From Mizuhopecten yessoensis (lineage: Eukaryota), in assembly GCF_002113885.1 (NCBI RefSeq), contig NW_018406397.1, positions 1,845,517-1,909,516 of the forward strand: a DNA stretch of 64,000 nucleotides. The letters run 5' to 3'. The number at the start of each line of letters is the position of its first letter. Within the stretch, counting starts at the first letter, position 1. Positions 1 to 64,000 of the stretch are shown here, one piece after another. The notes below the pieces were generated by a model. It was given only the letters and a program-made list of their open reading frames with translations, was not told the origin of the DNA and did not search any database. The translations under genes and the position numbers were made by a program.

Positions 1-923
1 TTTATCATTTCTGCTGTGGCCAGTGGCCTCTTTGTTGACATTATTGTCATCATCTCTTGAACGATTTTTACTTGTGTCTTCTCCAGAATCTGATCTGGCA
101 TCAGAAATTTTGTTGCAGTTCATTTTGCCGTTTGTTGTTTTGATGTTAGTGTCAGAGTCCACTGGATGCTCCCCAGATTTACTTTTGACGCATGTTCTTG
201 ATGGGTGCTGTCCTGTGTGTCGTTTACCATTTCTTTGCGGTTTCATCTTACAGTCCGAACTGTTCGAATGGCCTTTTCCATTAAACTGTTTCTCATCTCG
301 CAATCTTTCGGCATTTTCCCCTTCACTACTAGTTGCACATGCAGATCTGTTTTTGTCATCAATTCCTCCGCCGCTATTACGTCTTGTTTGGCATACTAAG
401 GATTTCCCAGAACTTATGCCACTGTTGTCGTTGTTTTCATTAGGATCGTCGTTGTTTCCTACAGCTCCGTTATTTCTGGAGTCTCTTTGACTAGTTTCAG
501 TTTCTGTCTCATCTTTATCATTTCTGCTGTGGCCAGTGGCCTCTTTGTTGACATTATTGTCATCATCTCTTGAACGATTTTTACTTGTGTCTTCTCCAGA
601 ATCTGATCTGGCATCAGAAGATTTGTTGCAGTTCATTTTGCCGTTTGTTGTTTTGATGTTAGTGTCAGAGTCCACTGGATGCTCTCCAGATTTACGTTTG
701 ACGCACGTTCTTGTTGGTTGCTGTCCTGTGTGTCGTTCACCATTACTTTGAAGTTTCATTTTACAGTCCGAACTGTTCGAATGGCCTTTTCCATTAAACT
801 CTTTCTCAAGTGGCAATTTTTCGGCATATCCCCCTTCACTACTAGTTGCACATGAAGATCTGTTTTTGTCATCAATTCCTCCGCCGCTATCACGTCTTCT
901 TTGCCATACAAAGGATTTCCCAG
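1..923 (-). CDS. Further tandem-repeat coding segment (~513-bp / 171-aa units) of the giant-exon protein, running off the window edge
   Basis: Same repeat units as 1154-3800. The minus frame appears open in the parts I checked. Period 513 bp (23 vs 536). It begins abruptly at the N at 924, so it may be an allelic or duplicated contig. Confidence 0.5.
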
Positions 924-1153
924 NCATAGGCAAAAATACGGTATTACCCATGACTTTTATCTTTATTAGAACAACTTTTAAGACGTCTTCGGTTCGTAAG
1001 AAAATCGTGGTGCAAGTTTAATCATACGTGGCTCTAAGATGGAGACAAATAGGCCAATTGTTTAGAAATAACCTAAATAGAGTTTAACGTATCGACATTT
1101 GTTAGAATGATACAAACATAAAAAAATAATAAAATCATATAATTTCTACTTAC

Positions 1154-4100
1154 TGATTCAGTCGCGAGGTCCACTGGTTGTAGTTCTGTTGAGGCATCTG
1201 TATGTTTTTCATCCAAACGGCTTTGCTCAGGGTCCTGACCAGTAGGATGATACTCATTTCCAATAGGTCCGTTATATTTGGAGTCTTCTGGACAAGATTT
1301 AGTTACTGTGTCATCTTTTCCGTCATTTCTTTGGTCAGAGGCTCCCTCATTGATCGTATTGTCATCATCACTTGAAGGCCTTCTCCTTGCACTTTCTTCA
1401 GGGTCAGATCCATCACCTGAAGAATTGTTTCGGTTCAGTTTGCCGTTTGTTGTTTTGATGTTAGTGTCAGAGTCCACTGGTTGCTCTCCAGATCTACTTT
1501 TGACACCGGTTCTTGAAGGTTGCTGTCCTGTGTGTCGTTCACCAATACTTTGCGGGTTCATCTTACAGTCCGAACTGTTCGAATAGCCTATTCCATTAAA
1601 CTGTTTCTCATCTCGCAATATTTCGGCATTTTCCCCTTTACTACTAGTTGCACATGCAGATCTGTTTTTGTCATCAATTCCTCCGCCGCTATCACGTCTA
1701 CTTTGCCATGCTAAGGAGTTCCCAAAACTTATGCCACTATTGCCGTTGTTTTCATTAGGATCGTCGTTGTTTCCTACAGCTCCGTTATTTTTGGAGTCTC
1801 TTTGACTAGTTTCAGTTTCTGTCTCATCTTTTTTATCATTTCTGCTATGGCCAGTGGCCCCTTGGTTGACATTTTTGTCATCATCTCTTGAACTATGTTT
1901 ACTTGTGTCTTCTCCAGAATCTGATCTGGCATCAGAAATTTTGTTGCAGTTCATTTTGGCGTTTGTTGTTTTGATGTTAGTGTCAGAGTCCACTGGATGC
2001 TCTCCAGATTTACTTTTGACGCATGTTCTTGATGGGTGCTGTCCTGTGTGTCGTTTACCATTACTTTGCGGGTTCATCTTACAGTCCGAACTGTTCGAAT
2101 GGCCTTTTCCATTAAACCCTTTCTCAAGTGGCAATTTTTCGGCATATCCCCCTTCACTACTCGATGCAAATGAAGATCTGTTTTTGTCATCAATTCCTCC
2201 GCCGCTATTACGTCTTGTTTGGCATACTAAGGATTTCCCAGAACTTATGCCACTATTGTCGTTGTGTTCATTAGGATCGTCGTTGTTTCCTACAGCTCCG
2301 TTATTTCTGGAGTCTCTTTGACAAGTTTCAGTTTCGGTCTCATTTTTTTTATTATTTCTGCTGTGGCCAGTGGCCTTTTTGTTGACATTATTGACATCAT
2401 CTCTTGAACGATTTTTACTTGTGTCGTCTCCAGAATCTGATCTGGCATCAGAACATTTGTTGCAGTTCATTTTGGCGTTTGTTGTTTTGATGCTAGTGTC
2501 AGAGTCCACACTGTTTCTCATCTCGCAATCTTTCGGCGTTTTCCCCTTCACTACTAGTTGCACATGCGGATCTGTTTTTGTCATCGATTCCTCCGCCGCC
2601 ATCACGTCTTCTTTGCCATACAAAGGATTTCCCAGACCTTATGCCACTATTGTCGTTGTGTTCCAGAGACCACTGGATGCTCTCCAGATTTACTTTTGAC
2701 GCATGTTATTGATGGGTGCTGTCATGTGTGTCGTTTACCATTACTTTGCGGTTTCATCTTACAGTCCAAACTGTTCGAATGGCCATTGCCATTAAACTCT
2801 TTCTCATGGGGGAAATTTTCGGGAAAACCCCCTTCTCTAATAGATGCACATGAAGATCTGTTGGTGTCATCAATTCCTCCGCCGCTATCACGTCTTCTTT
2901 GCCAAACTAAGGAGTTCCCAGAAATTATGCCACTATTGTCGTTGTGTTCCAGAGACCACTGGATGCTCTCCCGATTTACTTTTGACGAATGTTCTTGATG
3001 GGTGCTGTACTGTGTGTCGTTTACCATTACTTTGCGGGTTCATCTTACAGTCCAAACTGTTCGAATGGCCTTTTCCATTAAACTCTTTCTCATGTGGCAA
3101 TCTTTCGGCATTTCCCCCTTCACTACTAGATGCAAATGAAGATCTGTTTTTGTCATCGATTCCTCCGCCGCTATCACGTCTTCTTTGCCATGCTAAGGAG
3201 TTCCCAGAAATTATGCCACTATTGTCGTTGTGTTCATTAGGATCGTCGTTGTATCCTACAGCTCCGTTATTTTTGGAGTCTCTTTGACTAGTTTCAGTTT
3301 CTGTCTCATCTTTTTTATTATTTCTGCTGTGGCCAGTGGCCTCTTTGTTGACATTATTTTCATCATATCTTGAACGATTTTTACTTGTGTCTTCTCCAGA
3401 ATCTGATCTGGCATCAGAACATTTGTTGCAGTTCATTTTGCCGTTTGTTGTTTTGATGTTAGTGTCAGAGGCCACTGGATGATCTCCAGATTGACTTTTG
3501 ACGCATGTTCTTGATGGGAGCTGTCCTGTGTGTCGTTCACCTATTCTTTGCGGTTTCATCTTACAGTCCGAACTGTTCAAATAGCCCTTTTCATCTATAT
3601 TGATGGGTGCTGTCCTGTGTGTCGTTTACCATTACTTTGCGGTTTCATCTTATAGTACGAACTGTTCAAATAGCCCTTTTCATTGACGCATGTTCTTGAT
3701 GGGTGCTGTCCTGTGTGTCGTTCACCTATACTTTGCGGTTTCATCTTACAGTCCGAACTGTTCAAATAGCCCTTTTCATCTATTCGTTCCTCATGTTTCA
3801 ATATTTTGTCGGTTTTTCCTTCACTACTAGATGTACATTTAGATTCTATTTTGTAAGAAATTCGCCCGCCGCTTTCAGGTCTTAAAGAGTTTCCAAACCC
3901 TTTTTCAAAATTGTCGTTGAGCGCAGTCGGAAGATACTTGTTTTCAACAGCTCCGTAATTTTTGGAGTCTCTTTGGCGAGTTTTATTTTCTTTCTCGTCT
4001 CTTCCATTATGTTTGCTGTGTACAGTGACCCACTCGTTGGTACTACCGTCATCTTCACTTTTGTTTTTGCTTTTTCCGGGATCAGATCTTTCAGCCGATG

Positions 4101-5600
4101 AATCGTAATGATGCGCTATACTGTCAGTGTCAGAGTCTTCTGGTTGTTTTTCTGGGAACGTTCGATCAGATTGGGTACAACTTAATGATGCTTGCTGTAA
4201 GAAGCCATACTCATTGGTCGGTATCTTAATGTCTGATGCGTTGAAAAATCCTGTATTTGAAAGCATTCCATGTTGTAGCATGGCCTTGCAGCTATTTGTC
4301 ATCTCTTTCTCATCATAGTCTTCCATCTCTATTTTACCGTAAGCATTCTGACAACTGACCTTGTCCTTTGTTTCTATATTATCAGAACAGTTTGATGACA
4401 TATCGTTTTTTGTCGTGAAGCTGTTTCTGTTAGAAAGCAATAAATCCTGTTTATTATGTTTTCTTCGACCACCATTAGTTTCCGAATTCGCATCAAACTT
4501 GTATCCTTCTCTATTCGTTCGGTCAATTAGGGTGACTTCTTGCTGAATTCTATTTTCGATCCTTTCAGTATATGTACCTTGAGTACCTTCCCCCTGGTTT
4601 ATGCAGGTGTCTCTTTCACAATCACACAATGTATTTCTCTCTTTGTCGGTGTGAAATGTATCCATTGAGGAATAGGAATTGATATAATGCATACTTTTAG
4701 CAGCTCTCCGTTGTGCATTCATTCTGTTCGAAACGCCACAAAATGTAATATGCTCTTTTTGGCTGCTTGGTGCTAGAAATTTGTGATAGTCTTGCTCTAT
4801 TTCATTGACTGTGTTCTCTTCAATCGTGTTGAAGGCATTACATGCATTATCGGGGTCCCCTGATAGCCATTCTATGCCTGTTCTACGACCTCTCTCACCA
4901 CTGATGTCACACGTTGGACTATTGTTTGCTTTATCACCTGCTTCTCTTGAATGCGATACATTTTCCCCATTGCCATATTCGTCGTTGTTGCAGTCAACAC
5001 AGCTTTGACGAGAAAGGTCGATCATGCTCCTTTCATCCATTTTTGAGTCCTCTTTTTGTATCTCAGCAATAGTTACAATGTCTCCGACTTCAGTAATACA
5101 TACGTGTTGTTGGGAGGTTTCATTGCTTTTTCCTTGATAAGTCTTCTCAAAATTCGGCCATTCCCCATCTAAGATTGTTTTTGGACGAAATATTCTGTAA
5201 CATGATCTGCTTCTGTCGATCTCTGAGAAGTCTGACTTTTTACTGATGTCATTTTGCTTTCCTTCTATATAACTATACCTATGCTGTTTTTTCCTTCTGT
5301 TTTCATCTCCAAGACACAGTCTTTGCCTTGAAATTGTTCCCCAAATGCCAGCGTCAACAGCCGGTATCATATTGTTGATTGTGTATCTATCACCAATAGT
5401 TGATTCGTGCTGCTGTTCGTTGCTATATACTCCAACAAAACCAGGCCATGGTGTGTCATCATCGGAATAGGATTTTTCATAGACGACTGATGTCATGTCA
5501 GTATTGTGTATGTCTACTTCCTTAGTGTTACCGTTTTCATGCTGAACATTGCTTCTAATTTCACCTCCATGACGAGCTCCATGGTGGTGTGCAATTGAAC
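1154..5600 (-). CDS. Giant exon (~4.4 kb) of an uncharacterised Ser/Asp/Asn/Lys-rich tandem-repeat protein; frame-broken between ~2500 and ~3600
   Basis: Acceptor tttcag|GT at 5601/5600 is in phase 1 with the upstream exon and in frame with ORF 3595-5496. Donor TCA|GTAAGT at 1154/1153. ORFs 3595-5496, 2933-3580, 2722-3027 and 1073-2623 are pieces of one repeat reading frame. Confidence 0.65.
1450..3800. repeat. Coding VNTR: ~513-516-bp units plus rearranged 286-bp sub-units
   Basis: Recurrent blocks such as ttacagtccgaactgttcgaa and gtcagagtccactgg. Offsets 1854/2370 and 2558/2844. Confidence 0.9.
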
Positions 5601-6099
5601 CTGAAACGTCAGAGACGTTAAATATACTTTCTTAGCGAGGGAGAAAGTCACTTATGACTTTCCTCAAAAAACTGTTTGAGTTTGAATGCATTCGTACAAA
5701 TGCAATTGTTTTGATCTCAGAAACAGAAATATATTTGTGTTCAATTGTGAACCCTCTTTGTATGATATCATGCTATCAGTTACAGAAACATTTTCAACAG
5801 TATTTTAATAATATGCAGGGAACTTTATTCTTACTGGAAATAAAGCTAAAATCCAAAGAATTCAGATGGTTTATCCGAAATATTTCTTTTTGAAATTATG
5901 ACACTCTATCTTGTGATGCACTTGGTTTTGAAAAAGAATGTCCTAAGAAATTAATGAGAGACAGCTTCAATAGCTGAAAAAAGTTTGGAAATGCCGCTAT
6001 CGTCATGAAAATTGGCAGTACACTCCTTGTATGCCAATTTACCAACATAAACCGTGGTACCACATGGATAAACATGTTAAACTGCATTTCAGGTTTATT

Positions 6100-8687
6100 A
6101 TCTTAATTTCTGATACAATGTGATTGCTATCCCATCATAATTATTCCAACCAAGTTTGAATTATTTCCTGCAGAATAATGCACAAAACGTGCCAAAGAAG
6201 TGGCTAAATGTACCTTCACACTCACATGACTACAACTGGTTTTTTTAGAAGCGGTGAAAAAATCTCTGCAACTGAAAGGCCAAGGTGGCTTTATTGGATT
6301 TTCGGATCGGCTTATTACCTAAAAAATGCTGAACATTATTAACAAACTGTTCTAGTTTCTAAACTAACTTTCTATTAAATATATAGCACAAAAATTGTAC
6401 ACAATATAGATTTGATATTACATAAATTATTCGACAACAGGCCCATGGACCCTGACAGTCACATACAATGTAAAAGAAAAAGGTAATTTGTTGTTACAAA
6501 ATACAAAAGCACTTTAGGACCTTTCCATTCATGAAGAGTATTTGATGTTAACATTTCGGCCGTACCACTAAGACACCCGGGGGTAAGTTAGGGTATGTTT
6601 TTCTTATAAAATCAAATTTCAATATTATGATGATAATTCAAACCAAGTTTGAATTAAAAACAAAGGAGAAAAATTCGAAATATACCCAGAAATGCTAATC
6701 ATTAATATAAACTGTAGTATGGTTTACCCCCTCCGAATGGTAAATGGGTGACCGGGGGTATCGAAATTAGATCTTTTCCATCAATGAAGGGTATTTGATT
6801 CGAGCATATTTGGGTGTTACTTAGAAGATCGTTGATTTATTTTGCCAAATTGACCCCTTTTCAGCTTTGACTTCACCCCTCAGGCCCTGGGGATGAGTCA
6901 GGTTTTAAATTTTATATCACCAAACTGCAATCACATGTTGATAATTCCAACCAAATTTGAATTATTTGCCACCAAGAAAGTCAGCAAAAAATACCAAAAA
7001 GTGTTAATTCCCCTATATCAACTATAGTAACTTTATCCCCCTAGGAGCAATGGGTGACCTGGGGTTATGCAATTCACACTTTTGATAAAGTGCCTTAACA
7101 CTTATACACCCATGAAGAGTATTTGATTCCAGCGTTTACGAGTCTGAAGAAGAACATTTGCTGAACTTTTAGCCAGTTTGATCGCGATTGGCTAAAAATG
7201 TGAATTCCCTAGATAGATTACATAGTAAACGTTAATTTACTTTTCATTAAGTTCAACAGATTGCCTAGGGTTTATAAAATTAACATTCTAGATAATAGTC
7301 TGTATCGATACAGACCATTTTATTCTAGCACATCAAAGTCTGAGGAAGTAGTTTTTTGCCATTTTCAACCTTTGGACCCTGCCACTTCCAGCCAAATGGT
7401 GGGCCCAATTATAACTTTCTGATACCATCAAATTGCCATCTCATTATGATTATCAAAACCAGTTTGAATACTTCTTATTTCAGCTTAACTTTTACAAGAT
7501 AATGTGTTAATTGCTTTTCTTTTAAACAAGAATCCTAGGGGTACTGAGTCAACGGTCAACGGTCAACGGTCACCTGCGATCACCTGCGTTGTTATCAATA
7601 ACTGTTATTGTTGTTGTGATATTGTCAGAAAAAAGGGAAATAATAAAATGATTATATAAGGTAATATAGTAAATTTACCCCCCTTCCTAGATAGGAATGA
7701 AAAAAACATGGGTTGTAAAATTCACATTTCGTTAAAGCACTTTAGGAACTTTCAACCGATAAAGAGGATTCTATTCTAGGATATATGGGTCTTAAGAAGA
7801 AGATTGTTGAAATTTGAGCCAGTTAAACCCTTTTTGGCCCTGCGCCTCCGGCCTTAGGGTTGAGTAAGGTTCTAACTTTTCAAACCATCAAGCTGTAATC
7901 ACATGATGATAACTCCAACCAAGTTTGAATTATATCCCACAGAAAAGAAGCACGGAAAATAAACAGTTATACACAAAAGTGTTAATTCCCTACATAACTA
8001 TAGCCAAAGTTTCCCCTCTCCTGGTGGAAATGGGTGATGCGGGAGGTAATGAAAGTTACACTATTGACAAATCGTCTAAAGCAGTTTCCTTCAATGAACA
8101 GTACTTGTTTGCAGCATATCTGGGTCGAGAGAAGAATATTGGTAAAATTTGAGCCAATTGAAACCCTTTAGACCCCACTCCCATGCTCTTCGGATGAGTC
8201 ATACCATCAACTGCAATCACATGTTCTTAATTCCAACCAAGTTTGAATTACATCCCACAGAGAAGAAGCAAAATATATCCAAAAGTGTTAATTTCTTTAA
8301 TATATAAACTTAGCTCCCTCCTTCTGGGAGAATGAGTGACCGGGGACAATGAAATCCGCAATTTTTATCGGCATCTACAGCTTGATACCTTTCATCCATG
8401 AAGAGTTTTTGATTTCTGGATATCTAGGTCTAAAGGAGAAGATTGTTGCCAATTTGAACCTATTCGCCCCTGCCCCTCAGGCCCCTGGAAGGGTGGGGGT
8501 AGATCCATATAATTCACATATTTGACTTGCCTATGACCATTGAACCTTTTGTTGCAAATTTTAATTAGATTTGGTTAAGTGGTTATGGAGAAGAGGTCAA
8601 AAATGATATTCGGTTAAGGACACCAAACGATAGACAAAAGACAAAATTGCGTTAATAAAAATTGCGTTAGGTCAACAGAGACCTAAC
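6100..8687. mobile_element. Intronic cluster of non-autonomous Helentron/HINE-like repeats with internal ~300-bp tandem units
   Basis: Motif ccaaccaagtttgaatt (or close variants) recurs at ~6146, 6640, 6946, 7456, 7915 and 8233. aacaaga/acaacaggcccatgg-type starts at ~6434 and 7525. Terminal hairpin ttaggtc..gacctaa at 8667-8686. Family assignment is by resemblance to bivalve HINE architecture. Confidence 0.5.
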
Positions 8688-8705
8688 AAACTGAAAGATA
8701 TTTAC

Positions 8706-10197
8706 CCACAACAGTAGTTTGGTTTGATGAACAAGGGCTTCCCTGGTTTGCTGAGCATAATTGAGTTTTTGAGCTGGTTTTGGTTGTTGGACTAGATGGC
8801 TTTGTTGTACACATTTGTTGTATTGAACTGGCTTGGGTGTTTTCACATATTTGCTTTGTGCGGCTATCCTGGAGTGTTAGACATGTGTTGATCTCTTCCA
8901 TCAACCCATATTTGTCTGCTGATGATTCATTAATGTTCACAGTGACACTTTTGGATGCTTTACTTATCCTATTATCAGAAAGTTCCGATTTATACAGATC
9001 TGCACTTTGTATGTTGTTATTTGTGGATGTACTTTCAATGTCCCGATATAAATGTCCATTATTTAATGACAGCTTTGTCGTTGCAGAAACACAGTTCTCA
9101 AATGAAGTCATCTGTGAGATGTTATGAACACATGCTGTTTCCAAAGAATGACTTTCATCAGACTTCACTTTATCCCATACTGTAGTCACTTCCTGGTCCG
9201 TTTTTCTGCCGTTTTTCTCATTTTTCTGATTTTGATAATGCAACCAGGGAACATTTGGTTTAGGAGAGAGATGTCTTTCCTTTGTAAAGGTTTGATCTGA
9301 CCTTTCGAGCTTATTCTGGCATGGTACGTTATTCTCCAATTCAGGCATGCTTGGGCTTTTGTCAATGGATATAAGAGAACACTCACAGCTTTGGCTAAGC
9401 AAAGAAATATCCGAAAGCACATTGTTTTCATTGTATTCTTCTTTACCGGTTTTTAGCATTCTGTTTACTTTTTCTGTGGACACAGTTGATACTAACGTAA
9501 GGTTTTTTGTACATTCGTCAGTATCCTCCTCTGGCTGCGCAACCAGTAATGTCTTATTTTTCTGGTCCTTGAATTGACAGTGTTCGGGTTCGGATACACA
9601 CAAATCATTTTCTTCTGTACTAGAATGATGTTCAAAGTACGCACCCCTCGTGGTTGAAGGACAAGTATTTATTGTATCCTCTGTATATGTCTCTTGTATT
9701 GGATGAGTGAATCTCTCACTGGAAAGGAACAATTTTTTGAACCTTTTACCGATATACCTCTTTGCTCTATAAGCTATATGCATTTTTTTGCTTTCCGTTG
9801 TATCATCGTTTGAACTATTTCTAGCATGTTTGGCATTATGGAAACTTCTTTGTTCATTTTCACTTGGATAATCATCGCATATCTTACATTTCATAGAAGT
9901 CACTGCATCCTTCAATTCTGCATCGGCATGCTTGCTGTCATAGTAAGTGTCATCTTTTGAAACCAAAGGGTTCCCGGTTGTGTGCTTCATGGAAGAAACA
10001 TAACATGTTTCAAGTTCCGTTACAGCAACTGATAAGTCATTCTGTTGAGAGTTTGCCACTTTCAAAATATCAGTATCTCTATGGCGACTACTAGAAGGAC
10101 TAAAGTCACTGGACCATTGATCCTGGAAAGTTGGGGAAATGTTGTTAGGATTGTAGCACGTCCTATTTTTCTTTCTCTTCCACATGTCTTTCCACAT
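8706..10197 (-). CDS. First large coding exon of the same uncharacterised protein
   Basis: ATG at 10197 after acceptor ttctttcag (10252). About 500 open codons. Donor GTG G|GTAAAT at 8706/8705, phase 1, matching the acceptor at 5600. Confidence 0.7.
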
Positions 10198-11339
10198 ATT
10201 GAGAGGTAGTCAAAAAACACCTTCAAGCTACACCAATTGTTTGTTCTTTATCTGAAAGAATAAATTTTATAATATCTTAAGCTCTTATTTAAAAGTATGA
10301 GTAATATAACTGTAAATAATTATGTAACATTTTTAACTAGTAAAATATTGCGCATTGTTTTCATTTTTTTGGTCAAAACAAGTCATCAAAGAGCTGGACA
10401 CATAGGATGGGTATTGTTTCACACTGTATGGCTATTACACATCTATCCATGTAAGCAATATTTAGATAATTAGTGTATCCATGCATCATTGCGTTTTTTT
10501 ATTTGATCTATATATATTTTCACAGGTAGGTCTACAATATTTAAGGTCATGACTATTCAAATGTTCTGTCTTTTGTTGCTTTGATACAATTTTTTATATT
10601 TGTATACATCACTAAATCATTGACATTTTTATCCATAAGCAACAAGTAGAATACCAACAATACAGTTATTTTTCAAACATCACTTATTCTAGAACTGTAT
10701 CCCACGAGCGCATCAGATATACCTATACTATATTTCTTGTCAGTATTAGAGATATTTCCAGTGCAAATATGAATATGGATGAGGGCGCCTTTATTGTTGA
10801 TTTACAAAAGTTATACAGGTATACGTATCGCATATAATGTTATTTTTCAGTTTACAATTTATTCTTATATATTGCGACTGAGAAACTTTTTTTTTCTAAT
10901 TTTTCAAATAAAGACACACAGTGTACTAAATGGATGTCACCGAAATCGAACATTTAGGAAGTACCATGACATTTGTTTTAAATCAAAATAAGTATTCTGT
11001 GTAAACACTATGAAATAATTTATACAAATTAACGATATAAACATCTATTCAACCTAGTTATATGGAATGATTTCGTAATCGTTAAACAAATTCAGTTGTT
11101 TATTTTTACATGTGAAGCCATCTGTGAACCGAAAAGAAATTTTGGTGATGATAAAACATGCATAATACCAAACTGATCATGTAATTATTCCAATGTCAAA
11201 GTGTTAATGGAAATACACAAAACATATCTCAGTTTTAAAACATAATCCGATATAAATCTATCCAAAACAAATATGATTGTTTTTCCCCCACTATACACAG
11301 AATACCGACACATACATTTTCCAGTGTACCCAATTGATC

Positions 11340-11990
11340 TTATCGGTAATTACAGTAAGTATTCGACGATCGCTTTTATATTTATTGCCGCCATTTACGG
11401 GCTTTGCCGATTATTAACGAATGTCTTTTCCCCCTATATCCCTTCGACGTATTTCGGCGGAACAGGTATCAAACGACCTCAGAGTCAGGGTCAATTGGGA
11501 AAGTGTCGCATGAGCCATTATTTTAAAATAACTGGGTTGCATCCGAGCCAGCCAGTCGAGCATGTATTCACATATCAAAAATACGTATGTTTCGTCTTTT
11601 GTCCTGGAAAGACACTGCAGCATTGTGTTTCCCGATAGCATCATCATTATTGGACGCCATTTTGACAAGACTAACTATATGAGGTATACGCAAATCAGAC
11701 GCTTGATGATCGATTTTGACACAAATTACCTCGACCAACTAGTGGTTTGACCAACGGGAAGTGTGTTGTAGGCCCTGACTTGTTTGGTTCATATTTGTTG
11801 ACCGTTCATTTACAGAAAATGACGTTATTTGTTACTGGAAGCAGCAGGAAACTAGCCTAGTCCGTAAGGGCCCTTCGTGGAAACAACTTGTTCCCAGGGA
11901 ACGCGGTGACCGGAAACCGCGTACTTGGCTCGGAGTAGGAAATGACGTACGTGACATGACTTTGCCAAAAATGACGACATCTTTTTATTT
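11340..11990 (-). promoter_or_regulatory. CpG-richer putative promoter / 5' UTR exon region of the giant-exon gene
   Basis: Locally higher CpG content, TGACGT motifs, and a candidate minus-strand donor gag|gtaatt near 11730. Confidence 0.3.
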
Positions 11991-12029
11991 ACAGAGGGAA
12001 GAGGAACTAATTTTGCAATTTTAATAAAT

Positions 12030-13176
12030 TGGGGAATGGATAAACATGTTATCCGTCTCCCTAACTGCCTGCAGTATGAGATTGCAGTTTGGCGAAATGT
12101 CTCTATGATTTTTGACAGCTGACTTTACTTGATTCGGCCCACTGAGGCTTAGTGAGTTGTTTTCAGCGGTTAAGAGTCGAGACACCGGTCTTTTGATTCT
12201 TTGCTTGAGAAAGGAAACTGACGATTTAGAAAGCTCGCAAATTGTGTTTTCAATTCCTGTTTGTGTTCAAAACAAACTTAGTCTTAAATAAAAATAAGTT
12301 TTAATTTCCTATTCTGAACACTGACGTGTCATCATAATTCTAATTGTTCAATTTGCCTGATGTTTATTCATAATGATAATATATTGATCAGAATACATAA
12401 TGGTCTTACCAGTTAAGTAGTTTTATTGTTACTTGTGAAAAAGATATTATCGGAACATTGTGAATATATCTTTCATCAGTACATAAAGAACGAAGCGATT
12501 GCAATTAAATTAATTGATTACATTGTAAGAAAGCTGTAAAATGACTTTTTATTGCTTTACGTGAATCAGTACGTGTAAACCTTACCGTATGTTTGAGCTC
12601 AAATTCCTGTCCTTTCAAATTGAAAGGGCACAACCATTCAGTGCTATACACACGTCGTGGGTAACGCTCTAATAATTCCCACTTGCTCATCCAATCTTAC
12701 ACAGACATATCATATGAATTCAGGGGTCGTCTCAAAATGCTTCCAAACAAGATGCTTTCATGCGGATATTATTGTGCATATAAATTGATAAACAAACCGT
12801 CACGATTTTCAAAGTCATGTGCTTTCAAAAGATATAATTCATTTTTGGAAAATAAATATAACAATACAAATCAGCTTTAACGAATGTATAACTTTCCAGT
12901 ATGTAAATGGTGGTCATAATACTGTTATCTTTGTATTCACCTGAATAATTCATGATATAGCTGTACTTTAATTTGCTTAATCAATCATCAGTTTGCTAGA
13001 TATGAGATATCATATCAAATAAACGATAGATTAAGTTTACATATAAAACAAATATCATTTAGTATCAAATACAGAAAGCAATAGAAAAGCTGTCAAAAAG
13101 CAGGGGAACACTTCGCCAAATTGCAATGCTATACTGAAGCCTTCAGGGGTCGGATAACATGTTTGCCCATTCCGCC
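12030..13176. mobile_element. MITE-like element with ~100-bp terminal inverted repeats
   Basis: 12030-12125 (ggaatggataaacatgttatccg...tttggcgaa) is the diverged reverse complement of 13085-13176. Confidence 0.55.
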
Positions 13177-14121
13177 CCTTAGTGGATTTTAAAATAGGGA
13201 CGAAGGGGGCCACCGTATGGAGTGGGACTGTATGGTTTTCAACACTTGATTTCTAAGTGTTCTTCCACACAACAAAAGATGTATCGTCTACACTAGATGT
13301 TTCTTAGTAATGTAGGTCACCAAAAATCATAAAACAGTGTTCGAAATGTAAACGGAATAACTCTGGGCCACTGGACCCTTACTTCTTAATATAGGACCAA
13401 ACTGATCTATTAATGATTCCTATGTCTATGTGTTAATGAAAGTACACAAAAACATATCTCAGTTTTAAACATAGTCCAATATAATTCTATCCAAATAAAT
13501 GACAGCTCCCGCCACTATACTCAAATTACCAAGACATACATTTCAAGCGTACCCGATTATTTGGGGGGGAAAAAAGAAAATACAAATCAGCTTCAAGGAA
13601 TATTTTATCATTGCATTTTTCTTTTAAGGCAAATTAATAATAAATATATGTATAACTTTCCAGTATGTAAATGGCGGTCATAATATCGTTATCTTTGTAT
13701 TCCCCTGAATAGCACATACTCTACTTTGCTATGCATGTGATAACATATCAAATAAACGATAAATCAAGTTTACAGATAAAACAAATATCATTTAGTGTCA
13801 AATACAGAAGCAATAGAAATATGACCTGGAATGTCGTTGTATATAGGGGTATTAATTACACCCGAATAAAAATGATGTGAAGGTTATTGAAAGCTTTGAG
13901 ACATTTTCTGACACGATCCTACTGGCTTTTCATTATTGTAAAAAATGGAAAAAAATGAGCTCTCGGCGGTCGAAGAAAACTCCCGCAGATTTTCGCAGCA
14001 CAATATTTTCAGTATTGTACTTGTTTTCTTCAGTGAAAATCCTTAATATCTCTAAAGAAATACTTGAATGATTTACTTCATTGTTCATCAGTTCCTATCT
14101 TACTGACTATCGTTAAGTCAA

Positions 14122-14530
14122 GGTTTGGTTGGTTTAGTATTGTTTAACGTCCTATCAACAGATATGGTCATTTAAAGACGGCCTCCCATGTGTGCAAGAT
14201 GCATGCGTGTAGTGTATTCGTATGTGTTCTCGGTGGCTGCGATATGTTCGTGTTTGTCTCCTTGTGATAGCGCGGAACTGGTGCCGACTTTATAGTGCTA
14301 CCTCACCAAAACATACTGCCGATGACACCCAGCAGGACACTCCACCCGGTTACATTATACTGACAACGGGCGAACCAGATGTCCCACTCCTAAATTGCTG
14401 AGCGTTAAGCAGGAGTAGAAACTACTATTTTTACAGACTCTGGTATGTCTCGGGGCCAGAACCCAAAGCCTTCCTCACAGGGAACGCTCAGCTAAAGTGA
14501 GGCATTGTCAAGGGAGACATTAGGAAGAGG
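14122..14530 (-). mobile_element. SINE (possibly Meta-type core) with (AAACC)n tail
   Basis: Minus-strand 3' end ...ctgttgataggacgttaaacaatactaaaccaaccaaacc; central gtcagtataatgt/gcactataaagt core typical of mollusc SINEs. Confidence 0.6.
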
Positions 14531-15078
14531 TAAGTTGTTTGTTTCAAATTATATTTCCCGAAAGCGGTACAATTCCTATATTTTAATGGAATAATTGTTC
14601 ACAATTCCCACGTCTTCTCCATTAAACACCTATGGGTGGTTTCTCCGCGACAAGATTAACAGCTCATGAATACTTAAGTGAAAACTAAAAAGCATTTAAG
14701 AACAACACACTATCACAAATGATTATCTATATTTTCATGGTTACACATGCACTTATTTCTTCAGTGTATGTAAATTTGCGGAAATGTGTGCCACAAAAGT
14801 CGGCTTTTGATGCATAATACAGCTAAGGGCGTCTGTCAATAAACATGTATATTGCCAGACATCTGATTTACCATAGCTACAGTGAATCTGCAGATAAGCG
14901 CTATCTTTGGCAGAATTTGAGTGACTATCAAAGTTAAACTAGATTTTTATATCTTACTTTCCTATATGTAGAAACATTCTTTAGTTAACACATGGAAAAG
15001 GTAAGTTTTTCGAGTTTATTATCTTATATTGTCGGGACTCATCATGGACATGGACAAATTCACGTGACTGCCACGAAT

Positions 15079-18000
15079 AGACGTTTTGACTGTTCGCGCC
15101 GCCATGTTGGGTCAGAGGTCAAGCAGTTAAACTTTTGTAAACAATATGGCGGTGCTCGCACTCGTGGCGATTGAGCGCTGTTAAATCTTGACAGTTTATG
15201 AACGTATTTGCCTAGAACATTGTTTACCAATGTGGGGAAAAGATGCAAACAACTAACCTACCTACTATTCCGTCTAAAGACGACATTTTAAATCCTTATC
15301 ACTCGCAATAGCATAAGTTTACAAGCGTGACCCCTTGGCCTGGTAGGCCTGTACTACGGATGGCCTGACGACGAAAAGTGCGGAATACATCAATGTATAT
15401 ATTTTATATAATCAAACTCACTTATTTTTTAAAAGCCTACCTATTGATACATGCAGCGTTGTTGAATGACTACAACAGATAAAGCCCAAGAGCGAGCAGT
15501 TCTACTGTGGATGACAAAACGAGCATATGAGTATATTGTAGCCGCGATAACGTAGCTTTCCTGCGACGAGATATTTTTGTTTATATATTGCGCCGACCGG
15601 GGCAAAGGATGCCGGGTTTTGATATAAGTACTAGCATATGAAGTGCTGAACCCTTTTTTTTTTTTTTTTTTTTTTGATTGTCAAACAAAGATTATTAGAT
15701 AACCAGTATCCAATAATTGTTATATCGTTAATAAAATATTCAAGTTTTGGGTGGTAGATAGTAGGAAAATAAAGGAAAACATATTTATTAATTATAAAGA
15801 CTCCCATACTATCATTTGTAATTGTTATATTTAATACTGAACACATTATATGCAGAAAGATGACTCCCTTAAGGCTTCTGCTCCTTTATAGCTGGGCAAA
15901 TCCATGTATCCCCTACAGTGTCATGTCCTGGGACATATATATGCATCATACACACATTGTGTCACAAACATATTTTTAGTGTGATGCACTTCTTGTGCAA
16001 TTATAACTTTAATTGGTTTTGTGTTTCCTGCATTTTACCTGACAGCTTAATGTGATAGACCGGTGTGAATGTAAAATATTACAGATCACACAATTACACA
16101 TGGACGTTATTTATCGATTTATCAAATCTTTGTATTGATTGAGACATATTCAAACAAAGTAGAGAATTTCCTATTTGCTTTTATACCAGTAGTACTAATT
16201 GAATCTAGATTGTTGTCTTATTTACAGTCATGTCATTTTTACGTTTGATTTTCTTTTAATTTTCTTTTAGATAATTCAACTTAATTTCAATACATCCTCT
16301 GAAAGGAACTTGATGGTCCTCCATTTGTTATGTGTGCGAATTTGAAATTTACTTGTTGCAGTTTAATTCATAGGTCCGTTCGAAGACAATCAGCAAAGGG
16401 AATCCTTTGATTGCAGCAGTTCACACTTGGTCTTCATCTTTTAATCATTATGACAAAAATATCAGCCATTTTCCAAGAGTTGCAACATATTTCACACCAT
16501 CAAAGAGAATTATCTGATATTATATCTGACAAGTGTTTCATTTGACGGAATTTGATGGAATTTCATTTCATACAAGAGTCATACTCAGAAATAAAATTGT
16601 ACTGCAATGATTTTGTATGGCAAAGAACAAAATGGCATTGCTAAATAAAATAATCTGAATAACTTGTCATATATCAAAATAAAACAAGTCAAGACATATG
16701 TAGAAAAATAGTGTTAGATGATTATTTAGAAACATACAATGATTTTGCAGAATTTGAATCTGTTTCAATGTGATATAATTATAACCAACCCCAGAAACAT
16801 CTCATTGTAAAAATAATATTAAATGTATGAAATTAAGAATAAGAATGGTTAAAATGCATTGGTGCAAATGCTTTATAAAGTACACAGTCCTCGACCAGAA
16901 ATGACATTACACATTACACATAATTATGGCTATAAAGTTTAAAACTTAAAGGACCTCCGGTTAGCGCCTGATGAGGCTTGCTTCCGTAGGCTCCTGACAA
17001 ATTTTGTGTTTTTCACGAATATACTTATTTACCAACACTGAAGTTTTGGAGAGATTTGTCGTCGCCATAGCCTTCGCTATCATTGCTATGCCGATGACAC
17101 ACAAATTTACATGGTCATAAAACCACAGGACAGTTGGAATACAGTCTCAGAAAGTCTGGAAGCTTGTCTACATGCTTAAACATATCAGGAAAAGACGGAA
17201 CTAATCGTCTTTCCCCCAAAGTATCAGCAAACAATGGCTCTCCAGCTCAAGGTTAGTGCAAGAACCATTGAGACTGTTCCAGCTGTTAAAAACCTAGGGG
17301 TATACTTTGACAGTTCTCCGAACATGGAGAAACAAGTGAACGCTATTACCAAATCCTGTTACTACCAGATCAGGAACATCGGCTGTATTTGGCAGTTTCT
17401 AATTGCAGATGCATGCAAGATTTTGGTGCATTCACTTGTTACCTCTCGGTTAGTGCATTGCATTGGCCACGAACTAATTTTTATAAGAAATATTCTGGTG
17501 TATAACAAGAGGTCTTTAGAAGATGGTGATGATGATGCCAATGAGAAAAACTAGCATGTGTGTTTGTGCATGTGAATATGTACTAATGACATGTTTACGT
17601 ATTATGCAAAATCTCTGAAAAATAAACAATTACAAACGAATGTCTTCAAAAAGCTGGATTTGATTAACAATTTGTCTTGGATGAAGAAAATGTCTTCTTT
17701 TTTTTCTCCGGACAGCCATTGGTGAATTTATCTTTCATCCACATCTATATTTGTGATTAGTATTATTTGTGTGACATACAAATGAAATAATGAAGTGAAA
17801 CCACTTGGAAGCTGCCACTGTTCTTTGAAAATTATTAATAGCACCTACCTTGAATGTGAAAAGCAATTCAATTTGTGCATTTATGCACTGTTAAAACAAA
17901 GTAGGAATAAAATATACAGTCATAATGTATCCTTTTTATAAACCATTTCCACCTATGCAGTTTACCAATATTTATTATAAATTTCACACATTCAATGTAA

Positions 18001-19732
18001 TCTTTACCATTAGATGCTTCTAGGGTTGGTTATATCTCCATTGAAACATAATCAAATCCTAAAAATGCATTATTTGTTTCTAAATAATCATCTAAAAATA
18101 TTTTTCTACATATGTGTTGACTTGTTATTATTTTGAGGTTTGACAAGTTATTCAGATTAATGTGTTTAACAATGCCATTTTGTTCTTTGCCATACAAAAT
18201 AATTGCAGTGAAATATTGTTTTTAAGAATGACTCCCCATATCTTGTATGAAAAGAAATTCCATCAAACTGCATCAAATAAAAATCTTGTCAGATATAATA
18301 TCAGATAAATCTCTTTGATGGTGTGAAATATTGTGTAACTCTTGGAAAATTGCTGATACATTTAGCATTTTAATTTATATTCCCAATCAAAGATGTAGAC
18401 AAAGAGTGAAGTGCTGCAATCAAAGGATTCCCTTTGCTGATTGTCTTCTAACTAACCTGTGAATAAAGCTGCAATAAGTAAATTTCAAATTCGTACACAT
18501 AAAAAATGGGGACCATCAAGTTCCCTTCAGAACAAGTATTGAATTTAAGTTGAATTATCTAAAAAAGGAAAATTTAAAAGAAAATCAAATGTGAAAATGA
18601 CATGACTGTAAATAAGACAACACTCTAGATTAAATTGGTACTACTGATATAGAAGCAAATAGGAAAATCTCTACTTTATTTGAATATGTCTGAGGCTAAA
18701 TAACAACATCAAATCAATATAAAGATTTGATAAATCCATGATTAAAGCCCATGTGTAATTGTGTGATCTGTAATGTTTTACATTCACACCGGTCTATCAC
18801 ATTAAGTGGTCAGTTAAATGCAGGAAACACAAATCCAATTAAAGTTATAATTGCACAAGAAGTGCATTAAACTGAAAACATATTTGTAACTTTCGACCAG
18901 CTGTAAAGGAGTAGTAGCCTGTAGGGAGTCATCTTTCTGCATATAATGGCCTCAGTATAAAATATAACAATTACAATTGGTAGTTTGAGAGTCATTATAG
19001 TTAATAAATTATTTTTTCTTTATTGTCCTACTATCTACCAACAACAACTTATTTTATTAACGATATTACAATAATTTGATACTGGTTATCTATAGGAAGA
19101 GACGTATAAGGCTTAGCCTGTTGTCTTATCCCTTTGTTTATAACATGTACTGTTATATTTCTTCTGTAATACTTGTAATTATCTTTGTTTGTGTTGACAA
19201 TAAAATATTTTGAAATGAAATAAATGATTCAGCACTTTGCAAATAGATATGGTTAACACCTCATATGCTAGTACTTATTTAAATACCCGGCCGGCGCAAT
19301 ATATAAACAAAATTTCTCGTTGTCCGAATGCTACGTTATCGCGGCTACAATGTACTCATATGCTCGTGTTGTCATCCACTTATCTGTTGTAGCCGTTCAA
19401 CAACGCTGCATTTATCGATAGGTAAGCTTTTGAAAAATTAGAAAAGGAAGTGACTCTGAATGAATAAAATATATATATTGATGTTGTCCGCACTTTTCGT
19501 CGTCTAACCATCCGTAGGCCAAGGGGTCACGTTTGTAAACTTATGATATTGCGAATGATTAGGATTTAGAATGTCGTCTTTAGACGGAATAGTAGGTAGG
19601 TTAGTTGTTTGCATCTGTTCCCCATGTTGGTAAATATTGTTATAGGTAAATACGTCCTTAAGCCGTCAAGATTCAAAGGTTTAACCACTAGACCTCTGGT
19701 GAAAGATGGCGCCGGGAACAGTCAAAACCTCT
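15079..19732. mobile_element. Large palindromic (foldback-like) DNA element with ~1.8-kb inverted arms and AT flanks
   Basis: 15079-~16880 aligns as reverse complement to ~17935-19732. Ends read AT|AGACGTTTTGACTGTTC ... GAACAGTCAAAACCTCT|AT. Confidence 0.75.
17040..17452 (+). mobile_element. Degenerate LINE (L2/CR1-group) reverse transcriptase fragment
   Basis: Translates to HSLRYHCYADDTQIY (RT YADD motif), then VKNLGVYFDS..MEKQVNAITKSCYYQIRNI..LVHSLVTSRL, with stops and frameshifts. Confidence 0.85.
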
Positions 19733-20298
19733 ATAACCTTGGGCAACCCCAATGTCATGGATTTTATGGAATGACATACACTAATATACAAACACCAGAC
19801 GAACTAGTTTAAAGACATAGTTAATAACGTTTAAAGATGATATACAATAAATAAGGTCAGTTTACCTGTACTAGCTGCATCCAAACACATATAATACAAT
19901 ATGTACCGTAGGTGAAAACATTAGGAACATTCGGAACACCTTGAGTTTTTCTACTCACCACGAAAAAGGCCCCGAGTTCCGGATAAATGTAAATAAGCTA
20001 TCGATAAAACGTGAAATTACAGTATGTATGTGTCATGTTTATCCATTACACACGCTATCCTTGATCACCAAGGTCACCTGTTACACCTGACAGATTTTAT
20101 GAACATTAAATAAGAAAGAATGTCTACAAAACGTGATTAATTTAATTCAACTACCGTAAACCATTATTACTCAAAATGATGTTTGACTCGTTATGGTTTA
20201 AAGTGCTAACTATCTTGTTCTGTGTGAGATGAGTCGTCATTAGGGTTTTCCGTCCGTGTCTTCTGTCAGCTGTATTTCTCCTGTCCGGCATGGTTCCT

Positions 20299-21991
20299 CG
20301 TGACCACTTCGTCTCTGACCACTTTATCTCCTCTTATCGATGACCACTTCGTCTCCTCTTATCAATGACCACTTTATCTCCTCTTAGCTATGAACACCTC
20401 ATCTCATCATAACAATGACAACTTCGTCTCCTCATAGCAGTAACCTCTTTATCTCCTCATAGCAATGACCACTTTATCTCCTCATAGCAATGACCACTTT
20501 ATCTCCTCTTATCAATGACCACTGTATCTCCTCATAGCAATGACCACTTAATCTCCTCTTATCAATGATTACTTTATCTCCTCTTAGCAATGACCACTTT
20601 ATCTCCTTTTAACAATGACCACTTTGTCTCCTCTTAGCAATGACCACTTCGTCTCCTTTTAGCTATGACCACTTTGTCTCCTCTTTGCAATGACCACTTT
20701 ATCTCATCATAGCAATGACCACTTTATCTCATTATAGCAATGACCACTTTATCTCCTCTAAGCAATAAGCACTTTGTCCCATCTTAGCAATGGCCACTTT
20801 GTCTCCTCTTTGCAATGACCACTTTTATCTCATCATAGCAATGACCACTTTATATCATTATAGCAATGACCACTTTATCTCCTCTTAGCAATGATCACTT
20901 TGTCTCATCTTAGCCATGACCACTTCGTCTCCTCTTAGCAATGACCACTTTGTCTCCTCTTATCAATGACCACTTTATCTCTTCTTAACAATGACCACTT
21001 CGTCTCCTCTTAACAATGACCACTTTATCTCCTCTAAGCAATGGCCACTTTATCTCCTCTTAGCAATGACCACTTTATCTCCTCTTATCAATGATCACTT
21101 TATCTCCTCTTAGCAATGACCACTGCATCTCCTCTTAGCAATGACCACTGTATCTCCTCTTAGCAATGACCACTGTATCTCCTCTTAGCAATGACCACTC
21201 AATCTCATCATAGCAATAACCACTGTATCTCCTCTTAGCAATGACCACTTAATCTCATCGTAGCAATGACCACTGTATCTCCTCTTATCAATGACCACTT
21301 TATCTCATCATAGCAATGACCACTTTGTCTCATCTTATCAATGACCACTTTATCTCCTCTTATCAATGACCACTTCGTCTCCTCTTAGCAATGACCACTG
21401 TATCTCCTCTAAGCAATGACCAATTTGTCTCCTCTTATCAATGACCACTTTATCTCCTCTTATCAATGACCAATTTGTCTCTTCTAAACAATGACCACTT
21501 CGTCTCCTCTTAGCAATGACCTCTGTATCTCCTCTAAGCAATGACCAATTTGTCTTCTCTTATCAATGACCACTTTATCTCATCATAGCAATGACCTCTT
21601 TGTCTCCTCTTATCAATGACAACTTTATCTCCTCATAGCAATTACCACTTTATCTCCTCTTATCAATGACCACTGTATCTCCTCTAAGCAATGACCACTT
21701 TGTCTCCTCTTATCAATGACCACTTTATCTCCTCATAGCAATTACCACTTTATCTCCTCTTAGCTATGACCACTTAATCTCATTATAGCAATGACCACTT
21801 TATCTCCTCTTATCAATGACCACTGTATCTCCTCCTATCAATGACCACTTATCTCCTCTTATCAATGACCAATTTGTCTCTTCTAAACAATGACCACTTC
21901 GTCTCCTCTTAGCAATGACCACTTTGTCTCCCTTAGCAATGACCACTTTGTCTACTCTTAACAATGACCACTCCTCTCCTCTTAGCAATTC
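20299..21991. repeat. 25-bp minisatellite, ~67 copies (aatgaccactttatctcctcttagc)
   Basis: Directly visible 25-nt period. Confidence 0.95.
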
Positions 21992-22814
21992 CACCGGCTA
22001 ATAAGTGTTTGATTAAGAACAATTGAAGGTAAATTGCGCTGCTGAATGTCTGTCCATTGTAGGATATGTGCCAGCGCCTGCAGTGATGAATGATGTTGTG
22101 ATGTGTTGTAGTTTGCCTACTGCCAAACAGCTGAACTTTACCCAACATCCTTATGCAATCCGTGTCTACAAAAACATATTTGTTATGCATTTGCATACGT
22201 ATGCATGCTGGCTTTGATATCCCAAATTCTCGACATTTCCGTAAAAAGGCAAATGATCCTGGCTTCATTTCGAAATGTTTGAAATAAAAAAAAATATACG
22301 AGTTCAAATTTCATATCCGTTTATATTTCAATTCATAGATATTTTGATAATACATCATTAGTCATGGGGCAATACTTCAAATCTTTAAACCATCTCTAGT
22401 ATCCTTGATCAGAGTATGTGTATAAATATATCACTTAGGTTAACATATTCTCCTTTTACTTTCTGCCGTCGTCTTACCTTCTTTTTCTTTCATCAGTCGT
22501 GAATAAAGTAACAACGCATGTATAAGTTTGTCTTTCTAGTCCGTTCTTGAGTAAAGATTATTAATTTTATAAATGAGTAAGGTTTATGGTCAAAGGGAGA
22601 TAATCGGCAGTTAAACATTGAATTTGGCATGGGATAGCAAAGAAAGACAGCACCTGTTATTTATATATATAAGTTAATATGTTTTACGTATGAGCGTAAA
22701 AGTGGAGGTTAAAAGGCTTTGAAATACTTCAGTCAATTGCACCAACACATTACCATTCTATTTTTAGATGGTTTCATACAAAACTGTATGTCCACCTAAG
22801 CTTATTATAAATAT

Positions 22815-25800
22815 TTAAATGATTCCATAATCACTATAACCCATCACACCTACTTACTGCTGGTCCATCTTTAAATGATACTATAACCACTATAACTCAT
22901 TACACCTACCTACTGCTTATCCATCTTTAACTGAGTCCATAACCACTATAACTCATTACACCTACCGACTGCTTATCCATCTTTAACTGAGTCCATAACC
23001 ACTATAACCCATTACATCTACCCGCTGCTGGTCCATCTTTAAATGATTCCATAATCACTATAACCCATTACACCTTTCTACTGCTAGTACATCTTTAACT
23101 GATTTCATAACCGCTATAATCCATTACATCTACCTACTGCTGGTCTATCTTTAAATGATTCCATAATCACTATAACCCATTACACCTACCCACTGCTGGT
23201 CCATCTTTAAATGATTCCATAAACACTATAACCCATTACACCTATCTACTGCTAGTACATCTTTAACTGATATCATAATCACTATAATCCATTAAACCTA
23301 CATACTGCTGGTCAATCTTTAAATGATTCCATAATAACTATAACCCATTACACCTACCCACTGCTGGTCAATCTTTAAATCATTCCATAACCACTACAAC
23401 TCATTACATCTACCCAATGCTGGTCATTCTTTAAATCATTCCATAATCACTGTAGCACATTACACCTACCCAATGCTGGTCCATCTTTAAATGATTCCAT
23501 AACCACTATAACCCACTACACCTACCTACTGCTGGTCCATATTTAAATGATTCCATAACCACTATAACCCACTACACCTACCTACTGCTGGTCCATATTT
23601 AAATGATTCCATAACCACTATAACCCATTACATCTACTCACTGCTGGTCCATATTTAACTGACTACATAACCACTATAACCCATTACATCTACCCACTGC
23701 TGGTCAATCTTTAAATCATTCCATAACCACTACAACTCATTACATCTACCCAATGCTGGTCATTCTTTAAATCATTCCATAATCACTGTAGCACATTACA
23801 CCTACCCAATGCTGGTCCATCTTTAAATGATTCCATAACCACTAAAACCCACTACACATACCTACTGCTGGTCCATCTTTAAATGATTCCATAATCACTA
23901 TATCCCACTACACCTACCCACTGCTGGTCAATCTTTAAATCATTCCATAATTACTGTAGCACATTACACCTACCCACTCCTGGTCAATCTTTAAATGATT
24001 CCATAAACACTGTAACCCATTACACCTACCCACTGTTGGTCAATCTTTAAATGATTCCATAACAACTATAACTCATTCCATCTACCCAATGCTGGTAAAT
24101 CTTTAAATCATTCCATAACCACTATAACTCATTACATCTACCCAATGCTGGTCATTCTTTAAATCATTCCATAATCACTGTAGCACATTACACCTACCCA
24201 CTCCTGGTCAATCTTTAAATGATTCCATAACAACTATAACTCATTCCATCTACCCAATGCTGGTAAATCTTTAAATCATTCCATAACCACTACAACTCAT
24301 TACATCTACCCAATGCTGGTCAATCTTTAAATCAGTCCATAACCACTATAACTCATTACATCTACCCAATGCTGGTCAATCTTTAAATCATTCCATAACC
24401 ACTATAACCCATTACACCTACCCACTGCTGGTCAATCTTTAAATCATTCCATAACCACTATAACCCATTACACCTACCCACTGCTGGACAATCTTTAAAA
24501 CATTACATAACCACTATAACACATTACACATACCCACTGCTGGTCAATCTTTAAATGATTCCATAATAACTATATCCCATTACACCTACCCACTGCTGGT
24601 CAATCTTTAAATCATTCCATAACCACTACAACTCATTACATCTACCCAATGCTGGTCATTCTTTAAATCATTCCATAATCACTGTAGCACATTACACCTA
24701 CCCACTCCTGGTCAATCTTTAAATGATTCCATAATCACTATAACCCATCACACCTACCTACTGCTGGTCCATCTTTAAATGATTCCATAAACACTGTAAC
24801 CCATTACACCTACCCACTGTTGGTCAATCTTTAAATGATTCCATAACAACTATAACTCATTCCATCTACCCAATGCTGGTAAATCTTTAAATCATTCCAT
24901 AACCACTACAACTCATTACATCTACCCAATGCTGGTCAATCTTTAAATCATTCCATAATCACTATAACATATTACACCTACCCACTGCTGGTCAATCTTT
25001 AAATGCTTCCATAATCACTATAACCCATTACACCTACCCAATGCTGGTCAATCTTTAAATCATTCCATAATCACTATAACATATTACACCTACCCACTGC
25101 TGGTCAATCTTTAAATCATTCCATAATCACTATAACATATTACACCTACCCACTGCTGGTCAATCTTTAAATCATTCCATAATTACTGTAGCACATTACA
25201 CCTACCCACTCCTGGTCAATCTTTAAATGATTCCATAATCACTTTAACAACCCATTACATCTCCCCTCTGCTGGTCAATCTTTAAATGATTCCATAATAA
25301 CTATATCCCATTACACCTACCCACTGCTGGTCAATCTTTAAATGCTTCCATAATCACTATAACCCATTACACCTACCCACTGCTGGTCCATCTTTAAATG
25401 ATTCCATAAACACTGTAACCCATTACACCTACCCACTGCTGGTCAATCTTTAAATCATTCCATAACCACTATAACTCATTACATCTACCCAATGCTGGTC
25501 AATCTTTAAATCATTCCATAACCACTATAACTCATTACATCTACCCAATGCTGGTCAATCTTTAAATCATTCCATAATCACTATAACATATTACACCTAC
25601 CCACTGATGGTCAATCTTTAAATGATTCCTTAATCACTTTAACAACCCATTACACCTACCCACTGCTGGCCAATCTTTAAATGATTCCATAACAACTATA
25701 ACTCATTCCATCTACCCACTGCTGGTCAATCTTTAAATCATTCCATAATCACTATAACATATTACACCTACCCACTGCTGGTCAATCTTTAAATGATTCC

Positions 25801-26127
25801 ATAATCACTATATCCCACTACACCTACCCACTGCTGGTCAATCTTTAAATGATTCCATAATCACTATAACCCACTACACCTACCTACTGCTGGTCCATAT
25901 TTAAATGATTCCATAACCACTATAACTCATTCCATCTACCCAATGCTGGTCAATCTTTAAATCATTCCATAACCACTATAATTTATTACATCTACCCAAT
26001 GCTGGTCAATCTTTAAATCATTCCATAATCACTATAACATATTACACCTACCCACTGCTGGTCCATCTTTAAATGATTCCATAACCACTATAACCCACTA
26101 CACCTACCTACTGCTGGTCCATCTTTA
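22815..26127. repeat. 56-bp minisatellite, ~59 copies (atgattccataaccactataacccattacacctacccactgctggtccatctttaa)
   Basis: Directly visible 56-nt period with recurring variant units. Confidence 0.95.
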
Positions 26128-27399
26128 GATAAGCCGGTGGAATGCTGCATAAGTTGAAACTAGCAGATTCTGTCACATTTGCTCTTATTTCTGTGTGTAA
26201 TTGATGAAAGGAAATATGAAACTGCAAACATGTTATTTCAAAATAATATTCAATCAGCTTTACCTTATTCTAAATGTACATACGATGTTTATCAATGCGG
26301 TCATCGCATCTTCATGCATATTATTTCAATTATGGTATGCAATAAAGATAAATTTAATTGTGATGTTTGACTTTGCATATTTTCCAGATAATGTAGTGTT
26401 GATAATATGTTGTGAAAACTGCATTAGTTGATTAATGTAAGTTATTTCTATCATATCTGGTCTAACTTTATAAATGTTGGGACTACATGACAAAATAGAA
26501 AATATCCACTGGAACCATTCCTCGGCTTTTACGTGGGTTTTTAAAAACCTTCAAGTGCTGATAAAATATCAAATCTATATTTCCGGGTATATCAAGGCAC
26601 ACATGTTATGACGATGTTAAGGAACAAAATATGAATATGAGATTGTAGTTTATAAAAAAAAAATCCAAGATTTTTTTTAACTTGTAACTTAGGTCGCCAT
26701 GACAAGGGGATTCCAATAAAAAAAGTAGTTCTGGCTAGTAAGTAAATACAACATTAGAACGTTGTATTTCATGGTCTGAAAATTGCTTGTATAACAGGTA
26801 TGTGATAAAATTAAGTATACAACGCTCATATTAGCACTGTTGTATCTACTCTCTCCACAAAGAGAGATGCTTGCTCACTGTCTCTCTTATTTCTTATACA
26901 TACTGAATGTTATTCACAGTCATGGGTTGTAGTGTTATTGGGCTAATGATAAGACGTAATGTATAAAAGGTCATAATATGCACCAGTGTTAACAGAAGCG
27001 TGTGTAAGCATTACTTATTTTCACTCAATGCGTTTGCTATGGAAACCGAATGTCCTCAAACTTATAACATTGATCCGAAAAGCTGCATGTCTTTACCGTA
27101 CTTACATGTACTTACCTGTACGTTTTAGTGAAACAAATGATAACGACTAAGTAATCCAGAAAAGACTTCAACGTATGGGAAAATATGCCGATTTATTTCC
27201 TTGAAGTTGTAAGTATACATTTAAACGGATAAACATGATTTATTTATTTATACCTTCGTCGACACGCATGAAACAGTTTATCCCAACGGGACTCCATACC
27301 CGATCTCGAGAAGTCTATGTAAACACACGACTGTACTTACTGGGTCACATATAAGTTATCGTCTGCAGGGTACAGTATTAGTCACTTCTAGACACCAAC

Positions 27400-30300
27400 A
27401 TGGCCGAATTGAAGAAAGTTGCCTGTGAAGCAATCGACAAAGTAGCATCGGAATTGAACAATATTAGTCAGGAATTATGGAAAAACCCAGAGCTGAACTT
27501 CAACGAGCACCATGCTCATTCGGTACTGACGGATTTCCTGGAGAATCAAGGATTTCACGTGGAGAGGAAATACAAACTCGACACAGCCTTCCGGGCCACA
27601 TTCGGTGACGACAGTGCAGGACCGCACGTGGCCGTGTTGTGTGAGTATGATGCACTACCAGAGATCGGCCATGCATGCGGACATAACCTGATAGCGGAAC
27701 TGGGCGTGGCAGCCGGCGTTGGGATAAAGGCCGCTATGGAAGCATCCGGGCAACCTATAGGGAAGGTAGGCGATGGGGATAAAATGAGATATAAGTTATT
27801 TGATTGGTCCAAGGTAAAAAAAAAACCATAGACTGATCGCTAAGGCTAATACCTGTCCTTTGAAGATCACAGAGGAGCATTACCCAACTTCAAAGCCAAT
27901 GAATTTCACCGTTACACGACCAAATTATTATTTTGATGTACATCAAATTAGTCTTCTCGTCTCATCCACAAGGTGGGTCAAACTTTGTCTATAATTTTGC
28001 TAGCTCCTGGAGAATCGAGGATGGTAATTATGTTGAGTGTTGAGTAAATGTTTGAAAAGTGATAATATAAACATATCCTGGCTAATCCGTCAAAATGTGA
28101 ATGTCAGATAGTTCGCTGCCAAACACTGAAATTAAAATTGTTTTGAAAGTGTATCATCAAAATCTGCACATTTTGTAACTATCAATATATTCACGCACGT
28201 TATGGATAAGAACAGCTTTTTATACATTGGTAATAGTAAAATTAGTTTTCGTTTGATATCTAAGTACGCGATAATTACAATATATTCCTGTTAAACGTTG
28301 TAAGATATAATCCCTTGCAAACCAATTTATCCCTTGAATCTTACTTGAATAAATAAGCATGTTGATGAATACATTGTAAGAAGCTCTCGCTGAGGCCTGG
28401 TATTCAGAACGTTAACATGAAATAGGTATACATTAAGTATGTCTATAACATGTAAGCAGTGTTCTATTAAGCAATACGAAGATTACATTGTTTATCAATC
28501 AGGTAGACTGTTTAACTAATGATTTGTTGATCAAATATGTTTACTCATGTACTAGTTTGTTTATCTGCTTATTTGATAATTTTTCAGTTTGAGTATCTAC
28601 TGTTTTTTCTTGATTCACCTAACTGTTGATATTCTAGCTTTTACTTAGTGGCTATTTTATCTACTAGTTGTGCCTGCTGGGTACACCGGCAGAGGAAGGT
28701 GGCAACGGGAAGGGGCACCTTTTAAAAAGCGGAGCTTTCAGCTATTTTGATGTTGCTATGATGTCACATCCGTTTGCATACGACGATGTCCGCCCAAGGA
28801 ATCTTATAGCAGTTGATTTGTACGTTAGCAATCATCTATAATACATAATATATTCTCATATTCGACCAAATATGATACTCTTCTATAAATCTTCCCCACA
28901 ACCGCAAACTTCTCTGGTGTCAACTGTCTTGTGTTTGTGTTGGCAGTCGTTCACATGTCAGCTTAGTCTCCATGGAAATGCTATCTTAAATCGTCCTTCC
29001 TTTTGCCACCTGTATTTTTACACACGCTCTAGCTAATCGTGCTGGGAACTCCGGCTGAAGAAGGAGGTGGCGGGAAAATTCTTCTCGATGACAAACGTGC
29101 ATTTGACAATATTGACGTTGCTATGATGTCACATCCGGCGCCAGGGGTTATATTGAAGCCAACAATGCTGGCCCGTCAGAGGTTTGGAAATTACAGCTTC
29201 TGTAGAATGCTTAAATAATTTTAGGCAACGGCTGCATGCAAATGATAACCAGCGAGTCCAAACTGCCTTGAATAAACCTTGTATCTTCTGCTTGCATTTA
29301 ACTTCACTATCAGATGGACATGCTGAGCATGGAACCCAAGATAGAAATATCCCTTCTTATTGTTAAAATTAGTAGTGAATAGAAATATCTCATCAAACAT
29401 TCTAAGGATGCAAGTGCAGTCGACACCTGTGAAGTTTATGTGAAACAGCTACGCATGACTTTCCTATTGATATCTTTATATTTTCCATAATACCCCTTCT
29501 TACCTACGCCTGCGTACAACTCATTCACTAACAATGGCTTCCGAAACAGCTTGTTGGCTTTTCCTTTCTGTTTCTTAACCTGGCCTACTCAAAATACCTA
29601 GAATGACCTCTTCACCGGTAACATATTTGATATGAAAGCTATTTTTGACAGATCACAGTTTTGGGGACACCAGATGAAGAAAACAAAGGAGGTAAACTTA
29701 TTTTGCTACAGAAAGGGGCATTAAGGGAAATTGACGTTGCTCTGATGTCTCATCCAGGACCGGGTGACTCTGTACTTGCAAACATGATGGCAGTAGATTG
29801 GTCAGTTTAAGAAACAGAATAATCATTCGTTTTGCATATAGTAATCATGCAAGCAAATACGATATCTTAATACTGCTTTTTTCTTATGTATGTATCCCTG
29901 CCATGATATATTCAGCAAAAAAGAAACGTTAACATCTCCTTTTGCTTACTACATATCCTTAAAGGTAAAATGGAGCAACGTTTTCGTGGTACAAAACATT
30001 GGGAACGCAATACCTACCACCATATTAATTAAAATTATTCAAGAGTAAATGTCTATGGTAGCCAAAGAGTTCCTACGGCGTTTTTGCAAATAACTGTGGA
30101 ATTACACCAGAGTCTTGTCAAAAAGGTAAATGTAATTCTTCTGTTACCCCATGACGACCGAAAACTCATAAAGAACAAATACGCATTTTCTTTATTCCGC
30201 AGCTGTCACAAGTGAGAGAAAGGGTTGTTGGAATGCTCCACCGTCCGCAAAGTGGCAGGGCCAGTGTTACGACCGCTATGGAAGACCGCCGGATACGGTT

Positions 30301-33300
30301 GTTATATCAGTATTATCGCATTGTTCCTGCGAGTGAAACCGCGAGGACATTTCTTGGTCGTCGTGCAATCGCTCCAACTAACCGAAATCGTTTGAAATAG
30401 TCCAGTCAAAAGCACAGCACCCATTTTTAAACATCATCAACGTATAAGCTGCTTTTAATGGACCCGTACACACCGTCGTTGGTTTCATCAATGAAACAAA
30501 GCTGATTTTACAGATTAATCACGATTTCGCTTGTCACATGGTAACTGGAGACGTAGAGTCGTGAAATGGTCTGGGGTGGTATTTGTGTTGGTAGCCGTGT
30601 ACAATTTATATATTGAATTGAAATGGGACGCGTTATCAAGGCGAAATTTCGAGGACATTATTAATCCCGTTTTTTCAACTTCATGCACTGGCATTATTTT
30701 CAACAAGATCATGCGACAGTGCATGACAGTCAAGTCAACAGCAAAACACAAATGGTCAGGTGTAAATATTCCGTCTTTATCACTCAACCGTTGCCAGTGG
30801 AGCGCATTCGGGATACTCTCGGGCGACCTCTCGGGATACTCTCGGGCGACCTCTCGGGATACTCTCGGGCGACGCATTAGGACAGTTTAATGCGACGACA
30901 CTGTTACGTTATATTCGGCATAAACGATGGTCATACACGGTTCTTAACACGTGATTTATTAAACCCGACTTACATTTCATTTACGTCGAATACAATCATT
31001 TCACAGTGGCGTTTTCTCTAGATCTGTGATAAATCAATAACAGCATTTCAAAGAATAAAATGATACCGAATTAAATGTATCTACAGCAAAATGGACAAAT
31101 TAGCTGAACGTTATGTTTAGTATCTACGTATTCTCTGTTTTTCATATTAACAAATATATTGTAAACACTTGCTTTTTTAATCAGAACACCCAGAGTGATG
31201 TAAAGATAGTTTTCCTTTTGTTAATAATATATCTTATTTATCGCTTAATAATTGAAACTTCATACAGCCAGCTGCACTGTTTGAATGTATTTTACAGTTC
31301 AAGATAAAGTTATTTATCTACATTTATTGCTGTCGTGTTCATAAGTTGAAGTTTATATTACCATTATAAGTGTGATGCGCTTTTCCTAGTGGTACAGATA
31401 GTTTCAAAATGTGTTCAGTATTAAAGAAGTTGACAGTGTATTACAATAATGCAGCTACACACCAAATAAGTTGGTAAACGAAGTACACAAATATATCTAT
31501 CATAACTATGTAAGTTATGTAGGTTAGACATAATTTAGGTTCAAATACCTCTGTGACCCTCGGTTTTGCCCCACATTATTTATCACGGGTGGGTCAATTC
31601 CTTCCAACATATATGCAAAGTCTATTCTATTTGACATTACAACACCACAAAACATAAAAAAGGGTAGGGAAAATTCCTCGTAAACTCATTTACTGAACTT
31701 TATATACCTATAATCATTATAGACACCGTCTGTTTCAAGGGTAACTGTGACGTATAAAGGTAAGGCCAGTCACGCCGCTGCATTTCCTTGGGAGGGAATC
31801 AACGCGCTCGATGCAGCAGTCACGTGTTACCAGACCGTATCGTGCATGCGCCAACAGATGAAGCCGACATGGAGAGTCCACGGTAGTATTACACATTTAG
31901 ATTCCATCACTTGAAAGATTAACGGCACAGCATACCTTTCTCGTAATTATTTGCCGAGCAATGCTTATTTGTCCACTGACCGTTGTGGGCAATATATAGA
32001 TCTTGGCATTATGTTAGTCAGAGGGTCAATCACTCGGCAATATACGAGCAAAATGACGATGTGCTTCCGGTTTAAAATGGAGTTTCAATAAGTGTTTCTT
32101 TTAAATGTTCTGAAGGAATAATCACAAAAGGTGGTGTCAGGCCAAATATCATACCGGAAGAGGCTGAAATGGAATTTTACATCCGGGCACCAACCAGGGA
32201 GGAGCTTAATGTGCTACGGGAAAAAGTCATTGGTTGTTTTGAAAGTGCGGCCACCGCAACAGGATGCAAGGTATTGCTAAATGTTTTGCTATTCACATTA
32301 TTTAGAGGAACGGTTTTGTTTTATAGCAATACTTATGTCTTGCTAGCTGAATGAACTGCCAATTTCCGACACGGACGTAATCATCTCTTTATTATGACGT
32401 TCGACTTTGCATAATCAAGTGTTAGTCATATCCTGGTGAAAGCTTCATTATTAATTTTATCAATTTCTGTCATATCTGGTCTAAGTTTATAAATTTGTGG
32501 GCTACATGACAAAATAGAAAATATCCACTGCAACCATTCCAAAGTTTAACATTTGTGCTGATAAAATATAAAATATGAATATATCTGGGGGTTTATTAAA
32601 TCACACGACGATGTTTAGAAATAAAATGTGAATATGTAAGTATTGTTGGTTAAAACAGTTACATGCTTCTTGTTAACTTTGCTAGGAAATTACAAGAAAC
32701 TGCTTATGATCAAAAATAGAACAGAACATTTTGAAATTTTATTTCTGCTTTTCAATTTACTCCAATGAGTCACGGATAACAGACTTCAAACTTTTTACAG
32801 ACACCTTTGGATTTTCAGCGATTCTTATACATAACAGTTAGATAGAAAATAAGGATATATAAAATAAAATAAGCATTCTATGTATATGTAAACCAATGAA
32901 GGATAAAGTATTTTCAATGTTGTCAGAGGTTTTATCGCACAGATTTTTTATTCAATCATTTTTGGAACTGGCACTTTTTCACTGGACAATATTATGTAAA
33001 AAAGATAGTATAGAAAATTATCCATGTATCAGATAGCACCATATGCTAAATTCGTCACCCGGAATAATAATGGAATTCTATTTATCCACCTCTCCACAGG
33101 TAGAGTACGACTTTTCAGAAATGCCATATCTGAATGTCATCAATAACGAAGCTCTGGCCTCTTCATTTGAGACGAACGCAAAGGAATTAGGGCTGGACTT
33201 CAAGGAACACACGATGCCTACAGGCAATGTTCCCCTTGGCTCCACAGACATGGGGAACGTGTCGTATGTTGTTCCAAGTATCCATCCTTTCTTTTACATA

Positions 33301-33853
33301 GGAACAGATGAGGTCAACCATACTAGAGGCTTCACTGGCGCTACAGGTAATGTTAAATGGCGGATAATAGTTGGTGAACCGCTTTGAGACGACCTACGAA
33401 CTAGGTTGTGAGAAAGCGGTATATAAGAACCTGGTTATTATTATTATTATTATTATTGTTTAGGTCTCTACATTTACAGATCCAAATTTCTTAAGGAAAA
33501 GAAATGTTCATCTCCAAATACGCATTGTATTTTTCTGTTTGATCTGAACGAAGTTTTGCATCGCTGTATCCAGATATATATTGTGTTTATATATTTCTCA
33601 CCGATCTTAACGCATACTTTTAATATGTTCTTTTAATTTTCACAATAATTATTATTTTAATGTTTCTCTATTTGATCAATCTAGTTAACATTTTTCAAAA
33701 ATTCTTTTCCCGAAAGGTGCCCCTGCCGCCCAGCCGTACACCATCATACAAGGGAAAGCAATGGCAATGACAGCTATCGACGTATTCACTAACAAAGAAC
33801 TTTTTCAGAAAATCAAAACCGAATTTGACAACGAACCACAGAGGAAGGCTTAA
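27400..33853 (+). CDS. PM20D2: Peptidase M20 domain-containing protein 2 (ACY1L2-type dipeptidase/amidohydrolase), 398-399 aa
   Basis: Exons 27400-27765, one of 2a/2b/2c, 31740-31882, 32116-32270, 33100-33346, 33717-33853. All introns are GT-AG and phase-consistent. Motifs: [15 protein letters not shown], GTPx[43 protein letters not shown]. Confidence 0.93.
28668..28819 (+). CDS. PM20D2: PM20D2 alternative exon 2a (152 nt): [50 protein letters not shown](L)
   Basis: ctactag| ... |gtacgt; phase 0 in, phase 2 out; no stops. Confidence 0.85.
29033..29181 (+). CDS. PM20D2: PM20D2 alternative exon 2b (149 nt): [49 protein letters not shown](R)
   Basis: ctctag| ... |gtttgg; phase 0 in, phase 2 out; closest to the canonical [11 protein letters not shown]. 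Confidence 0.88.
29652..29800 (+). CDS. PM20D2: PM20D2 alternative exon 2c (149 nt): [49 protein letters not shown](W)
   Basis: ttgacag| ... |gtcagt; phase 0 in, phase 2 out; no stops. Confidence 0.85.
29907..31231 (+). mobile_element. Old degenerate Tc1-like transposon in the intron between PM20D2 exon 2c and exon 3
   Basis: Imperfect TIRs tatattcagcaaaaaagaaac / gttttccttttgttaataatata. Transposase remnants [35 protein letters not shown]. Internal 23-bp x3 tandem repeat at 30809-30873. Confidence 0.75.
33375..33458 (+). mobile_element. 5'-truncated retroposon 3' tail (L2-like) with (TTA)n; second copy at ~50073-50145
   Basis: gtgaaccgctttgaga..aagcggtatataaga..tattatt is present at both sites. 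Confidence 0.55.
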
Positions 33854-35169
33854 CAACAAATGTTTTCTGAATATAATAATCGCGAGGTCAAAATGTTTTG
33901 ATACAATCTTATATAATTTTGTTCCTTAAGATTATGTTTTGATATATGTATTAAAAAAACCATACATCCATTAAGAACTTGATTATTAAATTTTACATTT
34001 ATATTAAACTTGTAATAAAACCGGAAATATTTCGTTACTGAATGGTTATGTTTGATTATCTGACTCAAACCCATAATAAAGAATATAACAGATACATATC
34101 TGATTGACTGTATCAATAGGTGTGGTGTATTCATTCCAATGCTGTCTTCAGTTCAATATGATGGAAATTGCAATAGCTGATAATTTACAAATCACGCAAA
34201 CTTTAATAGAATTAAACAGAATGTATCTCTTATTCCACTGTGATTTGAAAATATTTTCTGTAACAAGGAATTTCCATGTTATCTAAACACTATGAACAAA
34301 AAATAAAATATCTAATTGATTAAACAGACTGCTTGTTCTTCTTCTTCTTCTTCTTCTTCTTCATATGATTATAAAAACTATCGAGCGATGCACCATGTAT
34401 CCATCTTATTTGTACGGGAGTGGTCGTCGTGGGCATATAACTAAACTATTCATTCTATGCAAATGCAGAATCAGAAAAAAAATCTTATCTCAAAATTTGA
34501 ACATTTTTTTCCGTCTCATGTCTTACCTGTGTTGAACAAAATTTTATATTTATTCATTTTGTATCCATAAGTGTATAAATGTCGTGAAACAAAAGTTATG
34601 TTTGTTTCAAAATCGTGCAACGTTTAGGTAAGGATGTCATACAAATTCAATTTTAAAGTTTCAATTAGATATTTCTGTATTTTTTACATACCTTGTGAAT
34701 CTTCCTATAGTGATAAGAACTGTTTTAAGCCATACAGTAAATGGTTACGTACTTCATTTTGTATTAATCTAGCAACGCGAATTCATTTGTATTCAACCTC
34801 TATTTTACGAAATATCAAATATATTGAAACGGACTCATTACTATTGTAGTATGTGAATATATTTTTGATCAGGTATTTTTCGCGAGCAAAACATTTCTGC
34901 TTCATTCGCAAGGATTCCTGAAAATTACAGCACAATAGTTGAATGCATACCGAAAATGCCTTCCACTTACATAAAAGCATTTCCATGGGAGAAAACTGAA
35001 AAGCTGGTATTAAATTCTGAGCAAATACGCGAAACTTTCATCACGCTAAGCTAACCTGGTAAACGGTACGTTAAGTTTCCTTACTGTACATATATTAAAA
35101 TTCCCAAGTGTATGTCATACCTGTGGAATATTCCGAGATATGTAATATATGAGGTCTATTAAAACGTGT

Positions 35170-36070
35170 TAGCGCTGATAAAATAGCAATATGGTATATG
35201 TGGCTATGTCATGCGCGGATGATACGATGATCTTATGTATGAATTAAACATGAATATGAGATTATCGTCTTTAAAGCCAGTTACTTGTTTTGTTTGATCA
35301 TGCTTAAGTTTGTTATTTCATCAGAAAAAAATCATGTGTTTCAATGAAGGATTTTGGAGACAGATTTCTTATTCCTTTATAGGATTAATTTAAAAATTGG
35401 ATACACTGGACGTATACCCAGGTATTGGATAGTTCCAGATCGCCAGTACTGAATGAATTTCTGTTGTTTCTTGCGTTGAAAACGACTTTCCAGATACGCT
35501 GTTATAAAATCGTCAGGAACAAAGTGTTTGCTTCTTCATTGGAGACGAACGCAAGGGAGTTGGGGCAGGAGTTCAGAAAAAAGCCTTCTGTTTCAAGAAA
35601 ACACTCAATGGGGCCAACAGTCATCGGGAACGTGTCGTATTTTGTACCCAGTATCCTTCAGATGAAGTCAACCACACTAGTGGCTTCACTGACGCTACAT
35701 GTAGAGTTTTAAATGAACATATAAATACAGATCAGAATCTTCTTTTGAAATAGAATGAGATTGAGACAACGTCCTTCCGAATATACATTGGTTTTCTATT
35801 GTGTTCTGAAAGAGCTGTTGCAATGCTGTATCCAGGTATATATATCCTTTTGGTTTTTTCTCTCTCAGCGTAAACTTTTAATACATTCTTTGTATTTTTT
35901 CATAATAAATATTGACACACAGTTTCTTTTTTCTGATATCTAATCTGGTTTATATTTTTTTTAAATGGAAAAAAATATAATGTTTTCACGAAAGGTGCCC
36001 CGTCCGCCCAGCAGTACACCATAACATAAGGGAAAGCAATGGCAATGACAGCCATCGACGTATTCAAACC
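35170..36070 (+). pseudogene. PM20D2 partial pseudogene copy B (intron 4 piece, exon 5, exon 6)
   Basis: FASSLETNARELG..GNVSYFVPSI with a frameshift. Exon 6 homolog at 35994-36070 has CAA changed to TAA. Confidence 0.85.
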
Positions 36071-36604
36071 AAATATGTCTGCCACAGTCAAAATCACTCG
36101 TGCGTACTAGCCTTGTGAATTCTATCATACGATTTGGTGCGTGAAACTACAAACAAAAAACCATAACGAATAGCTTAAATATTATATATTTACAAGATGC
36201 TTGGACAATGACAAACATTTGCTTTTAATACTAAAATGTTATGTTTCCCAAATGAAGGATAACAAAAATCCATCTGGGAAGATCTATAAAAAAACGTTTT
36301 TGAACCTCGTGAGTTTTGAAAACAATAAGAACGTTTTTCCCTTTGGGATTCCATAAATGCTCAATATTTTACTTCGCTGCGTATATATGGCTTTGGACAC
36401 TGCCTTTCGAGCCACATTCGGTGACGACAGCGCAGGTCCGCACGTGGCCGTGTTGTGTGAGTATGATGCACCACTAGAGATTGGCCATGCATGCGGACAC
36501 AACCTGATAGCGGAACTGGGCGCGGATGCTGCTGTTGGTATCAAGGCCGCGCATTGTTTCCAAGAATCGTCTTGAGATTAATACGAAAAACAAATTAGAT
36601 CGGC

Positions 36605-36996
36605 AGGGACGTAACAAGGCGTACGCACGGACGCACGGGCTTCCACGTAATTTTTTCAAGTATACTTTTAACAAGGATAACATTGTAGAACTTTATGTGA
36701 TAAACTTTAACAACTCATATAATCCTGGGCCCTCAGTGAATTCATTATCTCATTTATTGTTTCTTTTATTGACTATTTAAAGAAAAGGTTCCTTGTTCAT
36801 ATGGAACTAATTATTACGCATTTTATAAATAAAATACTACAAGCCAAATATGAAAATGATAGGTATTTTATGTCACAAACTGCACCAGAATGGGTTCCAG
36901 ATTCCGAAAAAATCTCGCCCCCCCCCCCCCCCCCCCCCAACTCCGCGCTTCGCGCTTCGTATGCTTCCACATACTCATGGTCCTGGTTACGCCCCT
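36605..36996. mobile_element. MITE with cagggacgtaacaagg / cctggttacgcccctg termini and an internal poly-C tract
   Basis: Imperfect 16-bp TIRs; atcgg on both flanks. Confidence 0.55.
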
Positions 36997-37044
36997 GATC
37001 GGGATGTATTATGGCGCAGTGCGGCTCGTCATTTCACACGCAGA

Positions 37045-37165
37045 GGTCGGATGGCGTACAAGATAATGCACTCGCCGTTCACCAAGTCGACCGGGGTTCG
37101 ATTCTCCGATCAAACGTGTAATTGTATATTAGGTCACTATCCTGAGCACGTAGGTTTCCTCAGTT
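37045..37165 (+). mobile_element. tRNA-derived SINE head fragment
   Basis: B-box-like ggggttcgattc followed by cacgtaggtttcctc; no complete cloverleaf. Confidence 0.45.
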
Positions 37166-40081
37166 GTTTATATATATATATTTCATAACTGTTGTAAACT
37201 TAGGTTAATACAGATGAATTTCGAATCATAGCCGTATATTTCACAGAGAAAAACTCAAATCACTTAAATAATTGTATTCCCTCATAACCGACAAACGTTT
37301 CCTAATTCCTCATTTTATGTAATACGATTTGAAAGTTATAGCAATTTACACACATTACCTAAATATTGAGTGATCATGGTTTATATATTCCAAGCAATTA
37401 ACGTATTGATGAGTAAAACTATCCAAAAGTTGTGACGCAACAATGACTGTGATCTTGACATCACAACACTCATCACATTTAACTTACCCTTTATTGACAG
37501 CATATCAACAAAGTCGGGGCATAAATCACCTTTGATCTACCTCTAATACATCTAGACATTTGTTATCACATTTTTATTTCAACTCAAAATTGAATAGATA
37601 AATGAGGGCATGAATTTACTACACGTCACAAACGATGATTATCCAAGGTGACAACCCAGACTTGGTTTATTCAGTACTTTTGTCATCTGTTAAACACTAA
37701 CTTAGGATATATTTGTCATACGAATAAGCAGATACTATTTATAGATATTCAAATGTATTGAAGATTGTACGCTACATGATCGATTGACATGCTCGTTGTG
37801 ACCATAGCATCCAGTTTATATATAAATATATATCATATCAGTGAATGATTAACATCTTATCACCGTTTTATTAATTTACTAAACTTTTGGATTATTATCT
37901 AAGAATATGTCTTTTATCTATTAATTTGATGATCAATAGATTTGATGATCAATTGATTTGTTTATCTATTCATTTTGTCATCTTTGTTTATTGGTCATAA
38001 TATGTACCAGTTTGTTCATCTTCTTATGTTTGTTGAATAATTAAATTGACCATCTACTATTTCTTCTCTATAAACCAATGTATCTACTAGTGGTTTACAT
38101 TTACAGGAGGAGTGTGGCAACAGGAAGTATCTATCATCTTATTTCTAAAAAGCGGAGTTCTGATGTCTGTCAGTTGAGTTTTATATCAGTGAATTTTATT
38201 TTAGCTATCAGCTATGATATAGCATTTTCTTAACTCCAGTCACAATCAGATATGGGACTCATGTAAACAGCTTCATTACAATCGTTTACTTCGCTGGTGT
38301 CAACTGTCTTGTATTTACGTATAAGGTCATCGTTTCGCCTATGTCATTGTCAATATCTAACCGCTGATATATCTTGATGTGCAGAGGTCTTCAACGTCCG
38401 ATATTCCCTTGGCAATTAAATTAATTAATAATAAAGGCTTTTATATACACCAAACAGTATTTTAAAAAGGGATCTAGAAAAGTTTGGATTTTAGGCTTTC
38501 TGTCACACCGGTCTCTTCTAACCTTTCATTCATATAATTATTGTTTTATTAATGTAATAAAACTTTTTGTTTGGACACTTCCTTCCCTTTTCCATATAGA
38601 TTTGTATTCCTGCTATAGCTAAAAGTGCTAGGAACCCCAGCGGAAAAAAGTGGGAGGGAAAATTATTCTCATCGACAAACACGTATTTGACAATGTTGAC
38701 GTCGACCAGAAGATTTGAGGCCAACAATGCTTGCCTGTCAGGGGTATGGGAATACAACTTCTTTAAATTAAGAAGCTTAGATATATACATATAATAACGT
38801 TTTCTCGAAAACCACATTTTTTATTTTATAGCTGATGTTAAATGTTAAACTTACTTATCTATATCCTTACGTTTCCCTCCGCTCCGTCTACTTGTCACAC
38901 TACTGAAGTTCGTCCTATCAATGATGAAAAAGTAAAGGGATAATTATTTGTTAACTAATTTATTGAACACTTGCGCGTCATCACCAGGACGAGCACTACC
39001 GCCTGTTTCCAGTTTAACCGTGACGTATAAGGATAAGGCCAGTCACGCCACTGCATTTCCCTGGGAGGGAATCAACGCGCTGGATGCGTACCAGACCGTA
39101 TCGTACATGCGGCAACAGATGAAGCCGGCATGGAGAACCCATGTAGTACATCACAAATAAATAAATAAATGGAAATCTCATTTATCTTGTTAGTGGACAT
39201 AAGTTCGACTTCCTCTTCTGTTTATATTTTTGTTTACAAAAATTTGTATAAAAATCCCCTGGTTACATATCACTTGATTTAAAATGCAATTTTAATGTGT
39301 TTCTAGTTATTTCAAATAATCACCTTACATCAGCGTACAACAATATATCTTTCCCATTTTTTATACAAAAAGGAATAATAAAAAATGGTGGCTTGAAAAC
39401 ATCTATTATACCGGAAGATGCTGCACTGGAATTCTTCATCCGGGCACCGAGCAGGGCAGAGCTAAATGTGTTACGAGAAAAGATGATTGGTTGTTTTGAA
39501 AGTGCAGCAACAGCAACTGGATGCAAGGTAACAGTGAACGATAATGTCCAATAGGTATATTGTCGACATGAAATACAGCCATTATTTCAGACACACGTTT
39601 ATTTCTAATTGGTACTGAACTTTGACCAGCAAAGATAAAATTAGCATTGTAGAATTACCTTATACCAAGGATGTAATAATTTCTGATCACTGATGCGTCA
39701 ACATGGAATACTTAGTTGGTTTCTTGTAATCCCTTCTCCACGGGTTGATTACGACTTATCAGAAATTTTATGTCTAAGTGTCATAAAAAACTAAACTCTA
39801 GCCTCCTCATTTGAGCCCAACGCAAAGGAATTGGGGCTGGACTTCAAGGAACACGACCAGTATGCAGACACCCTGGGGTCCACAGATAAGGGAAACGTGT
39901 CGTTTGTTGTACTGTACCCAGTATCGATCCGTATTTCCATTTCGGAACAGATGAAGTCAACCTTATTAGAGGCTTCACTCTCGCTACAGGTAGATGTTGA
40001 ATGGACAAATCTCAGCTGTTTAAGTTTTAAACCAACATATTAAAATGTTGTGTTCTGAATTTATTGGTGTCCCGTTTTTAA

Positions 40082-40264
40082 TACAGTCAAACCTACTCAT
40101 GCGACCACCTCTAATTACAGACCACCTGTGTAAAGAGACCCCTTTTAATATTCCCAATTGTCGTGATTTCTTTGTTAATCTACCTGTATTAAGAGACTAC
40201 TACTGAAAAGTGACCATTATTTGGTTTCTACGTGGATGGTCTTTTAATACAGGTTTCACTGTAT
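40082..40264. mobile_element. TA-flanked Tc1/mariner/pogo-type MITE
   Basis: ta|cagtcaaacct ... aggtttcactg|ta. Confidence 0.65.
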
Positions 40265-40555
40265 GGTGATTACATGATTTTGTATGGGAAGATAATCTTT
40301 AAAAACATCTTGTCGGATCCGAGTCCAACATATTTAATTGTTCAATTTCGCAAGTATGGCAAACGGATAATGATACATCAGGCTCTGTCACATTGCCAAC
40401 TGGTTATGTCAGATAATATCATTCAAAACAGAAAGATGAAATAAATATATGCATGGAATCAACACATTTTGTATATTCCAATTTTACACTTTTCAAAAAA
40501 AAACAACGATGCTTTATTGTTGATAATTATAAAATAACCTGAAATAATATTACGC

Positions 40556-41826
40556 TCACGGGCTAAATGTGTAGTTAAACGTCAGTGTTTCAGTTCTTTC
40601 CGCAAATGCTGCATTAAATATTTCATTATCTGCCACTGTGAACCAGTTCTTCTAGTCTCCAACTTCACCTGTTTGGAACAAAATATTAATTTCACATTAG
40701 GTGTTTTATTTTCTATGACTTTATTGAGTTGTTTCACGTGTCGTCATTAACAGTACAATTACTTTATAAATTACATGTTTTTCGATTAGCGAAATTATCT
40801 AGAGTTCCACGGTTCAAGTTTTAAAACACATATTCAAGGTCAAAGGACATTGTAAACAAAGTATGGTACCTTTTCTGTACATGTTTTGAAAGTCTTCCAT
40901 TTCCGGATTGGGATTGCCTGTAGCCTTGACGACTTTGTTTGCTTGTTTTAAACTTTCAAAATTGCAGTTGTCTGTTATGTCTCTGATCAGTTGGTCATCA
41001 TATTCCACTTTCAAAAACTCTGCAAGACGACTGACCTCTCCAAGAGGGTTCTGATTTAAAAATTTAAAAATTTAAAAATCAATATCACGGCGTCAATACA
41101 TGAGGCTATATCTAGAACTCAAAGTTTGTACGAAAATAAAGCAACAGGATTCGAAGTAATACAACAAATACAACAAATGACACCAGGAACCAACACAAAA
41201 ATACCACTTGTGGCACTGGTTAAGATGTCCTAGGGTAGTATGTAAGTGATTAACTGGTGAACATGTATCGTGGTATACTGGAATCTCATATCAACAAGTC
41301 AGGACTTGATGCCGACAAAAGTATTTCCTTAGCCTAGAATAAAACTCTCTATAGAAAAAAAGGAATGCCTGATACTTAGAGCGAGTTACAATTTAGCAAA
41401 ATATCATTTGATTAATAAAGTTTATAAGATCAAAATAAAAATCAGAGCATTTGATTTAAGGCTTGATCCTGTTGTATATCATAACACACTGCGAGATATG
41501 TTTATTGCATACAACTTCCAGAAAGCGACTGTTAAGGCAAGAACGACAAGCCCAGTTTATCATACAAATATAAATATATATTAATTTAAATATGCATCAT
41601 CTTCCGTATAAACTATATTTTCTAATGCTTGATTGCAATGGCTGAACATACTGTTATCTTAAAACTATTATCAAACACAATAAAACGTATTAAAAATAAA
41701 TAAAAAAATAACCATTACCAACCGATTTTAGATCCTCATAATACAGCATGTGAATGTGTAGATCCTGGTTACTGTCTATAATTTGACTCCACTCCTTCGT
41801 ATAGGTAAACCATTCGAACGTCATTC
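40556..41826 (-). pseudogene. Sulfotransferase pseudogene (last three exons)
   Basis: Exons 41723-41826, 40870-41050 and 40556-40668 are homologous to exons 4-6 of the intact copy. RKG|EVGDWKNWF has TGG changed to TAG (40652-40654). No intact upstream exons were found. Confidence 0.8.
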
Positions 41827-43351
41827 CTGAAACAAGAAGATTAATGACTAGCAGTGAAGGTCACAAGCGGTATTTTTAATTCTGTTTAAATAGGATATAA
41901 TGTAGATCATGACATTATTCCTTTACCTTTTGAATATATTTACATTTGAATCGTCGATATAAATATAGGATATTTATTAAATGTATTAATTATTTTAAGA
42001 AAAACTCACAAAACAAAAACGAATAATGTTAATAACTTATCATATGTTGGATCGTGAAAATAAATTCTTTCAACATTTTACTCAGGCATATCTTAGCAAG
42101 ATCCAAGTTCAGTTTGTTGTTTCTGTTGACTTACTTGGAGGATAGTTGGTCTTAAACGCCATTTTAGTAAGGTCACTGAAAACGAAATGAAAATAAATAT
42201 TTGATTAATTTCAATACGGGTGTTGAAAAGAAAATATAAAGGTACACACAAAAATAATTTACAAAATGATTATTATATTAACATTGTGTTTCATTTGTTT
42301 AAATAGACATCAGAATAATATATTACGTTGAAGCAACGAAAAATGTTAAATCAATGAAATTTCCCATGTAAATGTCAATTTGTTTGTCACCATGAAGGAA
42401 AGGTGCGACCCAATGCAGTAATTATCATTTTTTATGTGTTTCGCCTTAATTTTAGTCTTCATTATCAACTAGGTTATGTGGAGCTGATTTATGAAAGAAA
42501 GCTACACACATGCACAGTTACAAATATTTTGAAAAAGGGGTGAGGGATAATGACCTCTTGTCTGGATGCTTAAAATATCAGCCGATGGCTCTGCATTAAT
42601 TTATCAACAAAATGCAAATGAATATAAATCTACGCTCGAAAGATAATGATGCAATATAAATATCGTGGGGGGTTTTCATCTGAAATCTGTCAGATTTCAG
42701 ATACGGTGATTTTTTTTTAATAATCTAAGCCAAATCCAATTGATGTCATGTCTTCAAAACAAAATGAGAACCTATGAAACTTGTATTTCCCAATGATATC
42801 ATGAAAGCAACCTGACAACTTGCCTTTATCAACTTACATCTTTGAAAATCCTGTGTTGTAATTTTGTCTTCAGCAGTCGAGACTTGTTCGTAACATTGCC
42901 TAAAATTGACATATTTCCTTAATAATCAGTTATTGCATGATATAACCGTTAGATTAAACATTTAACCTCATGGTTTACTGAAAACGTACACAACGGGGGC
43001 GTGAACGTCACCTTTGATGATGACAAATACGGATGTAGATTAAACTAAAACTCTGACGTACCTCACATGACCAAAGGGGAATAACTCAAATAGTCTTATC
43101 GGATTTTACAGAACGGAGATCACTGTGGCTTGGTGCTTCAAAAAACATTCCAGGCCATATCTCATGAATGTATATACCAACATTTTAAGAAAGGTCAAAA
43201 TGACCGTGTCTCTTTACTTTGAATTATATTCATGACTATAACAAGTAACTTGTAAAATCTTCACCAAGTTCCGTTACCCTTTCAAAATATAGAAACTAAC
43301 CATGTGAAGTCACAGAATTTAAAGTAAAAAACAAACAAATATGATTGCTAT

Positions 43352-44150
43352 TAGGGTTGTCAAACCGGTCAAATTTTGGTTACAGGTTACTCAAACAATC
43401 TTCCGATTGAGTAACCGGTTAGTCAGTTAATTTGATAATCAACCAATAAGCAACGACAATACGTTATCTGTTTAGCAAATGCATACATTTTATATAAATT
43501 AGCATGACGGTTTACTCCCGCATTTCAAGCTGAACGCAGGAACTAGGTACGTGTTACCTCAGTAAGCACATTTAATTAACAAATGATGTCGGAATACAAT
43601 AAGGCAGGATTCAATTACAGTTATCTGAACTCGAAATCATATGCGGTAACATTGTTCTTTAGTTTGGTTTGTTTGTGTTTTGCGTCCTATTAACAACTAT
43701 GGTCATTTAAGGACATGCCGTGTTTTGGCGGTGAAGGAAAGCCGGTGTTCCCGGAGAAAAACTACTGACCGACGGCCAGTACCTGGTGGCTGCCTCACGT
43801 AGGTCTTGAACCCGCAACCCAGGGGTGGAGGACTAGTGGTAGCAGAATGTAAGGAGCCTTAGATATCAGATGTTCTTTAGAACAAAATTTGATCGTCAAA
43901 CGTTCTAAAACATGCTTGCTCATTAAAGTATGTACTCTTCAGATTATATTAACATATCGCACATAAAAGCGAGTTCTACCTCTAAAAGCTGATGTCTAGC
44001 AACTTGTATCCTGGCTTCCTTTTAAAGTATGTTCAGAATTTTTCGGTGCTTGCAACATCTTTTTGTCAATCTTTACAATAAAGTGTTGTGAGCGTATCAG
44101 TTAGCCTAAAACTTATATTTTCAGTTAACGTTGTGGAGGTAATATGTATT
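43352..44150. mobile_element. Non-autonomous DNA element (TAGGG terminus, hAT-like); related inverted copy at ~50156-50700
   Basis: tagggttgtcaa starts at both loci. 43870-44110 is a diverged reverse complement of 50355-50605. Confidence 0.5.
43660..43845 (-). mobile_element. Short tRNA-derived SINE nested in the DNA element
   Basis: Minus strand shows a gggttcaagacc B-box, a ttttctccggg core and the tail gttgttaataggacgcaaaacacaaacaaaccaaac. Confidence 0.65.
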
Positions 44151-44569
44151 GATCGTAACTCACCGCCTAATAAGGATCTGCTACAAGGATAATGAAATTT
44201 AGAATCCCCTCCTATAGAATATACCACTCAATACACTGTCAGGTAAAATCGCACTTAAAACGGAGTCAGTTAGCTGTTAGCGTGAAATAGTTTTTAACTG
44301 TAGAATTTTCTTTTTTAGAATGCTTTCGCTGTGTTATCCAGGCATTTCAAATTTCATGAATTCAAGAAGAGATGAAGAGAGAAGTTAATGAATCTTGAAT
44401 TAGTTTAGTAAATACAGAAAGAATGGTCTCGTTAACAGCAAATCATACAAAATAATTAGAATGCCTGGGAATCCTGAGGTTTCCAAGGGTTGGGGAAGGC
44501 CCTACCAGCAAGGTCCTCTCAGGCTTACCCATATATAAACACACACAAAATAAGAGAAAAAATAGTAAT

Positions 44570-46262
44570 TAGGTAGACATTGCTATTGTACGTACATTTG
44601 TACGTGTTATTTCATTATTAACGCTGATACAACAGCAACATTTTGTCAATAAAAATAGCACTATGCAGTACAAAGGTTACATAATCAGATGAGCTTAATA
44701 TGTGGGGAAGGCTACCCCCAAGTAATACATGAATTAAATCATAATCAGACAAAGAGTATAAGAACACGCTAAATTCCATATCAAAAGCCGTACTAATAAG
44801 ACACCATAGATCGTCTCTAAGACCTCAGTTTTTGTACAATGAAGTACTATATGTGTTATACGGTCATTATGTAAAATACCACAAAAATGGCATAATTCAA
44901 TAATATTTGTTGATCTTGAATTAGCACATAATCGAACTATATTGCTTATCTTGCTTAGATGTTCAGGGAATTTTAATGCTACTGTCCATAAAATATGTGG
45001 AGAAATTACATCATGAATGAGCAAAAATCTTGTGAAATCTGAATCGTTGTTCATTCTATCGTACATCATTAATTCTTCCCAATTATAAACTGCTTTATAG
45101 GAAATTGACTTCCATGATGAACTACTTGGAAAAACTGTATCTGATATATACTGCAACAGATAATTAAACAAATCATACTTGCGAAGTATTCTCACAATAT
45201 CAGGAATAAAACCAGTTTGACAGGACTCCTTCAAAATATGCATGAATAGGCGTTTGAGAAATATAGTATGAGTTAAGTATTTACTGTCCAGTCTACAAAG
45301 ACGACCGAGAAATAAAAGTTTTCTTATATCAATGTAACCTTCTATGGAGGTCCATCCAATTAAGGAGTTGGCCATATCAGTTCTAGTTCTAATGTTTAAC
45401 CCTTGAATGGATTTTACGATAAAATTTTGAGCGCGCTCTAATTTGATTAATTCAGTTCTAGACAGTTGCCATAGTTCACACCCGTACATGGCAGACGGGA
45501 AAACTTTAGCCTTAATCAGCTTTGCAACTGTTAAAGGATTAAGAGTCCTAGGATGAGCACCAGATCGAATAAGAGCCATGGTTCCACTTTTTAGTTTCTT
45601 GCATGCAGACTCAGTTCTGTCCGATGTACATAATTTAAAATTCAAAACAACACCGACGTGCGAAATGTTTTCAAGAACTGGTAGTGCTTTACCATATAAA
45701 TCCACATCTTTTACCAAGACTTATCTGCCTTTTTTAAAAACAACAATTCTACTTTTATCAACAGATAATGAAAATCTCCATTTACGACTATAGTTTCGCA
45801 AATTGTAACCATATCTTGTAAACCAATACCTATGTTACTGATCAAACATATGTCATCTGCTTGTGTGGGGATATTAACCCTGGTATCAATAACAAAAGCT
45901 CCTTTTCTTGACGATTCGACATCATTTAGTAAATCGTTAATAAAAACCAGGTAAATTTTTGCAGATAATAACCCCCCCTGTAAGATCCCTCTCTTCATGA
46001 GGACAGGTGATGACTGGTGACCCTTAAAGGCGACATGACTTACAAAACCGGTATACATATTTTTTAATATAGTCAAAATTTTGCCCTTAAATCCTATTTT
46101 GTACAGTTTGAGAAGTAACCCTTCGTGCCAAACAGTATCAAAAGCTTTCTTGCTATCTAAAAATGAAACGAAAGGACCAGAGTCATTTTCTAGATTGTAT
46201 CTCACACATTCCCGTAAATTAAAGGAAGTGCATAGACTATATAATTTTTTCATATCAGCCGA
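44570..46262 (-). mobile_element. 5'-truncated LINE ORF2 (RT domain + C-terminal region), frameshifted
   Basis: FLDSKKAFDTVWH, RGILQGGLLS, QADDICL; second frame MYGCELW..RKLLFLGRL..C2-H-C knuckle (CHFC..HIVLHC). Confidence 0.88.
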
Positions 46263-48218
46263 TTGCTGTCTGTTTGTGAAGTTATGGTGAAAGAATACGC
46301 CTGCTGTATCACTACGCATCTCGTAGAGGCGAATAATGTTGGCCCCAATGCACAATCGGGTGCGGATTCCTTCCATGTGTTCTGATAGGGGGCCATTGGA
46401 TAGTCCAATAGACCTGATGTAATTGGTGTCTCTCTGGGACCCAATCTCCATGTAGTCCGAGCCATGTCGAGGATGTTAAAACCCCATTAAAATAGTTAAG
46501 GAATCTCTGTCCTACTGCACTGTGGTATTTCGTTTAAACAGTAACCTCTCCCTAAATTCGTTCCTGATATAACTGTAGCACAGTTGGACGATAGCATTTC
46601 CATTTTGTTGGAGCGATAGTATAACCATTAGAGGTCCATGGTTCGAATCCCGGTCTAATCCCGCCGATTTTATTTTGAATCAAAACACTGGTGTTGATAC
46701 ATGTATGTTTTATTTCTTCATATTTATTAGTTTTCATAAACGACTTGCAAGTATTTTTCTTCTTTTCTGTAATAAATGATCAGCTATAGTCATGCCGTAA
46801 TAAACAAGTTTGCAATGTGTAGTTAGTTTTTGGCAGCTTTACAGTAATTTTTTAAATGAGCATTTCTTTCAATTTAAATACAATGTTATCAAAATACTGC
46901 ACTTGATAAATCACACTATTGATTTCTCCAGACCGAATGAATAAGTTTATGACTATTTGACGTTCACTAACAGGTAATAGTACTTATGTGTGAGCACACA
47001 TGGTATATTTTATCTATAAGATAACATTTTATCTCCTTTTTTCACCTTATCTGTTGATATTATGTATATCAGTGTGAATATTTAGCTACAATCTTGCAGA
47101 GTCAGTTTTAGATTGATAAAGTACCAAGCTGATACAATTTGATTGTAACGTTTTAAAATTTAAACCTCTTTATGTCTACAGATAAAATCAGAGTAAGTAT
47201 GACACAGTGTTTTAAATATCCATTTAGCTACGGTATGCGATGATATAATTCAATCTACCTCACAATTTAAGTTTGATATTATGCGTACAGCATGTCACTT
47301 ATATAAAGGGTTTAACACTCAAACATAACTTATGTTTTGTGAAGCAGTCGACTGTACCTTGAATAAAATACAAATATATTATTAATAAATTTTATTTTTA
47401 TTGTCACGCCTTAAATATTCAACCATAAGTGTTCCTTTCCTGGAGCCGTGCTTAATCACTTTAATTGACAAGAGCTCTGCTTAATTTCATTTACTTTTTC
47501 AGTGAATGGCGTTAAACAGAAGTTAATGTTTCATAACATCACATCAATATATGTAGAATACGTATTGATATTGTTAATAATTACTTTTAATTCTTGCAGC
47601 TACGTGCGACGAGTCTGAGTTGCTGAGTTACACCATGGAATCATACAAATCTATTAAGCAGATGATTTTGAAAGCCTCCCAAGTCCAGGGCCCAGTTGTT
47701 CAAAAGTGATTAGCTTACTAACTGTTTAACGACATTTTTCAACCTTTAATAATTTTGTAAATATACAAGGTAAAAAATCGTAATTTTACACGTAAATTCA
47801 ATTCCAATTACTCTGATTGAAATTTGCGCTTATCACTGATTAAGCCAATCATCCATTGTCTAATTATCCAACACTACACGATGTTCTGTTACCGTTATCT
47901 ACACAATTTTAACCTCAAAATTTATTCTCCTTCTTTGTATAATTAAATCATTCAAGTTTCATAGTGAAATACAATCATACCACATCCAATGTAAATGAAG
48001 TACGCATTTATATCCTTAAACAGAAATAAATCATACGTACAAACTCACGCGCACTCATTCCCTTCGTCATGTACGCATGCACGCGGACAATTTGACTGAA
48101 CAGTTAATGTATTGCTCCATACGCACATGTTAAAAATAAATTGATTATGAATATTAAAAGGCATTTTCCTGAATATGTTGAGGGCTAGGTATTTATAAGA
48201 GTGTACTAATATGAGTTA

Positions 48219-51200
48219 TTATTTTTGTTTTAAGCTGTATGTATATTTAAAGTTAAGCCCTTTCATCCTTTCATTGAAGACAGCATCAAACTTCTCACTA
48301 TCGGCTACCGTGAACCAGTTTTTCCAGTCTCCGACTTCACCTGCAAAACATTGGCACTATTACAATATTTCAAAAAAAAAACTTTAGATAATTATGATCA
48401 TTCTTAGTTAGCAAAGGCACCATTAAGTACGAAGGAAACAACATCTGGGACTAAAATTAAAACCAGCATTTTCAATGTGCTCGCATTAATTAGAAAGTAC
48501 ACATTTTTTGTTAGCGTTTAGTAAATTATAGGTATAAATATTAACTTACCTTTCCTGTACATGTTTTGAAAATCGTTCATTTCCGGATTAGGATTTCCGC
48601 TCGCTTCGGCTTTGACCTCCTTATTAGCTTTCTTAAGATTTTTGAAATTACAGTTGTGGCTGACGTCCTTGATAAGTTGTTCGTCATAATCTACCTTAAG
48701 GAAGTCTGCCAGACGCCGGGTCTCTCCTATAGGATCCTGGGAAAAGGCAAAGATGACTGTCTCATATATCAAATTGTTAAAGTCTTGGAAATCTTTTATC
48801 GAACCTCTTTGAATGTAAACAGTTTGACTTATAATTGCAAAGAAAGCGAAATACGAACTTGTGTTTTTTTTTCAGAAATAAATTACACATTTTGTTACAA
48901 GGTTTTAGTCTCTATGGAATGTTACCCTTCATATCGATACTACCTTTATAATATCTTCATAGTACATCATGTGAATCTGTAATTTGTTGTTGTCCGCAAT
49001 AATTTCATTCCAGTCGTTTGTGTACTTGAACCAGTCGACAGTGAAACCTGGAATGCAAAGCTAAACAATTTGACTTCCATAACATTTTTTTTTTAAATAA
49101 ATATCTCTAAATACATACTACAGTCTTAACGCATGTATGTTTGGTATAGAAACATTCTTCATAAGAGGTTGGGGTACATTGATACAACAAAATATAATAT
49201 TTAATACACAATCCCCTGAATATGTCTCTTCAAAATACAAAGATGGAAGAAGGAGACACATTTAAATATTGCATTTATTGTAGAAGTAGTTTTTAGAACT
49301 CAATAATGTAAAGCGATTGCACGCCTTAAAGTTCTATTTATGTTTGCATCTATATCCACAACAGATGATAACATGTATTAATTAATTATTATCTATCGAG
49401 TGCTTCCAAATATGTGTATCATCCATGTTTATTTTTAAATACGTGATAGATTTGTTTGAAAAACAACTCACTTTGGAATAGACAAATATATGGATAAACA
49501 TGAAATGCCTTGTAATATTTCGAAATAATAACCATCATACCCTGTGGATAATTATATTTACATTTTTTATCTAAAATAATATATATGTTGTACCATGATC
49601 AAGGTAAATCTGTAGAAAGTCGCTGAAGGAATGTTTGAATTGACCTATGGTCATGTTCCTCCTGTGGTGAAAATTCGAAACGACAACATCTTTAGGATTT
49701 CTCTGGATGAAGATAATTCGTCCCTTGGAGCCATTTTCTAATTGTTCGGGGAGAAGTCTCAGGTAAAAATGGGTGTTAAGGGCTCTTGGTGATGGAAGAC
49801 TGTCAAACTCTTCTGGCCAATGGAACTCCATCATTCTCGTCTCCTTGGATACGTTTTCGTATTCTGCCTTTCCTTTCAGTAGCATGGTTGTCATTTCCCA
49901 TACCCAGTGTGTCCCTGTACAAAGCATCAATATAGTAATGTAAACTTTGTTTCGAACACGTCATACTTTGAAGCATGGTGTTCAATTGACTTCTTAACCA
50001 ATGTATGCTCCCCAGGGAGTTGAGAAAGATATTGACTGGTTGCAAAGGCCCTATAACCATTGATAATAATTTGTGAACCGCTTTGAGAAGACCTATGAGC
50101 TGGGCTGTGATAAAGCGGTATATAAGATCCCCGAATTATTAGTATTTGTAATTAATAGGGTTGTCAACGGTTAGCCGGTTAACCATTTACTCGGTCGGAA
50201 GACCACGAAGCGGCTACCAAAATCAACAACCGAATAGTATGACAGTTATTTATCCCTTTGGGGAGCCCCCAGTTTCCCTGGCCTAGACCTACACATTATC
50301 TATAAATGCTACCAAAATTAGATACAATATATATGTAGTTTTGCAATAAAAGCAGTGTTCAGGCTGACATTTTAGTGTTGTTTTGTACTTTATTGTAAAT
50401 ATTGACAAAGAGATACCGCCTGCACCATTAAAAAACCATGAACATGTTTAAAAGGGAGCCAGAATACAAAGTTGTGAAATATCAACTTTTAGAGGTATGA
50501 ACTCGCTTTTGCATACGAGATGTAAATATCATCTGAGGAGTTCACACTTGAATGAGCAAACATGTATTAAAGCGTTTGTTGATCAAACTGTGCTCTAAAG
50601 CACCGTATAACCGCATAGGATAGTACAGATAACTTTTATTGAATCCCGGCTTACTGTATTCCAAAATTTGTTGTCCATGAAATATACTTACCGAGGTAAC
50701 AGTATTGAATTTTTATACATATAAATGGGAGGGAAAAATTAAAACAAATATTACTTTTTCATATTACAATGTATATCGTTACATTGTAATAAAATTATAT
50801 TTTTTACATACATTATATTGCATACATTACATATTTTTAACTCATTCACCCCTGAAATTTCATAATGAACTATTTCAACCTTTGAATTGGATGAGTTCAA
50901 ATGTGTCTTCAGGGGTGAATGAGTTAAATACCTTGTATTATATAATTAGTCTTTATTTACAGTTTATCAGTACTATTTCTAATAATGAACGTAAATTAGG
51001 TATACATAAGCGTACCTGATTTCATAGATGCACAAATGAATACGTCATCGTCTCGACATTCCATTTTCCTCATCTTTTTCAGGTTTTCCCGGACATCAGG
51101 AATGAACCCCGAGCTGATAAAGTTAACATCTAAGCTAAGGCCCTCATGTCGGAGGACCTGTCTCTCCTCTCCCGTGTGTGTGGTGAATGTAGTCACTTCA

Positions 51201-51998
51201 GACTCGTCAAATTTGGCTTTTGAAACAGATGGGAAATGACAATTAACAAATTTCCTTTTAATATATTTTGCTTTGTCAGAAATGTTGCTTATATTTTAAT
51301 CATGAAATATATGAAAGAGTTGTCACTGTGCATCTGGTATTCATCACGAGAGACGAAATATTCCAATTTAAGGGAGAAACGAAAACGAACTAACGTAACC
51401 CAGGGGCAGTATATAGTAACGGTTGAAAGCATGAAAACAATGTAGACCCCGCCCCCTTTCTAAATTGCCGGATCTGAATCGAATCAGGCATATATCTTTT
51501 TTTGTTATTTTCACTGTAAACATTGCTTTCTAATCAGTCAACTTACATTGTGCTGTGCAAAATTAAAAATATTATCAAATTTTCACACTAGATATAATAT
51601 TGACTTTATTTTGAACATTAAGACTTGTATACCAATAATTATTGCAATAATATAAATTTATCTTTTATATACAATAATTTTATATGAGTGCATTGTTTTA
51701 ATTCTCATTACTGTACCGAAATACAACTTTTGCTTACCGGTAAATTACGAATATTTAAGACTACTTATATTTATTTAAACAGATAACATAAACACTCGCA
51801 AAAAAACACAAATATCTGCATGCCACAGGTATAAAAAATGTACACGTAAACATATATATGTACGATAATGTAGGCAGTTTGTTTTAAATTTATGATATAA
51901 GTATGCAGTGCTCCTAAAATTATTAATAAAACAGAACCACCGATGCAGATTCATACAGGACAATATTTACCTGGGAGATAATTTTGCTCGTGTGCCAT
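48219..51998 (-). CDS. Cytosolic sulfotransferase (SULT1-like), 320 aa, six coding exons
   Basis: Exons 51971-51998, 51016-51216, 49594-49914, 48944-49047, 48550-48736, 48219-48340, all phase-consistent. 5'-PSB KSGTHW, catalytic-His region LNTH, 3'-PB RNPKDVVVS, YED, RKGEVGDWKNWF. Possible UTR exon donor near 52427. Confidence 0.92.
50837..50927. mobile_element. Tiny TTAA-flanked inverted-repeat element
   Basis: ttaactcattcacccctgaa ... ttcaggggtgaatgagttaa (perfect 20-bp inverted repeat). Confidence 0.6.
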
Positions 51999-53663
51999 CT
52001 CTCTGTGTCGACGTCCTCGGTGATACCTAGAACATTAAGATAAAGATTACCAGGGGATCTGACGTAACATTAAAGTTACGATAGACGGGTCATGAAAACG
52101 ACCTTTTATATCATTATATAATATAACAATAATGGCCTTATCTTGTATTTAACGGGGAGATAAACAACACAGCACTCTATACATGTGTATACAATATATA
52201 TGTGTAGAAATAATACATGTAAGGTACAGGTGTATACAGCAGTATGTCAGCGAATTATGTGCTGTATATATTGCTTGAAACCTTCATGTGTTTGTGTGTG
52301 TGTGGGTGGGTGTGTATGAGTACAATGTAAGTTAGTTCAAGCAATGTCCTAACAAGAGGTTAGTTATAAAACTTGTATACTCAAGTTATAGAAAAGACGA
52401 AGTTAGCTAGAAAATATTAACCTACCTTGTTAACGCAGAGGAGAAATAATGACATACAATACGACCGTTAACGGCTACGTGTACTCCCCCTCATACGAGG
52501 CTTCCGCTTCTGTTTGCACACCCTCGAGCTCGTCACTAGACTTGCGCTAGTCCCTTCATTCGTACAACCCAGGTATGTATTTAAAAACTTTTAGAGATCA
52601 TGCAATGGGCATTTTAACCATACCATAGGTTAGCCTCGCAGAAAAATGCAGTTTTTTAAAATAATGATAGAACAAAATCCTTATACTTCTAAATATAAAA
52701 TCCATAAAGTCACTTTCTCTTGGAACCCCTAATTTCTCCCATTAGCAGGTCATCATTCTTCGTGTTATCTTATCAAAAGGGAGAAAAGACTGACCATAAA
52801 ACCCAGTTCAACATCTGATACCTACCCGATTGTTGCCATGCCCAGTTCCATAGTTATACGTGTCAGAAATAACAAGACTTAAAATGTAGGGTTATCTAGC
52901 AGATATGTTCCATAATATTTTCTTTTGTTGGTGAAATGGACTGCTGCTGCCGAAGAAGGATTCCTTGTGTTATTTAACTCTGTGAGGGGAGGTAGAAAAT
53001 ATGCATTTCTGTAGGTGCACGGGTTTGCATGTCTACATTTAAATTCGGTCAGGTTGAGACTGATTCGAGAGTGTGTTGTGTCATTTTGTTTATAAAGGTT
53101 TGTTTTATTCTAAAAAATGTTTAATATACGAAACACGGGAACTTTATGTTTTTTCATTATACACGACAGACCATATGTAAATCATGCATCATGATATGAA
53201 TCAGTAAAGCAAATCTTATTGAAACTTAAATACACACATGCTAAAAACATCTACATGAATAACATACAAAAGAACATATGCTTCAGTGAATACAAAAGAA
53301 AATAACAATAAAGTACGATCAATGACTCTGACAAAATATTTGTACGTTATGGAGATAAGCCTCAATCTGTACAATAGGGCCGAGATCTGTTCTCTCTCAC
53401 ACATATTGTACAGTATGAGGCTTATCTCTAACTTAAAACATAGCACCCCTTTATTTTAATATAGAACACCTTGATTTTTAATATAAACCTGTCATGTCAG
53501 TTCAGTGGTACAAGGTTCTAGTTAAGTGTCATCTCCAAAACAAATCAAAGTGCTTTGTGAAAAACAGGAAAATTCCATTCCTTCGGGCAGCAGAAAACTC
53601 AACATAAATGCTGCAGATATGTGTTTAACTCTAAAATTCTAAAAAACGAAATTCTGGAATATA

Positions 53664-55143
53664 TACTAGCGGAAAAAAGAAACTGTGCATGCTGAGAATT
53701 GTTATAAAACATGTATTACCAACTGTATATACAAGAAAATTTACACACATGACCGAGTATGTTGACAGTTTTTCCCGTGCAGTTTGCTCTCTATAGGCGT
53801 TGACCAGTTTGCACGTTTTTCTCGTCCAGCCATCCATTTCGACAATGAAAGTTTATTTTTCAACTGTTGGGTCACTCTATTGAGACCAGTAATCAGTAAA
53901 AACAGCATTATAACGTTTTAATTTGTGATTAATGCTATGCCGAGGTTCAATGAAAATGACCGCCTCCGGATTATTGGTATGCTTCAAGCTGGTATGGGCC
54001 AAGCCGTTGTCTCTACACGTTTTCATGTTCATCGAAACACAATCCGGAATTTGTGGAGAAGACATCAACAGTTTGGCCGATGTCGGCGATCGACCTCGTG
54101 CGGGACGTCCACGTGTGACGTCACGTCAACAGGACAACCATATTCGGTTTGTCCATTTGAGAAATCGCTTCCAAACGGCAAGTTTGACTGCACGGACAAT
54201 CAATGGGTTGCTACCAATAAGCTCGAGAACTGTACGGAACCGATTGCGTGAACGCGCTATCCATCCGCGACGTCCTGCAATCCGCCCAGTTCTTCTGTCA
54301 CGTCATCGTGTAGCACGTCTGGACTAGTCAGAAAGGCACCTGTGATTTACTCGACGGGATTAGGCAGGCATTTTGTTTACGGACGAGTCGCGAGTCCACC
54401 TGGATAGTAGTGACGGCCGTTCCAGAGTGTATCGTCGCGTTGGAGAACGTTTCCGTGACGCGTGTGTGGTACAACGACGTTCTTTCGGAGGAGGAAGCGT
54501 TATGATTTGGGGCGGCATCACAGCCAACGGGAGAACGCCTCTGGTGGTTGTAAACGGGAATTTGAACGCGCTACGTTACCGTGACGAGATCCTCCGGACC
54601 CACATCGTTCAATTCGTGCAAGGGCAGCAACGTCACATTACGCTACAGCAGGATAACGCCAGGCCACACACAGCTCGTGTCGCTATGGACTTTCTGGTCA
54701 AGCAGAACGTTGACGTGTTTCCCTGGCCTGCTGTATCCCTCGATCTGTCGCCCATTGAACACGTCTGGGATGAAATGGAGCGCAGATTACGGGCATTACC
54801 TAATCAACCGGTGACGTTGGCTGATTTGGCTGCAGCGTTGGTACATATCTGGAATGCCATCCCACCAGCATTATTGAACCGTCTGATAGGCTCCATGCGT
54901 CGGCGTTGCCAGGCTTGCATTCAGGCAAACGGTGGACATACGAGGTATTAACTTTGTGAACTCAGTATTGACCCCTGCGGTGTTTACGTCACTCCTGAGT
55001 GGAACTTATATTACGAGGAAAATGGAATGCAACTGTTAATAAATAACAAATAAATTGTCCCTGAAAACCTTGTTGTTCTACGTCATATACATTTATTTTT
55101 ATAACACATTTTAGGCATGCACAGTTTCTTTTTTCCGCTAGTA
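53664..55143 (+). mobile_element. Full-length Tc1 (DD34E) transposon with an inactivated transposase (53937-54951)
   Basis: Perfect ~29-bp TIRs tactagcggaaaaaagaaactgtgcatgc with TA flanks. MPRFNENDRLRIIGML HTH, GRPRVT, FTDESR, QQDNARPH, 34 residues to the E of SPIEHVW. One frameshift near 54075 and three stops. Confidence 0.95.
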
Positions 55144-55249
55144 TACGGAATATGCGGAGTCATTTTGTGTCTGTTGACACATTTTCTTGGAATAAATTTG
55201 GTTCAACTAATTAATTCTGTTGTATTTTTTATTGTTAATTGAAATAAGC

Positions 55250-55488
55250 TATTTCAAAACATGGCTGCCTGTATTGTTCTTTTATGTTCTGAGTAGGGCA
55301 TTATAGGGACAGCATTACCTATAACTCTCCCATAAGATACCTGTAACTGTCTTATAAGTGACTGTCCAATAAGAGTCACATATAAGACAGCCAAAGGTAA
55401 CATATGGGACAGTTACAGGTAATGTTCCCATACTAACGCAGTTAAAGTACAGAAAGAACAATGGATGACACAGCTATGTTTTAAAAAT
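55250..55488. repeat. Palindromic MITE-like hairpin
   Basis: Nested inverted pairs aaaacatggctg/cagctatgtttt, attgttcttt/aaagaacaat, acctgtaactgtc/gacagttacaggt. Confidence 0.55.
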
Positions 55489-57014
55489 AAAAATAGTTGA
55501 AAGTGATTGTATTAGATTAAGGTTAAATTTAGTTTTAATAATAGGGAAGCTCTTTAATGGTAACACATGCGTGCGTAAACAGAGCTGCCTCCCCTTTCTA
55601 CCCGTTGCCTTTAAAAAAAATCGTCCGGAAGTAGACGTCCAGTGGGGAAACAGGAAGTGTATCCTTGAAGCAAAGACAAATGGGTTTCAACCCATATATG
55701 AATATCTTCATATAGTGAAAACAATCTTCATGTTTTATTACTTGTTTATTTAGACAAAAAATAATATACATTCTGGGTGAAAAAAGTCTATCACATAAAA
55801 TGTGATACTAACAGGCATGAAACTTCGTTCAGAGATTATCATATCATGACGTCACAACCACGTCACAATCATCGGTCTTCATCGGTTATTTCCGGAAGGA
55901 TGAAAAATAACCGGAAAATTCTGGAACTGATGTTCGTTGCATTTATCTCTTTTTCGGTGCTTCAAGACTTTTGTTTTTTATTTCAGTTTCCACAGGCACA
56001 GAAAGTAAAAATGCGGATATTTTCTGAAGATCTTTTTTGTCATCAACCCGGTTCTGTTGATATTTCTACCGGGAGATATCTTCAAAAAAGAGATCATTTA
56101 AAATTTCATCAACTTTTGATTTTCATATGTTGAGAATATGAGCGAAATAATTAACATTTTTGAATGTCTGGATATAATCTTTACATTATTTATGCATCAC
56201 CACTCATAAAAGAAGCAACGGAAAATGCATTTATGACGAAATTAACAATAATTTTTCAGACAACCAACCAAAGTGCAACGCCCTTTTTCAGCAACGTATC
56301 ACTTTTTCACAACGCGTTCCGATTTGTAACTAGTTACAAACAGACACTGTTATTTTATTTGGCATCATTACCTGTCAAACCTCGGTGACAGTTACAAAAT
56401 TTAATATTCAAGCCGGTGTTTCAAGATGGAACAGTTATTGTGACTACATATCGATATAAAGACAATTTCAGTTACATCGAAGTATTACAATGGGTTTTTT
56501 TAATTTCATTGTTTTAACTACGATCTCTATACATTTACTTAGACTAATCGTCAAATATGTAATATGCACATTGAAACGGAATTGCTACTTTTTTACAGTC
56601 AAACGTGTAACACATTGACAGCTTCAAATGATAATACATGAAAGCCAAGCCAATCACTCACTACCATATTGCTGTACGATAAGAATTTATTGAAATATCA
56701 ATTTGGGCCCGAACAGGTTCCACCAATAATACCGTGGCAAGGTCGGCCCATGTAGTAAACACATAAAAAGTCGTAAAATTGGCGGTAAAATCTGACGTTG
56801 CATGCTTTATGACGTCATAACTGAGCTGATTTCAATGCGTCGAACTTACCCAAATGCCTTACCCCATGGCGGGGCTCGTCCGGCCATCCGATCTCCCGAC
56901 AAGAAAAGTTAAATAATGTTCAAAAACGGACGGGCTGACATACTTCCTAGAACGGACTTTAATAAAATTACGGTTTTGAAGAGGATGATGGCGATTTCAT
57001 CACGGAATGGGAAT

Positions 57015-58110
57015 TCAAGTGACAATGACAAGTTTTATTCTCACAAACTGGTTACAGTATAGAGAATTTACATATACATATTAAAACAATTTACATATAA
57101 ATCATGGTGTTAATGGACAGTGTGAATTCGCTCAATTATGTGTTTTAGAAATTTTACAAGTGAAATTAATTCTTCATTATTGACATAATTAAATAATGTA
57201 TTGAACTTGCAAGTACTGGGTCTTTCAAAATAATATCTAGACATAAATTTTCCTCTGTTTTGCAGTATTTTGTGATCACTACAATTAAACAAATAATGAT
57301 ATTCGTCTCCAATTTCATTCAGGTCGCAAACAATGCATTTTCTATCTTCTCATGGAATGTTATTCCATCTGCAACATTTAATCGGAAATTTATCATTACA
57401 AATTCTAAATTTTCAATAAACATTTGCTAGTCTTGGAGGGAGATCTTACAGGTATTTTTCTTATACTAAGTCATGTTTATAGATTCTGTAATTGGTCCCT
57501 TTAGATGCATTGAAAACATCGCTTCTCCAATTATTAATGAATTTATATTTGAGTGTATGGAAAACTGTATTTTTCAACCATTGGGTACTATGGAAATCTT
57601 GACTTTCAAATATATGTATTAAATTACATTCATTAAGGATATTTTGAATACAATTAGACCATTGAGGGTTATAGTTTATAATTATCTTATACATTTTATT
57701 ACTTAATTTATTAGGTATTGGTTCTAACAATTTGACCCAAAATAAAATCATTCGAACTTTAATATTAATACTCCGAGGAAATCTTCCTAGTTCTCCATAA
57801 ATCATGAAATTTGGTGCCGATATTTTCAGCTCAAGTATATATTTACAGAACTACAAATGCAAACGTCTAAAAGCATGTAATCACAAAACCCCGGACTTCA
57901 CAACCATACAACATGACAGGCTTGATATCTTTATCGAACATATCTAATTTACCGTCAATTGATAGTTTTTGGTCTCTGCATTTAGCAATAGCACCATACG
58001 TTGCCCTTAGGCCCTTATCAATAATTGTCAGATATTTAACTGCGTGAAACCATTTTGAGTAAAATGGACACCCAGGTATTTGAACTTTTCACAACTTTTA
58101 CTTCATTTCT
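57015..58110 (-). mobile_element. Degenerate LINE 3' fragment
   Basis: IYGELGRFP..IKVRMILFW, C..C..EIGDEYHYLFNC knuckle, then aataaa and a (ttgtca)n tail. Confidence 0.8.
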
Positions 58111-59028
58111 GTTATAGGTAAAACCGTACATTTTACAAGCAGACACTAAAACTTCCAGCTATATGATAGTCAACAGGTTATCGGCATTATCTTCCTTAAA
58201 TCCGAATATTCCAATATTGACAAAATGACAACGACAGTCAATAAGAAAATATTTAAATCGCTACAGTGTATGGCTGTTGCATGTTCTAGGCCACAGGTAT
58301 TGGTCACAATAAATGTTTCCTATGGGTTACTATATATAATATATAGTTGAGAAAATACACTTTAAATATGTGTACTGATTTATCACTATCAATTTAGAAA
58401 TTGGAAGAGGAATGGGGGGAAAGGGTTGGGACTAAAGGGGTGAGGGAGCTTGGAGGGGAATTGAGCTTGAACGGAGAAAGGAAGATTGAGGATAGAAGTG
58501 AAACTGTGGCTAAGAAGGGGAGGGGGAGGAGAAGGGGAGGGGGAGGCTTGGATGAAAACTGGCGGTAAGTGGGAGAGAGCAGCTAAGAGGGATATCAGAC
58601 TTTCTACTTCATTAAATATCAATATTTTGTTTCCTTCATCACTCAACAATGAAAGAAGGCCGATCCCTAAATTACTCCGAGATAGAAACCGTCGGCATCA
58701 GTTGCACCAAACAGAGTGGGTACAATGTACTTGTGCACCGTTCCTTGATGTGTGGGACGAGTGATTCACGCCCGTAGCCATAGTAGCCATTAAATCACAT
58801 ACAGTAGCCCCAAGTCATCGTACTAAACCGGAAGTCGACGTAAGCTGTTATTTTTATCTTGTCTTTGTTCCTTATGCTACTTTAGCAGTCTTCTTTCTTT
58901 CGTTTACGTTAGAACATAATGTGTGGCGTGGATCACGGTTTATAATAATACAATTTTATCATTATATAAATAATTGTCAACATTTCCGAAAAATTATCAT
59001 CTTTATCAGGTGTAATTGTACATTGAAC

Positions 59029-62000
59029 ATGACTTTTAACGTTGGGACGTGGTGGCGTAATAATGGATTGAAATACACTATTTTGGTAAGTAAATTATTA
59101 ATACAAAATAATGAAAAAAGTTTCAGTCAACAATGACAAATTTAAAAAAAATCATAAACGATCTATGTCTATATCACAGTTTGAATAACAAAGATAAGAA
59201 CCGATGAGGGTTCTTAATGTCTTAAATGTCATAATGATAAATGAGTTTATTAATACCTATTTCATATGTATATATATAATAAAAAGGGATTAAATGTCCA
59301 TGTGAAGGANGTATTTATATATATATATATATATATGGGTCAAAGAAGTAATATAGACGGCAAAATCNTAGATGGTAAAATCCCATATAACACTTGATCC
59401 TAATGGAGGTATGTCCGTAGGATACGAATTACCTAAAATATTATATGGGGCAAAGAAGTAATTCCAACACACTATTACACACATATGTTATTATACAATA
59501 TATATATATATATATACTCGTGCTGCCCAAATGACATCATTTCATTGTATAATTAGAATTGATAAATGAAATATGGGTTATACTCATTTTAATTAAAGCA
59601 ACGAGTTGGATTTCTATGAACATTTTAATTAATGAGGTTTTACATAAAGTGTTATTTTTATGTGGTGTCGTAGGAGTTTTATTTATGTTACAGTTTTTAT
59701 CAGAACAGACGGGCTAGTTTTGACTGTTGACTAGTATGCTAACAAAGGAACGCGGTGTGTTACCCAGTGTTTAGCAGCATGCATGGTTAATACATTATAC
59801 ATGCCACATAGCTGATGCAGATCTCACGGGAGGCTGCATCTGCTGCTCCCGACATTCATTGGCTGTGAGACAGGGGTCACCAAGTTCACATAGGGTGATA
59901 GCTGTACATGTTATGTTCTGTAGTTGTTAAACACGTACATGCACGCGGTAATATATCCTATTGATAGGTAGGTACACATTAAACCATATGTAATAGCTAC
60001 GTACATGTAAAGAATTTAATTAGATTACCAGATACTCTGAAGAGCCCGCGTATGTGCTGCTTTATCGTTCTATACATATCTAAGGGTCACGCACACCACA
60101 GACTGTATCAATATATCTGTTAAAAACAGACAACGAGTGACATACATTTCATCAATTAAACGTTGTTGCAAGCAGAAAGCATAGTTACCGGAGAATATGT
60201 TACACCACGGAATTAGATTAGATATCTATGTCTGTGGTTATACCTATATTTGGACCTACATTACGGTGTCAAGAGTAATGTAACACGTTTTTGAGGTTGG
60301 GATCAACTTTCGGTAAAAATATCACCCCAATGTTATAGCTACTTGCTACTCATTGAGGTGTTACTTTTATCGAAAGCTGATCTAAAATCCTAACAAGTGT
60401 AAAATTAAACACCTTAGTTTAGGTCCAAATATAGCTGTAACAAATTCTCAGGTCATTGTTACAAAAACCGCGTTTGGAATAATGCTGTTATGTTTCATCA
60501 TTTACATTTTGATATTTAAGTAAACAATATGCGGACGTCACACCATGCCACATACGATAGTAATGATATTGAAACTGATTATGTTTTAGTTAAATAAAAG
60601 AACTCTTGAAGCGTTAGCCTTACTTGGTTTATTGTCTATTTATCACTTAGACGATAGAACATTAAACAGTTGTAGAGAAACTTATAAAGACTGTCTTGCT
60701 TAAAGCATCTTTTACGCGAACACGTCATATAGGTTTATTTTTGAAAACTGGTACAAAATGGTTGAATAATTGCATTACTTAAATTAAAGCACAAAACAGC
60801 CCAAATTGAGACATTATTAACTAGCGATGTATTTGTAAGTTGGTAAAATGATCGTAAACAATTAAAAGGGTTTGAACAGTTCAAAATGAGTTGAACTTGA
60901 ATTTAATATATTACCTCTTTCAATCGGATGAGAATTCCGTCTCCACCATTGCTCCTCGTCAACGCATATGGATGACAATTAGAGTAATGTGTGTAGCTTA
61001 ATCCTTTAATTATAAAGGTGATTGTTCCAGGTCCTGTGGCTGACCTTGTGTACCCTCCTGTTCCGGAACACATACAACACCTACAAATACGACCTGGAGT
61101 ACTACTATGTCCACCGAATACTTGGGGTGAGTTCAACTGTATGGTAAGGCCGAAAAAATATGTTTCGGGTAACTTGGCTGAAAAAAATAGGGAAGTTGGT
61201 GAGGATTTCTTTTTTTGCTGCTGGATTTTTTTATTTATATAAAGAGGGGGAGGCTTATTTTGAAAACAGATATTGCATTACCTTCAGAGATTATAATTAT
61301 TTCCTGCGTCGATTTTTTTTGTATCATAGAATGAAGAAAAATACTATCATTTAAAAAAAAACATTCCGTTTCAGTGTTATTTTTTTATTAAGAATAATTC
61401 AAGTAAAATCGAGCCCATTGGGTATATTTCCGACAATGGTAAGTTTTGTCCTCTAATTTATTAATATTTCACTTTTAGTCACAAGATTTTCTAGAAAGAT
61501 GCATATTGATATTTTTTTAAAAAGAACAAATAATAATTGCAAAATTTTCTTCTGGAATAGCTGTTTTCTTCATGTAATAATCTTTCACCTCCACAAGAGC
61601 CGTGTTTTATTACATTTTTTTTTTTTTTACAATTTTAGTCGTGGTTGTGTATTTCCCGTGGGAGTGCAGCTGTCCTCAACCTGAACTGTGGCCTTCTACT
61701 CCTCCCCATGTGTCGGAGTACTATCACCCTTCTCAGAAAATGTCAGAATATGGTAAGATGCCCTTTTTTCAAAGAAATATCAAAATATGACAAAACATCA
61801 TCCTTCTAAGGAGGTTTCAGAATAAATCATGACGTCATCTTTCACAGGAGTGGTCAGAACGAGGCGAGACGTCACCCTCCTTCGATGGTATAATGTATGG
61901 GTCTCTGGTTCAAGTATTAACAGATCATTATTTCACATTTCCAAATACAAATGCTTAGTTATGTTATACAAATCTGTGATATTTTATCCATATCAAACAG

Positions 62001-63172
62001 TGCCGTCATTTTTTTTTTTTAGATTCAGCTGGGTTCATTTCAACAAATATTTGCGACTGTTAAAGGATTTCATATCGTGTGTGCATACTCCATTGTAATT
62101 TTGGCGGGTAAGTACATAATAATGTTATATAGTACTAATATCTAAAGGCGCGGACTTAGAATCTAATTCCGTGCTAATGGTATATCTTTATATAGGTGAT
62201 ATTCTATCAATGCTGATCAACATATTTAAACTGTCAGTCATCTGAAAAAAATGATCAGGCCACATTATAATGCAATATAGCCTAAGGGGAATATCTGGCT
62301 AAAAATTTGTGCCTGAGGTGTTGAGCAATTAGTCTCGATGTGGCTTATACAGTCCTTAACACTCGATATTATTTGTATATATTAAAGATCAGCATCTTTT
62401 CAAACTTGATGATACGAGTATGTTTATTAAGAAGGACAACTTCATGCGTTTGTTTTTTTACAATCAGAAACCAAAACCTTCGTTTTATTTCAGTCGTACA
62501 TTGTGTGGCTCATGTTTCAAATGCCAGGAATTTCTCGACTAAGTTTGATTTTACACACAGGAAGCTGAATGCAGCCTTGTTTCCTGGACAGGTGAGTTAA
62601 TCCGTATATGACAGGCAAGATAATAATTACGTGAGAGGTCGGGACATAAAAATAACAGGGACCTGAGAATTTGTTACAGCTATATTTGAACCTAAACTAA
62701 GGTGTTCAGAGTCATTTTACACTGGCATATATTATCATTGGGGTTAGCACTTTTACCGAAAATATTTTTAAACCCCTAAAACGTGTAAAATTACACTGAA
62801 CACCTTAATTAGTTTAGGTCCAAATATAGCTGTAACAAATGTGCAGGTCCCTGTGGGGAAAATCAGTAATTCCATTACCAGTTATATTACAGAACAGGTA
62901 AATCTGTTATATGAGGATATGTTCACCAGAAATTATAGCTATGCGTAAATATTACATAACATCACAATGAATTTAATTACCACCAAACAAGTTATTTTTT
63001 ATCGGAGTAATGGTACGTGATATTACTTTACAAGGCAGATAGATTAATAATTAAAGGACAGATAGCCAAATCTGCAATATGCAGACACGCAAAACTTGTC
63101 TTCTACAGTAAAACATATTTATCTATGATTTTTTTGTTCAACAGGACCCTTTCCTAATTATCCTGTGCACAG
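59029..63172 (+). CDS. NOX4: NADPH oxidase 4-like, first six coding exons (gene continues beyond the window)
   Basis: Exons 59029-59085, 61031-61126, 61639-61752, 62023-62107, 62494-62591, 63145-63172 give MTFNVGTWWRNNGLKYTIL-VLWLTLCTLLFRNTYNTYKYDLEYYYVHRILG-SWLCISRGSAAVLNLNCGLLLLPMCRSTITLLRKCQNM-IQLGSFQQIFATVKGFHIVCAYSIVILA-VVHCVAHVSNARNFSTKFDFTHRKLNAALFPGQ-DPFLIILCT. Heme-ligand H-x13-H is present and all splice sites are canonical. Confidence 0.9.
62655..62854. mobile_element. ~200-bp MITE with ~45-bp TIRs; related copy at ~60235-60462
   Basis: acagggacctgagaatttgttacagctatatttgaacctaaact ... agtttaggtccaaatatagctgtaacaaatgtgcaggtccctgt. Confidence 0.7.
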
Positions 63173-64000
63173 GTAAGTCAAACTTTGTAAAATTTACAAC
63201 ACGCAGAGCTCAAGGAGCCAGATAAATATGTTAAAACACAGCAGACGACGCCATATAGCAATATAAGAAATAACTGTGTATTTTACTTTCCTTTGGCGGT
63301 CTGTGTATACCAAGGGCAAAGCGAGATAACTCGCATTACCGTAACATCCTGTTGTCCAAGCAAATCCTCGTTATGTCTCGTTGTATGTGATCTTATGTCA
63401 TCGCTAGCTTGTTGCTGTTATTATATTTAGTAAATAATTTGTTATTAATATTTGCTAAAGATAGTTTTGAATTTCTGTAAGTTATTGATGCACTGTCAGT
63501 GACAGGCAGCGATGATTTATTTTGTATAACGAGTCGCTTCCTATTCAAGGGAGGTAATTTTAATTCATTGATTTTTTATATATGATTACGTTTTATTCTG
63601 TAACTATATTTACAACGTTCACATATCAATTCTATTTAAATAAGATTATAGAATATAAAGCAACGAATGTATCAAACCATTTGAATCATTTAGAATCTTC
63701 AAAATGAAATAAAAAAACTAAATATAAAAACTCTACACACCGTCGTATTCAGGTCTCGGCAATATAAGGGTATATAAGCCGTTTGTGCGGTATGTAAAGA
63801 TGGAGCGTGTGTCCTGGTGACACGTCTGAACATCGATCGCTGAATTTCGGCAGATCTGTCCAGTTTCTGTGTCCCGTTATAGCACACATTCTACATGCTG
63901 GAGCTCCCGTTGCCTTGTCGCACGGTCGAGCTCTGTCTAAATTCGCCCCTCATTGGCTGGCGTAGGGTATACTTGTTCGTTTCCTGTCTTTCAAAAATTC

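Follow-up and report, generated by a model that had tools for sequence, protein, structure and literature searches.

Tandem duplicated exon substitution events, in which homologous copies of an exon replace one another in the transcript, are catalogued for human genes (PMC9741552, PMC8373072), and a model based on RNA structure is available for such arrays (PMC6071210). Two described systems are particularly close to the one reported here. According to Tan et al. (2020, PMC7434440), coq-2 of helminths, annelids and molluscs carries the mutually exclusive exons 6a and 6e, the variant exon being conserved across phyla, and the target of the enzyme depends on which exon is chosen, a switch that was demonstrated experimentally. 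For the oyster alternative oxidase (AOX), Liu & Guo (2017, PMC5589949) describe a duplicated exon 10 of which the conserved copy dominates under normal conditions, while the derived copy displays changes around key functional sites; stress-dependent switching between the two was measured.

The window analysed here, a stretch of 64,000 nucleotides from the Yesso scallop Mizuhopecten yessoensis, contains a six-exon PM20D2-like gene, in which sequence reading and translation reveal three homologous versions of exon 2 (E2a, E2b and E2c) between exon 1 and exon 3 (Table 1). We consider it probable that this gene is a PM20D2 with three selected, mutually exclusive catalytic exons, of which E2b is the default and E2a and E2c are derived. 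The three isoforms are already known from public RefSeq annotation under XP_021355348/49/50, where X1 (399 aa) uses E2a, X2 (398 aa) uses E2b and X3 (398 aa) uses E2c. These lengths are those of our full model, and every exon of the window has an exact match in X1, X2 and X3. No paper describing a PM20D2 exon array was found in the searchable literature. The original prediction, made from the sequence of this window, had taken the arrangement to be, as far as known, undescribed for the family, which is valid for the literature searched, but not for the databases, which do hold the isoforms.

Gene structure and reading frame

Exon 1 carries the HACGHN Cys/His metal motif, and its translation is an exact prefix of all three RefSeq isoforms. 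The E2 copies are all stop-free, with AG before and GT after each of them, and are separated by introns of 213 and 470 nt; the splice sites are GT-AG throughout. Within the window, tblastn recovers their mutual homology at 50-66% amino-acid identity and E values of 1e-9 to 1e-11, far above chance (window searches were run per exon, full-length analyses on database proteins). The a type is recognised by a 13-residue stretch and, further on, SHPF.YDD, the c type by GTPDEE..GGKL.LLQK. The split codon at the end of exon 2 is completed by the first base of exon 3 and reads Leu with E2a, Arg with E2b and Trp with E2c. Two paralogues in the same genome (C5587 and C4983) were considered as further carriers of the array and rejected, as each has one E2.

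Table 1. Positions of the exons and predicted stems in the window, and of orthologous exons in other scallops
Feature	Positions	Strand	Description
Exon 1	27400..27765	+	ATG to GK, followed by gt; 122 codons; open reading frame and GT donor directly after 27765, phase 0
Exon 2a (E2a)	28668..28819	+	152 nt, phase 0 to 2; RefSeq X1
Exon 2b (E2b)	29033..29181	+	149 nt, phase 0 to 2; RefSeq X2; RNA joints
Exon 2c (E2c)	29652..29800	+	149 nt, phase 0 to 2; RefSeq X3
Exon 3	31740..31882	+	AG directly before 31740; start of M20 dimerisation/lid domain; RNA joint, RefSeq match
Exon 4	32116..32270	+	RNA joints on both sides; exact RefSeq match
Exon 5	33100..33346	+	RNA joint 32270 to 33100; RefSeq match
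Exon 6	33717..33853	+	Stop codon TAA 33851-33853; loose end of RNA contig, RefSeq match
E2a orthologues	Argopecten L015:4788-4939; Pecten L017:3983-4134		
E2c orthologues	L015:17580-17728; L016:6077-6225		
Stem enclosing E2c	5' arm 29565..29586; 3' arm 29799-29820	+	3' arm covers the E2c donor site
Stem predicted to loop out E2b	5' arm 28906..28926; 3' arm 29417-29437	+	18/21

The length of every copy leaves a remainder of 2 when divided by 3, and any other number of copies therefore breaks the frame and soon leads to a stop. When the exons are translated one by one in the phases that result, a stop is reached within 1-24 codons if none, two or all three of the E2 exons are included, and only the inclusion of a single E2 preserves the frame. 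Reading and translation thus confirm the claim that three homologous exons with AG/GT ends run from phase 0 to phase 2 and fit the frame only one at a time. In the reading that we prefer, the second coding exon is present as three diverged copies in tandem, of which the splicing machinery would include exactly one, and frameshifted transcripts would presumably be removed by nonsense-mediated decay.

Conservation and selection among scallops

All three exon types are orthologously conserved across Argopecten, Pecten and Ylistrum, and their order a-b-c in Argopecten is the same as in M. yessoensis. RefSeq models for Argopecten irradians (X1, X2 and X3) use a, b and c, and those for Pecten and Ylistrum use b (X1) and c (X2). 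Across the scallop genera the exons form one clade per type, with support of 100/100, 99/85 and 100/99. Long stem branches lead to the a and c types, and E2b is the type nearest to the ancestral consensus. The splice-site contexts are likewise conserved within each type. Protein searches restricted to the E2a and E2c regions returned the known RefSeq scallop proteins and, for E2a, one weak match in the cnidarian Clytia, isoforms being collapsed in the 90% clusters.

Synonymous divergence between the copies is saturated (pS 0.63-0.80), yet open frames, AG/GT sites and catalytic residues are preserved in all three copies across four scallop genera. Pairwise dN/dS between orthologues is 0.12-0.23 for E2a, 0.10-0.14 for E2b and 0.16-0.31 for E2c, in each type below neutrality (p <= 0.004) at dS 0.4-1.0; the constitutive exons have values of 0.04-0.05. 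The array is older than the radiation of the scallop family, and we interpret the substitution patterns as evidence that the exon variants are old and each under purifying selection. The original prediction had suggested the same on the basis of their divergence, and the comparison with other mollusc genomes that it proposed finds orthologues in other scallops and no type near a dN/dS of 1.

Pecten maximus carries a tandem duplicate of the gene, and the exon repertoire is divided between the two genes. Gene 1 has an intact E2a together with b and c copies that bear 1-nt and 4-nt deletions (one assembly each), and gene 2 has kept b and c without a. One Pecten gene thus has E2a as its only functional exon 2. 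The frameshifts in gene 1 imply that unused copies decay on this time scale, and every type is retained somewhere.

RNA structure and exclusion

Three mechanisms by which the copies might exclude one another were considered: competing RNA stems, steric hindrance and incompatible spliceosomes. A stem enclosing E2c is predicted at an RNAduplex dG of -26.8 kcal/mol, a value reached by 0 of 300 shuffles, and is absent from Argopecten and Pecten. The whole segment with the stem that is predicted to loop out E2b folds at z = -2.05; a repeat search found no sequence-conserved counterpart of this stem in the relatives. Pairing of E2a with the E2b acceptor is no better than in shuffles. Steric hindrance does not apply, because introns of the present lengths are too long for it. 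None of the three mechanisms was found in conserved form, the stems being confined to M. yessoensis, and the reading frame seems to be what enforces exclusion, with frame plus decay as the presumed remaining mechanism. A conserved exclusion mechanism does not define every mutually exclusive exon cluster.

Transcript evidence for exon use

Contigs from three independent RNA studies (runs labelled X1, X2 and X4, distinct from the isoform numbers) contain both E2b joints, 27765 to 29033 and 29181 to 31740. They also join 31882 to 32116 and 32270 to 33100, which supports the connection of exons 3, 4 and 5 (all GT..AG), and a loose end matching 33719-33742 supports that of exons 5 and 6. A further run (X24) barely covers the gene. 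The joints E1-E2a, E2a-E3, E1-E2c and E2c-E3 are absent from the contigs of the three runs, which drop rare variants and come from unstated tissues, and E2a and E2c are covered there at intron-level depth only. The intron depth near E2a is relatively high in these contigs. Look-ups of transcript contigs by exact isoform protein gave no record for any form, the abundant X2 included, and so do not bear on the use of E2a and E2c.

As the contigs of all three studies hold E2b junctions only, E2b is the default exon. The proposed check of RNA junctions was accordingly borne out for E2b; E2a and E2c have no joints in these contigs, and their spliced forms appear solely as models in RefSeq, namely X1 and X3 of M. 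yessoensis and, in three other scallops, X1/X3 or X2. The case for their use in M. yessoensis thus comes from these models and from selection.

The exclusive presence of E2b junctions would also be expected if E2a and E2c were pseudo-exons, that is, unused relics of old duplications beside a constitutive E2b, with RefSeq X1 and X3 as computational by-products. The proximity of E2b to the ancestral consensus and the position of the E2c donor inside a strong stem in M. yessoensis point in the same direction. Such relics are nevertheless difficult to reconcile with frames, splice sites and catalytic residues that are kept in four genera despite saturated synonymous divergence, or with dN/dS values of a and c (0.12-0.31) significantly below 1. 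Copies that are truly unused, as in Pecten gene 1, have frameshifts, and RefSeq independently modelled a/b/c or b/c isoforms in four scallop species. We therefore regard this explanation as highly improbable.

We attach even less credence to the idea that the extra copies act mainly as regulated "poison" exons, in which inclusion of a second E2 would cause a frameshift and decay and thereby tune the enzyme level instead of yielding distinct enzymes. Double inclusion does always lead to a stop within 1-24 codons, and the intron depth around E2a might be read in this sense. Regulation of that kind, however, has no need of protein conservation, whereas the amino-acid sequences of a and c are constrained by purifying selection and have residues fixed by type. 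Joints between a and b, b and c, or a and c are absent from the contigs of the three runs, and E2a alone serves as exon 2 in the separate Pecten gene. We retain the interpretation of three selected, mutually exclusive exons, in which E2a and E2c would most likely be reserved for certain tissues, developmental stages or conditions.

Enzyme identity and active site

PM20D2 also goes by the names Xaa-Arg dipeptidase and cytosolic beta-alanyl-lysine dipeptidase, and the activity expected of it is the hydrolysis of beta-alanyl/GABA-Lys/Orn/Arg dipeptides. A single exon is too short for a Pfam score, but all three isoforms match PF01546 (Peptidase_M20; 34.7-36.9 bits, cut-off 24.6) and PF07687 (M20_dimer, the lid; 39.7-42.1 bits, cut-off 21), and TIGR01891 is matched at 206.5 bits (cut-off 153.75). 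The closest solved relative in phmmer is human PM20D2 (7YH4, "Xaa-Arg dipeptidase"; E 3.3e-120, query residues 4-393), followed by HmrA (3RAM, 9e-64). Foldseek aligns the E2c isoform as modelled by AlphaFold to 7YH4 with a TM score of 0.91, an rmsd of 2.0 A and 48% identity. AlphaFold predicts the E2a isoform and the E2c isoform with the same pLDDT of 94.7, with 86-97 in the E2 segment. Sequence and predicted fold together indicate a PM20D2 orthologue and M20D metallo-amidohydrolase, in agreement with the dipeptidase identity originally proposed.

None of the residues C93, H95, E131, E132, H156 and H346 varies among 40-41 homologues or between the three exon versions; their metal-binding and catalytic roles are assumed here by analogy with M20 enzymes in general. 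Exon 2 would encode a strand-loop-helix-strand unit with the catalytic Glu, the adjacent metal-binding Glu and a metal His, together with the linker that leads to the lid. The expected segment with an invariant Glu-Glu pair and His is present, and GTPxEE and MSHP are indeed preserved in E2a, E2b and E2c amid strong divergence elsewhere. Across all exon types and species, 14 of the 50 E2 positions are invariant, and nine are fixed within each type yet differ between types. The c type replaces A130, a residue that adjoins the catalytic Glu on its N-terminal side and is the same in all 40 homologues compared (a-type, b-type and outgroup), as well as the near-invariant G133/G134 just after the metal Glu. 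The gene is accordingly predicted to yield three catalytically competent isozymes that differ near the active site and the hinge.

The isoforms may act on different substrates, a suggestion that gains from the fact that E2c changes otherwise invariant residues beside the catalytic Glu pair; use of E2a or E2c would then alter substrate preference or kinetics. An alternative is that the isoforms are real and have the same substrates, the swap altering stability, metal preference, the optimum of temperature or pH, or the dynamics of lid and dimer. The lid/dimerisation domain starts at about residue 172, the last 14 E2 residues run into it, and much of the type-specific divergence lies in these residues and in the surface helix 136-142, which would suit such a role. 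The derived duplicated exon of oyster AOX, which is stress-induced (PMC5589949), offers a precedent. The replacements of A130 and G133/G134 in the c type, on the other hand, concern first-shell neighbours of the active site, and we consider identical substrates somewhat unlikely.

Copies in other animals and significance

The same exon is present in three copies in the snail Batillaria and in two in the sea cucumber Apostichopus, whose RefSeq annotation has the two-exon version as X1 and X2. In both animals the exon was either duplicated separately or its copies were kept alike. RefSeq "isoforms" of Haliotis were left out as cases of an exon 2 swap, as they differ at scattered positions. We tentatively raise the possibility that the exon of the catalytic Glu pair is a recurrent target of tandem duplication and mutually exclusive splicing (three copies in scallops and Batillaria, two in Apostichopus, separately arisen or kept alike), and that scallop a, b and c differ in dipeptide or metabolite-repair specificity, with altered chemistry beside the catalytic base in c (GTPAEE to GTPDEE).

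Mutually exclusive exon clusters that swap parts of an active site are rare and informative, because they reveal where in a fold evolution retunes specificity without gene duplication. Selection has maintained the scallop cluster from a time before the compared genera diverged. The split in Pecten and the separate duplications in distant animals amount to a clean natural experiment that sets splicing against gene duplication, and the three ready-made variants lend themselves to probing the determinants of substrate choice in PM20D2. If the tentative possibility of differing specificities holds, the locus would be a natural cassette system that retunes the active site of one enzyme, and Pecten would show that such cassettes can end up in genes of their own. 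Its weight as a discovery is limited by the isoforms already present in RefSeq and by a general phenomenon that is well known.

Comparison with known systems

To our knowledge, the vertebrate PM20D2 gene has a single copy of the catalytic exon. Human PM20D2 (PDB 7YH4, 8ZEI, 8XZC, 8ZEL) has the same family, fold and HACGHN, GTPAEE and HP motifs as the scallop enzyme, whereas the scallop gene offers three exon versions, of which c alters residues beside the catalytic Glu pair.

The coq-2 gene resembles scallop PM20D2 in having tandem homologous and mutually exclusive exons in a metabolic enzyme. It differs in having two exons instead of three and in encoding a membrane prenyltransferase, and the functional switch, demonstrated there, is inferred for the scallop. 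In oyster AOX, the conserved dominant copy parallels the default E2b and the derived copy parallels E2a and E2c; in contrast to the scallop gene, the last exon is concerned (alternative 3' exon use) and there are two copies.

The scallop array shares with tandem duplicated exon events in general that its copies are homologous, of equal length and phase, presumably used one per transcript, ancient and selectively maintained. It differs from them in that no conserved docking or selector RNA structure was found, and in that scallops, Batillaria and Apostichopus each duplicated this exon, or kept its copies alike, on their own.

Gene architecture and annotation

The PM20D2-like gene, which encodes an M20D dipeptidase, carries three homologous versions of its exon 2 (E2a, E2b and E2c), separated by introns of 213 and 470 nt. 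Reading of 27500-32000 and translation of the three exons show that all three start in phase 0 and end in phase 2, and they match one another with 50-66% identity (tblastn within the window, E 1e-9 to 1e-11). A gene model of E1, one exon 2 and E3-E6 gives a product of 398 aa (399 aa when the exon 2 is E2a). With the exons read singly in the shifted phase rather than as joined sequence, inclusion of none, two or three E2 exons leads to a stop within 1-24 codons, so that only the inclusion of a single one yields a protein. Both the anatomy of three tandem exons and the rule of one at a time, as given in the original prediction, are thereby borne out. The frame rule suggests that wrong combinations would be removed by nonsense-mediated decay.

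Three "peptidase M20 domain-containing protein 2-like" isoforms of M. yessoensis are present in RefSeq (protein cluster look-up). All exon translations of the window are exact substrings of these proteins, and each E2 version begins at residue 123 of its own isoform. The three-isoform model is thus already in the public annotation, and the novelty originally claimed for it was overstated for this reason. Full-text literature searches found no paper describing this model.

Positions of exons and related features, with RefSeq isoforms and Nei-Gojobori dN/dS between orthologous exons
Feature	Coordinates	Strand	Description	RefSeq isoform	dN/dS
E1	27400-27765	+	ends GK/gt at 27765		
E2a	28668-28819	+	152 nt, stop-free, AG before, GT after	X1, XP_021355348.1, 399 aa, E2a only	0.12-0.23
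E2b	29033-29181	+	149 nt, stop-free, AG before, GT after	X2, XP_021355349.1, 398 aa, E2b only	0.10-0.14
E2c	29652-29800	+	149 nt, stop-free, AG before, GT after	X3, XP_021355350.1, 398 aa, E2c only	0.16-0.31
E3	31740-31882	+	starts ag/G at 31740		
E4	32116-32270	+			0.09-0.23 (alone)
E5	33100-33346	+			
E6	33717-33853	+			
Constitutive exons, pooled					0.04-0.05
Decayed fragment	35482-36066		E5, intron 5, E6		
Decayed copy	36396-39989		truncated E1 (36396-36550) to E5 (39744-39989)		
Argopecten irradians a-type	L015 4788-4939			X1	
Argopecten irradians b-type	L015 15455-15603			X2	
Argopecten irradians c-type	L015 17580-17728			X3	
Apostichopus japonicus exons 2	L020 4385-4533, 6840-6988		two tandem, 149 nt, AG/GT		
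Batillaria attramentaria exons 2	L021 4016-4164, 4615-4763, 5602-5750		three tandem, 149 nt, AG/GT		

Age and selection

Synonymous differences between E2a, E2b and E2c are saturated (pS 0.63-0.80 versus pN 0.35-0.38), which indicates that the exon duplication is old. The same three types occur in the same order in Argopecten irradians, and the RefSeq isoforms X1 and X2 of Ylistrum balloti and Pecten maximus contain the b and c types, respectively. Splice-site contexts, both acceptor and donor, are conserved per type (..TGATTT/gtacgt, ..TCAGAG/gtttg, ..GATTG/gtcagtt). A tree of 40 exon-2 segments recovers every type as a clade that spans genera (support 100/100, 99/85 and 100/99), with long stems (~1.0) leading to a and c and a short one to b; the deeper branching is not resolved with 51 columns. 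Identity is 76-83% within types versus 47-51% between them. Fourteen positions are invariant everywhere, and nine are fixed in every type yet differ between types.

All E2 dN/dS values lie significantly below the neutral expectation (one-sided Fisher p 2e-7 to 4e-3, dS 0.4-1.0). The values of 0.10-0.31 per type agree with the view of old, selected variants; those of E2a and E2c (0.12-0.31) are not near 1, and both exons have intact orthologues in Argopecten irradians. This evolutionary evidence suggests that all three types are working exons. For the architecture of the array, its age and its selection, the original reading largely holds.

Pecten maximus provides a natural control. Two adjacent PM20D2-like genes (L017, then L016; one record, LR736842.1, 6.11-6.13 Mb) share ancestry with the window gene. 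The first (XP_033739662, 399 aa) has an intact and used a-type exon, together with a b-type copy with a 1-nt deletion and a c-type copy with a 4-nt deletion, each frameshift being taken from one assembly. In the second (isoforms X1/X2) the b and c exons are intact and the a type is absent. The exon-2 repertoire was hence partitioned after gene duplication, each type being intact in one of the two genes, and disused copies did acquire frameshifts on this time scale. We regard Pecten maximus as a case of alternative exons resolved into separate genes.

Decayed tandem copies of the gene also lie just downstream in the window. The longer one (36396-39989) contains one frameshifted E2b-like remnant (38619-38741) and an a-b intron remnant (38247-38316); its E3 carries an in-frame deletion and its E5 is interrupted by a stop. 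Remnants of E2a or E2c were not found in these downstream copies.

Transcript evidence

A search of sequencing runs gave runs that contain most of the 6-kb stretch, and their contigs were placed on 27400-33399. Three of these runs, from three studies, behave as RNA, with exon depth ~8-60 times the intron depth and GT..AG at all inter-exon joints. The joints 27765 to 29033, 29181 to 31740, 31882 to 32116 and 32270 to 33100 are present in all three. The predicted junctions were accordingly recovered for E2b, but none for E2a or E2c in these contigs, which as assemblies drop rare variants; neither exon rises above the depth of the intron contig around it. Read cautiously, these data make E2b the default exon, with E2a and E2c either minor or missing in the sampled runs. 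Use of E2a and E2c in M. yessoensis is putative.

In run X2 (run names are separate from isoform names) the intron contig 27825-28820 stops exactly at the E2a donor (28820), and in the a-b intron the depth is 4, down from 41; in runs X1 and X4 the contig continues past this donor. The contig end may reflect a branch in the assembly graph, arising either from rare E2a splicing or from nearby polymorphisms (28748, 28834). Polymorphisms in the contigs include 28748 T>C in E2a, which is synonymous (Phe), and 29723 A>T in E2c (Leu to Phe); these two are too few for any statement on constraint.

Contig depth over 27800-27999, within intron 1, is very high in each of the four runs, even in X24, where the gene is scarcely covered, and a palindrome at 27918-27961 is surrounded by numerous short "joints" that are non-canonical (27819/27877 to 27942/27955). 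A MITE-like short repeat, dispersed and transcribed, seems a better account of this region than splicing of the gene.

The E2c-E3 intron contains overlapping ORFs of ~120 aa on both strands (30200-30900) and a short CTCGGGCGACCTCTCGGGATACT-like tandem repeat (30800-30870); RNA contigs display several indels and polymorphisms in 30200-30900, which is probably a transposon remnant. Upstream of the gene, two large minisatellites (20316-21989, 67 copies of a 25-bp unit; 22810-26127, 59 copies of a 56-bp unit) account for the strong negative GC skew at 20-26 kb.

Possible means of exclusion

A strong stem (29565-29586/29799-29820; dG -26.8, 0/300 shuffles) encloses E2c and covers its donor, and an 18/21 stem (28906-28926/29417-29437; segment z -2.05) would loop out E2b. 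No sequence-conserved counterpart of either stem was found in Argopecten or Pecten, and E2a pairs with the E2b acceptor no better than shuffled sequences do. For these reasons we make no claim of a docking/selector mechanism.

Protein structure and active site

Pfam M20 and M20_dimer both recognise each of the three isoforms, and X2 is also recognised by TIGR01891. Among solved structures human PM20D2 (7YH4, E 3e-120) is the closest, and the model of the E2c isoform superposes on it with TM 0.91. Modelling with AlphaFold gives a mean pLDDT of 94.7 for the E2c isoform and for the E2a isoform alike, with ten-residue block means of 86-97 over E2. In these models E2 forms a strand (122-128), the E131-E132 loop, a helix (136-142) and two short strands around H156, and ends as the linker to the lid domain (from about residue 172 onwards).

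C93, H95, E131, E132, H156 and H346, which we take to be the metal ligands and general base as in M20 enzymes, are invariant in 40 homologues, and the catalytic residues are kept in all three exon versions. A130 is invariant in 40 a-type, b-type and outgroup sequences, whereas all c-type exons encode Asp at this position; the c type also replaces G133 and G134, which hardly vary elsewhere. The a type has G135N, plus Gly-His following a conserved Lys. As the c type alters immediate neighbours of catalytic residues, it is plausible that the E2 swap changes substrate or kinetics. Substrate differences among the isoforms, as originally suggested, are putative.

Exon 2 in other animals and published parallels

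Exon 2 is single in the genes of Mytilus edulis and Crassostrea virginica and in both other PM20D2-like paralogues of the scallop genome. Just upstream of exon 2 in the paralogue on contig C5587 lies a tiny decayed fragment (LTVLGSPAEGG*, L013 4592-4545), possibly left over from an exon duplicate that has been lost. Tandem copies occur in the sea cucumber Apostichopus japonicus, whose two 405-aa RefSeq isoforms (X1 and X2) differ solely in the exon 2 segment, and in the caenogastropod snail Batillaria attramentaria, whose copies are far more alike than those of the scallop. For Batillaria, the database models of 231 and 447 aa contain two copies in series and are probably mis-modelled. Exon 2 was either duplicated repeatedly, or its copies were homogenised in some lineages.

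The nearest published parallels to the scallop array are exons 6a/6e of coq-2 (PMC7434440) and exon 10 of the oyster alternative oxidase (PMC5589949), mollusc-relevant enzymes in which a tandem duplicated exon alters residues near functional sites. For the oyster enzyme a conserved exon copy is reported to be normally dominant, with a derived copy that rises under stress (PMC5589949). A default E2b with conditional E2a and E2c would fit such a pattern.

What the first reader, a model, noticed from the sequence alone, without database searches (positions are those of the whole stretch)
28906..29437. Long intronic stem that would loop out exon 2b
Seen: AAACTTCTCTGGTGTCAACTGTCTTG (28906-28931, between 2a and 2b) is complementary to CAAGTGCAGTCGACACCTGTGAAGTTT (29411-29437, between 2b and 2c). 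It gives about 22 Watson-Crick pairs, one G-U, three mismatches and one bulge. Known: competing intronic pairings drive mutually exclusive splicing in insect Dscam1, 14-3-3 and Mhc. Inference: this stem hides exon 2b when 2a or 2c is chosen.
Basis: partly seen in the sequence, partly recalled or inferred. Interest (0 to 1): 0.8.

Follow-up and report, generated by a model that had tools for sequence, protein, structure and literature searches.

The report
Conserved intron stem flanking scallop exon 2b
Two short intron stretches on either side of one of three interchangeable active-site exons of a scallop dipeptidase gene can pair as RNA; three scallop genera have kept this pairing through matching changes on both sides, so it is most likely a real splicing-control element rather than chance.

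Summary
Window 28906-28931 and 29411-29437 form 22 Watson-Crick pairs, 1 G-U, 3 mismatches and 1 bulge (-27.2 kcal/mol). Extended to 28902-28942 / 29395-29443 the duplex reaches -38 kcal/mol. It exceeds shuffled controls and is not a dispersed repeat.

The gene is a PM20D2-like (xaa-Arg) dipeptidase of Mizuhopecten yessoensis. It has three tandem homologous exons: 2a (152 nt), 2b (149 nt) and 2c (149 nt).

The key new result is a homologous stem around exon 2b in two other scallops:
- It occurs in Ylistrum balloti and in one Pecten maximus gene copy, sharing the core TGTCAAC / GT(T/C)GACA.
- The surrounding introns are otherwise unalignable.
- Between Mizuhopecten and Ylistrum there are five compensatory double substitutions.
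- The stem sits in the minimum-energy fold with pairing probability 0.82-0.93 in all three species.

A Pecten sister copy with frameshifted 2b and 2c has lost the stem. Argopecten irradians, which has all three isoforms annotated, also lacks it.

RNA contigs show 2b as the main exon, 2a as minor in one run, and 2c unseen. So a selected RNA duplex is well supported. Its effect, looping out 2b to favour 2c or 2a, is inferred by analogy and not shown.

It is a new member of a known kind. This scan's first-stage notes had already flagged the cluster and the pseudogene arm copy.

The parts
28906..28931 (+). Left arm of the stem, in the intron between exons 2a and 2b. It lies 86 nt downstream of the 2a 5' splice site and 101 nt upstream of exon 2b. 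The pairing extends over 28902-28942. The conserved core TGTCAAC is at 28918-28924.
   Evidence: homologous arms in Ylistrum (L020 4805-4824) and Pecten gene C (L021 22570-22591)
29411..29437 (+). Right arm of the stem, in the intron between exons 2b and 2c. It lies 229 nt downstream of the 2b 5' splice site and 214 nt upstream of exon 2c. The pairing extends over 29395-29443. The conserved core GTCGACA is at 29419-29425.
   Evidence: homologous arms in L020 5707-5726 and L021 23685-23706
29033..29181 (+). Exon 2b (149 nt), the exon enclosed in the 479-nt loop. It is the main exon used in the RNA contigs.
   Evidence: joints exon 1->2b and 2b->exon 3 in runs X1, X2 and X4; borders
28668..28819 (+). 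Exon 2a (152 nt), a homologous alternative exon. An exon 1->2a joint was seen in one run (X2).
29652..29800 (+). Exon 2c (149 nt), a homologous alternative exon. Its frame is open and its splice sites are canonical. It was not seen spliced in the three runs, but RefSeq isoforms of Ylistrum, Pecten and Argopecten use it.
27400..27765 (+). Exon 1 (start codon to 5' splice site) of the PM20D2-like dipeptidase gene.
31740..31882 (+). Exon 3, the constitutive acceptor for the exon-2 variants.
38286..38311 (+). Copy of the left arm (23 of 26 bases identical) in the degenerate downstream pseudogene copy. No right arm or exon 2c remains there.

Best explanation
The two arms form a long-range intronic RNA duplex in the pre-mRNA of a PM20D2-like (xaa-Arg) dipeptidase gene of the scallop Mizuhopecten yessoensis. 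The duplex has about 27 to 40 base pairs at -27 to -38 kcal/mol and encloses exon 2b in a 479-nt loop. Selection has kept the pairing since the common ancestor of Mizuhopecten, Ylistrum and Pecten.

Most likely mechanism (inferred, not shown): once the right arm has been transcribed, the duplex sequesters exon 2b with both its splice sites. It also shortens the path to exon 2c. This biases splicing away from 2b, towards 2c or, in Mizuhopecten, 2a.

Exon 2b remains the default in the sampled RNA. One possible reason, offered as inference, is that it can be defined in the time before the right arm, 229 nt downstream, has been made.

Mutual exclusion itself probably rests on the reading frame. 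All three exons are 2 mod 3 in length, so including two of them or none shifts the frame. The stem would then set the ratio of isoforms rather than enforce exclusivity.
For: Shown:
- The pairing is real and above chance.
- It is in the minimum-energy and centroid folds of the 861-nt context, with mean pairing probability 0.82.
- The arms are single-copy. The introns match only themselves in the 988-Mb genome. The 21-mer at up to 3 mismatches gives 21 hits against 31 for the reversed control.

Homologous stems in relatives:
- In Ylistrum balloti the best complement between the two introns flanking 2b is 4805-4824 / 5707-5726: -25.6 kcal/mol, extended -34.2, reached by 1 of 300 shuffles.
- In Pecten maximus gene C it is 22570-22591 / 23685-23706: -27.7 kcal/mol, reached by 1 of 300 shuffles.
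- Both share the core TGTCAAC / GTYGACA with the window.
- In both species the stem is in the minimum-energy fold with pairing probability 0.93.

Covariation (Mizuhopecten against Ylistrum, ungapped homologous columns):
- 23 of the 27 Mizuhopecten pairs are canonical in Ylistrum, against 3-13 when the partner is slid by 1-4 columns.
- Of 6 pairs changed on both sides, 5 still pair: G-C>A-T, T-A>A-T, T-G>A-T, C-G>T-A, T-A>G-C.
- Two of the three Mizuhopecten mismatches are pairs in Ylistrum.
- Pecten gene C adds T-A>G-C and G-C>C-G.
- The arms are 66-68% identical while most flanks are 10-37%. blastn finds no intron similarity elsewhere.

Natural experiment in Pecten: sister gene B has frameshifted 2b and 2c and no stem (169 of 300 shuffles do as well). 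Gene C has intact 2b and 2c, RefSeq isoforms that use either, and keeps the stem.

Polymorphism: the natural alleles seen in RNA contigs keep or strengthen the stem.
- 29428 T>A repairs a U-U mismatch.
- 29426 C>T gives G-U.
- Energies are -32.3 for the reference, -34.3 and -35.7 for the two allele combinations.

Alternative use in this species: exon 1->2a appears in run X2 beside exon 1->2b. The exon lengths 152, 149 and 149 are all 2 mod 3.
Against: - The direction of the effect is untested.
- In all three RNA runs the enclosed exon 2b is the main exon, and 2c is not seen at all. A stable stem therefore does not prevent use of 2b.
- Argopecten irradians has intact 2a, 2b and 2c and RefSeq isoforms for each, but no above-chance complementarity between its (much longer) introns. 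The stem is therefore dispensable for alternative use of these exons.
- Only three lineages carry it, so the covariation rests on few independent events.
- Pairing would bring the 2a 5' splice site next to the 2c 3' splice site. Taken alone, that predicts a frame-breaking 2a-2c product.
- The RNA evidence comes from assembled contigs, which cannot give ratios or exclude rare forms.
Confidence: 0.55

Rival explanations
1. The duplex is functional but acts differently from loop-out skipping. It might bring an enhancer, a silencer or distant splice sites together (as the IAS2-ISAR stem does in FGFR2). It might promote definition of 2b, or block 2a-2b or 2b-2c joining so that only one exon is kept.
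For: The conservation and covariation show selection on pairing, not on its outcome. Exon 2b, the enclosed exon, is the dominant form in RNA.
Against: Exons enclosed by stems in their flanking introns are generally skipped (established knowledge, from my own memory). In Ylistrum and Pecten gene C the annotated alternatives are 2b and 2c only, which fits a 2b/2c switch. No conserved third element was found.
Confidence: 0.17
2. The inverted repeat promotes back-splicing of exon 2b into a 149-nt circular RNA.
For: Complementary sequences in the flanking introns are the standard trigger of exon circularisation (established knowledge). The arms flank a single exon.
Against: No backward joint was listed in the four runs laid, although contigs are a weak test. 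The exon is short for a single-exon circle, and the arms are at the lower limit of length known to drive circularisation.
Confidence: 0.08
3. The complementarity has no function. It would be either a chance match or the slowly decaying relic of an old inverted duplication.
For: It is absent from Argopecten and from Pecten gene B. The arms carry SNPs at roughly the same density as the rest of the introns.
Against: In three species the homologous site is the top-scoring complement between the flanking introns, at about 1-2 in 300 each. Changes on both sides keep pairing in 5 of 6 cases. The flanks have diverged to random identity. The stem is retained exactly in the gene copy where 2b and 2c are alive.
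Confidence: 0.08
4. The two conserved islands are binding sites for a splicing factor, and their complementarity is incidental.
For: A 7-nt core is invariant in three genera.
Against: One protein motif would not need to occur once in each orientation. Outside the core the sequences change while complementarity is kept.
Confidence: 0.05

Closest known systems
Loop-out of an exon by complementary sequences in its two flanking introns, giving structure-driven exon skipping. Examples are conserved long-range pairings in human genes (bioRxiv 10.1101/2020.05.05.076927) and the ultra-long-range R2-R5 pairing in ATE1 (PMC7797038).
   Same: One arm lies in each flanking intron. The alternative exon and both its splice sites sit in the loop. 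The pairing is conserved with compensatory changes.
   Different: Here the looped exon is the middle one of three homologous, frame-linked exons. The effect on splicing has not been measured. The looped exon is the major form in the RNA available.
Docking-site/selector competing pairings in arthropod mutually exclusive exon clusters: Dscam1 exon 6, 14-3-3xi, Mhc (PMC4691838, PMC8042237, PMC7430681).
   Same: It is a tandem array of homologous exons of which one is used. Conserved intronic base pairing occurs inside the cluster. The pairing would bring the region upstream of a later variant (2c) towards the upstream part of the cluster.
   Different: No single docking site with several competing selectors was found. 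There is only one arm pair, and the second-best partners are not conserved. The left arm lies after variant 2a, not after the constitutive exon. The host is a mollusc and the gene a metabolic enzyme.
Competing RNA structures generated by tandem exon duplication (Ivanov and Pervouchine model, PMC6071210).
   Same: The cluster arose by tandem exon duplication and carries an intronic stem.
   Different: The arms show no detectable homology to the exon copies or to each other's flanks. There are no duplicated selector copies.
Inverted repeats that drive exon circularisation (circRNA biogenesis).
   Same: Complementary arms lie in the introns on both sides of one exon.
   Different: No back-splice joint was seen. 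The arms are short, unique and conserved, rather than repeat-derived.

Membership tests
Mutually exclusive exon cluster | Tandem homologous exons of like length and phase | tested here: met
   2a, 2b and 2c are 50-55% identical as protein. Their lengths are 152, 149 and 149 nt, all 2 mod 3, with canonical splice sites.
Mutually exclusive exon cluster | Exactly one variant per mature mRNA | tested here: inconclusive
   The joints seen were exon 1->2b, 2b->exon 3 and exon 1->2a. No 2a-2b or 2b-2c joint was listed. RefSeq isoforms of relatives carry one variant each. Contigs cannot exclude rare double inclusion, and no 2a->exon 3 joint was seen.
Docking-site/selector competing RNA structures (Dscam1 type) | One docking site complementary to a selector next to each variant, so that the pairings compete | tested here: not met
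   Only one strong partner exists for each arm. The next-best partners (-31 to -24 kcal/mol) differ between species.
Docking-site/selector competing RNA structures (Dscam1 type) | Pairing conserved with compensatory substitutions | tested here: met
Loop-out exon skipping by flanking intronic stem | Arms in the upstream and downstream intron of the regulated exon, stable and above chance | tested here: met
Loop-out exon skipping by flanking intronic stem | Disrupting the stem raises exon inclusion and compensatory mutation restores skipping | not testable with these tools
   This needs a minigene or genome editing. The natural alleles at 29428 and 28907 could serve for allele-specific analysis.
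circRNA-promoting inverted repeats | Back-splice junction of the enclosed exon | tested here: inconclusive
   No backward joint appeared in four runs of contigs. Contigs drop rare forms.
Transposon-derived inverted repeat | Arms belong to a dispersed repeat family | tested here: not met
   The introns match only themselves in the genome. The arm 21-mer at 3 mismatches gives 21 hits against 31 for the control.
Known RNA family (Rfam) | Match to a curated covariance model | tested here: not met
   No match at E <= 1 in 27700-29900.

The most novel reading that the evidence does not exclude
This is an RNA-structure switch for alternative active-site exons in a lophotrochozoan, evolved independently of the arthropod and vertebrate examples. 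It would be a single duplex acting as a binary, kinetically gated 2b/2c selector, kept since the common ancestor of these scallop genera. After gene duplication in Pecten the system was partitioned: one copy kept exon 2a and lost the stem, the other kept 2b, 2c and the stem.
Probability: 0.4. Interest if true: 0.65.

Novelty: new member of a known kind. Interest (0 to 1): 0.55.

Why it matters
Base pairing within introns is an established way of steering mutually exclusive splicing. The worked examples I found are almost all arthropod genes (Dscam1, 14-3-3xi, Mhc), plus a few vertebrate ones such as ATE1. Full-text searches found nothing on molluscs or on PM20D2-type peptidases.

This case has several useful features:
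- It is small and clean: three exons and one stem.
- It already carries cross-genus covariation.
- There is a natural loss-of-function comparison between two Pecten gene copies, and a counter-example in Argopecten.
- There are segregating alleles that strengthen or weaken the stem.

The swapped exon encodes the GTPxEE...SHP stretch. From general knowledge of M20 peptidases, this holds catalytic and metal-binding residues, so the choice of exon probably changes enzyme specificity. The case would therefore be a convenient test bed for whether a simple loop-out stem can set isoform ratios in a non-model phylum.

Tried and rejected
- Whole-intron RNAduplex against shuffles was uninformative, because unrestricted internal loops give about -65 kcal/mol for any pair. 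I replaced it with local complementarity scores.
- Transposon origin of the arms: rejected.
- Arm homologues by fuzzy sequence match (up to 6 errors) in Ylistrum and Pecten: none found. The homologous stems appeared only through the complementarity search and the 7-nt core.
- Right arm as the relic of a fourth exon-2 copy, or the left arm as an inverted exon fragment: similarity to the exons is at chance in all three species, so rejected. The apparent complementarity of the left arm to the GTPxEE-coding starts of the exons is not conserved in Ylistrum.
- Conserved competitor (second selector) for either arm: not found.
- Other paralogues in the same genome (G000 C5587, C4983) have a single exon 2, so they gave no comparison.
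- More orthologous introns: the exon-2b ORF search returned only non-scallop fragments. P0048 gave a 1.6-kb contig without the cluster. P0001, P0155, P0158 and P0162 are not on record as genes. P0151 is a fused model of two tandem genes, not an exon cluster.
- Second stem around 2c (29566-29585 / 29800-29819): above chance in the window, not conserved in Ylistrum.
- Rfam: no match.
All searches used single exons by reference, or proteins that the tools returned.

Full report
**What is there.** There are 22 Watson-Crick pairs, one G-U, three mismatches and one bulge, at -27.2 kcal/mol. The pairing continues outward. It reaches -32.3 kcal/mol for 28906-28936 / 29406-29437 and -38.1 kcal/mol for 28902-28942 / 29395-29443.

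**Chance and repeat origin.** I took the two introns that flank exon 2b as the search space.
- The gapped complementarity score is 43, against 24.0 +/- 2.7 in 200 dinucleotide shuffles; none reached it.
- An ungapped score is reached by 2 of 300 shuffles.
- In a fold of the whole 861-nt stretch, the stem is in both the minimum-energy and the centroid structure. The mean pairing probability is 0.82.
- The arms are not a dispersed repeat. Both introns match only themselves in the 988-Mb assembly.
- The 21-mer at up to three mismatches gives 21 genomic hits, against 31 for the reversed control. The only specific hits lie in this locus.
- Rfam has nothing here.

**The gene.** Exon 1 (27400-27765) and the downstream exons encode a PM20D2-like / xaa-Arg dipeptidase of peptidase family M20. 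Relatives carry PF01546 and PF07687.

The genome is Mizuhopecten yessoensis. A paralogue on G000 contig C5587, which is 1,989,181 bases long, corresponds to a protein that NCBI names for that species on a contig of that exact length.

Three homologous exons follow exon 1: 2a 28668-28819, 2b 29033-29181 and 2c 29652-29800.
- All have AG|..|GT borders.
- They are 50-55% identical as protein.
- Their lengths of 152, 149 and 149 nt are all 2 mod 3. Two exons together, or none, would shift the frame.
- From general knowledge of M20 enzymes, the exon encodes the GTPxEE...SHP stretch, which holds catalytic and metal-binding residues.
- Two other paralogues in the same genome have a single exon 2.

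All searches used single exons by reference, or proteins returned by the tools.

**RNA evidence.** Runs X1, X2 and X4 are RNA, because they hold GT..AG joints and exon depth far above intron depth.
- All three show exon 1->2b (word depth 153, 57 and 404) and 2b->exon 3.
- X2 also shows exon 1->2a (depth 17).
- No joint to or from 2c was seen, and the 2c bin has intron-level depth.
- No 2a-2b, 2b-2c or backward joint is listed.

So 2b is the default exon in these samples and 2a is used in a sample-dependent way. These are contigs, so ratios and rare forms cannot be read from them.

**Relatives.** The word-based protein search, run with an alignment of single exons and homologues plus a cluster look-up, gave RefSeq isoforms that differ only in exon 2.

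| Species / gene | Isoforms and exon used |
|---|---|
| Argopecten irradians | X1 = 2a, X2 = 2b, X3 = 2c |
| Pecten maximus (gene C) | X1 = 2b, X2 = 2c |
| Ylistrum balloti | X1 = 2b, X2 = 2c |

I fetched the loci and mapped the exons.
- Ylistrum has 2a, 2b and 2c.
- Argopecten has all three, but its introns are 10.5 kb and 2 kb.
- Pecten has a tandem gene array. Gene A has a single exon 2.
- Pecten gene B has 2a plus frameshifted 2b (a 1-nt deletion) and frameshifted 2c (a 4-nt deletion).
- Pecten gene C has intact 2b and 2c and no clear 2a.

**The decisive result.** Apart from the exons, blastn finds no similarity between the Mizuhopecten and Ylistrum introns. Even so, the best complement between the two introns flanking 2b is a homologous site in both relatives.
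- In Ylistrum it is 4805-4824 / 5707-5726: 19 of 20 pairs, -25.6 kcal/mol, extended -34.2.
- In Pecten gene C it is 22570-22591 / 23685-23706: 21 of 22 pairs, -27.7 kcal/mol.
- Both contain the same core as the window, TGTCAAC on the left and GT(T/C)GACA on the right.
- Each is reached by only 1 of 300 shuffles.
- Each is in the minimum-energy fold of its 1.2-1.4-kb context, with pairing probability 0.93.

**Covariation.** I aligned both arms without gaps on the core.
- 23 of the 27 Mizuhopecten pairs are canonical in Ylistrum, against 3-13 when the partner is slid by 1-4 columns.
- Of six pairs changed on both sides, five still pair. These are 28917/29426 G-C>A-T, 28929/29413 T-A>A-T, 28935/29407 T-G>A-T, 28912/29431 C-G>T-A and 28910/29433 T-A>G-C.
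- Two of the three Mizuhopecten mismatches are pairs in Ylistrum.
- Pecten gene C adds T-A>G-C and G-C>C-G next to the core, and a wholly different but complementary distal part.
- The arms are 66-68% identical, while most flanks are 10-37%.

**Natural comparisons.** Pecten gene B, where 2b and 2c are dead, has no above-chance complement (169 of 300 shuffles do as well). It keeps only a remnant of the left arm with a deletion. Gene C, where 2b and 2c alternate, keeps the stem.

The Mizuhopecten pseudogene copy (about 36393-40043) keeps the left arm at 38286-38311, with 23 of 26 bases identical. It has no right arm and no 2c.

**Polymorphism.** Within Mizuhopecten, the alleles seen in the RNA contigs keep or strengthen the stem.
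- 29428 T>A repairs the 28915/29428 mismatch.
- 29426 C>T gives G-U.
- 28907 A>C opens the second pair from the end.
- Energies are -32.3 (reference), -34.3 (X4 alleles) and -35.7 (X2 alleles, if on the same molecule).

**Against a simple reading.**
- Argopecten has all three isoforms annotated but no homologous core and no above-chance complementarity. The stem is therefore not needed for alternative use of these exons.
- The enclosed exon is the dominant one in Mizuhopecten RNA.
- No competing second partner is conserved, so this is not a docking/selector system.
- A second stem around 2c (29566-29585 / 29800-29819) is above chance in the window (1 of 200 shuffles) but not in Ylistrum.
- The idea that the arms derive from exon copies failed.

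**Conclusion.**
- I put the claim that the pairing is a selected RNA structure linked to the 2b/2c part of the cluster at about 0.8.
- By analogy with known loop-out stems, and from the pattern of retention and loss, it most likely biases splicing away from 2b and towards 2c (or 2a). The reading frame would enforce exclusivity. I put this full reading at about 0.55.
- Full-text searches found no report of such a structure in molluscs or in this gene family.
- It is a new member of a known kind.

No contig looked human. The three N in the window were left alone.

Noticed in passing
window 36393-40043: A degenerate tandem copy of the dipeptidase gene. It holds exon 1 remnants at 36393-36551, 2a/2b remnants at about 38100-38745, and exon 3, 4 and 5 remnants at 39020-40043. 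It has no 2c and no right arm, and keeps the left arm at 38286-38311.
   Followed up: partly
window 29566-29585 and 29800-29819: A second inverted repeat encloses exon 2c and covers its 5' splice site. It gives -28.7 kcal/mol, reached by 1 of 200 shuffles. No counterpart above chance exists in Ylistrum.
   Followed up: partly
window 27843-27976 (intron 1): This stretch has very high contig depth in all four RNA runs, including X24, which barely covers the gene. It shows many loose ends with different flanks and odd internal joints. It looks like a dispersed, transcribed repeat inside intron 1. There is no Rfam match.
   Followed up: partly
L021 (Pecten maximus LR736842.1, 6103368-6130431): A tandem array of at least four PM20D2-like genes. 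Two copies look partitioned: gene B keeps 2a with frameshifted 2b and 2c, and gene C keeps 2b and 2c without a clear 2a.
   Followed up: partly
L023 4441-14954 (Argopecten irradians): The intron between 2a and 2b has grown to 10.5 kb, against 213 nt in Mizuhopecten, and the stem is gone. The left-arm region is still recognisable but has lost the core.
   Followed up: partly
L022 30660-33010 (= start of L023): A long satellite array with a unit of about 41-42 nt (...CTTGACACYTCAGTTCACACTCTAACACATATGT...) lies just upstream of the Argopecten gene.
   Followed up: no
protein P0001 (Batillaria attramentaria, a gastropod): This gene model reads through two tandem exon-2-like segments ([15 protein letters not shown]... 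occurs twice). Exon-2 duplication in this gene family may therefore also exist outside scallops. No DNA was on record for it.
   Followed up: no
window 44734-45717 (- strand): An open frame of 327 aa lies downstream of the gene pair. It was not examined and may be a mobile-element fragment.
   Followed up: no
window 28810-28819 versus 28918-28926: The last bases of exon 2a (CAGTTGATTT) can also pair with the left-arm core (TGTCAACTG). This would form a weak local hairpin over the 2a 5' splice site. I read this by eye from the sequence; it was not scored, and conservation in Ylistrum looks poor.
   Followed up: no
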